From: Candidatus Glassbacteria bacterium
GTDB lineage: Bacteria; Gemmatimonadota; Glassbacteria; GWA2-58-10
Reading direction: 5' to 3'
Assembly (NCBI GenBank): GCA_019456185.1
Contig: VRUH01000006.1
Location: forward strand, 26,113 to 90,112
Length of the DNA: 64,000 bases
Part shown: piece by piece, positions 1 to 64,000 of the stretch
How positions within the stretch are numbered: the first letter of the stretch is position 1
Layout of the letters: each line of letters starts with the position of its first letter
Notes under the pieces: model-generated
What the model was told of the DNA's origin: nothing
The model's database searches: none
What the model saw: only the letters and a program-made list of their open reading frames with translations
Position numbers and translations under genes: made by a program

Positions 1-290
1 ACCACCTCCCCGCTATCATGGTCGGTGAGCCAGAAGAATTCCTCCCCGTCCTCCTCAACCAGAGTCAGCCCGTGCGCGCCGGGGAAACGGTCGCCCCAGG
101 AGCGCAGGAGGCTGCCGCCGCGGCCGAAAAACAAGACCGCCGGGTCTGCCTGGTTGAACACGATCACCTCGCCCGCCCGGTTGACCACCACTCCGTGGGT
201 GCGTCCGTTCGCACGTCCGCTGCCATTCTTGGGAATCCTGGCCCAGTTTTCGATCCACTCGTAGCAATGCTCACCGCCACCGATTTTCAT
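1..290 (-). CDS. NHL-repeat / beta-propeller protein (N-terminal part; runs off the window start)
   Basis: Not in the ORF track. Manual translation from ATG at 290 (GGAG upstream): MKIGGGEHCYEWIENWARIPKNGSGRANGRTHGVVVNRAGEVIVFNQADPAVLFFGRGGSLLRSWGDRFPGAHGLTLVEEDGEEFFWLTDH. The HGV/HGL spacing and WLTD are typical of NHL repeats. Confidence 0.7.
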   Translation of the reverse strand, partial: MKIGGGEHCYEWIENWARIPKNGSGRANGRTHGVVVNRAGEVIVFNQADPAVLFFGRGGSLLRSWGDRFPGAHGLTLVEEDGEEFFWLTDHDSGEV

Positions 291-319
291 GGTCCCGCTC
301 CAGTAGGATAATTGATTCT

Positions 320-338
320 GCGTATGATTATCATTCGC
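320..338. promoter_or_regulatory. Possible Fur-type box
   Basis: Minus-strand GCGAATGATAATCATACGC matches 14/19 of the GATAATGATAATCATTATC consensus, 30 nt upstream of the NHL gene start. Confidence 0.3.
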
Positions 339-478
339 CACAGATAGCAATTTAAGGAATCGGCGACTCTCTGCCAAGTCAACATAAATGCCCAACAGGT
401 TGCCCATGCAAACCTGGCAACCGCCAGGCCGGTTATCTTAGTACCTTTTTCCACTTATCCGAAGATTCCAACTCACTC

Positions 479-506
479 TTGACTCTTTATCAATATGCCT
501 TATAAT
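479..506 (+). promoter_or_regulatory. sigma70-type promoter
   Basis: TTGACT-N16-TATAAT upstream of the 537..713 ORF and the SRPBCC gene. Confidence 0.6.
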
Positions 507-536
507 CAGATGTAGAGCAGTAATATACAACGCTTG

Positions 537-713
537 ATGAAGCTCGACGCCAAGGAATCCGCGCAAAAATATTCGCGGGAACACCTGAACATTGAGCATA
601 TCGAAGGGCGGCCCTTTGCAGGGGTTGTTCCTTTCAATTTCGGCAATCGGACAACTCTTGGCCGCGGTTTGACAGATCGCCGGAAACTCTATGCCGGCTC
701 TTTAATCTCCTGA
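537..713 (+). CDS. Possible 58-aa small ORF
   Basis: MKLDAKESAQKYSREHLNIEHIEGRPFAGVVPFNFGNRTTLGRGLTDRRKLYAGSLIS*. Its stop overlaps the next ATG (TGATG). No recognisable family. Confidence 0.25.
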   Translation: MKLDAKESAQKYSREHLNIEHIEGRPFAGVVPFNFGNRTTLGRGLTDRRKLYAGSLIS

Positions 714-1186
714 TGCTGGATACTGAACGTATGACGCATTACAGGCACAGTCTGACTATCGATGCGCCCGCCGGCAGAGTTTACGATGCTCTGACCACGC
801 CCGGAGGTCTGGCCGGCTGGTGGACTGAGGACTGCGATATTGCCCTGGCCGAGGGCGGAAAGTCGATTTTCAGGTTCGCTAAAACCTACAATGTCATGCT
901 GATTGAAAAGCTGGTGCCGGTGAGCGTTGTAGTCTGGAAATGTATCGAGCAATACCACGATGCGTCCGGCCAGCTTTCCCGGCCGGACGAGTGGGTGGGC
1001 ACGACTGTCCGCTTCGAGCTCAGCCCGGTCTCCGAGCGGCGGACAAAGCTCGATTTCGAGCACGTGGGCCTGGTAGCGCAACTGGACTGCTGGGAAATCT
1101 GCGAACGCGACTGGAACTTTTTCCTCGATGAAAGCCTCAAGCCGATGTGCGAAACCGGCACGGGCAAGCCCTTCATTCCTTCCTGA
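713..1186 (+). CDS. SRPBCC/START-like (AHSA1-type) domain protein
   Basis: IDAPAGRVYDALTT..GLAGWW and T.L.FEHVGL...C..CE.DWNFFL.SLK motifs. Alternative start at 731. Confidence 0.85.
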   Translation: MLDTERMTHYRHSLTIDAPAGRVYDALTTPGGLAGWWTEDCDIALAEGGKSIFRFAKTYNVMLIEKLVPVSVVVWKCIEQYHDASGQLSRPDEWVGTTVRFELSPVSERRTKLDFEHVGLVAQLDCWEICERDWNFFLDESLKPMCETGTGKPFIPS

Positions 1187-1187
1187 A

Positions 1188-1427
1188 TCAATTCACCACA
1201 GGGTTGTCGTGCACGTTTCGGCCCCGGCAGTGCCAGATCCGCCGGCTTCGGTTCTGCGGGTGGTCCATATTCAGTTTCTGGTGCTGGGAGAAATAGCGCA
1301 TTGTGTAGCCGGTGCGGCGGATATCCTAGGCTAGCGGTTGGCACCGATCTCGATCCGCTCCTGTTCGCTGGGGCAGGGTCTCCACCGGGGCGCGAGTTCC
1401 CGGCACAGCCGCCACATGGTAAGGATC
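1188..1427 (-). pseudogene. Frameshifted gene fragment of unknown family
   Basis: Two consecutive high-GC3 reading frames (ILTMWRLCRELAPRWRPCPSEQERIEIGANR / DIRRTGYTMRYFSQHQKLNMDHPQNRSRRIWHCRGRNVHDNPVVN) joined by a frameshift and TAG near 1325-1335. No start or RBS. Confidence 0.35.
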
Positions 1428-1604
1428 AACTGTATCAAAGTAATTCGATTTTGATGCTCGCCTCAAATTGACAAGTGTGCAAGAAAAATAACTTGCGGCA
1501 CCGAAAAAGTTCGATTACGCTTTAAACCGGCTGGATTTCTAGTTGCCTCTTATCCAGACATTAATCTCCTGCCCAATACCTTGCCCTCGACGGAGGTTGC
1601 CGCC

Positions 1605-2918
1605 GTGACCAGACAGATCATCCTGAGTTTCTCAGCCGCGCTGATTGCTCTGGCGCTAGCGCTCTCAGCCGTCTGCTCCCAGCAGAGCCAGGCCGGTAAA
1701 ACCACGACTCCAAAAACAGTCACTGTCGCCCAGCAGGGCAAAGCCGACGTTACCGGCCGTGACAACTACGCCCTGCAGCGCGCCGCCGACATGCTCTCCC
1801 CGGGTGATACGCTCGAAATCGGTCCGGGTGAATACCTGATGGACAACGCGCTGGTCATCCCCGTCTCCGGCGTAACCGTCCGCGGCGTGCCGGGTCAGAC
1901 CGTACTGAAGAAAAAGCGCGCGGTGATGAGCCTGATTATCGAGGGCGGCGACTGGGGCGAGGATGTGTTCATTGTCGGGGAGCCGGAAAAATTCTCTGTC
2001 GGGGTTGGCGTGGCGATCCTGGACGACCGCAACCGGCAGGGCTACAGCGTGGTGACGGCCACGATCGAGGATATCCGCGGGGATACGGTGTTCACCAGCG
2101 AGCGCTCGGTCAACGACCTGAACTACGTGGACGGAAACGCCCGGCTGGAAAGTACGTTCCCGCTGCTGGCCGGTTACGAGCTGAGCGATGTCCTGATCGA
2201 GGGTATCACCGCCGACGGGAACAAGGACCAGAACCCGTTCCGTCTCGACGGCTGTCGTGGCGGAGCGATCTACCTGTTCGACTGCAAGAACGTGACTATC
2301 CGCAACTGCGTCGCCCGCAACTACAACGGCGACGGAATCTCGTGGCAGATCACCGACCGGATCACGGTGGAATCCTGCGAATCCTTCGGGCACACCGGCC
2401 TGGGACTGCATCCCGGCACCGGCAGCACCAACTCGGTGATCACCGATTCCCACTCCCACCACAACGGGATTGTGGGCCTGTTTCTGTGCTATCGGGTCCG
2501 CCTGGGCGAGTTCAGGAACAACCTGTTCGAGCACAACGGCCGCTACGGCGTCTCGATCGGCCACAAGGACTCGGACAACTTTTTTGAGAACAACGTGATC
2601 CGCAACAACGGTTTCAGCGGGGTCTATTTCCGCAAGAACCCCGAGAGAGTGGGCGGGCATCGCAACGTGTTCAAAAACAACAAGATCCTGGACAACGGCA
2701 ACGCGGAACGAGGCTATGGGGTCTATGTGGAGGCCGAGAACCAGGGCGAGGTGTTCGAGAATAACGTGATCGCCGAAACACGCACCGGCGGCGAGGCCAC
2801 CCAGCGCTACGGGGTCTATATCGTAAGGGGCACCAGCTCGGTCACTGTCGGGGACAACGAGATGAAGGGCCACTCCGAGGCGGACTGCCACGACGAGAAC
2901 TCGATGGCGCTGAACTAG
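1605..2918 (+). CDS. Secreted right-handed parallel beta-helix (pectate-lyase-like) protein
   Basis: Signal peptide, many Asn-ladder repeats (NNG..GI, ENNVI.NN). GTG at 1605 has GGAGG 8 nt upstream (the track starts at TTG 1581). Confidence 0.85.
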   Translation: MTRQIILSFSAALIALALALSAVCSQQSQAGKTTTPKTVTVAQQGKADVTGRDNYALQRAADMLSPGDTLEIGPGEYLMDNALVIPVSGVTVRGVPGQTVLKKKRAVMSLIIEGGDWGEDVFIVGEPEKFSVGVGVAILDDRNRQGYSVVTATIEDIRGDTVFTSERSVNDLNYVDGNARLESTFPLLAGYELSDVLIEGITADGNKDQNPFRLDGCRGGAIYLFDCKNVTIRNCVARNYNGDGISWQITDRITVESCESFGHTGLGLHPGTGSTNSVITDSHSHHNGIVGLFLCYRVRLGEFRNNLFEHNGRYGVSIGHKDSDNFFENNVIRNNGFSGVYFRKNPERVGGHRNVFKNNKILDNGNAERGYGVYVEAENQGEVFENNVIAETRTGGEATQRYGVYIVRGTSSVTVGDNEMKGHSEADCHDENSMALN

Positions 2919-2940
2919 CCGTAATCGAATACCGGCAAGT

Positions 2941-2972
2941 AAACAGGCCCGCCGGTTTCAGCGGGCCTGTTT
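2941..2972. terminator. Bidirectional intrinsic terminator
   Basis: AAACAGGCCCGC-cggtttca-GCGGGCCTGTTT between convergent genes. Confidence 0.8.
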
Positions 2973-2993
2973 AGTTTAACGATTTGAAAAGTT

Positions 2994-3734
2994 CTACTGC
3001 ATCTCCCGGATCCGCAGTTCGATTCCCTCGGCTCCCTCCAGCAGTGACTGCAGCTTGCCGACCTCCGAGCTGCCATAGTGGTATGGATAGAAAACCTTCG
3101 GGCTGACAGCCCTGGCCGCCTCGGCCGCCATCTCGACCGTCATCGTGTATGGCAGGTTCAGCGGCAGGAAAGCGATATCGATATCACCCAGCTCGTTCAT
3201 TTCAGGTACGTATTCCGTATCACCGGCGATATATACCCTGGTATCGCCGAACGTGACGACATAGCCGTTACCGTTGCCCTTGGGGTGGTATGGCTGGCCG
3301 TTGTCGCGCTTACTGATGATATTGTATGCCGGTACCGCCTCGATCTTCAGTCCCATCACCGTTGCGGACTCACCGTTTTTCATCACCACCGCGCCCTCCA
3401 GTCTGCCCGCCGAGCTGCCGTTGGCAACTATCTCCGTTTCCGGTTTTCGCAGTTTCGCCACCGCCTCCGGGTCCAGGTGGTCGCCGTGCTCGTGGGTGAT
3501 CAGGATCAGGTCCGCTTTGGGCAGGTCCGCATAGTCGGACTCGCGCAGAGTTGGGTCGGCGTGCACCACCAGCCCGCCGTACTCGAACATCAGCGTGCCG
3601 TGTCCGATAAACGTAATCAGCAGTTTTTCCGCACCTGTGCCGATAGTGTCCTTGTCGAATCCGGCGGCCTCCAGCCTGGCAACGCCGCACAGTACAAGCA
3701 CAGTGAACAACGAGAAAATTATCCGGTTCAGCAT
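2994..3734 (-). CDS. MBL-fold metallo-hydrolase (secreted)
   Basis: ITHEHGDH, IAGDT and PYHY motifs; signal peptide from MLNRIIF at 3734. Confidence 0.9.
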   Translation of the reverse strand: MLNRIIFSLFTVLVLCGVARLEAAGFDKDTIGTGAEKLLITFIGHGTLMFEYGGLVVHADPTLRESDYADLPKADLILITHEHGDHLDPEAVAKLRKPETEIVANGSSAGRLEGAVVMKNGESATVMGLKIEAVPAYNIISKRDNGQPYHPKGNGNGYVVTFGDTRVYIAGDTEYVPEMNELGDIDIAFLPLNLPYTMTVEMAAEAARAVSPKVFYPYHYGSSEVGKLQSLLEGAEGIELRIREMQ

Positions 3735-3780
3735 CGTACCCTCCCCTGCCGGGTGAAAAATAGCGGAACAGCCCCCTACC

Positions 3781-6700
3781 CTATTGCCCCGGGGCTTTCT
3801 TTTCAAAGATGGAATAGACCACCGGTACCAGCACCAGGGTGATCAGCGTGGAGCTGATCAGCCCGCCGATCACCGCCCTGGCCAGCGGCACCTGCGTCTC
3901 CGCGCCCTCGCCGATCCCGAACGCCAGCGGGGTCAGGCCCAGGATCGTTGTCGCCGCGGTCATCAGGATCGGGCGCAGGCGGCGGCGGCCGGCCTCCTCG
4001 ATCGCCTCGACCAGTCCCAGCCCGTCGCGGCGGCGCAGCAGGTTGGTGTGGTCCACCAGCAGGATCGCGTTGTTGACCACGATTCCGCCGAGCATGATAC
4101 AGCCGATAAACGACTGCACGTTGAACGTGGTGCCGGTCAGGAACAGCATCAGGATCACACCCACCGCGGCCATCGGCACGGAGAACATCACCACGAACGG
4201 GTCGCGCAGGGACTCGTACTGGCAGGCCATCACCATGTAGACCAGGATCAGCGCCAGGATAAAACTCAGCATCAGCTCTTTGAACGCCTTCTGCTGCTCC
4301 TCGTAGTCGCCGGCGAACACGATACTGAAATCTCGCGGGACCGGCACGGACTCCAGCCGCTCGCGGATATCATCGATTATCGAGCCCATGTCCCGTCCGC
4401 TGATATTGGCGCTGATCAGGGCGATCCGCTCCTGGTCCTTGCGCTCGATCAGCACCGGGCCGGTCCGCGGCCGGACAGAGACCACGTTGCGCAGCACCAC
4501 CTGGCGGCCGTCGCTGTTGGTCAGAGTCAGGTCCAGCACCTCGCCCAGTTCCATCGACTCGGCGTTCTGCATCCGGACCAGGATCCGGAACTCATCGCCG
4601 CCCTCGTGGAAATAACCGGCCGAGGAGCCGGAGAGCACAGTCTGCAGCGTATTGGCGATCTGCGAGACCGACAGTTTCATGTCCGCGGCCTTCTGCCGGT
4701 CGACAATGACAAGTTCTTCGGGCACGCCCAGTTCGCGGCTGATCTGCGCGTCGGTAACTCCCCGCACGCCCTCGATAATCTTCTTGACCCTCAGGGTCAG
4801 CTCGTTGGAAATCTCCAGATCGTGGCCGCGAATCTCCACCTGGACCCGTTCGGTGCCGCCGCTGATAATTCTGAACAGGAACAGGCCCTGGCCCTCGCGG
4901 GTACGGATCGTGACCCCCGGGATATTCGCCAGTTTCTCCCTGAGCACGGCGGCGATCTCCTCGCTGGAGCGGCTCCGCTCGAACTGGGACACCAGCGCAA
5001 CCCGCATGCGGCCCGTGTGCGAACCCTCCACCCGGTAGCCGCTGCCGCCGATACTGGTGACCACGTTCTTTAGTTCAGGTACGTTCTCCCGCACTATCCG
5101 TTCGACTTCCTCGAACTTCTCATCCATCACTTCGACCCTGATGCCCACGTCCATCTCGGCGTCCACCCGCACCTCGCCCTCATCGGCCTTGGGCATGAAC
5201 TCCACGCCGATCAGCGGCACCAGGGCGAAACTGACCGCCAGGGCGCCGGCCGTAACCAGGATCACCATCAGGCGATGGTTCAGGGCGTAGTGCAGCAGGG
5301 TTTTGTATTTACTTTCCAGCTCTGCCAGCACGCCGGAACTGAAAGATGCAAACCTGTCGAACCAGCCGGTGGATTTTTGCTCATCCCGGCTGTACATGCC
5401 CAGGATTTTCGCCGACAACATCGGCACAATGGTCACCGCCACGGCCAACGAACAGAGCAGCGAAAAGCTGACCACCAGCGACAACTGCTTGAACATCACC
5501 CCGCTCATCCCGCGTACGAACACCAGCGGCAGGAACACGGCCAGCGTGGTCAGCGTACTGGCGATAATCGCTGCGGTCACCTCGGCGCTGCCCTCGACAG
5601 CCGCCTCCACCCGGCTCATTCCCGACTCCCGCAGACGGTAAATATTCTCCAGCACCACAATCGAGTTGTCGACCAGCAGCCCGATTCCCAGCGCCAGCCC
5701 GCCGATAGTCATGATATTCAGGGTGAAACCGCCGAAATAAATCAGCGCGAACGTGGCGATAATCGAGACCGGGATCGCGGTGGCGATCACGATGGTGCTG
5801 CGGAAGCTGCGCAGGAAGAACAGCAGGACAATGATGGCCAGGATGCCGCCGTACATCGCCATCGAACCGACATTTGAGATCGACTTGGTGATATATTCGC
5901 TGGTGTCGATAATGGGCGTGATCTTGATCTGCGGGATTTCCTCGTTCAGCCGCTCGATTTCCTCCAGCACGCCGCGCGCTACCTCGACTGTGTTTGTGCC
6001 GGACTGCTTGCGCACCCCCAGACGGACGCCGTTCTTGCCGTTTACCCTCACGATCCGGGTGACGCGTTCCCAGGAATCTTCCACGCTGGCGATTTCGGCC
6101 AGCCGCACCGAAGCGCCATCGCGGAGGACGATTATCGTGTTACGGATCTGGTCGATATCGGTGAAATGTCCCGGAGTGCGGATTGTGACCTCGTACTGGC
6201 CGCGGTCGATTGTGCCGGAGGGCATATTGATATTCTCCGCCCGCAGCCTCCTCAATATCAGGCTCACGGGGATACCCAGCGCCTTGACCTTGTCGGCGTA
6301 GAGGTTGACATGGATTTCCCGTTTCAGGCCGCCCCAGATATCCAGTGCGGCCACGCCCGGCATGCGCTCGATCCGGTACTTGATCCGGTCCTCGATAATC
6401 TGGCGCATCTGCACGGGATCGAGATTACTCGACGCTCCCAGGATCAGGACCGGGAAACTGGCCAGGTCGAATTTGCGCAGGGTGGGACGGTCGGCGTCCT
6501 CGGGGAGCTGATCGACAATCCGGTCCAGGCGGTCGCGGATGTCGTTGGCCCCGGCGTCGATATCAACGCCCCAGGTGAAAGTCACCCGCACGCGGGTGCG
6601 CCCCTCGGATGAAATAGATGTCACCTCTTCCACGCCCGGCACCGAGCCCACGGCTTCCTCGATCGGGCGGGTGATCAGCTCCTCCATCTCCTCGGCGCTG

Positions 6701-6861
6701 GCGTTTTTGTACTCGGAAAAAACTGTCAGGGTGGGGTAGGTGATTTCGGGCATCAGGTCGATAGGCAGGCGGAAAAAAGCCACTCCGCCGATCAGGATAA
6801 CGATCAGCGTTACCATCGTGGTGAAAATCGGCCGGCGGACCGCATGACCGGACAGTTTCAC
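3781..6861 (-). CDS. RND efflux transporter permease (AcrB/AcrD/AcrF family)
   Basis: [26 protein letters not shown] and RLRPILMT motifs, about 1026 aa. True start is GTG 6861, overlapping the adaptor stop (GTGA). Confidence 0.93.
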
Positions 6862-8030
6862 TCTCCATCCTCCCCCAGCTTGATCGGCGCGCCGTCTTCG
6901 AGCAGATGGTGGCCCAGTTGAACCACCTGGCCCGAAATAGAGGGTTCGATTATTTCCGTCATGGCGCCGGTGGTAATCCCGACTTTGACCGGAACGAACT
7001 CGACCGTCATCTGCTGAGTATCGGCCAGGAACAGGCCCTGGTCGCCGTCGCGACGAGCCAGGGCCGCGGCCGGCACGACAGTGGCGTTCTCGTGCACGCC
7101 GAATGTCATCACCACCCGCACGAACATACCCGGCTTGAGCAGGTTGTCCGGGTTCGGGACCTCGATCTCGGTCCGGGCCTGCCGGGAGGATTCCTCCAGG
7201 CGCGGGGCAATCCTCACGACCTTGCCGGTGAACACCTTGTCCGGGTAAGCGTCGGTGGTGATCGTGGCCTGCATTCCGGTACGCACTTTCGAGTAGTCGC
7301 GCTCGATAACGTGAATCACAGCCAGCAGCGTGCTGATATCGAGGATCGAGACGATCGGCGTGTTCGGAGTCAGCATCGAGCCCTCGTAGCGGAAACGCTG
7401 ACCAATCACCCGCTTGCCGCCGCCCTGCTCGCTGGCTTCCCAAGTGGCCCTGACCCGCGTATACGACAACCGCACCTCCGCTTCCTGCAACTGGGCCTCC
7501 CTCTGGTCCACCTGGGCCAGGGCGACCTCGTAACGGGCTTTCTGGGCCACAAACCGGTCGCTGGCGATATCGTGGTCTACCTCGGCGGCGATATCCTTGT
7601 CGAACAGCGTCCTGACCCGCTCCAGCTCCCGGCGCGACACCGCCCTCGAGCTGCGGGCCTCCTCGAGCGAGGCTTTGCTCACCTCAAGCTCCGCCCTGGC
7701 CCTGTCGGCCTGCAGCGCGTACTCGTCGTCGTCCAGCACGGCGATCAACTGGTTGTACTCCACCTCATCGCCGATATCGACCAGTACGTTTTCCAGCCGG
7801 CCGCCGATTTTCGAGGCGGCGATAAACTGGGAGCGCGGCAGCAGGGAACCGGTGAAATTACCGATATCCTCGATTGCTTTCCGCTCCACCGGCACAAGCG
7901 CGACTGTTACCGCCGGACGCTCGTCCGCCGCCCCGGCTCCTGAACTGAGTATCGCCTCGTAAATCCTCCAGCCACCTACAAGCAGAATAAGTGCCGCAAT
8001 TAATACCGCCGTTTTTTTCATCGACTGCAT
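6858..8030 (-). CDS. RND efflux periplasmic adaptor (MFP) subunit
   Basis: N-terminal anchor, lipoyl/alpha-hairpin pattern, LKPGMFVRV; translationally coupled to the RND permease. Confidence 0.92.
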   Translation of the reverse strand: MQSMKKTAVLIAALILLVGGWRIYEAILSSGAGAADERPAVTVALVPVERKAIEDIGNFTGSLLPRSQFIAASKIGGRLENVLVDIGDEVEYNQLIAVLDDDEYALQADRARAELEVSKASLEEARSSRAVSRRELERVRTLFDKDIAAEVDHDIASDRFVAQKARYEVALAQVDQREAQLQEAEVRLSYTRVRATWEASEQGGGKRVIGQRFRYEGSMLTPNTPIVSILDISTLLAVIHVIERDYSKVRTGMQATITTDAYPDKVFTGKVVRIAPRLEESSRQARTEIEVPNPDNLLKPGMFVRVVMTFGVHENATVVPAAALARRDGDQGLFLADTQQMTVEFVPVKVGITTGAMTEIIEPSISGQVVQLGHHLLEDGAPIKLGEDGE

Positions 8031-8401
8031 CCCTTGCGTTGATCCAATACCGGTTAATGACCTGAATAATAAGAAATTTCCGCCCTAACAGCCGAGAATA
8101 GTTAAGCTAACAGGGATAGTTTCCTCTGGAAATGAAAATCAAACATGGGAAAGGTATCATTATAATTAAGTGAGCTACAGGGCCGCCATTATTCCGTTCT
8201 CCGTACTACAGAGCGAAATATCATACTCTCTCAATCTTGATTATTCTTTCGTTCTGTTGTATCCTTGCTGAGTTTCGATTTCCGCCAAATACAACCTGCC
8301 AAATGCTTTGAAACTGATAATCCGGCGCGATTGCCAGGCAGACGGCGACAGCGGACAGACTGATCTCCATCAAGAGCAGGTACAGGTCCCTCGGAGAGAT
8401 A

Positions 8402-9967
8402 ATGGCGATATTTTATCGAATTGCGTCCGGTGTCAGAAATTTCCTCGGCGGCAGGCAACAGCAGTTGGCCGGCATGTTGATCGGCGCGTCGGTTGTACTG
8501 CTTGCCTTCGCCGGGCTGCGCTACACTTCCAGCGACAGTTTCTGCGTTTCCTGCCACGTCCATCCCGGCGCCGACTCCACCTGGACACTTTCGACCCATT
8601 ATAAAAACGAAAGCGGAGTCATCGTCCACTGCTACGAGTGCCACCTTCCCCCCCCGGGCCTGTACCACCTGAGCGAAAAAGCAAGGATGGGGCTGCGCGA
8701 CGCGTTCAGCACGGTTTTCCGGGACACGGACAAGATCGACTGGGAGGAGCGCTCGGCGTTGTACAACGCTCACACTTACACCTATGACAGCTCCTGCCTC
8801 AGCTGCCATGCCGATCTCTACAGCGTCGGCCTGACCGACAAGGGCGTGGAAGCCCACAAGCATTACGAAAGCCAGCCGGACAAGCTTTACTGTATCAACT
8901 GCCATAAAACCGTGGGCCATTTCCACGAGGCAGCATTGATTGCCGAATCGGATTCGGCCCCGGGACAGAGACCGGCCCGGCGAGTGGAGACAGGCTCCGA
9001 GCTGGCTGGCTACAGCGAGACAATCCCCGGCACGGACGTGACTTTCGAGATGGTGGCGATCCCGGGCGGCCCGTTCATGATGGGCAGCCCGGATGATGAA
9101 CCGCTGCGCGACCAGGACGAGGGCCCCGTGCAGGAAGTGGCTCTCAGTCCGTTCTGGATCGGCGAGACCGAGGTAACATGGAACGAGTTCCGCGCCTATT
9201 TCGACGAGACCTCGCAGCCGGCGCGCAAAGACACGCTCTCCGACCACGTGGCCGACACCAGCTACGTGGACACCCGCACAGGTCCCACGCCCAAATACGG
9301 CTCCCCGGATATCGGCGGCTGGGAGTCGGCCTACTCGATGACCCATCACGCGGCCACCGAATACTGCAAGTGGCTTTCGGAGAAAACCGGCAGGGAATAC
9401 AGGCTGCCCACCGAGGCTGAATGGGAGTACTGCGCCAGGGCGGGCACGCAAACCCCGTATTTCTTCGCGGGCGACCCGGCTAAAATGAGCGCCAGGCCCC
9501 TGCTCAATCGGATCTTCGGTACGGAGGACGGAGAGCTGGCGCGGTTCGTGTTTTTCCGGCGCAACAGCGGCGGCCAGGTGACAAACCCCTACACCAACGA
9601 ACCCAACCCGTGGGGCCTGTACAACATGCTGGGCAACGTCAAGGAGTTCTGCCGCGATTTCTACGCAGCCGACGCCTACTTCCGCGCTTACGAGGGTGCG
9701 CCGGGACTGTCCTCCGGCCCGTTAGTCGACCCCGCCGGACCGCCGACCGGCAGCGAGCACGTGGTGCGCGGCGGCTCCTACCTCAGCGACCCGGCCGATT
9801 TCCGCTCGGCCAGCAGGGGACGTACCGCTCACGACGCCTGGCTGTTAACCGACCCGCACAAACCGAAAAGCAAGTGGTGGTATTCCGACTGCATGGAAGT
9901 GGGCTTCCGCGTGGTCAGGGAGCCGGATGAGAGCGAGGCCGTGATCTCCGCCGGCGGAACGGAGTAA
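8402..9967 (+). CDS. NapC/NirT-type tetraheme cytochrome c fused to an FGE-sulfatase (SUMF1-fold) domain
   Basis: N-terminal TM helix; CVSCH, CYECH, CLSCH and CINCH heme motifs; C-terminal GGPFMMGS, RLPTEAEWEY, NPWGLYNMLGNV and RGGS motifs. Confidence 0.85.
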   Translation: MAIFYRIASGVRNFLGGRQQQLAGMLIGASVVLLAFAGLRYTSSDSFCVSCHVHPGADSTWTLSTHYKNESGVIVHCYECHLPPPGLYHLSEKARMGLRDAFSTVFRDTDKIDWEERSALYNAHTYTYDSSCLSCHADLYSVGLTDKGVEAHKHYESQPDKLYCINCHKTVGHFHEAALIAESDSAPGQRPARRVETGSELAGYSETIPGTDVTFEMVAIPGGPFMMGSPDDEPLRDQDEGPVQEVALSPFWIGETEVTWNEFRAYFDETSQPARKDTLSDHVADTSYVDTRTGPTPKYGSPDIGGWESAYSMTHHAATEYCKWLSEKTGREYRLPTEAEWEYCARAGTQTPYFFAGDPAKMSARPLLNRIFGTEDGELARFVFFRRNSGGQVTNPYTNEPNPWGLYNMLGNVKEFCRDFYAADAYFRAYEGAPGLSSGPLVDPAGPPTGSEHVVRGGSYLSDPADFRSASRGRTAHDAWLLTDPHKPKSKWWYSDCMEVGFRVVREPDESEAVISAGGTE

Positions 9968-10067
9968 TACTTTAACACTTTCGCAATCTCACTTTGTTTG
10001 CTATATTATTAGTAGACACTGATTTGAAATCTCGCAGGCCCTTTTCCATATATTCCGGAGGCGTGCC

Positions 10068-11015
10068 ATGTCCGAGAAACTGAACCGCAGGAATTTCCTT
10101 TCCAAAGCCGCATTGGGCGCTACCGGGGCAGGCATGTTCCTCAGCTGCGAGGAGCGGAACCTGGCCGAAAAGCAGGGCGACATGCCCAAAGAACCGCCGA
10201 TCAAGGGCCTGCAGACCGGTAAGATCGGCAACGTGACCTTGAGCCGGCTGATGTGCGGCGGCAACCTGGTCAGTGGTTTCGCCCACGCCCGCGACCTGAT
10301 CTACGCCTCGAACCTGATCAAGGCCTACCACACCGACGAGAAAGTGCTCGAGACTGTCCAGCTCTGCGAGGAGAACGGGATCAATACGGTGATTTTCCGT
10401 TGTGACGATCAGATTGTGGGGCTGATGAACAAGTACTGGAAAGAGCGCGGCGGCAAGATCCAGTGGCTGGCCCAGACCTATCCAAAGCTCGGCGACCTGA
10501 CCAGCAACATCCAGATTGCGATCGACAACGGAGCCATCGGCGCGTTCGTGATGGGCGGGATAGCCGATAAGCTGGTGGCCGACGGCAAGGTGGACGTGCT
10601 GGGCGAGATCAACGGCTTCATCAAGCAGAACGGGCTGATCTCGGGGTTCGCCGGACATGCGCTCGAGGTGCCGATGGAGGTCGAGAAGGCCGGGATCGAC
10701 AACGATTTCTACATGAAGACCTTGCACCATCACGGCTACTGGTCGGCCATTCCCGAGGAGAAACACGACAACCTGTGGTCCAACACTCCCGAGGAAACAG
10801 CCGAGTTCATGAAAAGTGTCGAGAAGCCGTGGATTGCCTACAAGGTGCTGGCCGCCGGGTCGATCCATCCACGCGAGGGCTTCCGCTACGCGTTCGAGCA
10901 CGGGGCCGATTTCCTCTGCGTCGGCATGTTCGACTTCCAGGTCCGCGAGGACGTGATCGTGACCAAGAGTATCCTCTCCAAGGATATCACCCGGGACAGG
11001 CCCTGGCGGGCATAG
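10068..11015 (+). CDS. Tat-exported aldo/keto-reductase-like oxidoreductase
   Basis: NRRNFLSK twin-arginine signal; IG...SRL.CGGN and KPWIAYKVLAAG motifs of the AKR-like TIM barrel. Confidence 0.7.
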   Translation: MSEKLNRRNFLSKAALGATGAGMFLSCEERNLAEKQGDMPKEPPIKGLQTGKIGNVTLSRLMCGGNLVSGFAHARDLIYASNLIKAYHTDEKVLETVQLCEENGINTVIFRCDDQIVGLMNKYWKERGGKIQWLAQTYPKLGDLTSNIQIAIDNGAIGAFVMGGIADKLVADGKVDVLGEINGFIKQNGLISGFAGHALEVPMEVEKAGIDNDFYMKTLHHHGYWSAIPEEKHDNLWSNTPEETAEFMKSVEKPWIAYKVLAAGSIHPREGFRYAFEHGADFLCVGMFDFQVREDVIVTKSILSKDITRDRPWRA

Positions 11016-11047
11016 ATCGATTTAAGCTGACTCTTTGGCCGTAAGCT

Positions 11048-11083
11048 AAAAAGGGGCCGCCCGTTTGCACCGGCGGCCCCTTT
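11048..11083. terminator. Bidirectional intrinsic terminator
   Basis: AAAAAGGGGCCGCC...GGCGGCCCCTTT between convergent genes. Confidence 0.75.
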
Positions 11084-11116
11084 ACTGTAACAGGCTGTTA
11101 TCATTTTTCCGACCAT

Positions 11117-12562
11117 CTACTTCAGCTCTTTCAGCAACTCCAGCAGGAATCTCCAGGTATTCCCCAGGGACGGGATGTTCAGCCGCTCGTCGGGTGAGTG
11201 CGGGTTCTGGATTGTCGGTCCCAGCGAGATCATGTCCATCTCCGGGTAGATTTTCCCGATCACCGCGCATTCCAGACCGGCGTGGATAATCTCGAACTCC
11301 GGCTCCCTGCCGTAAAGACCGCTATAAACTTCCCTGCATTTGCCGATCAGCGGCGATTGCAGATTCGCCGGCCAGGATGGGTACTCGCTGCCGAACTTAC
11401 ACTGAGCGCCGGCCAGGGCGGCAATCGAGGTAATCGCCGAGGAAACCATCTCGATCCGGCTCATTACCGAACTGCGCTGACTGGTCAGGATGTGCAGTTT
11501 CCCCTCACGCAGCCCCACCACCGCGAAACTGTTCGAGGTCTCAACCTCCCCCTCCACATCGGCCGACATCTCGATAACCCCGTGGGGCAAGGCGTTCATC
11601 AGGTTTGCGACCCTGGACGAATCCTCGACACTCAGCGCACCGGCGGTTGCGATTTCCTGCCGCGCGGCTTCGATTGCAACGCCCCTGTCGCTGGCGGCAA
11701 ACTCTGCCCTCGCAGCCTGCTCGAAAGCGGAGACAGCTTTTTCCAGCTTTCCGCCCTGGCCCGCTGCGCAGGCAATAACGGCCTCCGCCTCGCGGGGGAT
11801 AGCGTTGTGCGCGGTCCCGCCCTCGATCGAGACCAGCCGCAGCGAGACGTGCCGACCGGCCTGACAGAGCGCCCGGCCCAGCAGTTTGTTGGCGCAGGCC
11901 CTGTGTTTGTCGATATCCACTCCGGAATGCCCGCCGAGCAGTCCGCTCACCGTAATCCGGTAAACCTCCTCAGTATCAGCCAGCGGCGCCGCGGGAGACT
12001 CCAGCGTGATCACTGTTTCTCTGCCGCCCGAACAGCCGATCGTAAAGACGCCCTCATCCTCGGAATCCAGGTTCAGCATGATCCGCCCGTTCACAAATTC
12101 GGCCTCCAGCCGGGCCGCCCCGGTCAGTCCCTGCTCCTCGTCAACCGTGATCAGCAGTTCCAGCGGCGGGTGCGGGATATCGCTTCGTCCGGCCAGCGCC
12201 AGTCCCATCGCAATCGCGATCCCGTTGTCCGCGCCCAGGGTAGTCCTGTCGGCGGTCAGCCAGTCGCCATCGATTATCGAGCGGACCGGGTCCCTGGAGA
12301 AATCATGGTCCGAATCAGGGGTTTTCTCGCAGACCATGTCCATATGGCCCTGCAGCACAACTGTGGGCGCGTCCTCGCAGCCCGCGGAGCCGGGGATCTC
12401 GATTACCACATTGCCCAGCTTATCGGCCCGGGTGGTCAGCCCCGCGTTTTTGCCCCACTCCTGCAGCCACTGCGAGATTCGTTCCTCCTGTTTCGACTCC
12501 CGGGGTACGGCGTTGATCCGCTCGAAAAGTTCAAGTATCACTTTTACGTCCTGATCCATCAA
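11117..12562 (-). CDS. pepD: Aminoacyl-histidine dipeptidase (M20 family)
   Basis: LQGHMDMVCEK, TLGADNGI, VDEEQGLTGA, GGHSG and IHAGLEC motifs. Confidence 0.92.
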   Translation of the reverse strand: MMDQDVKVILELFERINAVPRESKQEERISQWLQEWGKNAGLTTRADKLGNVVIEIPGSAGCEDAPTVVLQGHMDMVCEKTPDSDHDFSRDPVRSIIDGDWLTADRTTLGADNGIAIAMGLALAGRSDIPHPPLELLITVDEEQGLTGAARLEAEFVNGRIMLNLDSEDEGVFTIGCSGGRETVITLESPAAPLADTEEVYRITVSGLLGGHSGVDIDKHRACANKLLGRALCQAGRHVSLRLVSIEGGTAHNAIPREAEAVIACAAGQGGKLEKAVSAFEQAARAEFAASDRGVAIEAARQEIATAGALSVEDSSRVANLMNALPHGVIEMSADVEGEVETSNSFAVVGLREGKLHILTSQRSSVMSRIEMVSSAITSIAALAGAQCKFGSEYPSWPANLQSPLIGKCREVYSGLYGREPEFEIIHAGLECAVIGKIYPEMDMISLGPTIQNPHSPDERLNIPSLGNTWRFLLELLKELK

Positions 12563-12766
12563 TCACCTCTCTCGTTATTGATCTTCCGAACCGAAATTAC
12601 GCGTGCAGTGAAATTAGCGCATCGGAAGCCGGTTGAAAAGGTTCTGTGCATCCGGTTAACCGGCGGCCGGCCGGGTGCCCAATAACCTTGTCATTCTGCC
12701 GGAACCGGGGAATATTTGAGTGTCAATCCAGAGTAGAGTTATTGAATTTGGCCGTGAGGAGAGAAA

Positions 12767-14104
12767 ATGCCGGATCAGCTTAAACGACGGGACTTCATCA
12801 AACTTTCCACGGCGTCGGTCGCCGGTATGGCGCTCACCCAGGCGGCGAAACCCGGCAATACTCTCGCCGCCGACAAGCCGGTCCGGCTTGGATTTGTCGG
12901 GGTCGGCGACAGGGGTTCCTGGCACCTCGATTGCGCACTCGGGATCGAGGGCGTGGAGGTCCCGGCCATCTGCGACATCAAGGACCACTACCTCCACCGC
13001 GCCAGGCGCTGGATCGAGGAATCGGGCCGGCCCGCGCCGCGGCTCTACGGCAAGACCAAGACCGACTGGCAACGGCTGTGCGAGGAAGAAGACCTGGACT
13101 GCGTGATCTGCTGCACCTCCTGGGAATGGCACCAGCCGGTCTGCGTGGGCGCCCAGAAAAACGGCAAGCACGCGGTCAGCGAAGTGCCGATCGTACAGAG
13201 AGTGGACGAGGCCTGGGAGCTGGTGGAGACCTGGGAGAGCACGGGCAAGTGGGCCACGATCGGGCTGGAGGGTTTCTCCTCGCTGGCCGTGCTGAACATG
13301 GTGCAGAAAGGCATGTTCGGAGATATCATCCATGCCGAGGCCGGCTACGTCCATGACCTGCGGCTGGTGAAATTCGACCCGGAGCGCGAACCCTGGCGGC
13401 TCCAGCACTCGATCGAGCGCAACGGCAACCTTTATCCCGACCACCCGATGAACCGGATCATGCCCTGCCTGGGTATCAACCACGGCGACCGGTTTGAATA
13501 CCTGGTGTCGATGAGTTCCGGGTCGCAGATGCTCAATGAATACGCCGCCCAGTACTATGGCGAGGACCATCCCCTGGCCACCCGGAAAATGGCCCAGGGC
13601 GACTATAACTGCACCCTGCTGCGTACGGTCGGCGGCAAAATGGTGACCCTCAATTTCGACACTAACACTCCCCACCCCCGCGGCTTCTTCCGCCTCCAGG
13701 GCTCGAAAGGCGTGTTTATCGCCGGGGCCGGAATCGGTGATGTCGGCCGCGGGGCGCTGATCTATCTCGATGGGGTCTCGCCCGAGGCGCACAGCTGGGA
13801 AAAGGCCGACAAGTACATGGAAGAGCACGCACACCCGGTGGTGAAAAACTATCACCCGCCGGAGCGGAGCCAGGCCGTACGCGGCCACGGAGGCAATGTG
13901 CGGCGGACACCGATCACCTGGCACCGCCTGGTGCGGGCGCTGCGCGAAGACCGGATGCCCGATTGGGACGTGTACGATTCAGTCACCAGCAGCGCGATCT
14001 CGCCATTGACCGAGATATCCGTGGCCGGGCGCAGCTCACAGGTGGAGTTCCCCGATTTCACCAGAGGCAAATGGGAAACCGCCGGTCCCTGGGAATTCAG
14101 TTGA
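12767..14104 (+). CDS. Tat-exported Gfo/Idh/MocA oxidoreductase, GH109-like
   Basis: KRRDFIK Tat signal; GFVGVGDRG Rossmann motif; KHAVSEVP; YPDH (GH109 YPTH-like). Confidence 0.85.
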   Translation: MPDQLKRRDFIKLSTASVAGMALTQAAKPGNTLAADKPVRLGFVGVGDRGSWHLDCALGIEGVEVPAICDIKDHYLHRARRWIEESGRPAPRLYGKTKTDWQRLCEEEDLDCVICCTSWEWHQPVCVGAQKNGKHAVSEVPIVQRVDEAWELVETWESTGKWATIGLEGFSSLAVLNMVQKGMFGDIIHAEAGYVHDLRLVKFDPEREPWRLQHSIERNGNLYPDHPMNRIMPCLGINHGDRFEYLVSMSSGSQMLNEYAAQYYGEDHPLATRKMAQGDYNCTLLRTVGGKMVTLNFDTNTPHPRGFFRLQGSKGVFIAGAGIGDVGRGALIYLDGVSPEAHSWEKADKYMEEHAHPVVKNYHPPERSQAVRGHGGNVRRTPITWHRLVRALREDRMPDWDVYDSVTSSAISPLTEISVAGRSSQVEFPDFTRGKWETAGPWEFS

Positions 14105-14186
14105 CCTTCCGGGAAATTATTAGAAGCTGTTTCATAACTGGAGTTTTATTTCAAACTTTCGCCCATTGGCAGGTAATCCCAAAAAC

Positions 14187-14360
14187 ACAACCCCCTGTTT
14201 CCCCCTTTTCTAAGGGGGACTAAAACCGGATAACCTCAGCCACCGTGCAAAAAAGCCTGAGACCGGACAGGCACCCCTCTCGAGAGGGGTGCCTGCACAA
14301 GCAGGCGGGGTGTGTATTCCCCTTAACAAAGGGGGTGCCTGCGAAGCAAGCGGGGGTTGT
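14187..14360. repeat. Composite REP/BIME-like palindromic element
   Basis: CCCCCTT-ttct-AAGGGGG, a perfect 28-bp palindrome at 14268-14295, GCCTGC-N-GCAGGC hairpins, CCCCTT-aaca-AAGGGG. The ends ACAACCCCC...GGGGGTTGT are inverted repeats. Confidence 0.7.
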
Positions 14361-14484
14361 CCCGTTTTAAGATTATGAAACAACTTATAGCAAAAACGAA
14401 CGCGGCCATGACCCGTAACGAGTCATGGCCGCATTTTTATGTTTATCCCGATCATGGACACAGTCTTCACAGGATTATCAACAA

Positions 14485-14571
14485 TCAACCGAATACGCCG
14501 GTTCCCATCATTAAAACACCAATAATCACGAATGCAACCACGATCACTAATGTGATATCTTCGCGCTTCAT
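14485..14571 (-). CDS. 28-aa single-TM small protein downstream of the SSS transporter
   Basis: MKREDITLVIVVAFVIIGVLMMGTGVFG*; purine-rich AAGGGG SD-like motif; starts 34 nt after the SSS stop. Confidence 0.55.
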   Translation of the reverse strand: MKREDITLVIVVAFVIIGVLMMGTGVFG

Positions 14572-14605
14572 CGCCCCTTATACTCCCCTCTGCTCTGGTG
14601 TCCGG

Positions 14606-16387
14606 TTAAATTTCCTTGACGACAGTCATTTGTTCACTGGTAGCCCGCTCTATCTGCCCGTCGGTGACTGTGGCCATCTCGGCCTTGAAACACAGCGCCC
14701 ACATCATCACGATACCCAGTACGAACCAGGTGATCTGCCACGACCACAGCGCCGGGAAACCGGCGAACGAAAAAGCGTCGTTGCCAACTATGCAGGCCGG
14801 CCCGATAGCGAACATGAACCACAGCGGCACTACCACTTTCATCGCCTTGCGCCACTTGCGTCCCGTGGGACTCGGCCTGTCCAGATTGTCCAGCCACTTT
14901 CTGACTTCCCGCTGGCGCTCTTTGGTTTCCCGGTCGTCCCTGATCCCCACCCCGCGGCACAGGTATGCAACCAGCAGGCCGATACCGGTGCCCCAGGCGG
15001 CGGAATGAATCGTGAGCGGGTACTTGAAGACTCCGTAGGTCAGGAACACCGCGATCATACCGGCCAGCACACCCAGGGTCGTGCCGATCGCCGGCCATCT
15101 GAAACCCCACAGACTGCCCATCAGGGGGACATACATCACGAAGCCGAACGCCGTGGCCAGCCCGCCCAGCATCACGATCGCCGCAGTGGAGGTCATCCCG
15201 ATCGCAAGCGCCGCCACAGTCAGCAGGGTGGTGAAAAGCCGGTTCATCCAGATCTGCTCGGAGTGGCTGCCCTGTTGCTTTCGTACATAGCGCCACCAGA
15301 AATCCCGCAGGAGAATCGACCCGCCGGTTCCGATATACGGCGCTGCGGTGGAGTGCATGGATGCTATCGCCCCGATAAAGACCAAGCCCAGCATGACCGG
15401 CGGCAGAAAATTTTTCATCAGCAGGGGCACCACGTCCTTATCGGTAGCAAGGCCCACAAAGTCCGGGTGACCGGAGTTCTGCAGCAGGATCGCTCCCAGG
15501 CCCTGGAAGGCGGTGAAGAAAAACAGGGCGCAGCCCACGACGAAAGTGGACATGAATACCTGCTGCCAGGCGAACGGCCTAGGGTCCTTGTTGGCGAACT
15601 GCCACATCGTGAACGCGGGCGAGGCCTGGATACCCATCAGGGAGAACATGTAGGTCAGGATCATCAACGCGGTCCAGTTGGTTTCTCCCACGGTGAAATC
15701 CATAATCGAGGGTACTTCCAGGTACTTCCGTTCAAGCTTACAGATTTCCGCCGCGAACTCGGTCCAGCCGCCGAAATAGGCCAGGACGTAAACGCCAAGG
15801 ATTACGATGCCGCCCACCAGCAGGATAAACTGGACTACGCCCACCCAGGTGCTGGCCCGCAGTCCGCCGGTGACCACGTAGAACCAGACCACGAACGCCA
15901 GGAAAATCGCACCGTAGGACTCCGGGAAACCGGTTACCCAGTGAAACAGCGCCCCGGCCGCCATCAACTGGATAGCCGAATAGAACAGGGCGTACAGGAC
16001 TGCCGTAATCACCACCAGCCAGCGCAGGGCCTCGTTGTTGTAATAGTAGGCGTACATGTCGCCCGGGGTGATAAACCCGTAGCGCTTACCCATCATCCAG
16101 GCTCGCTTGGCGAAAAACGCGCCGGTTATCGGGATGGTCAGCACGTAGAAGGAAGCGAATGCGTAAGCGAGACCGTACTTCCAGATCAAACCCGGGTGGC
16201 CGATCGTGGTCCAACCGCTGAACGAGGCGGCCGAGGCGGCCAGCAGAAACGCGAGAAACGGGATCGCCCTGCCGCCGATCGTAAAATCCGATGACGTTTT
16301 TTCAGCCTTGTAACCCTTTAATCCCCAATAGAAACAGTAGATGATGTAAGTTCCCAACATCAGGTACACCCAGGTTACTCCACTCAT
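14606..16387 (-). CDS. Sodium:solute symporter family (SSS) transporter
   Basis: About 593 aa, highly hydrophobic; DFTIGGR, ASFSGWT..GHPG and ITPGDM motifs; GGAGG before ATG 16387. Confidence 0.88.
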   Translation of the reverse strand: MSGVTWVYLMLGTYIIYCFYWGLKGYKAEKTSSDFTIGGRAIPFLAFLLAASAASFSGWTTIGHPGLIWKYGLAYAFASFYVLTIPITGAFFAKRAWMMGKRYGFITPGDMYAYYYNNEALRWLVVITAVLYALFYSAIQLMAAGALFHWVTGFPESYGAIFLAFVVWFYVVTGGLRASTWVGVVQFILLVGGIVILGVYVLAYFGGWTEFAAEICKLERKYLEVPSIMDFTVGETNWTALMILTYMFSLMGIQASPAFTMWQFANKDPRPFAWQQVFMSTFVVGCALFFFTAFQGLGAILLQNSGHPDFVGLATDKDVVPLLMKNFLPPVMLGLVFIGAIASMHSTAAPYIGTGGSILLRDFWWRYVRKQQGSHSEQIWMNRLFTTLLTVAALAIGMTSTAAIVMLGGLATAFGFVMYVPLMGSLWGFRWPAIGTTLGVLAGMIAVFLTYGVFKYPLTIHSAAWGTGIGLLVAYLCRGVGIRDDRETKERQREVRKWLDNLDRPSPTGRKWRKAMKVVVPLWFMFAIGPACIVGNDAFSFAGFPALWSWQITWFVLGIVMMWALCFKAEMATVTDGQIERATSEQMTVVKEI

Positions 16388-16485
16388 CAAGCCTCCTGTC
16401 CGTCATCAGGGTATGAAAACTCCGAATTACTGTTCAGCAGCCGCCGGTGCGCGCTTGGTAACCGGCCTGCGCGGGTATGCGACAA

Positions 16486-16504
16486 AATTCTCATACTGAG
16501 AATT
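16486..16504. promoter_or_regulatory. Palindromic operator candidate over the SSS promoter
   Basis: AATTCTCA-tac-TGAGAATT adjacent to a minus-strand TATAAT in an AT-rich stretch. Confidence 0.45.
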
Positions 16505-16578
16505 ATAATTATTATTAAACTAAAACTAAACCATCTGCTTGATCCGCGCAACTTGCTTTTTCGGGCGTATCGCAGACG

Positions 16579-16605
16579 AAAAAAAGGCCGCCTGAATCGG
16601 CGGCC
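16579..16605 (-). terminator. Intrinsic terminator after the metallophosphoesterase gene
   Basis: Minus strand GGCCGCC-gattca-GGCGGCC followed by T7. Confidence 0.75.
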
Positions 16606-16702
16606 CCACATTTCACTCTCACTTTTATCCGTATTCCGCTCACAATAAAATCATGATTTCAGCCAGCGGTCGTACCAGTCGAAAGCCTTCTCCAGAGGAC
16701 GG

Positions 16703-17806
16703 TCAATCCTTACTCCGCAGGGTTACGCGGATAATCTCCCCCGGCCGCCAGAGACGCATGCGCGGGCCCCAGGTACCAGCGCCCCGGCTGACAATAACAG
16801 TCATCCCGTCCACCTCATGCTGTCCGCCCAGAAACGGATACTCCTGCATCACCAGGTAGCCGAACGGCCAGACCTGCCCGCCGTGCGTGTGGCCGGCAAG
16901 CATCAGGTCCGCCCCCTGCGCAACCGCCGCGGCGAACCTGGCCGGCGCGTGGGATAGATAGACAGTCGCCCCGGGAGGACGGTCGGTCAGAGCCCGGGTT
17001 ACCGGGTCGCCATCCTGTCCTCGGCGCCTGCGGGACCCGAGATAATCGACACCCGCCAGCACGAAACCCGGGCTGATCTCGATCCACTCGTTGCGCAGCA
17101 CCCGGATACCGGCGTCGCTGTAGGAGGCGATACTCCGGGCGCTACTGCCGTAGAACTCGTGATTACCCAGCACGGCCCAGACGCCCAGCGGCGCCTCGAA
17201 TCTGCGCAGGGCCGGCACCATCTCGCTCTGGGGCGTACCGTGACCCTCGAATATATCTCCCAGCATGATGATGAGGTCCGGCTGCATGGCGTTGATCTGG
17301 TCCACCCGGGCCTGGAGCCACCGCTTGCCGATCAGCGTGCCCAGGTGCATGTCCGACACACCGACCAGTACTGTCCCGTCCAGCCGCTCGGGCAGTTCCG
17401 CCAGCCGGACCTCATAGTCTCTTACGACCGGCGTGCGCATTGCCTGGAAAAACGCGAGAGCGGACATCAGCGCCCCGGCCAGCAGGGCTGCTCCGCGTAA
17501 AGCAGGCGCGTACTTTTTCAACAGGAAACCGAATCCGGTCACCAGATCGGCCGCCAGTACGCAGATCGACGTCAGGAACAGCACGGCGGTCCAGTTCATC
17601 GTGAACATCTCGAGAATCAAGGCCAGCGCGCCGGTGCTGTCGTGACGGTACATGCGACCGCAGTAGAAAATTATCCATAACAGGATACCTGTCCCGATCA
17701 GCAGCTTGCGGGAAATTATCCGCTCGATAAATGGAACCGTGGCGGCCCGCCAGAATACGTAGGCATGCATCAGGCTGACAGCGGTAGTCAGAACTGCTCC
17801 GAACAT
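16703..17806 (-). CDS. Membrane-anchored metallophosphoesterase (YkuE/YaeI-like)
   Basis: SDMHLG, LGDIFE, VLGNHE and LAGHTHGGQ motifs; N-terminal TM helices. Confidence 0.92.
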   Translation of the reverse strand: MFGAVLTTAVSLMHAYVFWRAATVPFIERIISRKLLIGTGILLWIIFYCGRMYRHDSTGALALILEMFTMNWTAVLFLTSICVLAADLVTGFGFLLKKYAPALRGAALLAGALMSALAFFQAMRTPVVRDYEVRLAELPERLDGTVLVGVSDMHLGTLIGKRWLQARVDQINAMQPDLIIMLGDIFEGHGTPQSEMVPALRRFEAPLGVWAVLGNHEFYGSSARSIASYSDAGIRVLRNEWIEISPGFVLAGVDYLGSRRRRGQDGDPVTRALTDRPPGATVYLSHAPARFAAAVAQGADLMLAGHTHGGQVWPFGYLVMQEYPFLGGQHEVDGMTVIVSRGAGTWGPRMRLWRPGEIIRVTLRSKD

Positions 17807-18001
17807 TCAATCCCCTTGCCGCGTTTTTCCACAAACCATATTGCAGCTTAACATGTCAGATCACCGAATTGTCCAAACTCGAATCCAATCTGAACGGAAC
17901 TGCTCCGATTATTACTCAATAATGAGTAAAACCCGCGCACGGATAACTCAAGTGCCAGCATTCAAGCCGAAAGTTCGCGGGAAAGTTTCAGTTTGCCCAC
18001 C

Positions 18002-18087
18002 GCCGTGTTCGACGCCGCCGGGGCGAGAGGGTTTTTCAGCTGCCGATAACCCCGGCGCGCGTCCGCGAGGCCCTGAAAGCCCAGTGA
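18002..18087 (+). pseudogene. C-terminal remnant of a xanthine dehydrogenase-family molybdopterin subunit
   Basis: Removing a 2-nt AG duplication at 18026 gives AVFDAAGARVFQLPITPARVREALKAQ*, the characteristic XdhA/CoxL-type C-terminus. Confidence 0.65.
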
Positions 18088-18117
18088 CCGGTTGGATGAA
18101 ATCTGATTTGGAGTGAT

Positions 18118-18153
18118 AAAAAAAAGGCCTGCCGGTTTCGGCAGGCTTTTTTT
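18118..18153. terminator. Bidirectional terminator closing the sel cluster
   Basis: A8-GGCCTGCCG-gttt-CGGCAGGC-T7, immediately after the stop at 18166. Confidence 0.85.
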
Positions 18154-18165
18154 CAAGATGACAGG

Positions 18166-19248
18166 CTAGTTTACCTTCTGCCAGTCGTGACTCTCCACAT
18201 CGAAAACAAATTTCACTTTTACTTCGTCCGGAATGTAGCACTTCTTGTCATCGCAGGCCTGATAGCCGAACGTACCCTCGATTACGAGGTTTTCGATTGA
18301 CGGAGCGTTATCCTGATCGCTGACACGCAGGTTTTTCTGGGTGCCGATCACGACTTCCTGCATGAAGCGGAATGAGCCGGAATAGGACGCCAACTCCTCG
18401 TCCAGCGCCTCCATTCTGATAATCTCCGCCTCGGGAAAGCGTGTTTCGAGACCCTTGTAGTACCGGGACTCTTTCAACTGCCAGGAAACCGGGATATATC
18501 CGCCTTCCACCTCCGGCGCATAGACATGCATCCTGTCTTTGAGGTGCACGTCGAAAATCAGCGTGATATGGTTGCCGGCACGGACCTCTGTCTGGCTGGC
18601 CCGGTATTCCAGGGTGAACGCGTTGGTTTCGAGCCTGCCCACCGGGATGTCGGGAGACCAGCCGAACTGCTGTATCAGCACTGATTCCTGGGTCACCCGC
18701 TCCCAGTAATTCTCCAGGAAAATCTTCTGTTGAACGACCTGGTCCGGACCGACAAGATACTGGCCTGGATGGGCGATCCCGTAGTTGCGATGATCTTTCG
18801 GAATGGTCTGGTTGATAATCCCGAACGCGTCGATCACTTCGTAGCCCGGATCGGCCAGCAGCGGAACCGCGATATTCTTCCGCGTGGCGAACTTGTTCAG
18901 TATCTCCGGTGTGTCCCGGCTGATCGCGCAGATTCCGAGACCCCGTTTCCGATATTCATCTTTAAGGTTTTCGAGCTCCACGAGCTGCGTTTTGCAGTAG
19001 CCTCACCAGTCCGCCGAACGGTAGAACAGGATCAGCAGACCGTTCGGCCCCGCCAGTGAACCAAAATCCTGTATCCTGCCGTTCTGGTCGGGCAGGCTGA
19101 ATGACGGTATTTTATCACCGACTTCCGGGCCAGACTGGCTTGCGCTGTCCTGGGCGTACAATGCGCCTCCATCCTCAGAGCATATCGCAGCCGATGCCGC
19201 AAACAGCAATATCAGCATTGGCAGAAAGAACAAAGCGGCTTTTCTCAT
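18166..19248 (-). CDS. Selenoprotein: exported AhpC/TSA (redoxin)-fold domain with a UxxC motif plus a DsbD-alpha-like domain (360 aa, Sec82)
   Basis: Track ORFs 19003..19248 and 18166..18981 are in frame across TGA 19003-19005, giving FYRSADW-U-GY-C-KTQL. Signal peptide, GGAG RBS, SECIS-like hairpin, C-terminal YQACDDKKCYIP. Confidence 0.9.
18972..19002 (-). promoter_or_regulatory. SECIS-like hairpin of the AhpC/TSA-fold selenoprotein
   Basis: CG(C)AGCUC-GUG-GAGCUCG; the G-initiated loop starts 22 nt after the UGA. Confidence 0.7.
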
Positions 19249-19361
19249 GGCTCTCCTCTCAGCGATTGGTCCAGTACCGGATTCCGTAACTGCATCTGTG
19301 TTGTCGAGCCAAATTAAGCTTTTTCCGCTTGCTGTGCAACACCATGCTTTGCGGGAAAAAT

Positions 19362-19459
19362 TGGCGGGAGCGCGTGAGAATCGAACTCACCGCGGACAGT
19401 ATTAGTGCCCGCCACCGGATTTGAAGTCCGGGAGGCACACCAGTTACCCATCCGCCCCC
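19362..19459 (-). tRNA. selC: tRNA-Sec (anticodon UCA)
   Basis: 98 nt. CCGGA-CUUCAAA-UCCGG anticodon arm, long variable arm GCGGGCA/UGUCCGC, T-arm GUGAG-UUCGAUU-CUCAC, G73 discriminator, encoded CCA; directly downstream of selD. Confidence 0.95.
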
Positions 19460-19491
19460 GCATATCCATCTTCGCTCGCCGGCTGGAAGTC

Positions 19492-20550
19492 TTATTTGAC
19501 CACGGCGATTCTCCCGGGATTCTCAGCGCTGACCCGGCCGATTACGGCAGCCTCGCGGTCTCCTTCCCGGTGCAGGGCCGCCAGCAACTCCTCGGCGGTC
19601 TCGGGCGCGATAGAGATCAGCAGGCCGCCGGAGGTCTGGGCGTCGAAAAAGATCATCCGCTCGTGCTCGCTCACATCCGGGCTGAAACTGACCACGCTCT
19701 CGAGAAATTCCTTGTTTTTGGACGTCCCGCCGGAGATAAACCCCGACTGCATGGTCCGGGCCAGCGCTTCCGGCAGATACGGTATCGCCCCGGCGTCCAG
19801 AGTCAGCCCCACTCCGCTGCCCCTGGCGACCTCGTGGGCGTGGCCCAGCAGGCCGAACCCGCTAACATCCGTGGCCGCGTGGGCCCCGAACGACACCATC
19901 AGCTCCGAGGCCGTCCTGTTCAAGCGGACCATAATCGAGGTGATCCGCCCGATCTCTTCATCGGTGAGCTTGCCGGCTTTCAGCGCCGTGGTCATGATTC
20001 CCATGCCGAGCGGCTTGGTCAGGATCAGCGTGTCGCCGGGACGGGCGGTGGAGTTGCGGACAAATTTCTGCGGGTGGACCGTGCCGGTAAGCGCCAGGCC
20101 GAACTTCAGCTCCTCGTCCTTGATCGTGTGCCCGCCCACGATCGGGCAGCCGGCCTCGGCGGCTTTATCAGTGGCACCGCGGATTATCTCGGCGATTGTT
20201 TCCAGATCGACTTTCTTTTCCGAGAAGCCGACGATATTCAGCGCGGTAACAGGCTTGCCGCCCATGGCGTAGATGTCGCTGAGCGAATTGGCGGCCGCGA
20301 TCTGGCCGTACTGGTAGGGATCATCGACCAGCGGCGTGATCACGTCCACCGTATTGACCAGGGCCAGCTCATCGCTCAGACGATACACTCCGCCGTCATC
20401 CGCGGTGCTGGTATCGACCAGCAGGTTCGGATCCGAGACAGGCGGCAGCATTTGCATCAGCTTGCTTAACTCCGTTAAGCTCAGCTTGGCCAGTCAACCG
20501 GCGCTGGCGACCAGCTCTGTCAGCCGCTTTCTTTTGTTCTTGTGGAACAT
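19492..20550 (-). CDS. selD: Selenide, water dikinase (selenophosphate synthetase), Sec-containing (U19)
   Basis: Frame extends through TGA 20494-20496 to ATG 20550 (GGAG RBS): MFHKNKRKRLTELVASAG-U-LAK. Also DDGGVY, NSLSDIYAMGG, GGHT, ATDVSGFGL and DAQTSGGLL. Confidence 0.95.
20458..20493 (-). promoter_or_regulatory. SECIS-like hairpin of selD
   Basis: AGCU-GA-GCUUAAC-GGA-GUUAAGC-A-AGCU: perfect 7-bp upper stem, G-initiated loop 21 nt after the UGA. Confidence 0.85.
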
Positions 20551-20616
20551 CCGGTTTCTCCCCGATTGCTTCATTCGAATCGCCACAACCGGTTAAAGTG
20601 ACAATGGCGGCAACCG

Positions 20617-22530
20617 TTACGTTTCTCTCAGCCGCCTGATATTTCCGCTGCGTTCGGTCAGACCGCGCTGGTCGAAATGAATCAGCAGCGGTGTTGCGTA
20701 TTTACGCGAGCAGCCGATCTTCTCGCGGAATTCCGACACCCTAATCTCACCATTTTGCCGTAATAATTCAACCAGAACCTTTTCCGCCTTTTCCACGGCG
20801 CTGCGGTGGAAAATCACCCGCTTGTCCGCTTCCGGCATGATTTCAACCAGCCGGCCCATCTCGATCAGTCCCCGGACGATATCCGCTGCTCTCTGCTCGC
20901 CAAGCTCCTGAAACCGTCCGGCCACATCCCTCAGCGACGGGGTCGTGAAACCGGCCCGGCTGTAGAGATCCTCGATTCCGGCCGCAGGCTCCCTGTCCCG
21001 CACGCTGAATTCGACAGCGTGGCCCTCCAGCGCGATCGCCTCGCCCCGCAGCACAGCCTGACCGCTGGCCGTCAACATCCGCAGGACAACCTCCCAGGCC
21101 GCGGAATCGGCATTTTCCAGCAATTTACTTTTCAGCTCCGACTGCTTGATTCCGTTCAGATACGGGTTTTGTTCATGGAAACTTTCCAGATATTCAACCG
21201 CCCTGCGGCATACTTTTTCCAACTCCCCGGTCAGCATTACCGCTTTGACGGTTTTCCGCCCGAGTCCTGTCAGAACTCCCTCGCCCAGCAGCTGTTCCAC
21301 GGTTTCGCGCACGCGGTTTTCCGGCAGAGCCAGTGCCCGGCTCAACTGTCCGGTTGTTTTCGGCGCCAGGGGCGTCGAGGCCAGGTGGTGCAGAATCAGC
21401 CGGTCGGCTCCGGCCTGCTCCAGCTCCTCGAGCTGCTGGATATCCCGCGCCCCCAGATATTTCAGTTTCTCGGGGTGCACCTCCAGGATCGTCCCGCCGC
21501 CGATCGTGACCGGAGGCGAGTAACTGCGGATGATAAACCTGTCGCCGGTATCGGCAGCCACCGGTTCCTCAAGCCTGAACTGCACCACAGTCGCCTCCCC
21601 CGGCGCAACCGCTTTCCCAACCAGCGGCACAACCCTGGCCAGCAGTTCCCGGCAGCCGAGGTGAAGCCTGATTCTGGTCCTGTTCTTCAGTGGCTGAGCG
21701 CTTTCGAGCAGGTACAGCCTGGCGTTGACCATACAGGTGGGCGAAAAATAACCGGGGCTGGCCAGCATGTCGCCGCGCTCGACCTCATCCCGCTCGACAC
21801 CTGTCAGGTTGATCGCCGCACGCTGACCCACGCCGCTCTCGGCTACCTCCTCATTATGCACCTGAATTTTTCGCGCCCTGACCTCTCTGCCCCGCGGCAG
21901 CAGCTCCAGCCTGTCGCCGGCGCGCAGGCTGCCGGCCAGGACAGTGCCGGTGACAACATTGCCGATCCCCTTGAGGACAAACGATCTGTCGATCCAGTAA
22001 CGGAAGATACCCTTGTCATCCCTGGCCGGGGCTTCGCGAATCTCCTGCTCCAGCACCGCCCGGAACTCCGCAATCCCCTCCCCTGTCCGGCTGGAGAGGC
22101 ACACAACCGGCGCATCCTTGAGGAGCGTACCGGCCACGAACGCTGAGACTTCCTCTTTGACCAGCTCCAGCCAGTCCCGGTCGACGAGGTCGATCTTGGT
22201 CAGCGCAATAATCCCGCGACGGACATCCAGCAGGCGCAGGATGTCGAAATGCTCCCGGGTCTGGGACATGATCCCGTCATCGGCGGCGATTACCAGGATC
22301 ACCGAATCGATAGTGGTAATGCCGGCCAGCATGTTTTTGATAAACTTCTCGTGCCCCGGCACATCGATTATGCTCACGTCGGGTCCGTAGAACACGTAAC
22401 CCAGATCGATAGTCATGCCGCGCAGCTTTTCCTCCGGCAGCCTGTCCGCGTCGATATCAGTCAGGGCTTTGAGCAGCATGGTCTTGCCGTGGTCGATATG
22501 GCCGGCGGTGCCGATAATCGTGTGTTTCAT
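20617..22530 (-). CDS. selB: Selenocysteine-specific elongation factor
   Basis: [19 protein letters not shown] and [12 protein letters not shown] motifs; C-terminal winged-helix [11 protein letters not shown]; 637 aa. Confidence 0.97.
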
Positions 22531-24020
22531 CCGGGTGAATTCCTGCCTGGCCGGGCTGGGTGGTTGCCGTCAGCCGATTTCACGGGCTTGCTCCGGCAGT
22601 TTTTTAAGGCTCCGCCAACAAGCCCGGCGAGCGTATCCGTCTCGCGGGGATGGACCGTGCGCAGGTCCAGCAGGTAACGGTCCTCGGCAATCCGGCCGAA
22701 TACGGGCGGATCGCCCAGCCGCAGACGGCGCGCAAGCTCGTCGGCGGAAACCCGCTCACCGCCGATAGCCACCAGACGGGTCGGGATTCCGCAGGCCGGC
22801 ATCGCACCGCTGCCCATCTGCGATTCACCGTCGATTATCTCAAGCTTGATACTATCGCCTGCTTCCGGGCGCACAGCTTCGATAAACTTCTTTGCCCGTT
22901 GTTCCAGTTCCTCCACACCGGCGGCTGCCATCCGCAGGACGGGCAACTGATCGAACAGCACCTTCTCATCCAGGAAAAGTTTCAGGGTGGCCTCCAGCGC
23001 CGCGTAGACCATTTTATCGCAGCGCAGGGCGCGGCTGAGAGGGTTGTTTTTCAGCATGTCCACGTATTTTTTCCGGCCCACCGCGATACCGCACTGAGGA
23101 CCACCGAGCAGCTTGTCTCCGCTGAAAGTGACCACGTCCGCGCCGTCGCGGATACTCTGAACGACCACGGGTTCCGGCGGCAAACCGTAGCCCGTGAAAT
23201 CCAGCAGGCAGCCGCTGCCGATATCATGGACAAGCGGCAGAGTGCGGGAGTCGCAGAGCGGTTTCAATTCCGCAAGGGGGACCTCGCTGGTAAAACCCCT
23301 GATCCGGTAGTTACTGGGGTGGACTGTCTGCACCAGCGCCGTACGCTCGGCGATCGCTTTTTCATAGTCGGCGAGGTGGGTCCTGTTGGTGGTGCCGACC
23401 TCGATCATTTCCGCGCCGCTGAGGCGCATCACGTCCGGCATCCTGAACGATCCGCCGATCTCCACCAACTGGCCCCTGGAAACCAGCACCTCCCGCTGGT
23501 CGGCCAGCGTATTGAGCACCAGCAGGACCGCGGCGGCATTATTGTTGACCACGATCGCAGCCTCGGCGCCGGTCAGCAGGCGGAGCAGTTCCTCGACATG
23601 GGCATGACGGCTGCCGCGCCTGCCCGAGGCCACATCGATCTCCAGCGTGCAGTAATTCTCCACCGCCCGGGCCAGTGCATCCCTGGCCGTATCGGCCAAC
23701 GGCGCCCTGCCCAGACCGGTATGCAGGATAATCCCGGTGGCATTGATCGCCGGGCCGAGACCGGGACGGGATTTAGCGCGAACCCGCCGGGCAACCTCGC
23801 ACGCGACAGAGCCGGCGGACAGATCGATAGCAGCCGGCTGATCCGCAGGAGCCGCCAGGACCGTGTCGCGCAATTCCTGCAGGACTGCCTTGATTGTCTC
23901 TTTGACCAGCCGCTTGGGAAATTGCTCGCCGAGAAGCTGAATCACCGGGTTGGCGAGCATTCTCGTGGTGCTGACAATATCTTTCAGCATCAGCTTTCCG
24001 GCCGCTGAATCGTGTTCCAT
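22527..24020 (-). CDS. selA: L-seryl-tRNA(Sec) selenium transferase
   Basis: [49 protein letters not shown] (PLP Lys). Stop overlaps the selB ATG (ATGA). Start at 24020 (or 23990) is inferred. Confidence 0.96.
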
Positions 24021-24050
24021 CCCCGCATTTCCTTTCCAGAGAGCCGCCAC

Positions 24051-24080
24051 AAAAAAAGGCCGCCGGAACCGGCAGCCTTT
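24051..24080 (-). terminator. Intrinsic terminator between the TlpA-like selenoprotein gene and selA
   Basis: Minus strand AAAGGCUGCCG-GUUC-CGGCGGCC-U7, ending 30 nt before the selA ATG. Confidence 0.75.
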
Positions 24081-24104
24081 GTCAGCCGATTATCGGAACA
24101 GGAG

Positions 24105-25514
24105 CTACTGCGAGCTGTTGATTTCGATCCTGACCGGGATGTCCTGCCGGCGGTACAGGCAGGTGCCGTTGAGATCCTCGCAGACGTAATACAGTGAATA
24201 CGCCGGAACGACAACCGTGCCCCCGGCGTTTTCCGGGCATTTGATTTCGAATTCGAGCCTGCGGGTCTCCTGGCTGACCGGTTCCGGAGGTATGGGCACT
24301 GTCAGGTGACGGTTATCGACCTGCCACCCGTCCGGCGTGTCAATCCAGAAAACCAGGTCCTCCATCTCGTTGTTCCAGTGCGCCTTCTGTGACAGGTCCG
24401 GCCGGAGCACGACATGCACGCGGCCTGTTTCTCCCGGCGCCAGCGTTCCCGGCACGACAGTCACCTCGGCCCTGATCAGCCTCCGCTCATCGCGGAATAT
24501 CCGCCCATCGGGGTCCGGACTCCGCAGCTCGGTCCCGCCGGCCTCGAACGACTCGGACGGGTAGGCGAACTCAGCGCCTCCGGGTTCCACCCGCAGGACC
24601 GAGGGCGTCTCGCCCCTGGCTTCGATCTCCCGCCTGGCCTGGTTGACCCAGTCGTAAAACGAATAGGGCTTATCCAGCCTGGGGCCGTACTGCTGGATCC
24701 GACGTCGCCAGATATACTGGTTCGGGTCGAGCTCCAGCGCCCTGCCCCAGTGGGAGATTGCAGCTTCGAAATCACCCTCCCGGCGATAATCCGAATCGTA
24801 GCGCGCGCGGTAAGCGGCGCCCAGCCGGAAGTGGGTCGGGCCGTGGTCCGGTTCCAGCTCAACCGCCTCGCGGTAGGCCTCGACAGCCCTGTCCAGCGCT
24901 TCATCCCCGCCCCAGAGGACCAGGGAGGCGGCGTAATTCCGCTGGTTGTCGGCGCTCCGGCCCGCATGCTCCTGAAGCCGGGCGAGATCGGGAGCTTCGG
25001 CCCGGACCGGCACCGGCCGTGTCGAGCCGACATAGTCTGTTTCCAGAAATCGGCTGTACTCTTCGTCGCTGGGACGAAGCGCGCGTACGATACCCTGTTC
25101 ATCGATCAGGGCCGTAATCGGCACCGCCAGCACTTCGAGCAGGTTTTGCCGGTCGACCAGGATCGGCCAGTCCATCTGCTGCCACTGCATGAACAGGCGG
25201 GCCCTGTGGGGATGCTGTTCCTGGATGATCCCCACCATCTTGACGCGGCCCGCTGCCCTGTCTTCCTCGGTTTTTTTGTGCCACCCGGGCACGTGCTTGC
25301 GGCAGCCCGCTCACCAGGATGCGAAGATATGCAGCACGAGTTTCTGGCCGCGGTAAGCCGCCACCGAGAGCGGCCGGCCGTCATCGAGCGACGGGAACGG
25401 CAGGTCGGGGAACGGCTCGCCGACAGCGATCCGGGGAGCACCCGCGACAAACGACGTCATCCCCAAAAGCAGTGTCGAGAGCAGGACCACCGCGATCCTG
25501 AGAACATCTGTCAT
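24105..25514 (-). CDS. Selenoprotein: exported TlpA/redoxin domain with a UxxC motif, TPR region and DsbD-alpha-like C-terminal domain (469 aa, Sec68)
   Basis: Track ORFs 25311..25583 and 24105..25292 are in frame across TGA 25311-25313, giving HIFASW-U-AG-C-RKH. GGAGG before ATG 25514; TPR-like AVEAYREAVELEPDHGPTHFRLG; C-terminal YYVCEDLNGTCLY. Confidence 0.9.
25278..25310 (-). promoter_or_regulatory. SECIS-like hairpin of the TlpA-like selenoprotein
   Basis: GUGCC-CGGGU-GGCAC; the loop starts 24 nt after the UGA with G at position 2. Confidence 0.65.
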
Positions 25515-25564
25515 ATCGGCCTCCACAGCCATGTAATACCACTCCGTGATGTCTGAGTTGCATT

Positions 25565-25593
25565 TATATAATAAATACCCCACTAGATTTCAA
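25565..25593 (-). promoter_or_regulatory. Candidate sigma70 promoter for the sel cluster
   Basis: Minus strand TTGAAA-N17-TATATA in an AT-rich patch about 50 nt upstream of ATG 25514; the -10 match is weak. Confidence 0.35.
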
Positions 25594-25614
25594 GAATCAC
25601 CGCCCAGCCCGAGA

Positions 25615-26595
25615 TTACCTGCCGAGAGCATCGACAACGGCCAGCCATCTGCCGGGGCCGACCTGCCAGGCGTCGACATGGTGCATCGCTTCGGCGTTCC
25701 AACCGCTGGAGGAAGCCTGGACCAGCGGAGTCTCAATCATCGTCTCCGCATAGTCGGTCGTGCTGAGAGTGGTGATCTCGAAAGCCAGCGCCCGGTTGCC
25801 ATAGGTGGGATAACAGTCCTGGCCGATGCGGTAGAGCCTGCCATCGATTTCCAGCGGCCGGCCGGCCGGGCGGGCGGTGTCGAGGTTTTTCTCGATTACC
25901 GGACTTTGCGGGTGCTCGGTCCACGGCCCCATCAATTCGGCGGCATAAAACAGGCGCAGGGTCTCGTTGCCCAGCCGCGCGGCGAACATCCACCACATGT
26001 CGTCATGGCGGAAAATCGTCGGGCTGATGTAATGATCTCCGGAAATAATATCGCCCTGATATTGCCATTGATCGGGAAACGCGGTGGCCTTATAGAGCCG
26101 GACGGCAGTTTCCGTGTGGGCTTCGGGAGTCATGTAGTAGTCATCCTGCCATTTGAAAACGTAGGGGTAAGACAGGTCGTAAGGTTCATCGACAACTATC
26201 CGTCGGTGTTTCCAGTGCAGGCCGTCACTGCTTTCGGCCAGCCCGATCCCGCCCTCTTTCTTCTTGTCGCTCTTGGCCGTAAAAAACAGATAGTAGGCTG
26301 AATCTGTCGCGATCATGAACGGATGGGCGACAATGTTGACGTCGAGATCGGTGACATCCTCTCCTCGCAGTACCGGGTTGGTGACATTCGCCGGAGCGGA
26401 CAGCTCGAAGGGCGACGGCCCGGTCAGCACGCCGATCGTCCAGGCGTTTTCCGCTTCCCGGTCGCCCGAGGACTGCGCCTGCCCGTCCTGACCGGCGCCG
26501 CAGCCGATGGCTGTCAAGTTCCCCAGCAGCAGTCCCCAGGCCAGGGCCGCGACCAGCCGCCTGCCGGTGGTTAATCCTGAAAATGAGCGTTTCAT
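25615..26595 (-). CDS. Exported five-bladed beta-propeller glycoside-hydrolase-like protein (GH43/GH130/GINT1-N-like)
   Basis: AHPF, IGLAESSDGLHW, DLSYPYVF..DDYYM.PE and ARPAG motifs; signal or lipoprotein-like N-terminus. Confidence 0.65.
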   Translation of the reverse strand: MKRSFSGLTTGRRLVAALAWGLLLGNLTAIGCGAGQDGQAQSSGDREAENAWTIGVLTGPSPFELSAPANVTNPVLRGEDVTDLDVNIVAHPFMIATDSAYYLFFTAKSDKKKEGGIGLAESSDGLHWKHRRIVVDEPYDLSYPYVFKWQDDYYMTPEAHTETAVRLYKATAFPDQWQYQGDIISGDHYISPTIFRHDDMWWMFAARLGNETLRLFYAAELMGPWTEHPQSPVIEKNLDTARPAGRPLEIDGRLYRIGQDCYPTYGNRALAFEITTLSTTDYAETMIETPLVQASSSGWNAEAMHHVDAWQVGPGRWLAVVDALGR

Positions 26596-26736
26596 GTTTG
26601 AGCTCCCGTTACGAGTTCTCGGCTCAACCAGCCGATTATCAGCGGGTAAGATTTAACGTTGAATTGCAAGCTCGGTCAACCAGTGACTTAAATCGCTTAT
26701 TTCCCCTGACACCTCCCGGAACTGTACCAGGCACCC

Positions 26737-28275
26737 TCAGATTCGATCGACTTCATCACCACTCATAAACAGTTGCACGATTTCCGGCTTGGTGACCTTG
26801 CCCATGTTGTTGCGGGGCAGATCGTCGAAAATCCGCATCCGGGCAGGCAGCTTGTATGCCGCGATTTTTTCCCTGGCCCACGAGCGAAGAGAATCCAGCG
26901 TTAAAGAGCCCCCGTCGGCGATCACAACCGCGGCGCTCACGCGCTCGCCCCATTCAGGATCCTCGACTCCGACCACGGCGCAATCCTTAATCCCGGGATG
27001 GGTCCGGAGCACCTCTTCGATTTCCAGCGCGGATACTTTGTAGCCGCCGGTTTTGATAATATCCACCGATTTCCGGCCGAGAATGCGGTAGTTGCCGTTT
27101 TCGACAACGGATACATCACCGGTGCAAAACCAGCCGTCGCGGAAGCTTTCCCGGGTAGCCCCGGGCTTTCTCCAGTATTCCGAAAAGACAGCGGGCCCCC
27201 TGACCTGAATCTCTCCCTGATCTCCCTGACTCACCACTTCCCCGTTTTCATCCACGAGCCTGACCTGCATATTCGGCAGGGGAGCGCCCACATAGCCCGG
27301 TACTCTGCTGCCGTTGAGCGGATTGGATAAAGCCATGCCGATTTCAGTCATTCCATAGCGCTCCAAGAGTACGTGCCCGCTGAGAGTCCGCCATTTTTCG
27401 ATCATGCTGACCGGTGCGGCCGCCGACCCGGAAACCATCAGCCGCAACTGTTCACAGGCGGCGGACATGGTATCCCGCTCCTGCGGGGAAGCCGCATCCC
27501 AGAATGCAATGAGCTTTACATAAACGGTTGGAACGGCCATGAACAGCGTCAGATTTCCATTTATAATTCGGTCCCAGACTTCAGCGGCATCGAACTTTGG
27601 CAGGAATTCGCAGACCGCGCCTGTCCTGAGCGCGCAGGTGAGCACGTTAATGATCCCGTGGATGTGATGAAGGGGGAGCACGTTCAGGATGTGATCATCG
27701 GGGGACCAGCCCCAGGCTTCGATCAGCGACATCGCCTGGGCTTCGATATTATCATGGGTGGTGACGACTCCCTTGGGTTTTCCGGTCGAGCCGCTGGTGT
27801 AGAGAATCATCGCCCGCCGTGCGGAACTGATTTCGGGCAGCGAACCCGGTTCTGCTTCAAGCGCGTCGGTGGTCGAGACAAACCGCCGGTTTGTCTTCTC
27901 CGCGACCGGCCGAAGCTTCTCTTCAAACGCGGGATGGCAGAGCACAGTCGCCGCATCCGAGTCTGCGACAACGTATTCCAGCTCCGGCTGAGGATGGACT
28001 ACGCAGAGCGGAACCGCGATTCCGCCGGCACGCCAGATTCCCCATTGGACGGCCACGTACTGAAAGCCGGGAGGGACCAGAAAGGCAATCCGCTGCTCCT
28101 CCAGATCTTTCTGGCGGTCAAGGAGACTCGACGCCACCCTGAGGGAGGCGTCCAGCAGTTCGCGGCAGGTATATGTTCTCCCTGAGGATATGACAGCGCG
28201 GCTTTCCAGGCTGCGTTGGGCGGTTGCGATGAGAGGAATATCAGGCATTTTGGACGTAAACCCGTTGAAGTTCAC
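26737..28275 (-). CDS. Acyl-CoA synthetase, malonyl-CoA synthetase (MatB/ACSF3)-like
   Basis: YTSGSTGKPKG, LPLHHIHG, ERYGMTE, FCTGD and NNMGKV motifs; directly downstream of madLM. Start may be 28248 or 28275. Confidence 0.85.
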   Translation of the reverse strand: MNFNGFTSKMPDIPLIATAQRSLESRAVISSGRTYTCRELLDASLRVASSLLDRQKDLEEQRIAFLVPPGFQYVAVQWGIWRAGGIAVPLCVVHPQPELEYVVADSDAATVLCHPAFEEKLRPVAEKTNRRFVSTTDALEAEPGSLPEISSARRAMILYTSGSTGKPKGVVTTHDNIEAQAMSLIEAWGWSPDDHILNVLPLHHIHGIINVLTCALRTGAVCEFLPKFDAAEVWDRIINGNLTLFMAVPTVYVKLIAFWDAASPQERDTMSAACEQLRLMVSGSAAAPVSMIEKWRTLSGHVLLERYGMTEIGMALSNPLNGSRVPGYVGAPLPNMQVRLVDENGEVVSQGDQGEIQVRGPAVFSEYWRKPGATRESFRDGWFCTGDVSVVENGNYRILGRKSVDIIKTGGYKVSALEIEEVLRTHPGIKDCAVVGVEDPEWGERVSAAVVIADGGSLTLDSLRSWAREKIAAYKLPARMRIFDDLPRNNMGKVTKPEIVQLFMSGDEVDRI

Positions 28276-28293
28276 AGAGGACAGTGCGCTGTG

Positions 28294-29067
28294 TCAACCC
28301 ATCAGTCCCCGTACAATCAGGAAAAACAGCGAAGGCACCACCAGGCAGCCCAGGCCCGTGTAAAAAGTAGCCGGCATCGCTCCGTAGGGCACCAGCTTGG
28401 GGTCCACCGCGCCGAGACCGGCCGCCACGCCGCTGGTGGTGCCCATCATCCCGCCGTAGATTACCGCCGACTGGGGGTTATTCAGTCCGATGAAATCCGC
28501 GACCAGCGGCGTGCTCAACATGACCAGAATCGATTTGACCAGACCGGCGGTGATGCTCAGCGCAATAATCTCGGAATTGGCCCCTAAGGCAGTACCAGTA
28601 ACAGGTCCGACAATATAGGTTACCGCTCCAGCGCCGATAGTGGTGATTGCGACAGGATCGGTATAGCCGAATGCGAACGCCGTCAACGCGCCGACGGCAA
28701 AAGAAACGACCACGCCCAGCACCAAGGATACAATACCCGCCAGGCCTGCTTTGCGGAGCTCATCCAGGCCGGCTCCGAAAGCGGTGGAGACAATTGCGAG
28801 GTCCCGCAACATCGAGCCGCCCATTAAACCTATTCCCGCGAAGACCGCGATGTCGGCTATCCCTTTCTGGCCGCCTGTGAGTGCACCGCCGAGATAGGCA
28901 AGCAGCAAGCCGGTCGAGATAGCTATCGCCGATCCATGCAGTCTTCCATTTGTAAGTTTATTGGAGAGAAAGTAGGACAGATAAATAATAATTCCTACCA
29001 GAGCGAAAGCTGTTATCAGGCCGTTTTCAGCGAGCACCCGGCCGCAGATTTCAAGCAGTGTCTTCAT
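28294..29067 (-). CDS. madM: Malonate transporter subunit MadM
   Basis: NGLITAFA, HGSAIAI, GGSMLRD, GAGAVTYIVGPVTG and PYGAM.ATFYTGLGC motifs. Confidence 0.92.
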   Translation of the reverse strand: MKTLLEICGRVLAENGLITAFALVGIIIYLSYFLSNKLTNGRLHGSAIAISTGLLLAYLGGALTGGQKGIADIAVFAGIGLMGGSMLRDLAIVSTAFGAGLDELRKAGLAGIVSLVLGVVVSFAVGALTAFAFGYTDPVAITTIGAGAVTYIVGPVTGTALGANSEIIALSITAGLVKSILVMLSTPLVADFIGLNNPQSAVIYGGMMGTTSGVAAGLGAVDPKLVPYGAMPATFYTGLGCLVVPSLFFLIVRGLMG

Positions 29068-29074
29068 GACGGAT

Positions 29075-29434
29075 TCAGTTCGTCCTGTTGAATTTGCCGA
29101 TCAGCATTACCATCACGAAACTCAAGACTACAGCGGCGGAACCGGCCAGGACCGCAACCGCGCCACCGGTGATCGCCGCCAGCACATTCTGCTGCGCCGC
29201 CATCGCGACAACCACGGGTATATACATCGCGCTCCAGAAGCCGATCCCTCTGCCGGTTCTTGCCTTCAGATTCAGCTCATCCTTATATCGCTCCGAGAGG
29301 AGAATCAGCAGGATCATCGAGATACCCACTCCACCGACATTGGCCTTCACTCCGATCAGCGCGCCCAGTGCCTCGCCGACTATCAGGCCGACCAGCATGC
29401 ATCCTGATAAGATTGCTACCCCGTAAACTATCAA
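29075..29434 (-). CDS. madL: Malonate transporter subunit MadL
   Basis: MIVYGVAILSGC, ANVGGVG, FWSAMYIPVVVAMAAQQNV; TTG start with AAGGAG. Confidence 0.92.
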   Translation of the reverse strand: MIVYGVAILSGCMLVGLIVGEALGALIGVKANVGGVGISMILLILLSERYKDELNLKARTGRGIGFWSAMYIPVVVAMAAQQNVLAAITGGAVAVLAGSAAVVLSFVMVMLIGKFNRTN

Positions 29435-29839
29435 ATCCGCTCCTTCCGATGGTTCGACAGCTTGCTAATATACCGGTCCGCAACCGATATCACTATCACT
29501 TTTTATGCAGGCCCTCCGGGGATGAAAGTTTTCGCTCGGAATCGAAAAAGAAGGCCATCTTTTGCTGTTTCAATTTTAATATGGAGAATGTCGGTATTTA
29601 CTTGACTTTTCCCGTTGCGATTATCATTGTAAATATATCCGCAGATTATCGGTCAGGCTCCACTCGTTGATTTATCCCAGTTCAACCGCCCGGTTATTCC
29701 GGTTATTATAGTTAATGCCAGCCTCGTTTCTCTTAGCCCTGCCAGTCGCATAACGACTAATTTGGCTCAGGAGGTGCCATCCAGGATGCGGGCTTGTTGC
29801 TTCTGCTGTTCTGTTCTCAACACGATGGAGGAACCAACC

Positions 29840-30445
29840 ATGAGGCAAGCACTGGCGTTTTCTTTGATGATCTCGTTTTTAGTAATTCTGCTTGGCTGCC
29901 AGCGAGATTCCAATCCGCTAGGGGTATTATCTTCGGAAGGTCCGACTTTAGCCGGCAAGGGGGGAGGTCCTGTAAACTACGACAACCCTAAAAAAGATTT
30001 GGTTAAAAAAGCTTCGAATGGGATTTATTATTTAGTTTCAAAAGATGCTGCTTGGCAAGCATTGCCAAGAGGAGCTGGTGCATTTGGAATGGGTAAGTTT
30101 TCTATCGAAAATGGTACTTTGACTATGCGTTTAGTTGCACATAGACTAACGCCAGGCAACTATTATACGGTGGAGCTAGTAGATAAGACAGGTGGTGGGT
30201 GGAATCCTTTTAGTGATGATAGATATAGTCGATTCTATGGACAAGCAGACGAAGATGGTAATGTTAAGATAAATTTCTCATGGGACATAAGTGGACATAG
30301 CAACATAGAATTGAACCTGAAGAATGCTGATAACGTCGCACTATTAGACCCATCAACATACGGGGTTCCAAGCGAGTGGATTCTTGGCACTGGACAAGGT
30401 TGGGATTCTATATTATTCGGAGCAACCCAATTGCTACCTTCCTAA
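29840..30445 (+). CDS. AT-rich orphan lipoprotein (201 aa)
   Basis: GGAGG RBS, lipobox LLG-C; about 40% GC (hand count of three lines) versus about 60% in flanking genes. Confidence 0.7.
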   Translation: MRQALAFSLMISFLVILLGCQRDSNPLGVLSSEGPTLAGKGGGPVNYDNPKKDLVKKASNGIYYLVSKDAAWQALPRGAGAFGMGKFSIENGTLTMRLVAHRLTPGNYYTVELVDKTGGGWNPFSDDRYSRFYGQADEDGNVKINFSWDISGHSNIELNLKNADNVALLDPSTYGVPSEWILGTGQGWDSILFGATQLLPS

Positions 30446-30626
30446 TCCAACTAACCCTAGTGACAGTTATAGGACGGCCCGAATTGTAGGGATAAAGTTA
30501 CTCTTGCGATTCGGGCCTTTCTATTTCCCATTTTAAATTGGCGGTAATCCATGCTAAAACTGTACGTCTTCAGAACAAGTTGAACATTATGAGCTTATAT
30601 CTGCGGCAATACGAATCTAATGAGCT

Positions 30627-30653
30627 GCCCCGCAGCAGAGTTGCGAGAAAATT
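30627..30653. repeat. Short REP-like hairpin (CCCCG.AGCA.AG family)
   Basis: GCCCCGCAGC-AGA-GTTGCGAGAAAATT resembles the copies at 49143 and 49231. Confidence 0.35.
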
Positions 30654-30849
30654 TTTTCGATCAAACTTCGGTGAATAAACTGAAAAAGCACAAACCCGAT
30701 CAATCGTTCCTTTACCCAAGATTATGTCCCGAGTTAACCCGGAGTCCCTGATTCAAGATTCTCCTTCCTAAACATCCGCCGAACAGGCAATATTCCATCA
30801 TGGCCGCAGGACGAACGTCGTTTCAATTTTGCAAGCACCGGAGGATTCC

Positions 30850-33800
30850 ATGCGTGGAGATACGGTTTTTCTGCTGCTGCTCGTCAGCTTTCTCCTGAGC
30901 GCCGCACCCCTGCTGACGGCCGAGGACCCGGCTCGTTCTCCTGTCCGGAAAATTCCGGCCTCCGGCAATGACTTGACTGTCGATGGCTCGCTGGAGGACA
31001 GAATCTGGCGCTACGCCGCCGGGATCCAACTGGAACCGGCGGAAAACGGTGTCCCTGCGGAGTTAAACGGGACAATTAAAGTAATCTCCCGCGGCGGCCG
31101 CCTCTGCCTGTCGGCTTTCCTCCCGGAGCCCGCCGGCAGGGTGCTGGCCAGGTCCATCGGTTATAACCCGGTTTGGGAACAAGACGCAGTCACGTCTCCG
31201 TTGGTAGAGGATATCCTGATTATAAAGCTTGCCACCGGGAGCGGTGAAAACGACCTGTCTGAACTGAAAATCGAGATTAATCCTCTGGGGGCCTGCCGCC
31301 TGGAGCGAAACGGCAGTCCCGTACCGGCTTCAGAGATACTCTCAGCGGCCGCGATTACAGACAGCGGCTGGAGCGTGGAATGCGCGATACCCTACGGCGA
31401 GCTCTATCAGGGAGACCGCTCCGGGGAAATCGAACTGGCTGTAACCCGGTTTCGCTCGAGGCGGCCCCTCGATCCCGCGTTCAGGTGGATTTCCTCTCCC
31501 GGCAACCGTCCAACCCGCTTAAAGCTTAATGACCATACCGGCGCTGAGAAAATCGACCCGCCAAAGCCGGCTCCCCCGGCAATGGGCAATACCGGCCCCG
31601 CTCTTCGCGTGGGCCGTGTCCAGGCAGTCCCCTCACTGGCTATTGATCCCGACGACCCGTTCTGGAACCGAATAAACGCCTTCCATCTGATGCGGAACGA
31701 ACCCAACCCGCGTCAGCCCCGCTTCCCAACCGAAATCAAATGGGTGCACGACGGGAAGCGCCTGGCGATACTTTTTGCCTGTTCGGAAGACGCGCGGGTG
31801 GACTGTGACAACGGGACGCGGGACAGTAATATCGCCGGCGACGACCATGTGTGCATTTACCTCGCGACTACAGGGTCCTCTTTTATCGAAATTCAAATCA
31901 ACCCGGTCGGGACGGTAAGGGACGCCAAAGGGCAGGGCCCGCATATGTTCAGGACAAGCTCTGGCGCATGGACCGGGGAGGTGGAAACAAACTACCTGAT
32001 CAACAACGACGCCTGGTACCTGAGGGTGAACCTGCCGTTGGACCAGATTGCCGGGGAACTGGGCGAGACAGCTGTCCCGGAACAGTGGAGAGTGCTGCTG
32101 GGCAGGACCAGGAGGTCCAGAATAGGTGAAAACGAAGAGATAAGCACGAATCCGGTGATCGGCAATCCCTACCTGCTGGCTCCGGCAAGGTTCCGCGGGC
32201 TCGTGCTGAGCGGCCAAAACCCGGTGGATCTCATTCCCGATCAAAAAGACTCCCTCGGTTCCGGGCAAAACGGCATTGCCTCACAACTGGAAGCAACCGA
32301 TTCGCACGTTTTTTCGAGAGTGGAAAGGAAATATCTCGAGATTACCGATATGCTCGACCGTTACCTCGAAGACAGGATAAAAACCATAGCCATCCAGGAG
32401 CACCGGCAGTGGGAGCAGGTCAAAACACTTCAGGATTGGGAGAAATTCCGGGATCTCAGGGTCGAGAAATTGAGAAAAACACTCGGTCCTTTGCCTGGGG
32501 ACAAATGTCCCCTGTTGTACCAGGAATCCGGTTCACTCGAAGGCGAGGGTTATCAGGTAAAAAATGTTTCCTTTCAGAGCAGACCGGGATTCTTTGTCGC
32601 GGCCAACCTCTACCTGCCCGCTGAGCCGAAAGACGACATGCCCGGAATAGTCATTATCCCGAGCCATCACTATCCCAAGATTCAGGGCGAGTTGAAAGAC
32701 AGCGGAATAGTCTGGGCCAGGTCCGGCTGCGCGGTGCTTGTCCTGGAAAGTCTCGGCTATGGTGAACGCGTGGAGGCCACACCCTGGTACCGTCAACCCT
32801 ACCACTCGGAAAGCCAGCTTGAATTTCAACTCAACCTTATCGGCCAAAACAGGCTTGCCTGGATCGCCTGGGACGTGAGCAGGGCGGTCGATCTGTTTTT
32901 CGAGCTCGGCAATGTCGATCCCGACAAGCTGATCCTTATCGGCTCGGTAACCTGGGGCGGAGGGCGTCCGGCGGCGCTGGCCGGCCTGCTGGACGAACGA
33001 TTCGATGCGGTGGTCCCGTTCAACTGGGGCAGGGTTTACTGGGAAAGCTATGGTATCCTCCGCAGTGCGGTCGACCACCTCACTCCCTGGCTTACCTGTG
33101 CCGCCATCGCTCCCAGAAAGTTCGTCTACGCCCACGAATTTTCCTGGGAGGGCGAGGAAGGGCACGCCCTCCCGTCGATCTCGGTTCCAGCCTGGCCGAG
33201 GTATGAGAAAGTGTATGGCCTCTACGATGCACGGGGCAATCTCAGCTCGGCGCAGGGAAAAGGACTGTTGCGGGTGAAGCAAACCATGGGCGACTGCTAC
33301 AGCCTGGGATCGGTGCAGCGCAGGCCGCTGTACCGGATATTCAACGAATGGTTCGATATCCCGATGCCGTCAGATGAAGATCTCAACATCGAGCTCGACT
33401 CGTGGCTCACATTCGACGGCGCCAGAAAAGGCCTGGACGTTGTCAAGTTGAAGGAATCCCTGAGGAGAATGCCCGATACATTACTGCTTAGCATCACACC
33501 CCAGGTCGACGCGCGGCTCGACAGGAGAGCCCTGCACGAACTGGCGCGGGATTTCGCCGGCAGGCAGCTGAGAGCCGCCAGGAATAACTTGGCGCAAAGT
33601 AATTCAAATGATCTCAAGCTGAAACTGGCTGGGAGGATGGAAAGAGTTCTCGGCGATACCGGTCCGCCCTCCGTAGCGGATGCTCAAACACTGTGGAAAA
33701 AGTCGCTGGACGGCGCAGTAGTGGAAGCGCTCGAGCTTGAGCCGGAACCGGGGATTATGGTTCCTCTGCTGATAATCAAACCCGCGCAGGCTGCAAAAAG

Positions 33801-34560
33801 TCCACTGCCGCTGGTTGTTGGCCTGGCCGAGGGCGGCAAAGACCGGTTCCTCAAGCAGAGGAGCGGTGAAATCGAGAATTTATTGTCTCACGGGATCGCA
33901 GTATGCCTGCCTGATGTGCGGGGGACCGGCGAGACCGCTCCATCGCAGTACAACAGGAACCCGTACCTGTCGGACAGGGTAATGGACCTGGGAGAAACTC
34001 TTCTCGGGCAGCGGCTCAGGGACGTCCGCGCAGTGTTGGCCTTCCTGCGCCAGCGAGAGGACCTCGACAGCCGGAAAGTTGCGCTCTGGGGAGAGTCTTT
34101 CGCCCCGGTCAACGAAGACAATCTCTGGATCGACGAACTGTCCAGCTGGCCGATCGCGCCCAGGATTCAGCATTTTTCCAGTCCGCTGGGGGCGCATCTC
34201 GCCTTATTCACGGCTCTCCAGGAGGACGGTATCATGGCCGTGGCGGCGCGAGGAGCGATTGTGAGCTATCTGTCTCTGCTGGAAAGCAACATAACCTACA
34301 CGCCGTTCGATATGGTGATTCCAAATGTATTCGAGGCGGGAGATATTAGCGACATATGCGCAAGCCTGGCTCCGATTCCCTTGCTGCTCGAAGGTGTTGT
34401 CGACGGCAGGAACCGGGCGGTGGGACCCGCCAGGCTGAAAGAAAAGATGAGAGACGTGTTAAATACTTACGGTGAAGCGGGAAAAACGGAGAACCTGCTG
34501 ATCCGGACCAGGACCGGATCAGCAGAGCTCGTAAACTGGCTCGTAGCTCAACTCCGTTGA
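30850..34560 (+). CDS. Large secreted protein: two CBM9/DOMON-like domains plus duplicated acetylxylan-esterase-like alpha/beta-hydrolase domains
   Basis: Signal peptide; LTVDGSLEDRIW and FIEIQINPVG (CBM9-like); VSFQSRPGFFVAANLYLP, WDVSRAVD, LELEPEPGIMVPLLII, LPDVRGTGE and GQRLRDVRAVLAFL. Confidence 0.7.
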   Translation: MRGDTVFLLLLVSFLLSAAPLLTAEDPARSPVRKIPASGNDLTVDGSLEDRIWRYAAGIQLEPAENGVPAELNGTIKVISRGGRLCLSAFLPEPAGRVLARSIGYNPVWEQDAVTSPLVEDILIIKLATGSGENDLSELKIEINPLGACRLERNGSPVPASEILSAAAITDSGWSVECAIPYGELYQGDRSGEIELAVTRFRSRRPLDPAFRWISSPGNRPTRLKLNDHTGAEKIDPPKPAPPAMGNTGPALRVGRVQAVPSLAIDPDDPFWNRINAFHLMRNEPNPRQPRFPTEIKWVHDGKRLAILFACSEDARVDCDNGTRDSNIAGDDHVCIYLATTGSSFIEIQINPVGTVRDAKGQGPHMFRTSSGAWTGEVETNYLINNDAWYLRVNLPLDQIAGELGETAVPEQWRVLLGRTRRSRIGENEEISTNPVIGNPYLLAPARFRGLVLSGQNPVDLIPDQKDSLGSGQNGIASQLEATDSHVFSRVERKYLEITDMLDRYLEDRIKTIAIQEHRQWEQVKTLQDWEKFRDLRVEKLRKTLGPLPGDKCPLLYQESGSLEGEGYQVKNVSFQSRPGFFVAANLYLPAEPKDDMPGIVIIPSHHYPKIQGELKDSGIVWARSGCAVLVLESLGYGERVEATPWYRQPYHSESQLEFQLNLIGQNRLAWIAWDVSRAVDLFFELGNVDPDKLILIGSVTWGGGRPAALAGLLDERFDAVVPFNWGRVYWESYGILRSAVDHLTPWLTCAAIAPRKFVYAHEFSWEGEEGHALPSISVPAWPRYEKVYGLYDARGNLSSAQGKGLLRVKQTMGDCYSLGSVQRRPLYRIFNEWFDIPMPSDEDLNIELDSWLTFDGARKGLDVVKLKESLRRMPDTLLLSITPQVDARLDRRALHELARDFAGRQLRAARNNLAQSNSNDLKLKLAGRMERVLGDTGPPSVADAQTLWKKSLDGAVVEALELEPEPGIMVPLLIIKPAQAAKSPLPLVVGLAEGGKDRFLKQRSGEIENLLSHGIAVCLPDVRGTGETAPSQYNRNPYLSDRVMDLGETLLGQRLRDVRAVLAFLRQREDLDSRKVALWGESFAPVNEDNLWIDELSSWPIAPRIQHFSSPLGAHLALFTALQEDGIMAVAARGAIVSYLSLLESNITYTPFDMVIPNVFEAGDISDICASLAPIPLLLEGVVDGRNRAVGPARLKEKMRDVLNTYGEAGKTENLLIRTRTGSAELVNWLVAQLR

Positions 34561-34613
34561 GATTGAGTTACACGCTGAACGGTTTTCAGCGCGATGCAAA
34601 TCCTTATCCTCGC

Positions 34614-35501
34614 TCAGCAGACCTCGGCTATCGCGGCCAGGCACTGCTTGAGTGGTTGGACCGGTGCGGATGGCTCGCTTTCGTATTCCAGCGAAAAAGG
34701 CCCGTCGAAACCGATTTCCACCAGCCTGTTCATCATCCCGGGCAGGTCGAGCATCCCCTGGCCCACAACCCGGTCCGACCAGCCGTACTCATTGCTGTCG
34801 TCGGGCACCATGTCTTTGAGATGGACCATTCGCACGCGCTCGCCGAACTCCTCGACAACCGCCACCGGATTGACACCCGAGCGGCCGTAATGCCCGCTGT
34901 CGACACAGAGGCCGACCATGGGCGACAGGTCTTTTATCCGCTCGCGGAACATCTCCGGGGTGGCGTATAGTTCGTCTTCCGGGCCGTGGTTGTGGATTCC
35001 CACCGGGATGCCGTACTCGCCGGCCAACCTGTCGACCAGCGGCAGGGCGTCGTAGACCGGGTAGACGCTGATGGCGATAACCCCCAGCGTTCTGCCGAAC
35101 TCGAATGCCTTTCTGGCCTGCGCCTCGTCGTTGGCCACCCGCTCCACCCCGAACGCATCGATTGTAATTCCGGCATCATCCAGTTTCGCCATCGTCTCCC
35201 GGACCACTCCCGCGTCCGAGTCAAGGGGCAGATGGACGCTCGGGGCCAGTTCGATGTGGCCGAGGTCCAGTTCTTTCATCCCGGCTATCATCCGGTCCAG
35301 GTCCCACTCCCGGAAACACCAGCTCTGCACACCCATCCTGAACCCGCAGTAAGCCTGCGATGCAGAATGTCCGGCCGGCACGGCGCTGCTCCCGGCGGGA
35401 GCCTTAGCGCCGCCGCAGGCCGCCAGCGCCGCGGCTCCCAGTATCCCGCCACCCAGACCGATAAAACCTCGCCTGGAAATTATTCGTCCGGACTCATTCA
35501 T
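34614..35501 (-). CDS. Tat-exported sugar phosphate isomerase/epimerase (xylose-isomerase-like TIM barrel)
   Basis: SRRGFIG Tat signal; IHNHG, CVDSGH, VHLKD and SLEYE motifs. Confidence 0.9.
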   Translation of the reverse strand: MNESGRIISRRGFIGLGGGILGAAALAACGGAKAPAGSSAVPAGHSASQAYCGFRMGVQSWCFREWDLDRMIAGMKELDLGHIELAPSVHLPLDSDAGVVRETMAKLDDAGITIDAFGVERVANDEAQARKAFEFGRTLGVIAISVYPVYDALPLVDRLAGEYGIPVGIHNHGPEDELYATPEMFRERIKDLSPMVGLCVDSGHYGRSGVNPVAVVEEFGERVRMVHLKDMVPDDSNEYGWSDRVVGQGMLDLPGMMNRLVEIGFDGPFSLEYESEPSAPVQPLKQCLAAIAEVC

Positions 35502-35566
35502 TGCGGCTCCCACGTAATAAGATGGTTAACATTTTTTCCTGATCAGTACTTACCACGCCTGTTGAA

Positions 35567-36880
35567 TTACCTCAGTTCCCTGACATACACGTTGCAGAAC
35601 TGCAGATGGTCGCCGTGGTGCTGCAGGGCGACCGGTCCGCGCGCAGGCATTCCGGGCAGTTCCGCGGCCCGGATAACGTGCTTTCCGTTAAGCTCCACGT
35701 TCAGCACGCTGCCCGCCACCGTTATCTCGAACCTGTTCCACTCTCCGACAGGGTTATCCGCGTTCATAACCGGGGTCACCGCCCGTCTCACTTCCGGGGG
35801 CATGCTCAGGTCGGTGCGGTAACCGTATACCTCGCCGGAACCGACCGGCAGGTTCCAGATATTGACCTGGCTTTTGGAGCTGCCGCGCAGGTAAATTCCG
35901 CTGTCACCTGCATTCATCACCGAGGCGGTCAGCGAGTCCCCGTTCTCCTCGAGCGCCACGCTGCCGTCGGGCAGGATGATGAACCAGTCCTTGAGGGACG
36001 GCTCACCGGCCAGTCGCCAGTCGACGATCATCGCGAAATCTTCGAACTCCCCTTCACTCCACAGGTTTTTCTCCTCGCGCTCAGCCTCGCTCTGGCCGTC
36101 ATAGTTTATCACGTTATCCTCGACCGTCCAATGCCCCTCGTGGCCCGCCACCCATTTCCAGCCGCGGAAGTCCAGCCCGTTGTACAGGCTGCTATATCCC
36201 CGGTCTTCCTGCGCCACCACCTCGGGCGGGAGCGGCGAGGACGGCAGTTCGGCGATCCGGATATTCCTGAAATGCACCTCGCTGCCCTCGCTCTCCAGGC
36301 AGATATACCCTTTGCGCGGGTTGCAGTTGAAAGCCCTTGTAACCAGGTCGCCGTTGACATGCAATTCCACCATGCCGTCCTTGCTCACTACCCGGTAGCG
36401 GTTCCACTCTCCGGTGGGGTTCATCCGGTCCCGGCTGGGCAATGCGCGCATCCAGCCCCGGGGGTGACGGTTTTCCGGGATAAGCGAAGCGCCCTTGATC
36501 GCGAACACATCGCCGGCATTGCCGTCCATGATCTGCACCTCTATCGAACGCGAGAAGGGCGAACCGACCGCCGGCAGGTCATCGGAGTGGATGAACAGCC
36601 CGGCATTGCCGCCGGCTTTGGTGTGACGCCACTCGAGTTCGAGTACGTAGTTTTCGTACATCTTTTCCGTACGCAGGATACCCATGGGCAGGCCGGTGCA
36701 GACAATCATCCCGTCGCCGACGGTCCAGGTCTCCGGAGCGCAGTTGACATTTACCCAGCCCCGCAGGCTGCCGCCGTCGAAGAGCGGCGTGAACTTCTCC
36801 GGCGCGCTCCGTGATGAACCGCAGGTAAGCACAAGGTACGAACCGAAAGCGAGCAGCAGCAGAGCGGTTAAACGTTTCAT
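35567..36880 (-). CDS. Lipoprotein with tandem DUF1080 (3-keto-disaccharide hydrolase) domains
   Basis: LFDGGSLRGW / LYNGLDFRGW, GNAGLF / GDSGIYLR, GEWNRY / GEWNRF, LESEG / LQHHG and FRNI / FCNV motifs. Confidence 0.9.
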   Translation of the reverse strand: MKRLTALLLLAFGSYLVLTCGSSRSAPEKFTPLFDGGSLRGWVNVNCAPETWTVGDGMIVCTGLPMGILRTEKMYENYVLELEWRHTKAGGNAGLFIHSDDLPAVGSPFSRSIEVQIMDGNAGDVFAIKGASLIPENRHPRGWMRALPSRDRMNPTGEWNRYRVVSKDGMVELHVNGDLVTRAFNCNPRKGYICLESEGSEVHFRNIRIAELPSSPLPPEVVAQEDRGYSSLYNGLDFRGWKWVAGHEGHWTVEDNVINYDGQSEAEREEKNLWSEGEFEDFAMIVDWRLAGEPSLKDWFIILPDGSVALEENGDSLTASVMNAGDSGIYLRGSSKSQVNIWNLPVGSGEVYGYRTDLSMPPEVRRAVTPVMNADNPVGEWNRFEITVAGSVLNVELNGKHVIRAAELPGMPARGPVALQHHGDHLQFCNVYVRELR

Positions 36881-36979
36881 GGTTTGAATCCTCCAGCCGT
36901 AAGGGTATGAATGGATTGCGCTAGATGGACCGGGTTAAAAGCCGATGCCCGGAAGGAATAACAATGAAGCCCGTTCATG

Positions 36980-37840
36980 TCACTTCACAAGCAGGCATTC
37001 CCCCTGCTCCAGAATGTGGTAACGCTCCTGGAGCGTGCGCGAAAGGTGCGTCCTCACTTCGACGGGGTATCCGTTCGCCCAGTAACGGTTCTCCGGCGTC
37101 TGCCGGTAGGTGTCGCGGTGCTGCGGCAGGATGTAATCCGGTTCCAGTTCGTTGATCAGGATAACCGACTGGCGAATGTGCATGTTGTGTTCGGTGGGCG
37201 AGAAAAAGAGGACGTCCACATTTTCCAATTCCAGGTGATCCTGCAGCAGGATGGAATCGCCGGGCTGCAGGAAAGTTTTCCCGCCGATCGTGATCAGGTA
37301 TCCGCAGTCCTCAAAATTAGCTTTACTGTGAAGCGAAAATTGCTTGTGTCCGTGGAGCGCCCGTATCGGCAGCACGCGGACACCCTGGATTTCGAATGGT
37401 TCTCCCGGTACAGCCACCCGGATGCGGTCTTCGGGTATTCCGAGTTCCCGTGCCTTGGCCACGCAGTTTTGCGGAACGACAAACATGCAGTCCGAGCTCC
37501 GGGCCAGTTCCCGCGACACTTTATTGTTGAAATGATCACCATGCTCGTGAGTGACGAATGAGATGTCCAGTTCCCCCGCCAGTTCCGCGGTAGTGACGGG
37601 TGAGCGCTGGATACGGTCCGCCGCTTCGAGAACCAGGTCCGTCCCGAGCAGAACCCCTCCCGCCTTGATCAGCCAGCCGTTATGACCGGTCCACCAGACA
37701 GCCACGCCGTCTTCGTGAGCACGGATTTCGGCGAGGATCTGCCTGGAGGGAAGAAGGTCTGCCGGCATCCCCTGCGCGAATACCCAAATGGGTAAGCCCA
37801 CTGATAAGAGTACCGCATAAAAACGTCCGGCAGCAGTCAT
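36980..37840 (-). CDS. Secreted MBL-fold metallo-hydrolase
   Basis: WWTGHNGW, VTHEHGDH, PGDS and PQH motifs; start inferred at MTAAG (37840). Confidence 0.85.
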   Translation of the reverse strand: MTAAGRFYAVLLSVGLPIWVFAQGMPADLLPSRQILAEIRAHEDGVAVWWTGHNGWLIKAGGVLLGTDLVLEAADRIQRSPVTTAELAGELDISFVTHEHGDHFNNKVSRELARSSDCMFVVPQNCVAKARELGIPEDRIRVAVPGEPFEIQGVRVLPIRALHGHKQFSLHSKANFEDCGYLITIGGKTFLQPGDSILLQDHLELENVDVLFFSPTEHNMHIRQSVILINELEPDYILPQHRDTYRQTPENRYWANGYPVEVRTHLSRTLQERYHILEQGECLLVK

Positions 37841-38184
37841 TAGTACTCTCCATTCAAAATGGATGCTGCATTCGGTGATGTCCGGACTAGTCCAGAAAAT
37901 CAGGAATTGAGCTGGCGGTCCGGTTAATTTTTCAGCGGCTGTGAGTCTGAACGCAGACTTCGTAACGGCCCTTTGCAACCAGCCCCTGAACGGTACAACC
38001 AAAAAGATGAGAACTCAAGTGGCCTGTGCCGATAACGGGATCAGTCAAAAAAGGAGGGCGGGAGATTTATCAGGTATTTTAGTACGAATTATAATTAGTG
38101 GAAGCTTCAGCGGAAATGCCCAAAACCGACGTATCGCTAAACTCCATTCAGCAATATTATCAGCTCTGGAGTCAATCAACCATT

Positions 38185-39114
38185 TCAGTGGAGCAGATTG
38201 AAAGCCAAACCGGCCAGAAAGGCGCCGGCCATCGTATAGGCTAAGTAGACCGCGACAGTTCTGCTGCCGAATCCTTCACGGAAGGCATAAAGGGCGGATA
38301 TTTTGGTTGCCGGTCCGGAGATGAAAAAGGCCAGCACGGCACCGCTGCTGAGCCCGAGTTCATTGAGCGCTTCCATGATCGGAATTGACGCTCCGCCGCA
38401 CTGGTAGAACGGCACGCCCAGCGCAATGGCGATCAGGATAGCGGAATAGCCGGAGTCGGAGAACAGGGACCGGACAAGCTCGGGAGGGACCAGGGCTTTT
38501 ATCGCGGCGCCGAGCAGCAGGCTCACGCTGAAAATTTTCAGGATGAACCAGCTCTGCCGTCGCAGGGAGAGCGCGAATGGTTTTCCGAAACTTCGCGGAG
38601 CGCTGTCTGTCAGACTGTCCACAGTCCTAAGAGGGAAACGTCCCTCGATTTTTCTGTAAATCAAGCCGGCACCGGCGCCAAGACAAAAAGCCGACAACGC
38701 GCGCCCGCAAGCCATCGCCGGACCGAAAGCGCCGTAGGTAAGCAAAAACAGGTTGGGGTCGATCAAAGGACAGGCAACCAGGAATGAGATGACCGGCGAG
38801 GCGGGAATCCCGGTCGAGAGCAGAACCGCCGAAAACGGGACGGCGAGGTAAACCGGCAGCGGCGCGGCCATACCGGCCAGAGTTGCGACAGCGATTGCAG
38901 CGGTCGTCCCGGCGCGGAGGATAGCAATTTTCGGCAGGCGGAAAATGAGCCGCTGCAGCAGAGCGATTACGACAATCCCCGCGCAAAGATAAGGGAGCAG
39001 CTCAAGCGCCAGTTCCCAGAAATTCTCCAGGATACGGTAAGTATAGGTTCTGAAAAAAACCGTATTGAATCGATCTAGCAGGTTCAATCGGCATTCCCCG
39101 CAGGCAGACAACAT
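38185..39114 (-). CDS. Permease, DUF318/ArsP-like family
   Basis: SFLVACPLIDP, GVPFYQCGGASIP and AFFISGPATKI motifs; multiple TM helices. Confidence 0.8.
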   Translation of the reverse strand: MLSACGECRLNLLDRFNTVFFRTYTYRILENFWELALELLPYLCAGIVVIALLQRLIFRLPKIAILRAGTTAAIAVATLAGMAAPLPVYLAVPFSAVLLSTGIPASPVISFLVACPLIDPNLFLLTYGAFGPAMACGRALSAFCLGAGAGLIYRKIEGRFPLRTVDSLTDSAPRSFGKPFALSLRRQSWFILKIFSVSLLLGAAIKALVPPELVRSLFSDSGYSAILIAIALGVPFYQCGGASIPIMEALNELGLSSGAVLAFFISGPATKISALYAFREGFGSRTVAVYLAYTMAGAFLAGLAFNLLH

Positions 39115-39140
39115 GGACGCGCCTGCTCCGCAGCCTTGTT

Positions 39141-41012
39141 TTACTGGTTGCTCTGACTTAGCGATTTCAGCAGGCCCAGCAGGTCGAAAATATCCACCCG
39201 GCCATCCGCATTGAAGTCGTATTCAGGGTCCTGGTTGTTACTGCGCAACTCCGTCAACAGTCTCAGCAGGTCGAATATATTTACCGCACCGTCCCCGTCG
39301 TAATCTCCGTTTGCACGTTCCGGTTCGACAGCCGTGGTGAACCGTATCTGCGCAAGCCGGTTACCGGCGTAGGATACATTCGTGTCCGGCTCGCAGACAT
39401 TCAGGCTGAACCGGCATACTCCGAATGTTTGTTTTACCTTGACCAGCACCCTGTTGACTCCTGCTTCGACCTGGATGCCCACAACATCGTTCGGCAGCCT
39501 GTGCTGACGGACTCCGCCATCGTACTCGTATACCGGTCGGCCGTTGAGCCAGACTTCCATGTTTCCGTCGGAGCCGGCCCACAGAAGCGCATCGCGTTTT
39601 TCCGGCGCTTCGAGATAGCTGAACGCATAGTAAACACAGTCGACTGAGTCCTGGAAAAAGCCGGCCGGATCGATCAGGTCATCGTAAAAGAATACCGCCT
39701 CGCTCCATCCGTCCCTCCCGGGCGCAGGCTCCGCGTCCTCCTCGCCGCCGGGCAGGTCCGCATCGGCCATGTACGCGACAAAATACGGACCGTTCAACAG
39801 CCAGATCCGGTTACTCTGGCCGTAATAGGGATAGGCCTTGTTTTTCACCGCGGCATCCATCTGCTTAGCGGCCTTGACAAACGGGCTTGCCGACTCTTCG
39901 ATCGTATTTCCGCTAATCGCGATCTTATCCTGTTGATTCTGCCCCATGCCGGCCAGGGCGGCCAGGGTGATATGCTCGATGTCGTCCGGGTTGAAATCCA
40001 TCAGCCGCGCGCAGACCGCATCGACGCTGACAATATCGACCCCGGCCACGATCATGTTGCGCCGCCGGGCTGTCCCGGAGGCAAACTTGGTCTTTTCCTT
40101 ACCCACGACAGCATCGACCACTACGAAATCGCAGCCGGCCGTCTGCGCCACATCCACAAAATTTTTCTGCAGGATGGTGGCCGAGTGGCCCAGACCTCTG
40201 CCGTTATTGTTGTACCCCTGGTCCTTGGACCAGCCGTATTCCATGCCCGGCAGCACCCCGACATAGTTTTTGAGACCCACGGTGATGCCTGTGGTATGGA
40301 CTTTCATCACGGGTACATTGATGAAAAAATCGGCGTCCAGCACTGTTTTGGGCAGATAGAAAACCGTCTGGGCGTCGGAGAGTCTCGGCGAGGCCGCCGT
40401 GGTGACCTCCACCTCGTCGTAATTCAGATCCACCCAATTCAGATTCAGGTCCGGGTAAGATGGATCGCCCCGGAGAGATTCGATCATTTCCTGGTAACCC
40501 GACACCACATAACCGTCCGATCCCAGCGACCAGGGGGGGGCATATGGCGTCCCCGGCCGGGCCCAGCCGCCGGCGCCCTCGGCCACGATAATTTCGAACT
40601 CGGGGTTGATCCGGTAGAGCATCAGGACCAGGGCTTTAACGACCCGCCAGTCGGTGATCGCGCCATTGCCCCGGTAGGTTGGCTCCACGATGTTGGGCTT
40701 GATTACGATTTTGCGGTCATCCTGGTCCAGATAAGCCTCCAGGCCGCCGGCAAGAGTCACGGCCTGCTCAACCATCGCGGCCACCTGGTCGTAGCTCAGG
40801 CTTTCAGAAACAGGCGCCGGCTCGCTCAGGGAGTTGTTGTCGCTGCGCACGATTGCAACCGTGCTCGATTTATCCGGATCGTAACGCCATTCCGAATACC
40901 AGCACCAGCGGGTGTGCTGAACCGCCAGCTGAGACCAGACAATATAGTCGACAACGACCAGGGCGAGGATTATCGACAGCAGGATTTTATTTTTGCGGGA
41001 AATCAAAGTCAT
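39141..41012 (-). CDS. DUF362 domain protein with a PA14-like domain and C-terminal dockerin-like repeat
   Basis: VIKPNIV, VAEG, INVPVMKVH, ITVGLKNYVG, VDAVVG and VSVDAV (DUF362); WAGSDGNMEVWLNG; GDYDGDGAVNIFDLL and DFNADGRVDIFDLL. Confidence 0.8.
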   Translation of the reverse strand: MTLISRKNKILLSIILALVVVDYIVWSQLAVQHTRWCWYSEWRYDPDKSSTVAIVRSDNNSLSEPAPVSESLSYDQVAAMVEQAVTLAGGLEAYLDQDDRKIVIKPNIVEPTYRGNGAITDWRVVKALVLMLYRINPEFEIIVAEGAGGWARPGTPYAPPWSLGSDGYVVSGYQEMIESLRGDPSYPDLNLNWVDLNYDEVEVTTAASPRLSDAQTVFYLPKTVLDADFFINVPVMKVHTTGITVGLKNYVGVLPGMEYGWSKDQGYNNNGRGLGHSATILQKNFVDVAQTAGCDFVVVDAVVGKEKTKFASGTARRRNMIVAGVDIVSVDAVCARLMDFNPDDIEHITLAALAGMGQNQQDKIAISGNTIEESASPFVKAAKQMDAAVKNKAYPYYGQSNRIWLLNGPYFVAYMADADLPGGEEDAEPAPGRDGWSEAVFFYDDLIDPAGFFQDSVDCVYYAFSYLEAPEKRDALLWAGSDGNMEVWLNGRPVYEYDGGVRQHRLPNDVVGIQVEAGVNRVLVKVKQTFGVCRFSLNVCEPDTNVSYAGNRLAQIRFTTAVEPERANGDYDGDGAVNIFDLLRLLTELRSNNQDPEYDFNADGRVDIFDLLGLLKSLSQSNQ

Positions 41013-41642
41013 AATCTCTGGCGAAAGGAGAACCCGGCCGTTGAAAAACCAGCTCTGCTGAATTCCAAATCAGAACAGGATGAGAATGGTATTTCAAAGG
41101 TATCGGCTGATATGCTGTCAAACAAGGAAAAACACTCGTCTACCGATGGTTCATCAATGAGCGGAGCCTATCTTTTGTCTCACATGAAATAACGTGTTGC
41201 AAGGCTAAAAGTTGTTAAAGATTTTCAGTTGCCTGTTAATTATTATCTCTTTAACATCACTGTTTTCTCCGCTCCGGCCAACCGGGTATCAATCAAGCGG
41301 ATTGCCTGCGGGGATGATGCCGGCAGTGTCTTCGTTTAAAAAATCCCTCGGAAGAAACCCGCACGCTGTTCAAAGTAAACAGCCGCGCTGCTCTTTTATC
41401 CTTCGATAATCTTACAACCGGTAAACAGATAACTCAAGAGGACAGCTGCGCCTCTCCGCCGTGGGCCTGGTTAGTCAACTCAGTCGCTGTCAACGCTGCG
41501 GACAGGAGCGTTCAGGAAACGATTTGACTGTTGTGCTATTTATGTTAGATCCATACCTTAATAACTACCTCTTCTGGCTTAGTGCTTGATTTCTCCGGGC
41601 CGGAGCCACTGCATGGCCCAATACTTCTAAAGCTTTAACGGG

Positions 41643-43892
41643 GTGATCGGGATGAATCACAAAACAGGCTGTTTTGTCCTCGCGATACTGATGCTTGTCT
41701 TTGGAATGAGCGGAGTTTCCGCCGGCGCGGAATTGTCACTGCGCGCCAGAGGATACAGCGTGCTGCCCTGTCCCCAGCAGGCGGAACTCGGAGAGCGTGA
41801 TATCGAAATCGATGAAAGCTGGGAAGTCGTTTGCCGTGCCGGCAATGACCATATCGCGTTCAAGCGCCTGATGCGGGGGGCCGACCAACTCCACGGGCTG
41901 GCGTTCGAGGGCGGCGGTGGAAAAATCGTTCTGCTTATCTCTCCCGGCGCGGTTGAGGATGGACCGCAGGCAGGCTCGGCAGATCAGGCATACCGAATCG
42001 ATATCGGGCAAGACTCTGTGACAGTTACCGGTAACGCCGGACAAGGACTGCTCTATGGCGTCCAGACATTCCTGCAGTTGTTGAGACCTGCGCGCGGCGG
42101 CGGATGGACCGTTCCGGCGGGCACTGTTACCGACTGGCCCAGGCTGGAGATGCGTTTCGTCCACTGGGATACCAAGCACCATCAGAACAGGATCGAAACC
42201 CTGAAGCGCTACGTTGACTGGGCCGCATATTTCAAGGTCAATGCAATCGGATTCGAGCTGGAGGACAAATATGAGTACCCGACCCATCCCGTTATCGGCG
42301 CTCCCGGGGCCTATCGCAAGGAACAGATGCAGGATTTGACCCGCTACGCCCTGGAGCGTTACATACAGCTTATCCCTCAGATCCAATCACCGGCCCATAT
42401 GGCATACGTTTTAAAACACGACCAGTTTGCCGGTTTCAGGGCCGATGGGAATAATTACCAGATTTGCCTCTGTGACGAAGATGCCGTCCAGTTGATATTC
42501 GATATGTACGCGGATATGATCGAAGCGACACCCGGAGTAGAGTATTTTCACGTGTCCACGGATGAAATCTACTACGCAGGCATTTGCGGCAAGTGCCGAA
42601 AAGCGCGGCCATACAACGATGAAAACCGCAGTTTGACCTGGGTCGAGTTCGTCAACCGTGCGTTTGACTGGCTGGAGCAGCGTGAGCGCAGAATGCTGTG
42701 CTGGGTTGAGTATCCCCTGCTCCAGGACCATATCCGGCTGCTGCCCCGGGGGCTGATAAACGGCGTAACCCACGCCGGCAGGAGCGACAGCTGGAACCGG
42801 GGACTGGAAAAGGCCGGCGTGGAACAGCTCATCTACAGCAGTCAGCAGGGCGGCGAACTGCTGGTGCCCAACTATTTCCCGTCAACGTTCAGCTACCGGG
42901 GCAACCCGATATCCGGCAGATTGAGTGCGGCGGCAAGCTCGGTAAACGATGTGCTCGGCCGTGGTGTCAAAGTGATCGGGACCTACGCCGCCGCCTGGGA
43001 TGACAGCGGCCTTCATGATGAACTCTTCTGGCTGGGCTGGGCGACAGTCACCCAATACGGCTGGTCGCCGCAGGGGCCTTCCGTCGAACAGAATGCAGCC
43101 GATTTCATGGATGTTTTTTACGGCAGCGGCAATCATGATATGATCGAGGCCTACCGTACGCTGATGGAGGGCGCCAGGTTCTATGAAAACGCCCTGGACC
43201 GTGTTCCCGCCAGTCGCCTGAAGCCATCCTACGGAAGTTATGCCCGCAAGGGCCGCGACACGACACGGATCGACCTCACCCTGGAGCCGCCGCAGTTCCC
43301 TTTCAGCTACGACATGACCCTGGTGACCGAAGACAATTTCAGCCGCAAATACGCCAGGCAGCTTGAGATGGCGCCCGAGATGTCTATCAGGCTGGATCAG
43401 CTGATCCATTTCCTCAGCGGCAAGCTGGCCAGTGTCGACCGCAACCGCTACAACGTCGAGGTCATGCTTTCCATCGCGCGGTTCGAAAAGCACTTCTGCA
43501 GGATGCTGCTCGACCTTTACGAAGTGGAAAAACTGCTGCATAGCGCGTCCCTGGCGCTGAAGCAGGAGAGGGAGGAGGAGGTTGTCGGAATCATGGCCCG
43601 GACTCACGCTGTTGTGGCAGGGATACTCGAGGACCGGGCCGTGATGTGGAGCGGCCTCAAAAACACTTGGGAGAAAAGCAGGTACGAGAAAGGCCGCAGT
43701 GCCGGCGGGCGGCAGTTCGTCCACGTGCTCGACGACCTGAAGGACCACCGCGCCGACCGCCGGCCGGGTCTGGACTACATGCTGGAACCCCTGGAAAATA
43801 TCGGTCTCGAACGCTGGAATACTCGCTTTGCGGAGTTCATCCGCAACTTCGCCGCCGGGACCGGCCTGGAACCGCCGGCCTTGGGAGATTGA
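41643..43892 (+). CDS. Secreted GH20-like beta-N-acetylhexosaminidase-family protein
   Basis: GH20b-like N-domain (GLLYGVQTFLQL, TDWPRLEMRFVHWD); HVSTDE catalytic-like motif. Start 41643 or 41652. Confidence 0.78.
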   Translation: MIGMNHKTGCFVLAILMLVFGMSGVSAGAELSLRARGYSVLPCPQQAELGERDIEIDESWEVVCRAGNDHIAFKRLMRGADQLHGLAFEGGGGKIVLLISPGAVEDGPQAGSADQAYRIDIGQDSVTVTGNAGQGLLYGVQTFLQLLRPARGGGWTVPAGTVTDWPRLEMRFVHWDTKHHQNRIETLKRYVDWAAYFKVNAIGFELEDKYEYPTHPVIGAPGAYRKEQMQDLTRYALERYIQLIPQIQSPAHMAYVLKHDQFAGFRADGNNYQICLCDEDAVQLIFDMYADMIEATPGVEYFHVSTDEIYYAGICGKCRKARPYNDENRSLTWVEFVNRAFDWLEQRERRMLCWVEYPLLQDHIRLLPRGLINGVTHAGRSDSWNRGLEKAGVEQLIYSSQQGGELLVPNYFPSTFSYRGNPISGRLSAAASSVNDVLGRGVKVIGTYAAAWDDSGLHDELFWLGWATVTQYGWSPQGPSVEQNAADFMDVFYGSGNHDMIEAYRTLMEGARFYENALDRVPASRLKPSYGSYARKGRDTTRIDLTLEPPQFPFSYDMTLVTEDNFSRKYARQLEMAPEMSIRLDQLIHFLSGKLASVDRNRYNVEVMLSIARFEKHFCRMLLDLYEVEKLLHSASLALKQEREEEVVGIMARTHAVVAGILEDRAVMWSGLKNTWEKSRYEKGRSAGGRQFVHVLDDLKDHRADRRPGLDYMLEPLENIGLERWNTRFAEFIRNFAAGTGLEPPALGD

Positions 43893-43926
43893 CCGCCCGG
43901 CTCCCGCCGGCTGGATCGAAGTGACA

Positions 43927-45423
43927 TCAATTGTTTTCCGTCAATCTGCCGACAAGGTATGGAGCCAGCCAAACTACCAGAGACACCGCCAGCATCCACT
44001 GGATAAAAAGGTTGCCGATCCCGAATTTCGAGAAGAGGTTCCACCAGCTGTCCAGATTCCAGCTCGCCGAATAATAAAGCCACCATACGATCAGGACGGT
44101 AAACTGGACCGGGATCAACCTGAGAACGATAAAGTCGAATCCCCTGCCGAGCCGGATATCGTTATTGTATCCCAGGTTGATCATTTCACTGCGGAATCGG
44201 TTGGCGCCGAATTTTTTCACCGCGATGCAGAAAAACAGGCCGCAAAGCAGCAGGGCCAGACTCCACACCCAGTCCTGATTGTCGAATACATTGCTCCACA
44301 AGGCGCTTGGCGTTCCCGCGATAATCATGACTGTCACCGCGGCCAGGGTGGCCGTTTTTCGCTTGAACCCGATATCGATCATGTTCTTTACCGCCAGTTC
44401 CACCAGTGAAACGAGACTGGTTAAAGCGGCTATCAACAGTGCGAAGAAAAAGAAGATTATCATTGCCTGACCGCCGCCCTGGCCCAGCAGCCTGGGCATC
44501 CAGATGAAGATGAGTCCGGTGCTGGACTCTCCTGTTTTACCTAAAAGTTGTAACGCCTCCTGGGCGGGCATCAGGGCAAAAACGGTGGGAATTATCGCCA
44601 GGGCGGCCAGAATGCTTGTCGCACTGTCGACAACACCGACTATCGCGGAGTTTTCCACAACACGCTCGCCAGGCTGAGAGTACGCCGAATACGTAAGCAG
44701 CAGTCCCCAGCCGGCGCCGGTCGACCAGGCGGACTGGGCCAGGGCCTCGACATAGATTTGGGGATTGAAGAAATCTTCGGGATTGAACTGAAAAAGATAT
44801 TTAACTCCCGACATCGCTCCGGGCAGGAGCAAGGCCTTGAGAGCTGAAAAGACCAGAATTAAACTCAGCACGGGCACAAAAATAACCGCCGACCTCTCTA
44901 TGCCGGCACGCACGCCGCCCAGCACGATAATCCCGACAACAGCCGCCGCGGCCCAATGGAACCATACCGCCTCCCAGCTGCCGGCAAAACCGCTCCAGTA
45001 ATCCATTCCGGTATGAGCGGTCACGGCCCCGCTCAAGGTTCCCAAAAAAAATTTCAGGCACCAGCCGGTTACAACCGAGTAATAGCACATTATTCCGGCG
45101 GCCGCGATTGCCATGAATCCGCCCATCCAGGCTTTGCGCGGTCCGGCTACCCGCAGAAAGGAACCCACGGTGCCATAGCGGGTCGTTCTGCCGATTGCGC
45201 TCTCAACTGTCATCAGCGGGATTGACCAGAGGAACAGGAATGCAAGCCACAAGCAGATAAAGACAGCGCCGCCATTGGCCGCCGCAACTTTGGGGAACCT
45301 CCAGATATTGCCTGTCCCCACGGCCAGGCCGACCGCGGCCAGCAGCAGCCCCAATCTCGATGAGAAATAGTCCATACCCTTTGAGCGGGAAGGTTCTTTT
45401 GCGTCCATCGAGTTATCCGGCAT
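43927..45423 (-). CDS. Sodium-dependent transporter (NSS/SNF family)
   Basis: AVGTGNIWRFP, NGGAVF, YYSVVTGW and QSAWSTGAGWG motifs. Confidence 0.92.
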   Translation of the reverse strand: MPDNSMDAKEPSRSKGMDYFSSRLGLLLAAVGLAVGTGNIWRFPKVAAANGGAVFICLWLAFLFLWSIPLMTVESAIGRTTRYGTVGSFLRVAGPRKAWMGGFMAIAAAGIMCYYSVVTGWCLKFFLGTLSGAVTAHTGMDYWSGFAGSWEAVWFHWAAAAVVGIIVLGGVRAGIERSAVIFVPVLSLILVFSALKALLLPGAMSGVKYLFQFNPEDFFNPQIYVEALAQSAWSTGAGWGLLLTYSAYSQPGERVVENSAIVGVVDSATSILAALAIIPTVFALMPAQEALQLLGKTGESSTGLIFIWMPRLLGQGGGQAMIIFFFFALLIAALTSLVSLVELAVKNMIDIGFKRKTATLAAVTVMIIAGTPSALWSNVFDNQDWVWSLALLLCGLFFCIAVKKFGANRFRSEMINLGYNNDIRLGRGFDFIVLRLIPVQFTVLIVWWLYYSASWNLDSWWNLFSKFGIGNLFIQWMLAVSLVVWLAPYLVGRLTENN

Positions 45424-45470
45424 CTGGAGTCAAAACAGCCTGTCAACTAGTTGGATTGCCCTGTCTCCTC

Positions 45471-46916
45471 TCAGCAATCCAGCTTTTCCCGGGCGCTTAA
45501 AATCTGATCGATATCCTTGCGCGCTTCCCGACTCAGTTCCGGGCTCCGGTGACCCGCGAGAACCTCTTTGACCCTGGTATTCAGGGTGGCGAAAAGGTCT
45601 TTGCTCTCAGAGATTTTCCACATTTCCAGAGGCTCGCGGTTAAACGACGATGGTGTCCAGATTTCATGGCAGTGCCCGATAGTGTGGTCGTCCTGAAGGA
45701 AGTGGCCTCCGGCGCCCACCCTTTGGATCGCCTCCAGGGCCAATGTCCGATCGTCGACTATCAGGCCCTCGGTGGCCTTGCGCAGCATCCCGATCACCTC
45801 GTTACAAAAAAGGATCATCTCCATGGAACTTACCATGCCGCTGGCCAGATACCCCACATCGTGAACCAGATTTTCACCGCTTAACAGGGCCAGCAGAATC
45901 TGGTGAGCCGCCTCGGCTCCCGCCTGGGCATCCAGGGTTTTACTGTCAGCCGCCCCGGCGAGTCCCCAGACAGGCAATTTATAATGGTGAGCGAGATCAC
46001 CGAAGGCGCTGAAGGAAAAGTGAAATTCCGGAGATGCGTAAGTGAAGGCGCCGAGGTGCATATCCATTGCGGTGACATTACCGCCGAAAATGAACGGGGC
46101 GCCGGGGGAACTCAGCTGATGGACAACCAGGCCGGCGAGGCATTCGGCATTGCCCAATGCGATTGCCCCGGCCATGGTGACCGGGGCGGTGCCGCCGGCC
46201 ATGCTGCCTGTAGGATAGGCCACCGGCAGCCTGTGCCGGGCGCAGAAGAGGATCATCTCCAGAGCTTCCCGGGTATGTATTCTCGGCGGAATGGGCTCGG
46301 TATAGAGAATGGCGAAGGGTTTGCTCGAAGCTTCCTCGCCACCGCCCCTTAGCGCGCACATTATTTCGTGGATCGGCTGGATGTCTTTGAGGCCCTGGGC
46401 GGTGTAAACAATCGGCTTGGCAGTCCCGCTCAGCATCGCATCGAATTGGTGTACGAACGAACTGGTACCGGGATAATCTCCGGCGATAGCCATGCTCATC
46501 ACAAAATCGAGATTCGGCATGGCGTCAACGAATCCGGCCATCCGGAAACTGTCTTTTTTGGCCGATTTTCTGAGTTTCCCAGCTTCGGGATCGAATGTTT
46601 GCGGCGTGTCGGAACCCGTGCCGAAATAGACGTTGCGGGCAGTGAGTTCCATTGCGGGCTTTCCGTTCCGGTCATGGATCACAACCTTTTCCGGCGCGGT
46701 TTCGATAGCGTTTGTCACCAGTTCCGCCGGTATCATCACGAGATCATCCTCACCCGCGCTACCACCGTGCTCCAGCAGGAGTTCGCGTACGCCGGGATGC
46801 ATGAACCTCATCCCCTGGCTTTCGAGTATCGTCAGGCTGGCCTCGTGAATTTTCTTCAACTCTTCAGGATTCAACACAGTTAAACGCAGTGAGGGCGAAT
46901 AGCGGGATGGATCCAT
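45471..46916 (-). CDS. Trimethylamine methyltransferase family protein (MttB/MtgB-like, non-pyrrolysine)
   Basis: IHEASLTILE, AGGTAPVTMAG, DMHLG, DSKTLDAQAGAE and GGHFL motifs; no in-frame TAG; start inferred at MDPSRY (46916). Confidence 0.9.
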   Translation of the reverse strand: MDPSRYSPSLRLTVLNPEELKKIHEASLTILESQGMRFMHPGVRELLLEHGGSAGEDDLVMIPAELVTNAIETAPEKVVIHDRNGKPAMELTARNVYFGTGSDTPQTFDPEAGKLRKSAKKDSFRMAGFVDAMPNLDFVMSMAIAGDYPGTSSFVHQFDAMLSGTAKPIVYTAQGLKDIQPIHEIMCALRGGGEEASSKPFAILYTEPIPPRIHTREALEMILFCARHRLPVAYPTGSMAGGTAPVTMAGAIALGNAECLAGLVVHQLSSPGAPFIFGGNVTAMDMHLGAFTYASPEFHFSFSAFGDLAHHYKLPVWGLAGAADSKTLDAQAGAEAAHQILLALLSGENLVHDVGYLASGMVSSMEMILFCNEVIGMLRKATEGLIVDDRTLALEAIQRVGAGGHFLQDDHTIGHCHEIWTPSSFNREPLEMWKISESKDLFATLNTRVKEVLAGHRSPELSREARKDIDQILSAREKLDC

Positions 46917-47150
46917 CGATTGATACCTTCGAGGCAAAGTAAGTGTACCTGCATGAGTCAAAAGTTTGTTGGCTGGTTTATTTCCAAAGACTGTAGCATT
47001 AAATATGCAGGAATTCAAGCACCACGGCCAGGACACCTTTAGCGGGGGGAAAAGGACTTTTTCCGGGTCCAACGATACTTGAGTTCTCTCATGATTAGTG
47101 CTACCGTTTGGGAAAACAGGTTGATGGCACGAGTCGAGGGGGGCTCGCAG

Positions 47151-48308
47151 ATGGATGATGAACGGGCGGCGCGGAAAAATTATCTTTTCCCGGCGGTTTT
47201 TGTCTGTCTTACAGCGTTGAGTGCAGGATGCGCCAGTTCGGGAAAAGAACCGGCGGAGGGCGAGATGTCAGGCGCGAATGAGAATGTGTCCTTTATGACC
47301 GTGGCAGAACTGATGCAGGAACCCAAACTAGACGCGCACGCTCATTTCATGGCCCTGGCAGTGGAAGATGAAGAGAAGTTCATTGCCAAGCTGAATGAAC
47401 ACAACATGCAGTGGCTCTCGCTCTGCACCGTGGGTACAAACTGGTTCGATCTTCGCCAACAGATCGGACTGGCTGAAAGATTACATTCACGTTATGCAAA
47501 CCGCGTTGAGTGGGCCGTTTCTTTCAATCTCGAGAACTGGAACTCACCGGATTGGGAGAAACAGGCAATCAAGACAATCGACGAGGGAATTGAGCACGGA
47601 GCCGTTGCGGTCAAAGTCTGGAAAGAGTTCGGTATGGTGCTTAAAGACCCTGAGGGCGGCTACGTGATGATCGACGACCCGCGGCTGGACCCGGTACTCG
47701 ACTATATCCGCTCCAAGGGGTTGACTCTGACCGCCCATATCGGTGAGCCGTACAATTGCTGGCAACCGCTGGAGTCGATGTCGAACCAGCGGTCTCGGGA
47801 TTATTATGGCGAGAACCCCAGGTATCACGGCTACATTCATCCCGAAATCCCCGGCTATTGGGAACAAATCGCATCCAGGGACAGGATGCTCGAAAAACAT
47901 CCGGACTTGAGGGTGGTTGGCGCTCATCTCGGCAGCCTGGAATGGGATTTGAATGAGTTGTCCTTGAGGTTGGACAGATACCCCAATTTTGCTGTTGATC
48001 TGGCGGAGAGAATTTATAATTTGCAGGAGCATGGGCGGGAAAAGGTTCGCGATTTCATGATAAAATACCAGGACCGCCTTCTTTACGGGACAGACCTTGT
48101 ATCCGGTTGGGGTGAAAACGGTGTGGATGGAGACCTCGGAAAACTCGACAATACCTATCTCTCGGACTATCGCTATTTTGCCTCGGATGAGGAGATCGGT
48201 GTTCCCTGGATCAGCGAATCCTCCAGAGTTCAGGGGCTTAAGCTGCCGGCTGCTGTTCTGAAAAAGGTATTTTACCGCAACGCAAAAACATGGTACCCGG
48301 GTATCTGA
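47151..48308 (+). CDS. Amidohydrolase family protein (lipoprotein-like)
   Basis: DAHAH, VKVWK, AHIGEP, GAHLGS and LYGTD motifs; LSAG-C lipobox; start 47151 has a G-rich RBS. Confidence 0.85.
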   Translation: MDDERAARKNYLFPAVFVCLTALSAGCASSGKEPAEGEMSGANENVSFMTVAELMQEPKLDAHAHFMALAVEDEEKFIAKLNEHNMQWLSLCTVGTNWFDLRQQIGLAERLHSRYANRVEWAVSFNLENWNSPDWEKQAIKTIDEGIEHGAVAVKVWKEFGMVLKDPEGGYVMIDDPRLDPVLDYIRSKGLTLTAHIGEPYNCWQPLESMSNQRSRDYYGENPRYHGYIHPEIPGYWEQIASRDRMLEKHPDLRVVGAHLGSLEWDLNELSLRLDRYPNFAVDLAERIYNLQEHGREKVRDFMIKYQDRLLYGTDLVSGWGENGVDGDLGKLDNTYLSDYRYFASDEEIGVPWISESSRVQGLKLPAAVLKKVFYRNAKTWYPGI

Positions 48309-48423
48309 GGAAACCCGGTGCAATCCGGACAAAAGACTTTTCTTCTTTCATGTGTTTCAGTCTCTGCATACCGCCCCGCCGAAAGAAATCCGGGATTAGC
48401 ACATTAAGGGGATGAACGGTAAT

Positions 48424-48452
48424 AAAAAAGGCCTGCTAGCCATTAGCAGCCC
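48424..48452 (-). terminator. Minus-strand terminator-like hairpin
   Basis: Minus strand GGCTGCTA-atggc-TAGCAGGCC-T6. Confidence 0.5.
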
Positions 48453-49142
48453 CTATCTCTTTATATCGCGGAACTGACGGAACTATTTATAAAAATTCCC
48501 CGCAGGTATGCCGGACGCCCTGATTGAGCAGATTCAGGTTGTGGAGGCTTACTTTCATCAGCTGTTTCCGGACTCGTTTTCGTGGGGGCAGATCAATGCT
48601 TTCCTTTCCCATCAACAAAAAGAATTCCCAGATACTTGCAAATTTCTTTTTGAAACACTATGTTTAATCAGGTGCGGGGGTAGTTGTGGAAGAAGTTTTT
48701 TTGTGCTGTACCCGCACTTGGCCCGGCAAATTCCAGAAAAATGGAATTGCCGGGTCTTTTTTTTCAGTTGATTGACTTCAAGCATGACAAAAGCCATAAT
48801 CAAGTAGATGCAAAATCTTCAACCTGGAGGTTTGCAATGGCTAAGTTCAAAGATTTCCAACACGGTCCGCTTAACATGCGGCACGGAGAAAAAGTATCCC
48901 ACATTCGGCCGGCGAACTGGAACCATGAAATCCTGGATTCCAAATATTGTCCAAAACCCTCGTCTGCCAAAGCTTTTCCCAACACAGAAAATCACCTCCA
49001 CTTCCACAGCGACGAGCAATCTGATAGCCTGGCTCGCATTTTGAGTAAAAAAACTTCTCTGCTTAGCATCCTGGGCTCTTGGCTGAAGGCCTCCTGCTCT
49101 CATTTCTATCGCGAATAAAGAAATTCCTGAAAAATTGACTCT

Positions 49143-49254
49143 CCCCGCGGCAAGCCACGGGGCATTATGCCAATTTCCTGGCACTTTGTGCCAGCGGAAT
49201 TTCTAAATGCAATAAACCAAATGCGGTAAGCCCGGAGCAAGCTCCGAGGAATTC
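49143..49254. repeat. Two CAAG-loop REP-like hairpins
   Basis: CCCCGCGG-CAAG-CCACGGGG-CATT (49143) and CCCGGAG-CAAG-CTCCGAGG-AATT (49231). Confidence 0.55.
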
Positions 49255-49299
49255 TTTTCGATTAAATCTCGGCCACTGCATCAGAAATGGAGTGAGAAA

Positions 49300-50394
49300 A
49301 TGAAGAGTTCAGGCTTGATTGTTTGCCTGGTATTGGTTTTACTCTTAGCGGCCGGCAGCGGGACTTTCCTCTTTGCCCGGTCAGGGAAGACCGCCAGGAT
49401 TGCAGTTACCCAGCCCAGGAATATTGAATGGCAGGATCCGTTTTCCAGTGAATATGACCCGGCCAGGATCCGCCCGCAATGCCAGGAGAACCTTGAAAAC
49501 AATTTCCGTCTCTTCGAGCGTGCCGGCGAGCTGGGGGCTGATCTGGTCTGCGGCCCGGAAGACATTCAACATATCGGCCCCTACCTGCTTTATCTCGAGA
49601 CTACGGACCCGGAGACTGGAGAATTGCTTTTCACCTCTCTGGCCGAGCCGATCCCCGGCCCGATAAGCCGGCGCGTTTCGGAAATCGCCCATAAATACCG
49701 GATGTATATAATCGCACCGATGTTCGAACGGGAAGGCGAGAAAGTATACAACACGGCGCTGGTCGTGGATCGTAACGGCGAGATAATCGGCAAGCACAGA
49801 AAAACTCACCTTCCGGTCATGGAAACCTGGGTGGTCAGCCGAGGGGATGAATACAAGGTTTTTACCACCGACTTCGCAAAAATAGCGATCGCCACCTGCT
49901 ATGAGGTGACCTATCCGGAAATCTGTGCGCTTTATGCCTTAAAAGGAGCGGAGTTGATTTTCAATCCCACCGGCGGTAAAGAGAACGATGGCCCTCTGGC
50001 CACCGCCCATCGCTACCTGACCCGGGCCAAGGACAACTCGGTTTACCTGGCCCCGGTTGCTTACGGCGAGGACGGCAGCGGAATTATCGATTTCAACAGC
50101 AAGGTGGTGGCCGAGGCGGTGGGGGTTACAGATACGGTCATCATGGCTGAAATAGACTTCTCCCGGGACCGGACAAATTCCAGCGAATGGTGGCGGAATA
50201 TCAACGGCACTGACAATATTCGGGCAATGAGGCTGCTTCTCAGAAGGCCCGAAACATACAAGCTCCTGACAGAGCCGAATCCTCTCCTGCTGGAACGCTA
50301 CCCGGACGTGCGTCTTACCACCGGTGACCGCAAGAGACAACTGAAGGCGTTAAAAGCGGTCGACTATAGCCCGAAAGGAGATACCAGGCGATAA
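49300..50394 (+). CDS. Secreted carbon-nitrogen hydrolase (nitrilase superfamily)
   Basis: Glu-Lys-Cys triad context: CGPED, HRKTHLP, ATCYE; signal peptide. Confidence 0.9.
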   Translation: MKSSGLIVCLVLVLLLAAGSGTFLFARSGKTARIAVTQPRNIEWQDPFSSEYDPARIRPQCQENLENNFRLFERAGELGADLVCGPEDIQHIGPYLLYLETTDPETGELLFTSLAEPIPGPISRRVSEIAHKYRMYIIAPMFEREGEKVYNTALVVDRNGEIIGKHRKTHLPVMETWVVSRGDEYKVFTTDFAKIAIATCYEVTYPEICALYALKGAELIFNPTGGKENDGPLATAHRYLTRAKDNSVYLAPVAYGEDGSGIIDFNSKVVAEAVGVTDTVIMAEIDFSRDRTNSSEWWRNINGTDNIRAMRLLLRRPETYKLLTEPNPLLLERYPDVRLTTGDRKRQLKALKAVDYSPKGDTRR

Positions 50395-50498
50395 CTTGTC
50401 TTCCATCTTTCAGCCTGATGAGCCGGCAGGGAAGCTTCCTCCCTCCTCAGGTTGCGCGGGTCGAACTTTTCATCCGTCCCTCGAGTCCGAATAATTCC

Positions 50499-50711
50499 AA
50501 CCAGCGTTTCGGTCTTTACCGCTGGCACGTGCTGGACCCGGTCCGGTTCGAGAAAGACCTCAAGGTGACTATCCAGGCCCTGGGCTGGCGCAGCGGAGGC
50601 CGTTACCTGCCGCTGCAGGACGATATCGCCTCGGTGGCCTACTGGTACCAGCGCGAGCCGCACGCCGGATTTCCGAAGCTGCCGGACAAGGATTATCTGG
50701 AAGTACGCTGA
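50499..50711 (+). pseudogene. C-terminal remnant of a DUF2961 (GH172) protein
   Basis: QRFGLYRWHVLDPVRFEKDLKVTIQALGWRSGGRYLPLQDDIASVAYWYQREPH is the DUF2961 C-terminus; only about 100 nt lie upstream of it. Confidence 0.8.
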
Positions 50712-50737
50712 GAGTACAGCATTGCACAGGGATAATA

Positions 50738-50772
50738 AACGCGGGGGCTGGTTTCAAACCAGCCCCCGCGTT
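50738..50772. repeat. Long palindrome (REP-like; probable terminator)
   Basis: AACGCGGGGGCTGGTT-tca-AACCAGCCCCCGCGTT, a 16-bp perfect stem with a GGTTTCAAACC core. Confidence 0.7.
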
Positions 50773-51181
50773 GTTTTGCGCGATGAAATGAAACCGGCTG
50801 ATAGTGCAGAGGCTCCCGTGTTAATTCAACCTGGCGGGGAGGAACACGCTGAAAGACAAGCCGGACAATGGAATGAATGATAATACGATTGCAATCAGGG
50901 CGGATACGTTCTATTTTGAGCAATCCGGTTTGGCGCGGCTGGGGCGCGGCTGACATTCGCTGATACGCGCGCAATATCGCTAACCCGGAAAAAAATGTAA
51001 CCAGATGCCTGTCCGTGGTGTATAAGAATAAAGAGTGCTGGCAATAACACCTGCGAACGAATAGATATTTCAAGCTTGTTTCCTGACTGGTTTTTCTGGT
51101 CCGAACGCTGCTGCACAAAGCTGATTCAAATAAATATCTTTTTCACGGTCTGGAAAAGTGCAGATTTCAGCTCTTAAAAAC

Positions 51182-52399
51182 ATGGCTTCATCTGGAATCC
51201 TCGCGATTCTTCCAGTCATACTTCCGGCCGTTTTCGCCGGCTGCGGCTCAGCCGCCGGCGGTGCGGCTCCTTTGACCTTTCTGGTCACCCGGCAGGACCT
51301 GGTCTCATCGATCACCGCCGAGGGAATTGTGGAAGCTCAGCGACAACTTCCCCTGCAAGCGCCCCGTCTTAGGGAGACACTTCCTCAACTGTCCTTCCTG
51401 TCGCCCGAATTTTCCTACGTCCGGAAAGGTGATGTGGCCATGAGGTTCAACGATGAAGAGATCCGCGTCAAGCTGGAACAGGCTGAGCGCAACCTTGAAA
51501 CCGTCCGTTCCGATCTGGCCAAGCTTGACGCGGAGCAGGAGAGCCGGATCGCCCAGCTCGAGGCGCAGGTCAGGCGTGCGGAGGCTTCGATGCAATCCTC
51601 ACGGCTCAAGCTGGCCGAGCTGGAGTTCGTGGCCCCGCGCGAACGCGAAATCAGGGAGCTGCAAATCCGCAAATCAGGAATCGAGGCCGCCAAGAGCCGC
51701 AAGAAGCTGGATTCTATCAGTCAAGTGCACAAGAAAGAACGCTCACAGTTCCTGCTGCGGATCAAGCAGGAGCAAAGCAAGGTCGGGACAGAGCGGTCAA
51801 ACATGGAGCAATTGGTACTGGAGGCGCCGGTTGACGGCTATGTTCTATACCACTGGAACTTTTTAACCCGAGAATTCTTCAAACCAGGAGACCCCGCTAT
51901 CCCCGGGGGGGCGGTGGTCTCTATTGCCGATATTTCCACCGTGCAGATAAAACTGCAGTTGAGCGAAACGGAAGTCCAGCGGATGGCCGCCGGCCAGGTT
52001 GCGGAAATCACTATCGAGTCGCTGGGAGGGCTTAAACTCAGCGGCAGGGTGATCCAGGTGGCCCAGGTGGCCAAGCCTGTCAGAAGAAATTCGGCTGTGA
52101 AAAAGGTGGAAGTGGTGGTGGCGATCGACACTACCGCCCCGGGCCTGGTGCCGGGCTTGTCGGCGAGTTGCACTGTGATAAAGGAGCATGTAGAGGACGC
52201 GGTTGTAGTACCGCTGGAAACGGTATTCGACCGGGACAGCGCCAAAGTGGTCTACGCCTTCTCCGGCGGAGAGTTTAGCGTGCGGCAGGTGGAGCTGGGA
52301 GCAAAGAGCGCGGATTTCGCGGTTGTCCTTGAGGGCCTGGACGGCGGCGAGCAACTGGCCCTTCGCGAGCCGGACCGTTCGTTGATCGCCGGCGATTAG
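51182..52399 (+). CDS. HlyD/MacA-type periplasmic adaptor 1 (lipoprotein)
   Basis: VFAG-C lipobox; long coiled-coil hairpin; LEAPVDG and PGLSASC motifs. Confidence 0.85.
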   Translation: MASSGILAILPVILPAVFAGCGSAAGGAAPLTFLVTRQDLVSSITAEGIVEAQRQLPLQAPRLRETLPQLSFLSPEFSYVRKGDVAMRFNDEEIRVKLEQAERNLETVRSDLAKLDAEQESRIAQLEAQVRRAEASMQSSRLKLAELEFVAPREREIRELQIRKSGIEAAKSRKKLDSISQVHKKERSQFLLRIKQEQSKVGTERSNMEQLVLEAPVDGYVLYHWNFLTREFFKPGDPAIPGGAVVSIADISTVQIKLQLSETEVQRMAAGQVAEITIESLGGLKLSGRVIQVAQVAKPVRRNSAVKKVEVVVAIDTTAPGLVPGLSASCTVIKEHVEDAVVVPLETVFDRDSAKVVYAFSGGEFSVRQVELGAKSADFAVVLEGLDGGEQLALREPDRSLIAGD

Positions 52400-52421
52400 C
52401 AACTACAGGGAAGCGGATTAT

Positions 52422-53696
52422 ATGAAAGTAGCGGAGTTGAAAGCGGTCAAACATTTGCTGGTGTATTCAGCGGCGACTGTTCCGCTGGCGCTCAGCCTCT
52501 CCTGCGGCAGTCCGCTGGGCAGTACGGTTCCGGTTTACACAGTGGCGCGCGGGAACTTCCAGAACACCCTTACTGTCACCGGCGACCTCAAGGCCGTCAA
52601 TTCGCAGGTGATTTCCGCGCCGGCGCTGAGCTGGTCGATGGGAATGCCTAAAATCGCCACGCTGGTGGACGACGGGAAGAAAGTGGAAAAAGGCGAACTG
52701 CTGGCCCAGTTCGACCCCTCCGAAGTTGAAAAGACGCTGACCGATGCGCAGAACGAGTTGGATATCGCCCTGGCCGAGTTGGCCAAAACCGAGCTCAATC
52801 ACAGTTCTGAAATTGAAGACCTGGAGTCCGACCTTCAGGTAGCCGAGATCGACTTGCGTATCTCCAGGCTGAAGCTCGAGCAGTCATCGTTCGAGGCTGA
52901 AATTGACCGCAAGCAGATCGAGCTCAATGTGGAAAATGCGGAAATCCAGGTCGAGCAGGCGCGCAGGGAAATTGAGAACAAGAAGAAGGTCCAGCATGAG
53001 GACCGGAGCAAGCTGAAGCTTAAAGTCAACCAGGCCCGCAGCAAACTCGAGCAGGCGCGGGAAACCCTCGAGAGCTTGACTGTCCTGGCTCCCTCGCCGG
53101 GAATCGCGATCCTGCGCGAAAACCGGCAGACCGGCGAAAAAGTTCAGGTCAACGACCAGGTATATCCGGGCTGGCCCCTGATTGGCCTGCCGGACTTATC
53201 TCTGCTCAAGGCCGATGCAAAAGTCAACGAGATCGATATCTCCCGCGTGGAAATCGGCCAGCGGGTCAGGATCAGGCTCGACGCCTACCCGGACACCGTA
53301 TTCACCGGCAACGTCAAGGAGATTGCCACCCTGGCCACGAGAAAGGACCGGGGCTCATCGTCGGTGATGGTGTTCGAAACCACGATTTACCTCGATGGCG
53401 AAGACGAGCGCCTGCTGCCCGGCATGACTGTCAGCTGCGAAATCCTGATTGACGAAATTCCGGATACCTTGTTTATCCCGCTGGAGGCCTTGTTTTTCAG
53501 GGACGGTGAGCGGATTGTCTATGTCCGCAACGGCGCGGGGTTCGACGAGCGTAACATTAAAATCGGCACCGAAAGCGAGAACTACGCGGTCGTTGTCGAG
53601 GGGCTGGAGGAGGGAGAGAGCGTGGCCCTGATCGACCCGACAGTCTCCGCGGAGGAAGAGGAAGACAGCGGCGGTAACGGTGAAGAGGAGCAATGA
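52422..53696 (+). CDS. HlyD/MacA-type periplasmic adaptor 2 (lipoprotein)
   Basis: LSLS-C lipobox; LAPSPG, VNEIDISRV and LPGMTVSC motifs. Confidence 0.88.
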   Translation: MKVAELKAVKHLLVYSAATVPLALSLSCGSPLGSTVPVYTVARGNFQNTLTVTGDLKAVNSQVISAPALSWSMGMPKIATLVDDGKKVEKGELLAQFDPSEVEKTLTDAQNELDIALAELAKTELNHSSEIEDLESDLQVAEIDLRISRLKLEQSSFEAEIDRKQIELNVENAEIQVEQARREIENKKKVQHEDRSKLKLKVNQARSKLEQARETLESLTVLAPSPGIAILRENRQTGEKVQVNDQVYPGWPLIGLPDLSLLKADAKVNEIDISRVEIGQRVRIRLDAYPDTVFTGNVKEIATLATRKDRGSSSVMVFETTIYLDGEDERLLPGMTVSCEILIDEIPDTLFIPLEALFFRDGERIVYVRNGAGFDERNIKIGTESENYAVVVEGLEEGESVALIDPTVSAEEEEDSGGNGEEEQ

Positions 53697-54721
53697 TGAA
53701 GCATGCCGGCGGTAAAATCATCTTGATTGCGGCTCTGACTGCGCTCATCTCCTGCGGCGCAGCGGAGCGGGACGAGAGAGATTCCGGCCCCGGGGCCGTG
53801 TCCCTGTTCACCGAAACCGGACACCTTCAGGCGGTCAGCAGTACCGGGATCGTGATGCCCTGGTACAACTGGTCGTACGGCCAGCCGCAGATAACATTCC
53901 TCGAGACAGAAGGCACTATCGTAGACAGGGGAGACGTTGTGGCGGAGCTCGATAAATCCGGCGCGCTGAAAGCTCTGGAAAACGCCGAGGCGGAACTGGA
54001 GATTGCCCTCGCCGACCTGAGCAGTATGAAAATGAACCAGGCCACGGCATTGGAAAAGCTCAACGCCGAACTCAGGCAGCGCCTCTCCCGGCATCGTCAG
54101 GCCCGGATCGACACCCAGCGCGTGGCCTACGAATCCGAGTCGAAAAAAAATATCGAGCTGCTCGAGCTGGAGAACGCGGAAATCGAAATGCAAAAGGCCG
54201 GACGCAAGATTGAATCGACAAAACTGGTGCAGGTGCAGGAGCTCAAGATCCAGCTCGCCAAAATCGAGCAGACACGCTCCGTCATTACCACCGCGGAACG
54301 AGCGATCAAAAATTTCACGCTCACCGCTCCGGCTCCCGGAATGGTGGTTTACAGTATCATCCGTCAGGACCGTGAGCGCCGCAAAGTGCAGGTCGGCGAC
54401 AAGCTTCATAGAGGCCGGCCGATTGTCCAGTTGCCGGACATGTCGCAGATGAAAGCCGAGACCGCGGTTAACGAAACCGATATCAGCAAGATCGAGACGG
54501 GCCAGAAGGTGCTGGTCCGCCTGGACGCCTATCCGCGCAAGGTGTTCGATGGGGTGATTACCTCGATCAGCTACACCTGCCACCGCAAAAACCGCAATTC
54601 GAGTATCAAGGTCTTCGATGTCGTGGTGCTGGTGGACGGTACGGACCGGATTCTGAAACCCGGTATGACTGTCAGTTGCGAATTCCTGTCGACGGCGGAA
54701 ACGGTAACCGCCAATCCCTGA
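53693..54721 (+). CDS. HlyD/MacA-type periplasmic adaptor 3 (lipoprotein)
   Basis: LIS-C lipobox; LTAPAPG, VNETDISKI and LKPGMTVSC motifs; ATGA overlap with adaptor 2. Confidence 0.85.
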   Translation: MMKHAGGKIILIAALTALISCGAAERDERDSGPGAVSLFTETGHLQAVSSTGIVMPWYNWSYGQPQITFLETEGTIVDRGDVVAELDKSGALKALENAEAELEIALADLSSMKMNQATALEKLNAELRQRLSRHRQARIDTQRVAYESESKKNIELLELENAEIEMQKAGRKIESTKLVQVQELKIQLAKIEQTRSVITTAERAIKNFTLTAPAPGMVVYSIIRQDRERRKVQVGDKLHRGRPIVQLPDMSQMKAETAVNETDISKIETGQKVLVRLDAYPRKVFDGVITSISYTCHRKNRNSSIKVFDVVVLVDGTDRILKPGMTVSCEFLSTAETVTANP

Positions 54722-54748
54722 TTCACTTTCCCGGAGTCAAGCGGCAGC

Positions 54749-55987
54749 ATGGAACTGCGTGACTATCTCAAGATGGGTCTCGAGGGCCTGTCCTACCACA
54801 AAATCCGCTCCCTGCTGACCATGCTGGGGATTATCCTCGGCGTGGCCTCGGTAATCGCCATGCTCTCGATCGGCGAGGGCGCCAAGCGGGAGGCCCTGGC
54901 CAAGTTCGAGGTGCTGGGGGTCAACAACATTATCGTCCGGGAAAAAAGGCTCAGCGATCAGGAACTCGAAGAAGCGAGGGCCAAGTTCTCGGCGGGGCTG
55001 TCGCTGGCCGACGCCGGGGCGATCGGAGAGATAGTGTCGACTGTCGAGCGGATCGCCCCCCAGGCCGAACTCGAGGTCGAGGCGAAATTCGAGGACAAAT
55101 CGGTCAAGTCCGTGCTGGTGGGCGCAACACCGGATCTGTTCAGGATTCTCAATTACGACCTCAGCGCCGGCGTAGCGCTGAGCCGGGAGCAGTGCGACCG
55201 CGCGGCCAAGGTCTGCCTGCTGGGCAGCGAGGTGGCCCGCGACCTGTTCCCGTCAGTTGAACCGCTCGGACGGCAGGTAAAAATCAACGACCAGTGGTTC
55301 GAGGTCTCCGGTGTGATCGGCAACCGCTCGCTCTACACCGAAACAGTGGGCGAACTGGCCGCCCGCAACCTGAACCAGGATATCTATATCCCGCTCTCGG
55401 CGTTCCTGATGAGGTTCGACAAGGAGGAAAACCTGGCCAGCGAAATCGACCAGCTGACACTCAAGGTGGCCGATTCGGACGACCTGGTGGAGACCGGCGC
55501 GGTGATCCGGCGGATATTGGAGCGGCGGCACCATAACAACAAGGATTTCGATATCGTGATCCCGTTCGAGCTGCTCAAGCAGGAGGAGAAGGAGCGCCGG
55601 ATCTACAACATCGTGCTGGGTTCGATCGCGGCGATCTCCCTGCTGGTGGGCGGGATCGGAATCATGAACATCATGCTCGCCTCGGTGCTTGAGCGGACGC
55701 GCGAAATCGGTATCCGGCGGGCGCTGGGGGCCAAGCGGCATGATATCCAGATCCAGTTTCTGCTCGAATCGGTGGGTCTGAGCCTGGTGGGCGGACTGAT
55801 CGGGATCGCCCTGGGGATTATCCTCTCGGTGATCGTGGGCAATATCGGGGATTTCAGCTCGATTGTCTCTCCTCTCCACGTCCTGCTGGCCTTCGTGGTC
55901 TCCGGCGGCGTGGGCGTGGCCTCGGGCACCGTGCCGGCCAGGCGGGCGGCGAGTATCGACCCCATCGAGGCCTTGCGCTACGAGTAG
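54749..55987 (+). CDS. ABC transporter permease, MacB/FtsX-like
   Basis: RSLLTMLGIILGVASVIAM and SLLVGGIGIMNIMLASVLERTREIGIRRALGA motifs. Confidence 0.93.
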   Translation: MELRDYLKMGLEGLSYHKIRSLLTMLGIILGVASVIAMLSIGEGAKREALAKFEVLGVNNIIVREKRLSDQELEEARAKFSAGLSLADAGAIGEIVSTVERIAPQAELEVEAKFEDKSVKSVLVGATPDLFRILNYDLSAGVALSREQCDRAAKVCLLGSEVARDLFPSVEPLGRQVKINDQWFEVSGVIGNRSLYTETVGELAARNLNQDIYIPLSAFLMRFDKEENLASEIDQLTLKVADSDDLVETGAVIRRILERRHHNNKDFDIVIPFELLKQEEKERRIYNIVLGSIAAISLLVGGIGIMNIMLASVLERTREIGIRRALGAKRHDIQIQFLLESVGLSLVGGLIGIALGIILSVIVGNIGDFSSIVSPLHVLLAFVVSGGVGVASGTVPARRAASIDPIEALRYE

Positions 55988-56056
55988 TTCAGTCTCTCCA
56001 GACCATCAGTCGCTTAATGAGTTACCCATAATCAGCTATAGTATTGAGAGGTTAGC

Positions 56057-57589
56057 ATGAACCTGAAAATGCGTATCGCCGGGCTGATTCTCTGCTTAAC
56101 GCCAGCGACCGCTCAGTTGGCTGCCCAGCTGGAACCGGTGGACCTGACAGTTGACGATGCAATCGAGCTGGCCCTGGAGCGAGGTTACCGCGCCAGGGTG
56201 GAGCGGCTGAACCTGATCCGGGCCGAGCAGCTGGTTAAAGCGTCCAAAGGACGGTTCCGCACCCAGATCACGATGCAGCTCAACGCACCCGATTTTCAGG
56301 AGAGCGTCCAGCCGTTCCGGATCCCGAACGAGGTCCCCTATTACAACACCACCGGCAGGCTGAGATGGCAGAGCAGACTGACGATCACCCAGCCGCTGCC
56401 CACCGACGGCAGGATCAGTCTCAACTCCAATCTCTACCAAACCCGCGAATCGGTCTTCCGCGACCAGTTGAACACCACCGATAAGGACAAGCGCTTCTAT
56501 ACCTCGCTCCGTCTCGAACTGCGCCAGCCCCTGTTCGTACCCAACACGCTCAAACTGGGTCTCGAGCGGGCGAATCTTCAGCACGAGCTGGCCCAACGGG
56601 ATTTTACCCGCACCGAGCTGGACGTTGTCTACCAGGTGACCGAATCCTTCTTCAACCTTTACCGCACCAAACGCGAACTGGAGATCGCCAGGGAGGAAGT
56701 GGAGCAGCAGCAGGAGTCATATAACCTGGCCCAGCGCAAGTTTGAAGCCGGCCTGATCCCCGAGGTCGATGCCCTGCAGATGGAGGTCGACCTGGCCCAG
56801 AGCCGCAACAATATGCTGAGCGCCGAGGGGAGTCTTTCGCAGCAGGAGGACCTGTTCAAGCTCACTGTCGGGCTGCCGCTGGAGGAGCGTGTCGACGTAA
56901 CCACCGAGTTGCGGATCAGGCGGTTCGAGGTGGATCAACGCCAAGCGGTCGAGCATGGCCTGGCTTACCGCTCCGAGATCCGCGAACGGGAAATCAACCG
57001 CCGGCTGGCCGAAATCACCCTGGAGCAAACCGACGCACAATCGGCGATCAGCGGCGTAATCAGCGCCTACTACGACCTGACCGGCGTCAGCGACCCGCTG
57101 CTGGACTACGGCAGCAGCGTATCGCGTCTGTTCCGCTCCAGTATCGAGGACCTCAAGCAGCGGCCGAAAAACAGGGGGGTCACGTTCACGCTCTCCCTGC
57201 CGATCTGGGATTCCGGGGTCAACAGGGCCGAGGTGGCCGAGGCCCGCGCCACCCTGCAGGTGACTGGCTTGAGCGAAGAGGAGGAGCGACGCAGGGTAAC
57301 CCGCGAGATCAGGGCGGTAATCACCCGGCTGAAAGAAACTCTCGGCCGCCTGGACGTACTCAGGCAGAGCGAGGAGGTGGCGCTGCGGGGCTACGAGATC
57401 AGCCAGGCGCGGTTCGTCAACGGAGATATCACCAGCCAGGACCTGGCGCTCAACCGCGTAAGGCTGACCAATGCCCGCCAGAACTACCTGTCGGCGTTTA
57501 TCGCCTACCAGCTGGCTGTCGCCGACCTGAAACGCAACACGCTCTACGACTGGGAGAACGGCAGGAGCCTAGTCGAGGACGCGAGTTGA
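56057..57589 (+). CDS. TolC-family outer membrane protein
   Basis: Signal peptide; [20 protein letters not shown] and RFVNG motifs; helical repeats. Confidence 0.88.
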
Positions 57590-57612
57590 CCGGCCGGAGC
57601 GGGAACAACGGA

Positions 57613-58299
57613 ATGCTGATCGAATTGAATGAAATAGCCAAGATCTACCGGGTGGGCAACTACGACGTGCACGCTCTTCGCGGGGTGGACCTGCGGATAG
57701 ATGAGAACGAGTACGTGGCGATCATGGGCCCCTCGGGCTCCGGCAAATCCACGCTGATGAATATCCTGGGATGCCTGGACACGCCGAGTTCGGGGACCCA
57801 CTATTTCGCCGGAGAGCTGGTGAGTTCGCTCAGCGACGACGCCCTGGCCGGTATCCGTAACCGCCGGATCGGCTTCGTGTTCCAGACCTTCAACCTTCTT
57901 CCCCGCACCGACGCGCTGACCAACGTGGCGCTGCCGCTGGTATACAGCGGAGCCAGCCCCGAGCAGCGGGTCGAGGCGGCCGGACGGGCGCTGGCCCGGG
58001 TCGGGCTGGCCGACAGGATGGAGCACAGGCCCAACGAGCTTTCCGGCGGACAGCGCCAGCGGGTGGCGATCGCCCGGGCCCTGGTCAACAACCCGTCGAT
58101 TATCCTCGCCGATGAGCCGACCGGCAACCTGGATTCAAAGACCGGCGAGGAGATCATGAGGATATTCAATGCGCTTCACCAGCAGGGTAACACGATTATC
58201 CTGGTGACCCACGAAGAGTATCTCGCGGCCAACGCCAGCCGGATTGTCCGCCTGATGGACGGCCATATCGAAAGCGATCGGGTTGTGTCCAGAGATTGA
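57613..58299 (+). CDS. ABC transporter ATP-binding protein (MacB/LolD-like)
   Basis: [22 protein letters not shown] and [11 protein letters not shown] motifs; start 57613 (or TTG 57586). Confidence 0.95.
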
Positions 58300-58353
58300 A
58301 CGCGCTGAAATTGCGGAAACAAGTCAGGGTGCGGACTGTCGGCTATCCATCTC

Positions 58354-58503
58354 GAGAAAATCCAATCCTGGAGGAGGCACTATAATGTTAGCCGGCCTCA
58401 CATGGCCCTGAACCACCTGACTCCCCGGCAATACCGGGCATCTGAGCCAAACTTAACCTCCAATCCCAACTTTATGACTGGTACATGAATGGGGGCAAGC
58501 TCA
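58354..58503 (+). mobile_element. IS3-family (IS407-like) remnant: transposase C-terminus and right inverted repeat
   Basis: EKIQSWRRHYNVSRPHMALNHLTPRQY (YNxxRPHxxL..TP motif) followed by ...ATGGGGGCAAGCTCA. Confidence 0.8.
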
Positions 58504-58574
58504 CCCAAAAACATAATAGAGTTGATTCAGGCGTTGGCGGTTTGACTGCTCTACTATTCAATGAAATCTTTTTT

Positions 58575-58588
58575 CGGGAGGCAGGTCA
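58575..58588 (+). mobile_element. Second IS3/IS407-like terminal repeat fragment
   Basis: CGGGAGGCAGGTCA resembles the GGGGGCAGGTCA end of IS407-group elements. Confidence 0.4.
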
Positions 58589-58852
58589 CTCTGAGGGGGA
58601 AGTATCTTTTTTCCTGCTCAGGCCCAGAAAATAATTGATACTCCTGATGAAAACGGATAATTTTTCGTAGAGATGATGGGAATCTCTCGATGCAAGCTTA
58701 AAAGGACGAAAGATTTCGCTCAAAATCAAAAAATTAAACCATCTTTGGCAGTTTTAATTTTGATATGGGGAATGTCGAATTAACTGCTTTCAGCCCTGTT
58801 CTCCCGGTGAGAACCGTTGTCCGGCCGTCCCCCAGCCGACCCGGAGCACCCC

Positions 58853-59698
58853 ATGAGCAAGAGCAGGCCAGCAAGCCAATCAATTTATCTGCCGGACATT
58901 TTTACCATCGGATCGGTGTCGGAGCTGTCTCCCACGGAAAAGCTGTTCCGGCTGGAATTTCCCGCCGGCAAAAGTTTCATGCACAAGCCGGGCCAGTTTA
59001 TCCAGCTTTCTCTGGCCGGCTACGGCGAAGCACCGATTTCTATCTCCAATTCGCCCACACGGGGCGGTTACCTTGAACTGGGTATCCGACAGGCAGGCAC
59101 CCTGACCGGGGCCATGCATCGGCTGAAACCCGGCGACAATGTGGGAGTGCGCGGCCCGTTCGGCAGTTGTTTCGAAGTCGGCGGCCTGCGGAGCAACGAC
59201 CTGCTGCTGATTGCCGGTGGCTGCGGGATGGCCCCCCTTCGCTCGCTGATCCAGTACTGCGAGGACCGCCGGAAGGAGTTTGGCCGGGTGACGATCCTCT
59301 ACGGGGCCAAAACTCCGGCAGACCTGCTCTACAAGGACGAACTGAGCGCCTGGGAAAATTCGGACAGCCTGGATTGCCTGACCACGGTGGACAGCGACGG
59401 AGGTGATGCCAGCTACAGGGGCCACACGGGTTTTGTCCCGGCGTTGATCGAGCCGCTCGCTGTTGATCCTGACAATACCCGGGCCGTGATCGTCGGGCCG
59501 CCGCTGATGTACAGGCCGGTTATCGGGGAACTGCGAAAAAAAGGCCTGGAGGAAAGCCGGATTACGGTTTCCCTGGAGCGCCATATGAAATGCGGTATTG
59601 GTAAATGCGGCCATTGCGCGATCGAGCACCTCTACTGCTGCCTGGACGGGCCCGTATTCCCACTCCAGGATGTAAGCGAATTGTGGGGAGCGCTATGA
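58853..59698 (+). CDS. FAD/NAD(P)-binding 2Fe-2S subunit (AsrB / sulfhydrogenase gamma / FlxA-like)
   Basis: PGQFIQLS..G.GEAPIS, RGPFG, IAGGCGMAPLRS and MKCGIGKCGHC...CLDGPVF motifs. Confidence 0.9.
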   Translation: MSKSRPASQSIYLPDIFTIGSVSELSPTEKLFRLEFPAGKSFMHKPGQFIQLSLAGYGEAPISISNSPTRGGYLELGIRQAGTLTGAMHRLKPGDNVGVRGPFGSCFEVGGLRSNDLLLIAGGCGMAPLRSLIQYCEDRRKEFGRVTILYGAKTPADLLYKDELSAWENSDSLDCLTTVDSDGGDASYRGHTGFVPALIEPLAVDPDNTRAVIVGPPLMYRPVIGELRKKGLEESRITVSLERHMKCGIGKCGHCAIEHLYCCLDGPVFPLQDVSELWGAL

Positions 59699-61734
59699 GT
59701 AAGACCCTGACGACATGCCCCTACTGCGGGACCGGCTGCACTTTTTATCTGGTGGGCGACGGCTATGGGGAACTCATCGGGGTGGAACCCGCCACCGGCC
59801 ATCCCTCGACCCGGGGCCAGCTTTGCGTCAAGGGCTGGAATGCTTTCAATTTCGTCAACCATCCCGACCGCCTGAAGACCCCCCTGATCAAAACCAATGG
59901 GAAATTCAGGGAGGCCGGCTGGGACGAGGCCCTGGGACTGGTCAGCGATAAATTACAGGAACTGGCGGCCAAATACGGCAGCGATTCGCTGATGTTCCAA
60001 TCCTCGGCCAAGACGACCAATGAGGAAAATTACCTGTTGATGAAACTGGCCCGGGCTGTCTTCAAAACCAACAACATAGATCATTGCGCCCGTCTCTGCC
60101 ATTCCTCAACGGTTGTGGGCCTCTCGGCGGCTTTCGGTTCCGGGGCCATGACCAATTCCATCGGCTGTTTCGAGGAGACCGAGCTGATATTCGTCACCGG
60201 CTCGAACACCACCGAGCAGCACCCGGTTATCGGCTCCAGGATCCTGCAGGCGGTCGGCAGGGGCACCAAACTGATCGTGGCCGACAGCCGGACTATCAGG
60301 CTGGCACGCTCGGCCCACCTGCACCTGAAACACAGGAACGGCACCGATGTGGCCCTGCTCAACGGGCTGATGCACGTTATCATCGCCGAGGGCCTAGAGG
60401 ATAAGCAGTTCATCGACAGCCGTACGGAGAACTATGCCGAGCTGATCAAAACCCTAAAGAATTATACACCGCAGGCAGTTGCCGAAATTACCGGGCTCGA
60501 AGCTCAGCAGATAGTCGAAGCCGCGAGAATGTACGCCACCGCCGGCAAGGCCATGTTGGTCTATTCAATAGGAATCACCCAGCACACCCATGGAGTGGAC
60601 AACGTAAAATCCTGTGCCAACCTGGCGATGCTTACCGGCAACCTGGGCTCACCCGGCACCGGGGTCAATCCGCTCAGGGGGCAGAACAACGTGCAGGGGG
60701 CCTGCGACATGGGCGCCCTGCCAAACGTCTATAGCGGCTACCAGAAAGTGGACGATGCGGCCATTCGCGGCCGGTTCGAGCGGGCCTGGGGCGTGCAGGG
60801 GCTGCCTTCAAGCCCCGGGCTGACCGAGACCCAGGCTATCGAAGCCGCCGCCGGGGGTACGCTCAAAGGCCTCTTCATCGTGGGAGAAAACCCGGTAATG
60901 TCCGGCCCGAACCAGGGCCACGTGAAAAAAGCTCTGGAAAAGCTGGAATTCATCGCTGTCCAGGACATATTCCCCACACCCACAACCGAATTTGCCGACG
61001 TTATCCTGCCGGCGGCCTGCTATGCAGAAAAAGACGGCACCTTCACATCCACTGAACGCAGGGTGCAGTTGGTCAACAAGGCGGCGCAACCAGTGGCCCA
61101 CAGCCGGGCCGACTGGGAAATAATCTGTGAGCTGGCTCGCCGGTGCGGCTATGGGGGCATGGACTACGCCTCACCCTCGGAAGTGATGGACGAGATTTCA
61201 AGCCTGACGCCGATCTACGGCGGGATCAGTTACAAACGGATAGACCCGGTGGGCCTGCAGTGGCCCTGCCCGGATAAAGACCACCCGGGCACCGCGATCC
61301 TGCATACCGGCAAGTTCACCAGGGGGCTCGGGCGGTTCTCTCCGGTAGAATACAGGCCTCCGGCCGAAACCCCCGACCGGGATTACCCGTTTATTCTTTC
61401 GACCGGCGGCAGCTACTTCCACTGGCTCACCGGCACCATGACCCGCAGGACCCAGGTCCTGCAGCGCGAGGAACGGGACCCCTACGTCGAGATAAACCTC
61501 ACCGACGCCGCACGGCTGGGAATCGGCGACCGCCAGCCGGTAGAGGTGGCCACGCGCCGCGGCAGCGTACGGGTGTTGGCCAGGGTAACCGATAAAATAA
61601 TTCCCGGGGTGATATTCATGCCGATCCATTTCGAAGAGAGCCCGGCCAACGCGCTGACCAACAACGCTCTCGACCCGGAGTCGAAAATCCCCGAATACAA
61701 GGTCTGCGCGGCCCGAATCAGGGGGTCTGAATGA
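59695..61734 (+). CDS. Formate dehydrogenase alpha subunit (FdhF-like, Mo/W-bisPGD, Cys ligand)
   Basis: CPYCGTGC...C.KG 4Fe-4S motif; DHCARLCH (TGC at the Sec-equivalent site); LRGQNNVQG; start ATG 59695 overlaps the upstream stop. Confidence 0.92.
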   Translation: MSKTLTTCPYCGTGCTFYLVGDGYGELIGVEPATGHPSTRGQLCVKGWNAFNFVNHPDRLKTPLIKTNGKFREAGWDEALGLVSDKLQELAAKYGSDSLMFQSSAKTTNEENYLLMKLARAVFKTNNIDHCARLCHSSTVVGLSAAFGSGAMTNSIGCFEETELIFVTGSNTTEQHPVIGSRILQAVGRGTKLIVADSRTIRLARSAHLHLKHRNGTDVALLNGLMHVIIAEGLEDKQFIDSRTENYAELIKTLKNYTPQAVAEITGLEAQQIVEAARMYATAGKAMLVYSIGITQHTHGVDNVKSCANLAMLTGNLGSPGTGVNPLRGQNNVQGACDMGALPNVYSGYQKVDDAAIRGRFERAWGVQGLPSSPGLTETQAIEAAAGGTLKGLFIVGENPVMSGPNQGHVKKALEKLEFIAVQDIFPTPTTEFADVILPAACYAEKDGTFTSTERRVQLVNKAAQPVAHSRADWEIICELARRCGYGGMDYASPSEVMDEISSLTPIYGGISYKRIDPVGLQWPCPDKDHPGTAILHTGKFTRGLGRFSPVEYRPPAETPDRDYPFILSTGGSYFHWLTGTMTRRTQVLQREERDPYVEINLTDAARLGIGDRQPVEVATRRGSVRVLARVTDKIIPGVIFMPIHFEESPANALTNNALDPESKIPEYKVCAARIRGSE

Positions 61735-62714
61735 AGGCGGCCAGTTTGGGACAGTTGGAGGATTTTCTCGGTTCGGTGCGGCAGGAGTACGAGGTGGTTG
61801 TGCCGGTGGCTCTCAGCGACGGCACCGTTTCCATGGGCAGCCCGGATGAAGGCAAGCTCAGCCTGACCGGCAGGCGGACCGCAGCCAGGCCGGCCAGCGT
61901 CTTCTTTCCCCACTGCGACCGGGTGCTGATTATTTCCTCCAGCGATGAGATGAGCCTGCCCGCCGCACCGGCCAAGCCTTTGCTGGTCGTGGGCCTCAGG
62001 GCTCCGGACTTGGATTGCCTGGAGTTCACGGACAACTTTTTCAACTGCGGCTACAGGGATGATCTCTATTTCAGCCGGCGCCAGTCTGCGGTTGTGGTGG
62101 GGCTTTCCGGCAGGTGCACCGAAGACGGCGGGTTTTCCAGAATCTGCGGCGGGAAATGTGACCTGGAACTGGTTTGCGATGGCGAGGTGTTCTATTGCGT
62201 TGCCTACTCCGGGCGGGGCCGGAAACTGGAAGAGAAGATAGAAGGCAGCCTCCGGCAGGGCCTGCCCGTGGAATTGACCGAAGAATCAGAGTCGCTCTCG
62301 GTCGAAGGAGAGGAACTGCTCAGAAAAACCGCCGAGCTGCTGGCCGGCCGAAAGGTGCCGGACCACTACTGGGCCGAACTGGCGGAGCGCTGTATCGAGT
62401 GCACCGGCTGTAACCTTGTTTGCCCGACCTGCACGTGTTTCGAGGTCTACGACAGGGATTACAACGGGCAAACCGTGCGCAGCCGGCTCTGGGATTCCTG
62501 CCAACTGAGTGGTTATGCCCGCGAAGCCAGCGGATTCAACCCGATGGGAGCGCAGATGAGCAGGACCCGCCGACGGCTCCACCACAAGCTGGTGGACGAT
62601 CCGCGAAGGTGGGGAGTGATCAGTTGTTTCCTCTGCGGAAGATGCGATGAAATCTGCCCCACGGGGATCGGCATCATGGCGGTCTCAAGAGAAATCGTCG
62701 ACCGGTTCGGCTAA
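61731..62714 (+). CDS. 4Fe-4S dicluster subunit (AsrA / sulfhydrogenase beta / FlxB-like)
   Basis: CIECTGCNLVCPTCTCF, WDSC and CFLCGRCDEICP motifs; ATGA overlap with the FDH gene. Confidence 0.88.
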   Translation: MKAASLGQLEDFLGSVRQEYEVVVPVALSDGTVSMGSPDEGKLSLTGRRTAARPASVFFPHCDRVLIISSSDEMSLPAAPAKPLLVVGLRAPDLDCLEFTDNFFNCGYRDDLYFSRRQSAVVVGLSGRCTEDGGFSRICGGKCDLELVCDGEVFYCVAYSGRGRKLEEKIEGSLRQGLPVELTEESESLSVEGEELLRKTAELLAGRKVPDHYWAELAERCIECTGCNLVCPTCTCFEVYDRDYNGQTVRSRLWDSCQLSGYAREASGFNPMGAQMSRTRRRLHHKLVDDPRRWGVISCFLCGRCDEICPTGIGIMAVSREIVDRFG

Positions 62715-62811
62715 TGCGCTCACCTGCCTGGGCGCACCCCATAACTCCTCCATACCGGATTCAATCCACCACAGATGCACTTACCGGTAGCGTTGACCAT
62801 CAGGAGTACCG

Positions 62812-63957
62812 ATGATCTATCAACCCGAAATGCTGATGATCGGCTCGGCCGGCAGAAACTCCGGCAAAACCCTGCTCGCCTGCAGGCTGATAGAAAAGTA
62901 CACACCCGGCGGCAAGATAACCGGCCTCAAGGTCACCACGGTAAAACATACCGCGGAACAGTGCCCTCACGGCCAGTCCGGGTGCAGTCTGTGCGCGGAG
63001 TTCGAGGGCAATTTCAGCATAGTCGAGCAAGCAGCTGGCGCCGACACTGCCAAGGATACCGGCAGGATGCTCGCCGCGGGTGCTGACCGGGTATTCTGGC
63101 TGCGCACCCGGGTGGGATATCTGGCACAGTGCTATGAGGCGCTCAGAAAAATGATCGACCCGGAGGCGAGCATCATCTGTGAGTCCAGCAGCCTGCGGCA
63201 GGTGGTGGAGCCGGGAGTATTTTTGGCCACCATGCCAGCCGGGGAGCCGGGCAATATCAAACCTTCCCTGAAAAAAGCGCTCTGCCATGTGGACAGGTTG
63301 CTTTATCCGGGCAGCAACGGGCCTGATATCGATCTGGATGACATAACGCTGCTGGACCGGCAGTGGCATCTGCGCTTGCCGGCGGCAGGGATAATCCTGG
63401 CGGGTGGAAAAAGCCGGCGGATGGGCAAAGACAAAAGCCAGCTTCCGGTCCGGGGAAAACCGCTGATCGAACACGTTTACAATCAGCTCAAACCATTGTT
63501 CGGCCAGATATTGATAAGCTCCGGCCTGCCCGGGCAGCACTGTATTAACGGCGCCCTGACGGTGCCGGATAAATTCCCCGGGGCAGGGCCGGTGATGGGT
63601 ATCATGAGTTGCCTCGAAGCCTCCGCCTGCCAGTTGAATTTCGTGGCGGCCTGCGATATTCCCGGCATCGACTATAGGTTGATCCGAATGATGTACAACC
63701 AGGCCGGGGACTACGATGCAGTTATCCCGCGATGGGGTGAGGCTGAATACGAACCATTATTCGGCTTTTACAGAAAATCGCTTTGTGGTCCATTCCGGTT
63801 GTTTATTGACTCGGGGGGAAGAAAAGTTCGCGAGGCCCTTGCTCCGCACCGGGTAAAATATATCAGGATCGAAAATGAACGCCGGCTGCGTAATCTTAAC
63901 ACGCCCAAAGATTATGCTGAGTTTATCAACGCGGTGCGGCTGGGCCCGGCGCACTGA
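62812..63957 (+). CDS. mobA: Molybdenum cofactor guanylyltransferase (MobA) fused to an N-terminal P-loop domain
   Basis: N-terminal GSAGRNSGKT and CPHGQSGCSLC; C-terminal ILAGGKSRRMGKDK, GAGPVMGI, ACDIP and NLNTP. Confidence 0.85.
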   Translation: MIYQPEMLMIGSAGRNSGKTLLACRLIEKYTPGGKITGLKVTTVKHTAEQCPHGQSGCSLCAEFEGNFSIVEQAAGADTAKDTGRMLAAGADRVFWLRTRVGYLAQCYEALRKMIDPEASIICESSSLRQVVEPGVFLATMPAGEPGNIKPSLKKALCHVDRLLYPGSNGPDIDLDDITLLDRQWHLRLPAAGIILAGGKSRRMGKDKSQLPVRGKPLIEHVYNQLKPLFGQILISSGLPGQHCINGALTVPDKFPGAGPVMGIMSCLEASACQLNFVAACDIPGIDYRLIRMMYNQAGDYDAVIPRWGEAEYEPLFGFYRKSLCGPFRLFIDSGGRKVREALAPHRVKYIRIENERRLRNLNTPKDYAEFINAVRLGPAH

Positions 63958-64000
63958 ATTTCAGGCAGTTTCCAATCAGGTACTTCTCCCGCTACTGCCC

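What the first reader, a model, noticed from the sequence alone, without database searches (positions are those of the whole stretch)
24105..25514. Hidden selenoprotein 2: TlpA-like W-U-A-G-C plus TPR plus DsbD-alpha-like domain upstream of selA
Split by the track into 90-aa and 395-aa ORFs. In-frame read-through gives HIFASW-U-AGC, the canonical FxASWCxxC TlpA motif with Sec. A TPR-like block between the two redox domains suggests substrate or partner recognition, i.e. a dedicated client protein rather than general thiol housekeeping.
Basis: partly seen in the sequence, partly recalled or inferred. Interest (0 to 1): 0.8.

Follow-up and report, generated by a model that had tools for sequence, protein, structure and literature searches.

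The report
Split gene is one exported selenoprotein
The two adjacent reading frames are one gene for an exported, thioredoxin-like redox enzyme whose active-site residue is selenocysteine. It belongs to a large family in at least four bacterial phyla that databases cut in two and label 'TPR repeat' or 'hypothetical' protein.

Summary
On the minus strand, ATG 25514 to stop 24105 is one 469-codon frame with a single in-frame TGA (25313..25311), reading HIFASW-U-AGC.

The same TGA, in the same frame with conserved protein on both sides, is present in all 103 related loci examined. These come from Acidobacteriota, Verrucomicrobiota, Planctomycetota and Chloroflexota.

A hairpin 19 nt after the UGA meets every criterion of the published bacterial SECIS model. 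It is held constant even at synonymous codon positions. selA, selB, a Sec-type selD and tRNA-Sec lie next to the gene.

The protein has four parts:
- a signal peptide;
- a TlpA/ResA-like thioredoxin fold, with U at the first Cys of WCxxC;
- 2-3 TPR repeats;
- an Ig-like beta-sandwich with an invariant C-x(5-6)-C pair.

The 'DsbD-alpha-like' label is not supported as homology; only the fold class and the Cys pair agree. Adjacency to selA is specific to one clade, and a terminator-like hairpin separates the two genes. No conserved partner gene exists.

No CxxC orthologue was found. The rare non-Sec relatives have degenerate motifs.

The best NCBIfam match is a related selenoprotein family (NF041054), far below its cut-off. 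I rate this a new variant of a known kind, of moderate interest.

The parts
24105..25514 (-). Complete selenoprotein CDS: 469 codons, with Sec at codon 68 and TAG stop at 24107..24105
   Evidence: Single frame with one internal TGA. Pfam Redoxin and TPR matches on the fused product. Orthologues have the same structure.
25520..25524 (-). Shine-Dalgarno-like GGAGG, 5 nt before ATG 25514
   Evidence: Read directly from the sequence. Inference only.
25440..25514 (-). Signal-peptide-like N-terminus (MTDVLRIAVVLLSTLLLGMTSFVAG|AP), residues 1-25
   Evidence: Hydrophobic N-termini followed by the conserved GxxFP motif in all orthologues. No signal-peptide predictor was available, so export is an inference.
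25074..25424 (-). TlpA/ResA-like thioredoxin-fold domain (residues 31-147) with active site W-U68-A-G-C71
   Evidence: Pfam Redoxin and AhpC-TSA. Partial NCBIfam matches to StoA, TlpA and ResA. PDB sequence matches to Etrx, StoA, TlpA, CcmG and ResA, with U aligned to the first Cys of WCxxC.
25311..25313 (-). UGA selenocysteine codon (residue 68)
   Evidence: TGA in all 103 related loci examined.
25277..25293 (-). SECIS hairpin. The stem is GUGCC/GGCAC (25292..25288 with 25282..25278) and the loop is CGGGU (25287..25283). It lies within codons H-V-P-G-W-H, 23 nt separate the UGA from the loop, and a sixth flanking pair forms in most orthologues but is mismatched in the window.
   Evidence: Folds in the window and in orthologues. 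97% of cells are paired and two pairs change on both sides. Third-position entropy is 0.08 bits at the stem Val codon and 0.45 bits at the loop Pro codon, against 1.36-1.97 bits at 34 other conserved four-fold codons downstream of the hairpin. All four criteria of the bacterial SECIS model in PMC13188914 are met.
24693..24953 (-). TPR block (about residues 188-274; 2-3 repeats)
   Evidence: Pfam TPR_11, TPR_1 and TPR_2 above cut-off. The family profile matches consensus TPR proteins in the PDB. Helix pairs appear in the model.
24645..24725 (-). Most conserved segment of the family, DPNQYIWRRRIQQYGPRLDKPYSFYDWV (residues 264-290), between the TPR block and the beta-sandwich
   Evidence: A run of invariant or nearly invariant columns in A1. 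No Pfam or NCBIfam model covers it. Role unknown.
24108..24527 (-). C-terminal Ig-like beta-sandwich domain (residues 330-469)
   Evidence: AlphaFold model of the domain: pLDDT 93.5, nine strands. Foldseek matches to complement MG, TRAP, PapD-like and NEW3-like sandwiches, TM about 0.5. Pfam NPCBM_assoc in 10 of 24 members and DsbD_N in 3 of 24.
24159..24182 (-). Invariant Cys pair C445...C452 (YYVC-EDLNGT-C-LYRR) spanning the last beta-hairpin
   Evidence: Both Cys are invariant in A1 and A2 across four phyla. They sit at the end and the start of adjacent strands in the models. They are lost only in the rare relatives whose UxxC is also degenerate.
24055..24080 (-). Intrinsic-terminator-like hairpin plus T-run between this gene's stop and selA
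   Evidence: Terminator scan: 11 pairs, 7 of them G-C, loop of 4, then TTTTTTTG.
22527..24050 (-). selA (context: Sec machinery); the true start is probably an ATG downstream of the terminator
   Evidence: Pfam SelA, E 2e-144.
20617..22530 (-). selB (context)
   Evidence: Pfam GTP_EFTU plus the SelB winged-helix and beta-barrel domains.
19362..19459 (-). tRNA-Sec, selC (context)
   Evidence: Rfam RF01852, 70.4 bits. ARAGORN tRNA-SeC with anticodon tca.

Best explanation
Positions 25514..24105 on the minus strand are one gene for a 469-residue exported selenoprotein.

Shown:
- The UGA at codon 68 is conserved in every orthologue examined.
- It is followed 19 nt later by a small hairpin, GUGCC-[C-G-G/U-G-U]-GGCAC, that fits the bacterial SECIS model. 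The hairpin is constrained at the RNA level.
- The genome carries selA, selB, selD and tRNA-Sec next door.
- The product has a signal-peptide-like N-terminus, a TlpA/ResA/Etrx-type thioredoxin fold in which Sec replaces the nucleophilic first Cys of WCxxC (W-U68-A-G-C71), 2-3 TPR repeats, a very conserved linker, and an Ig-like beta-sandwich with an invariant C445-x6-C452 pair.

Inferred:
- After export it acts like other extracytoplasmic TlpA-type enzymes, as a thiol/selenol-disulfide reductase. The selenolate of U68 attacks an oxidised client, C71 resolves the intermediate to a selenenylsulfide, and the enzyme is re-reduced through a CcdA/DsbD-type membrane route.
- The TPR and linker form a rigid scaffold that holds the beta-sandwich against the Trx domain.
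- More tentatively (about 0.35-0.4), the beta-sandwich Cys pair is a second redox centre that exchanges electrons with UxxC. This would parallel DsbD-gamma handing electrons to DsbD-alpha.

The client is unknown.
For: One frame with a single TGA, and the Redoxin/AhpC-TSA match spans it.

TGA is at the same site in every related locus: 18/18, 5/5 and 80/80. Among the best 120 and 150 database relatives, almost all begin just after the UGA.

SECIS evidence:
- 97% of hairpin cells are paired. One G-C to A-U double change costs a His-to-Tyr substitution (L006), and one U-A to U-G change occurs in L017.
- The Val codon in the stem is GTG in 94 of 95 genes (0.08 bits). The Pro codon at the first loop nucleotide is CCC in 88 of 95 (0.45 bits). 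Thirty-four other conserved four-fold codons downstream of the hairpin show 1.36-1.97 bits.
- The loop, stem, spacing and energy criteria of the bacterial SECIS model are all met.

Sec machinery is adjacent.

U aligns with the first Cys of WCxxC in Etrx, StoA and TlpA.

The models are confident: pLDDT 87.7 and pTM 0.88 for the 401 residues after U, and 93.5 for the C-terminal domain.

The Cys pair is invariant across phyla. It is degenerate only in the four clusters that have also lost Sec or the resolving Cys.
Against: - No experiment: Sec insertion, export and redox activity are all inferred.
- Rfam has no matching SECIS family.
- The window's own hairpin has only 5 pairs (-7.6 kcal/mol) and is no more stable than shuffled sequence.
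- Most hairpin nucleotides also encode conserved residues, so covariation is thin: 2 pairs with double changes.
- No conserved neighbour points to a client or an electron donor.
- The relay idea rests on analogy and on co-loss in only 3-4 divergent lineages. The Cys pair could be a structural disulfide.
- I could not model the full-length protein because the tool refuses the internal stop. I also had no access to model coordinates, so the distance between the two centres is unknown.
Confidence: 0.85

Rival explanations
1. It is a single selenoprotein with only one redox centre. The UxxC site does all the chemistry. C445-C452 is a structural disulfide that stabilises an exported beta-sandwich, and the TPR and Ig domains only scaffold or bind a client or the envelope.
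For: The nearest folds of the C-terminal domain are non-redox Ig-like sandwiches. There is no significant sequence link to DsbD-alpha. Exported proteins often carry structural disulfides (general knowledge).
Against: The Cys pair is as invariant as the active site across four phyla. It decays in exactly the few lineages whose UxxC is degenerate. Its position across a terminal beta-hairpin mirrors the DsbD-alpha Cys103/Cys109 arrangement (from memory; the motif YQGCADAGFCYPP is seen).
Confidence: 0.4
2. It is a single selenoprotein, but not a disulfide reductase. The Sec site could act as a peroxidase or sulfenate reductase (Prx-like), as a metal(loid) or selenium handler, or as an oxidase/isomerase.
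For: The AhpC-TSA model scores as well as Redoxin. Sec is typical of peroxide-reducing enzymes (PMC13188914, section 8). The gene sits beside selA-selB-selD in one clade. Some loci have arsenic-type neighbours: radical SAM/DUF3641 with a methyltransferase in L021, and LMWPc with an ArsR-type HTH in L024.
Against: The motif is the Trx-type W-U-x-x-C, not the Prx T-x-x-C/U. The nearest characterised relatives (Etrx, StoA, TlpA, CcmG, ResA) are all extracytoplasmic reductases. None of the neighbour associations recurs.
Confidence: 0.15
3. There are two separate genes, or a pseudogene. The UGA would be a true stop, giving a 67-90 aa peptide and a 395-aa TPR protein started at the GTG of H-V-P-G-W-H. 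Alternatively the TGA would be a mutation or a sequencing error.
For: Gene callers and all public annotations split it this way.
Against: A stop here would cut the thioredoxin fold through its active site. All 103 relatives keep the TGA, the same frame and zero spacing. The stretch after the UGA is constrained at synonymous sites as an RNA hairpin. The Sec machinery is adjacent. A pseudogene would not be conserved across four phyla.
Confidence: 0.02

Closest known systems
Extracytoplasmic TlpA/ResA/StoA/CcmG/Etrx thiol-disulfide reductases (cd02966; Pfam Redoxin PF08534)
   Same: N-terminal export signal or anchor, a thioredoxin fold with a W-C-x-x-C-type site and a cis-Pro loop (VPIT). Sequence matches to 2yp6/4hqz (Etrx), 3erw (StoA), 1jfu (TlpA), 3kh7 (CcmG) and ResA.
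   Different: The nucleophile is Sec, not Cys. About 320 extra residues (TPR, conserved linker, Ig-like domain with a Cys pair) are fused to the C-terminus. No cytochrome-maturation, Sco/Cox or Msr context was found.
NCBIfam NF041054, 'ResA-like WAxxUGC motif-containing protein' (the UGC-containing TlpA/Prx-like selenoprotein of Zhang & Gladyshev 2008, PMC2398784, listed in PMC13188914)
   Same: It is the best NCBIfam hit. The match covers both the Trx domain and the TPR region (residues 35-275 against profile positions 84-318 of 354). It is also a Sec-containing, ResA-like protein.
   Different: The score is 77.7 bits against a cut-off of 300. The motif here is A-S-W-U-A-G-C (UxxC at the canonical position), not W-A-x-x-U-G-C. 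The NF041054 profile ends soon after the TPR region and has no counterpart of the RRRIQQYGPRLDKPY linker or the C-terminal beta-sandwich.
DsbD (periplasmic gamma Trx-like domain plus alpha Ig-like domain)
   Same: It pairs a Trx-fold redox domain with an Ig-like domain that carries two Cys on adjacent strands near its C-terminal end (YQGC-ADAGF-C-YPP in E. coli; YYVC-EDLNGT-C-LYRR here).
   Different: There is no membrane beta domain. The order is Trx first and Ig last, with a TPR spacer. No detectable sequence or nearest-neighbour structural similarity of the Ig domain to DsbD-alpha was found. The Cys spacing is 5-6 residues, against 5 in E. coli.
Generic UxxC Trx-fold selenoprotein classes in published catalogues ('Thiol-disulfide isomerase-like protein', 'Redoxin family protein', 'Prx-like 1/3'; PMC1088965, PMC2398784, PMC13188914 Table 1)
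   Same: A UxxC motif in a cd02966/PF08534/PF00578-type domain. This family could have been counted under one of these headings in read-based surveys.
   Different: None of these papers mentions a TPR or an Ig-like domain. Those classes are reported with 'widespread' Cys homologues, whereas this family has almost none. I could not fetch the representative accessions (HEU0032618.1, MGB1650493.1) to test identity.
Trx-TPR 'chaperedoxins' such as E. coli CnoX/YbbN (from memory, not tested here)
   Same: A thioredoxin-fold domain is followed by TPR repeats. The rare non-Sec relatives carry an SxxC motif, like YbbN.
   Different: CnoX is cytoplasmic, has no Sec and has no Ig-like domain. No sequence comparison was made.

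Membership tests
Bacterial selenoprotein (SelB/SECIS-decoded UGA) | In-frame UGA conserved among orthologues, with protein conservation on both sides | tested here: met
   All 103 related loci examined have it. The Redoxin HMM spans the UGA.
Bacterial selenoprotein (SelB/SECIS-decoded UGA) | [quoted passage not shown] 2) | tested here: met
   Loop C-G-[G/U]-G-U, stem of 5-7 bp, 23 nt spacing, -7.6 kcal/mol in the window and -8.1 to -9.0 in orthologues. Synonymous sites are frozen. No Rfam family matches.
Bacterial selenoprotein (SelB/SECIS-decoded UGA) | Sec machinery in the same genome (selA, selB, selC, selD) | tested here: met
   selA, selB, selD and tRNA-Sec lie at 24050..19362 on the same strand.
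Bacterial selenoprotein (SelB/SECIS-decoded UGA) | Cys (or another residue) at the Sec position in homologues | tested here: met
   U aligns with the first Cys of WCxxC in solved TlpA-like proteins. Within the family, the position is Cys in P0259/P0271 and Ser in P0366/P0379.
Bacterial selenoprotein (SelB/SECIS-decoded UGA) | Selenium physically present in the full-length product | not testable with these tools
   Needs 75Se labelling or mass spectrometry.
TlpA/ResA-like extracytoplasmic thiol-disulfide oxidoreductase (Redoxin PF08534 / cd02966) | Profile match above the curated cut-off, with the W-C-x-x-C site and a cis-Pro loop | tested here: met
   Redoxin 43.9 bits (cut-off 26.6) and AhpC-TSA 43.3 bits (cut-off 26). 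WUAGC aligns with WCGPC/WCPPC. V-P-x-T is invariant.
TlpA/ResA-like extracytoplasmic thiol-disulfide oxidoreductase (Redoxin PF08534 / cd02966) | Export or membrane anchoring, and re-reduction through CcdA/DsbD | not tested
   Signal-peptide-like N-termini are seen in all orthologues, but no predictor was run. No CcdA/DsbD gene turned up as a recurrent neighbour.
Equivalogs TlpA (NF047696), StoA (NF041202), ResA (NF002854), DsbE/CcmG (TIGR00385) | Whole-protein score at or above the curated cut-off | tested here: not met
   39 vs 230, 42.8 vs 210, 36.5 vs 170 and 15.5 vs 123 bits. It is a relative, not a member, of each.
NF041054 ResA-like WAxxUGC motif selenoprotein | Score >= 300 bits and the W-A-x-x-U-G-C motif | tested here: not met
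   77.7 bits. The motif is A-S-W-U-A-G-C in all 104 genes, the window's included.
TPR repeat proteins | Matches to TPR profiles above cut-off and paired antiparallel helices | tested here: met
   TPR_11 39.2 bits, TPR_1 35.7 bits and TPR_2 30.8 bits, all above cut-off. Consensus TPR proteins are the top PDB sequence hits of the family profile. Helix pairs appear in the model.
DsbD N-terminal (alpha) domain, Pfam PF11412 | Profile match at or above the gathering score | tested here: not met
   No hit for the window protein. Three of 24 family members hit it, best E 0.014. hhalign against E. coli DsbD-alpha gives probability 0.5%.
DsbD N-terminal (alpha) domain, Pfam PF11412 | Ig-like sandwich with two redox Cys on adjacent strands | tested here: inconclusive
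   The fold class and the Cys-pair placement agree. However, DsbD-alpha is absent from the 50 best PDB fold matches, and redox activity is untested.

The most novel reading that the evidence does not exclude
This is an essentially obligate-Sec, exported, two-centre redox relay. A TlpA-like U-x-x-C domain would pass electrons to, or take them from, a Cys pair on a fused Ig-like domain across a rigid TPR scaffold. That would make it a soluble, convergent counterpart of DsbD gamma-to-alpha. Because no CxxC orthologue exists, it may be one of the proteins that keeps the Sec machinery in many Acidobacteriota, Verrucomicrobiota, Planctomycetota and Chloroflexota. In one acidobacterial clade the gene sits immediately upstream of the selA-selB-selD-selC cluster.
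Probability: 0.25. Interest if true: 0.75.

Novelty: new variant of a known kind. Interest (0 to 1): 0.55.

Why it matters
There are three reasons.

1. Annotation. Hundreds of sequence clusters are stored as N-terminally truncated 'TPR repeat' or 'hypothetical' proteins with the catalytic half cut off. These comprise 362 clusters at 50% identity below E 1e-30 and at least 575 metagenome contigs. No full-length entry appeared among the best hits, and no NCBIfam model reaches its cut-off. A dedicated model would fix all of them.

2. Selenium biology. Nearly all selenoprotein families have far more Cys homologues than Sec forms (PMC13188914). Here every one of about 100 orthologues examined uses Sec. 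The only non-Sec relatives found have crippled motifs. That makes the family a good system for asking what Sec can do that Cys cannot, in the oxidising extracytoplasmic space.

3. Envelope redox biology. The fusion of a Trx fold, a TPR block and an Ig domain with a Cys pair suggests a self-contained electron relay. It occurs in abundant soil and sediment phyla whose periplasmic redox pathways are little studied.

The very small, highly conserved SECIS embedded in H-V-P-G-W-H is also a clean test case for SelB recognition outside the Proteobacteria and Firmicutes.

Tried and rejected
As a result only the 401 residues after Sec and the C-terminal domain were modelled, and the Trx active site and its distance to C445/C452 could not be examined.
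- Rfam found no SECIS family at gathering thresholds over the whole window, nor at E <= 10 around the UGA. It found only tRNA-Sec and two chance hits.
- Folding 77 nt after the UGA gave a structure no better than shuffles (z = -0.08). The signal is the small local hairpin, and comparison was needed to see it.
- Four tests of DsbD-alpha homology for the C-terminal domain all came back negative or marginal:
  - Pfam on the domain and on 24 members;
  - a PDB profile search, which returned only chance cupin hits;
  - hhalign against the DsbD_N-like tail of the window's other selenoprotein and against E. coli DsbD-alpha;
  - Foldseek on two models.
- A conserved partner was sought with tblastn of window neighbours against 19 loci, four database contexts, and clustering of 545 neighbour ORFs from about 104 loci. 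Nothing recurs in more than 5 loci. The two largest clusters were antisense shadow ORFs of the gene itself.
- A first attempt to cut the C-terminal domains by motif mis-cut three loci. These were fixed by hand for A2.
- Literature: no held paper combines bacterial selenoproteins with TPR. Haft & Tolstoy 2025 (PMC12013261) is not held. BSepDB and deep-Sep do not mention this architecture.
Full report
**1. The observation**

The feature lies on the minus strand. Translating 25583..24105 gives one open frame with a single internal stop...GQKLVLHIFASW*AGCRKHVPGWHKK.... The TGA occupies 25313..25311. Mechanical ORF calling splits the region into a 90-aa ORF (25583..25311) and a 395-aa ORF that starts at the GTG of 'HVPGWH' (25292..24105).

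The most plausible start is ATG 25514, with GGAGG 5 nt upstream. That gives MTDVLRIAVVLLSTLLLGMTSFVAG|AP..., a signal-peptide-like N-terminus, and a 469-codon gene with Sec at codon 68.

**2. Is the UGA decoded?**

Five independent lines say yes.

(a) With Cys substituted for the stop, the Pfam Redoxin and AhpC-TSA models match residues 31-147, above their curated cut-offs. The match runs straight across codon 68.

(b) Every relative examined has the TGA, all in frame with the motif [FW]-A-S-W-U-x-G-C-R and a conserved, signal-peptide-bearing N-terminal half:
- A genome scan returned 19 loci from Verrucomicrobiota, Planctomycetota, Anaerolineae/Chloroflexota and unclassified MAGs. All 18 that include the site have TGA there.
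- Five more loci fetched through database proteins do too.
- So do 80 of 80 metagenome loci.

In the protein databases the family appears almost only as truncated products. All 120 best hits of the fused query cover only about 75-85% of it. In an exhaustive HMMER search of 1.84 billion representatives, 362 clusters score below 1e-30. Nearly all of the best 150 begin at query residues 7-10, which is the GTG just after the UGA.

(c) A hairpin follows the UGA. Nineteen nt downstream lies GUGCC-[CGGGU]-GGCAC, encoded by Val-Pro-Gly-Trp-His.
- On 23 sequences, 97% of cells pair.
- One G-C to A-U double change (L006, GUACC/GGUAC) is bought with a His-to-Tyr substitution.
- L017 has a U-A to U-G change.

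These residues are conserved, so I tested the RNA constraint separately. Across 95 unique genes, I took four-fold-degenerate codons of residues that are at least 90% conserved. Thirty-four such sites downstream of the hairpin have third-position entropy of 1.36-1.97 bits. The stem Val codon has 0.08 bits (GTG in 94 genes; the one GTA is the compensated case). The Pro codon that supplies the first loop nucleotide has 0.45 bits. Protein selection cannot explain that.

The element meets all four criteria of the published bacterial SECIS model (PMC13188914, section 5):
- a 5-nt loop with G at position 2 followed by G or U;
- a stem of 5-7 bp;
- 23 nt between the UGA and the loop;
- an MFE of -7.6 kcal/mol in the window and -8.1 to -9.0 in orthologues.

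(d) The Sec machinery is adjacent on the same strand: selA (24050..22527), selB (22530..20617), selD and tRNA-Sec (19459..19362).

(e) TGA is otherwise the commonest ordinary stop in the window, ending 21 of 39 long ORFs. There is no general reassignment of the codon.

The 'two genes' and 'pseudogene' readings are effectively excluded.

**3. Anatomy of the protein**

- **Residues 1-25** form a signal-peptide-like segment. Equivalent hydrophobic N-termini occur in all orthologues. Export is inferred, because no predictor was available.
- **Residues 31-147** form a TlpA/ResA-type thioredoxin fold. The nearest solved relatives by sequence are the pneumococcal surface thioredoxins (2yp6, 4hqz), StoA (3erw), TlpA (1jfu), CcmG/DsbE (3kh7) and ResA. 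'faswCagc' aligns to 'waswCgpc', so Sec is the nucleophilic first residue of WCxxC and C71 is the resolving Cys. The scores are far below the cut-offs of the TlpA, StoA, ResA and DsbE equivalogs. It is a relative of each, not a member.
- **Residues about 188-274** are 2-3 TPR repeats.
- **Residues 264-290**, DPNQYIWRRRIQQYGPRLDKPYSFYDWV, are the most conserved stretch of the family. No model covers them.
- **Residues 330-469** form a nine-stranded Ig-like beta-sandwich (pLDDT 93.5). An invariant Cys pair, C445 and C452, sits on the two strands of the last hairpin.

The model of the 401 residues after Sec has pLDDT 87.7 and pTM 0.88. This suggests a fixed arrangement of the domains rather than beads on a string.

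**4. Is the C-terminal domain DsbD-alpha-like?**

Homology is not shown.
- Foldseek on the isolated domain returns complement C3/C4 MG domains, TRAP subunits, PapD-like and glycosidase accessory sandwiches at TM about 0.5. No DsbD-alpha structure is among the best 50 (the same holds for the larger model).
- Pfam NPCBM_assoc (NEW3) is hit by 10 of 24 members (best E 1e-4). DsbD_N is hit by only 3 of 24 (best E 0.014).
- hhalign against E. coli DsbD-alpha, and against the DsbD_N-like tail of the window's other selenoprotein, gives nothing.

What remains is a functional resemblance: an Ig-like domain with two Cys on adjacent strands near its end (YYVC-EDLNGT-C-LYRR here, YQGC-ADAGF-C-YPP in DsbD).

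One piece of evolutionary evidence links the two Cys to the active site. The only non-Sec relatives I could find are degenerate at both places.
- P0259 and P0271 (Planctomycetota) read FAAG-C-EG-S, with U changed to C and the resolving Cys changed to Ser. They have also lost the second C-terminal Cys.
- P0366 and P0379 read W-S-EA-C. P0366 has lost both C-terminal Cys.

This is suggestive, but it rests on three or four divergent lineages.

**5. Context**

In the window and its closest relative (75% identity; L020/L026, GCA_004196275.1) the gene order is: GINT1_N-like, this gene, selA, selB, selD.

Elsewhere the neighbourhood differs completely. Only L002 has selB beside it. Clustering 545 neighbour ORFs from about 104 loci finds no family in more than 5 loci.

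A terminator-like hairpin (24080..24055; 11 pairs followed by a T-run) lies between this gene's stop and selA. The selA adjacency is therefore a clade-specific arrangement, and no partner or client can be read from synteny.

**6. Mechanism**

Shown: the gene is one frame with a conserved UGA and SECIS, and its product has the domain set above.

Inferred from the established chemistry of TlpA-type proteins and of Sec (PMC13188914, section 8):
- After export, the selenolate of U68 attacks an oxidised client.
- C71 resolves the adduct to a selenenylsulfide.
- The enzyme is recycled by a CcdA/DsbD-type donor.

Tentative (about 0.35-0.4): C445/C452 form a second centre that exchanges electrons with UxxC, as the DsbD gamma and alpha domains do. 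The main rival (about 0.4) is that they form a structural disulfide.

The client is unknown.

**7. Comparison with what is known**

UxxC thioredoxin-fold selenoproteins are a well-known kind. Catalogues list 'Thiol-disulfide isomerase-like', 'Redoxin family', 'Prx-like' and 'UGC-containing TlpA family' entries.

The best NCBIfam match is NF041054, 'ResA-like WAxxUGC motif-containing protein'. It aligns over both the Trx and TPR regions, but at 77.7 bits against a cut-off of 300. Its motif register is different, and it has no counterpart of the linker or the beta-sandwich. The two are sister families, not the same family.

No paper in the library links a bacterial selenoprotein with TPR. No full-length, correctly annotated entry appeared among the best hits in a 5.8-billion-sequence collection that includes NCBI. 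It remains possible that read-based surveys counted this family under a generic heading, because I could not fetch their representative accessions.

One feature is unusual. [quoted passage not shown]

**8. Verdict**

This is a real, widespread, systematically mis-annotated selenoprotein. It is a new variant (a distinct three-domain, near-obligate-Sec family) of a known kind. Its interpretation is right on Sec, TlpA and TPR, overstated on DsbD-alpha and on the selA link, and untested on the client. Interest: 0.55.

Noticed in passing
window 20457..19492 (-), with in-frame TGA at about 20497..20495: selD is itself a selenoprotein. Upstream of the called 321-aa ORF the frame reads ...LTELVASAG-U-LAKLSL (the SelD GUxxK form). 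A 7-bp hairpin with a GGA loop starts about 16 nt after the UGA.
   Followed up: partly
It is a signal-peptide-bearing Prx/BCP-like domain with LFYRSADW-U-GYC, fused to a C-terminal domain that does hit Pfam DsbD_N (E 1.5e-4, just under the cut-off). That domain carries YQAC-DDKK-C-YIPD. The gene is called as a 271-aa truncated ORF. The same gene follows selD in L020 and occurs near the target gene in 4 loci.
   Followed up: partly
window 24080..24055 (-): A strong intrinsic-terminator-like hairpin lies between the selenoprotein's stop codon and selA. The listed GTG start of selA (24050) lies right after the T-run, so the true selA start is probably the ATG near 24020.
   Followed up: no
P0259, P0271, P0366, P0379 (database relatives): These are the only non-Sec relatives found, and they are degenerate. 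P0259 and P0271 have C-x-x-S; P0366 and P0379 have S-x-x-C (like YbbN/CnoX-type SxxC proteins). The C-terminal Cys pair is partly or wholly lost where that region is present (P0259, P0271, P0366). P0379 looks chimeric with a LysR-type substrate domain.
   Followed up: partly
L021/L022 16644..17179: In a relative's contig, two adjacent DUF3179 ORFs (121 aa and 137 aa) look like another selenoprotein split by UGA. DUF3179 is a listed selenoprotein family. The same contig has a radical-SAM/DUF3641 gene plus a methyltransferase pair (arsenic-type genes) 1.5-3.5 kb downstream of the target homologue.
   Followed up: no
window 24645..24725 (-), residues 264-290: DPNQYIWRRRIQQYGPRLDKPYSFYDWV is almost invariant across four phyla, more so than most of the Trx domain. 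It matches no known model, and part of it is modelled with low confidence (pLDDT about 57).
   Followed up: no
window 25615..26595 (-): The gene just upstream is a GINT1_N-like (glycosyl-hydrolase-43-like fold) exported protein (Pfam PF24793, E 6e-61). It holds the same position in the close relative L020 but not elsewhere.
   Followed up: no
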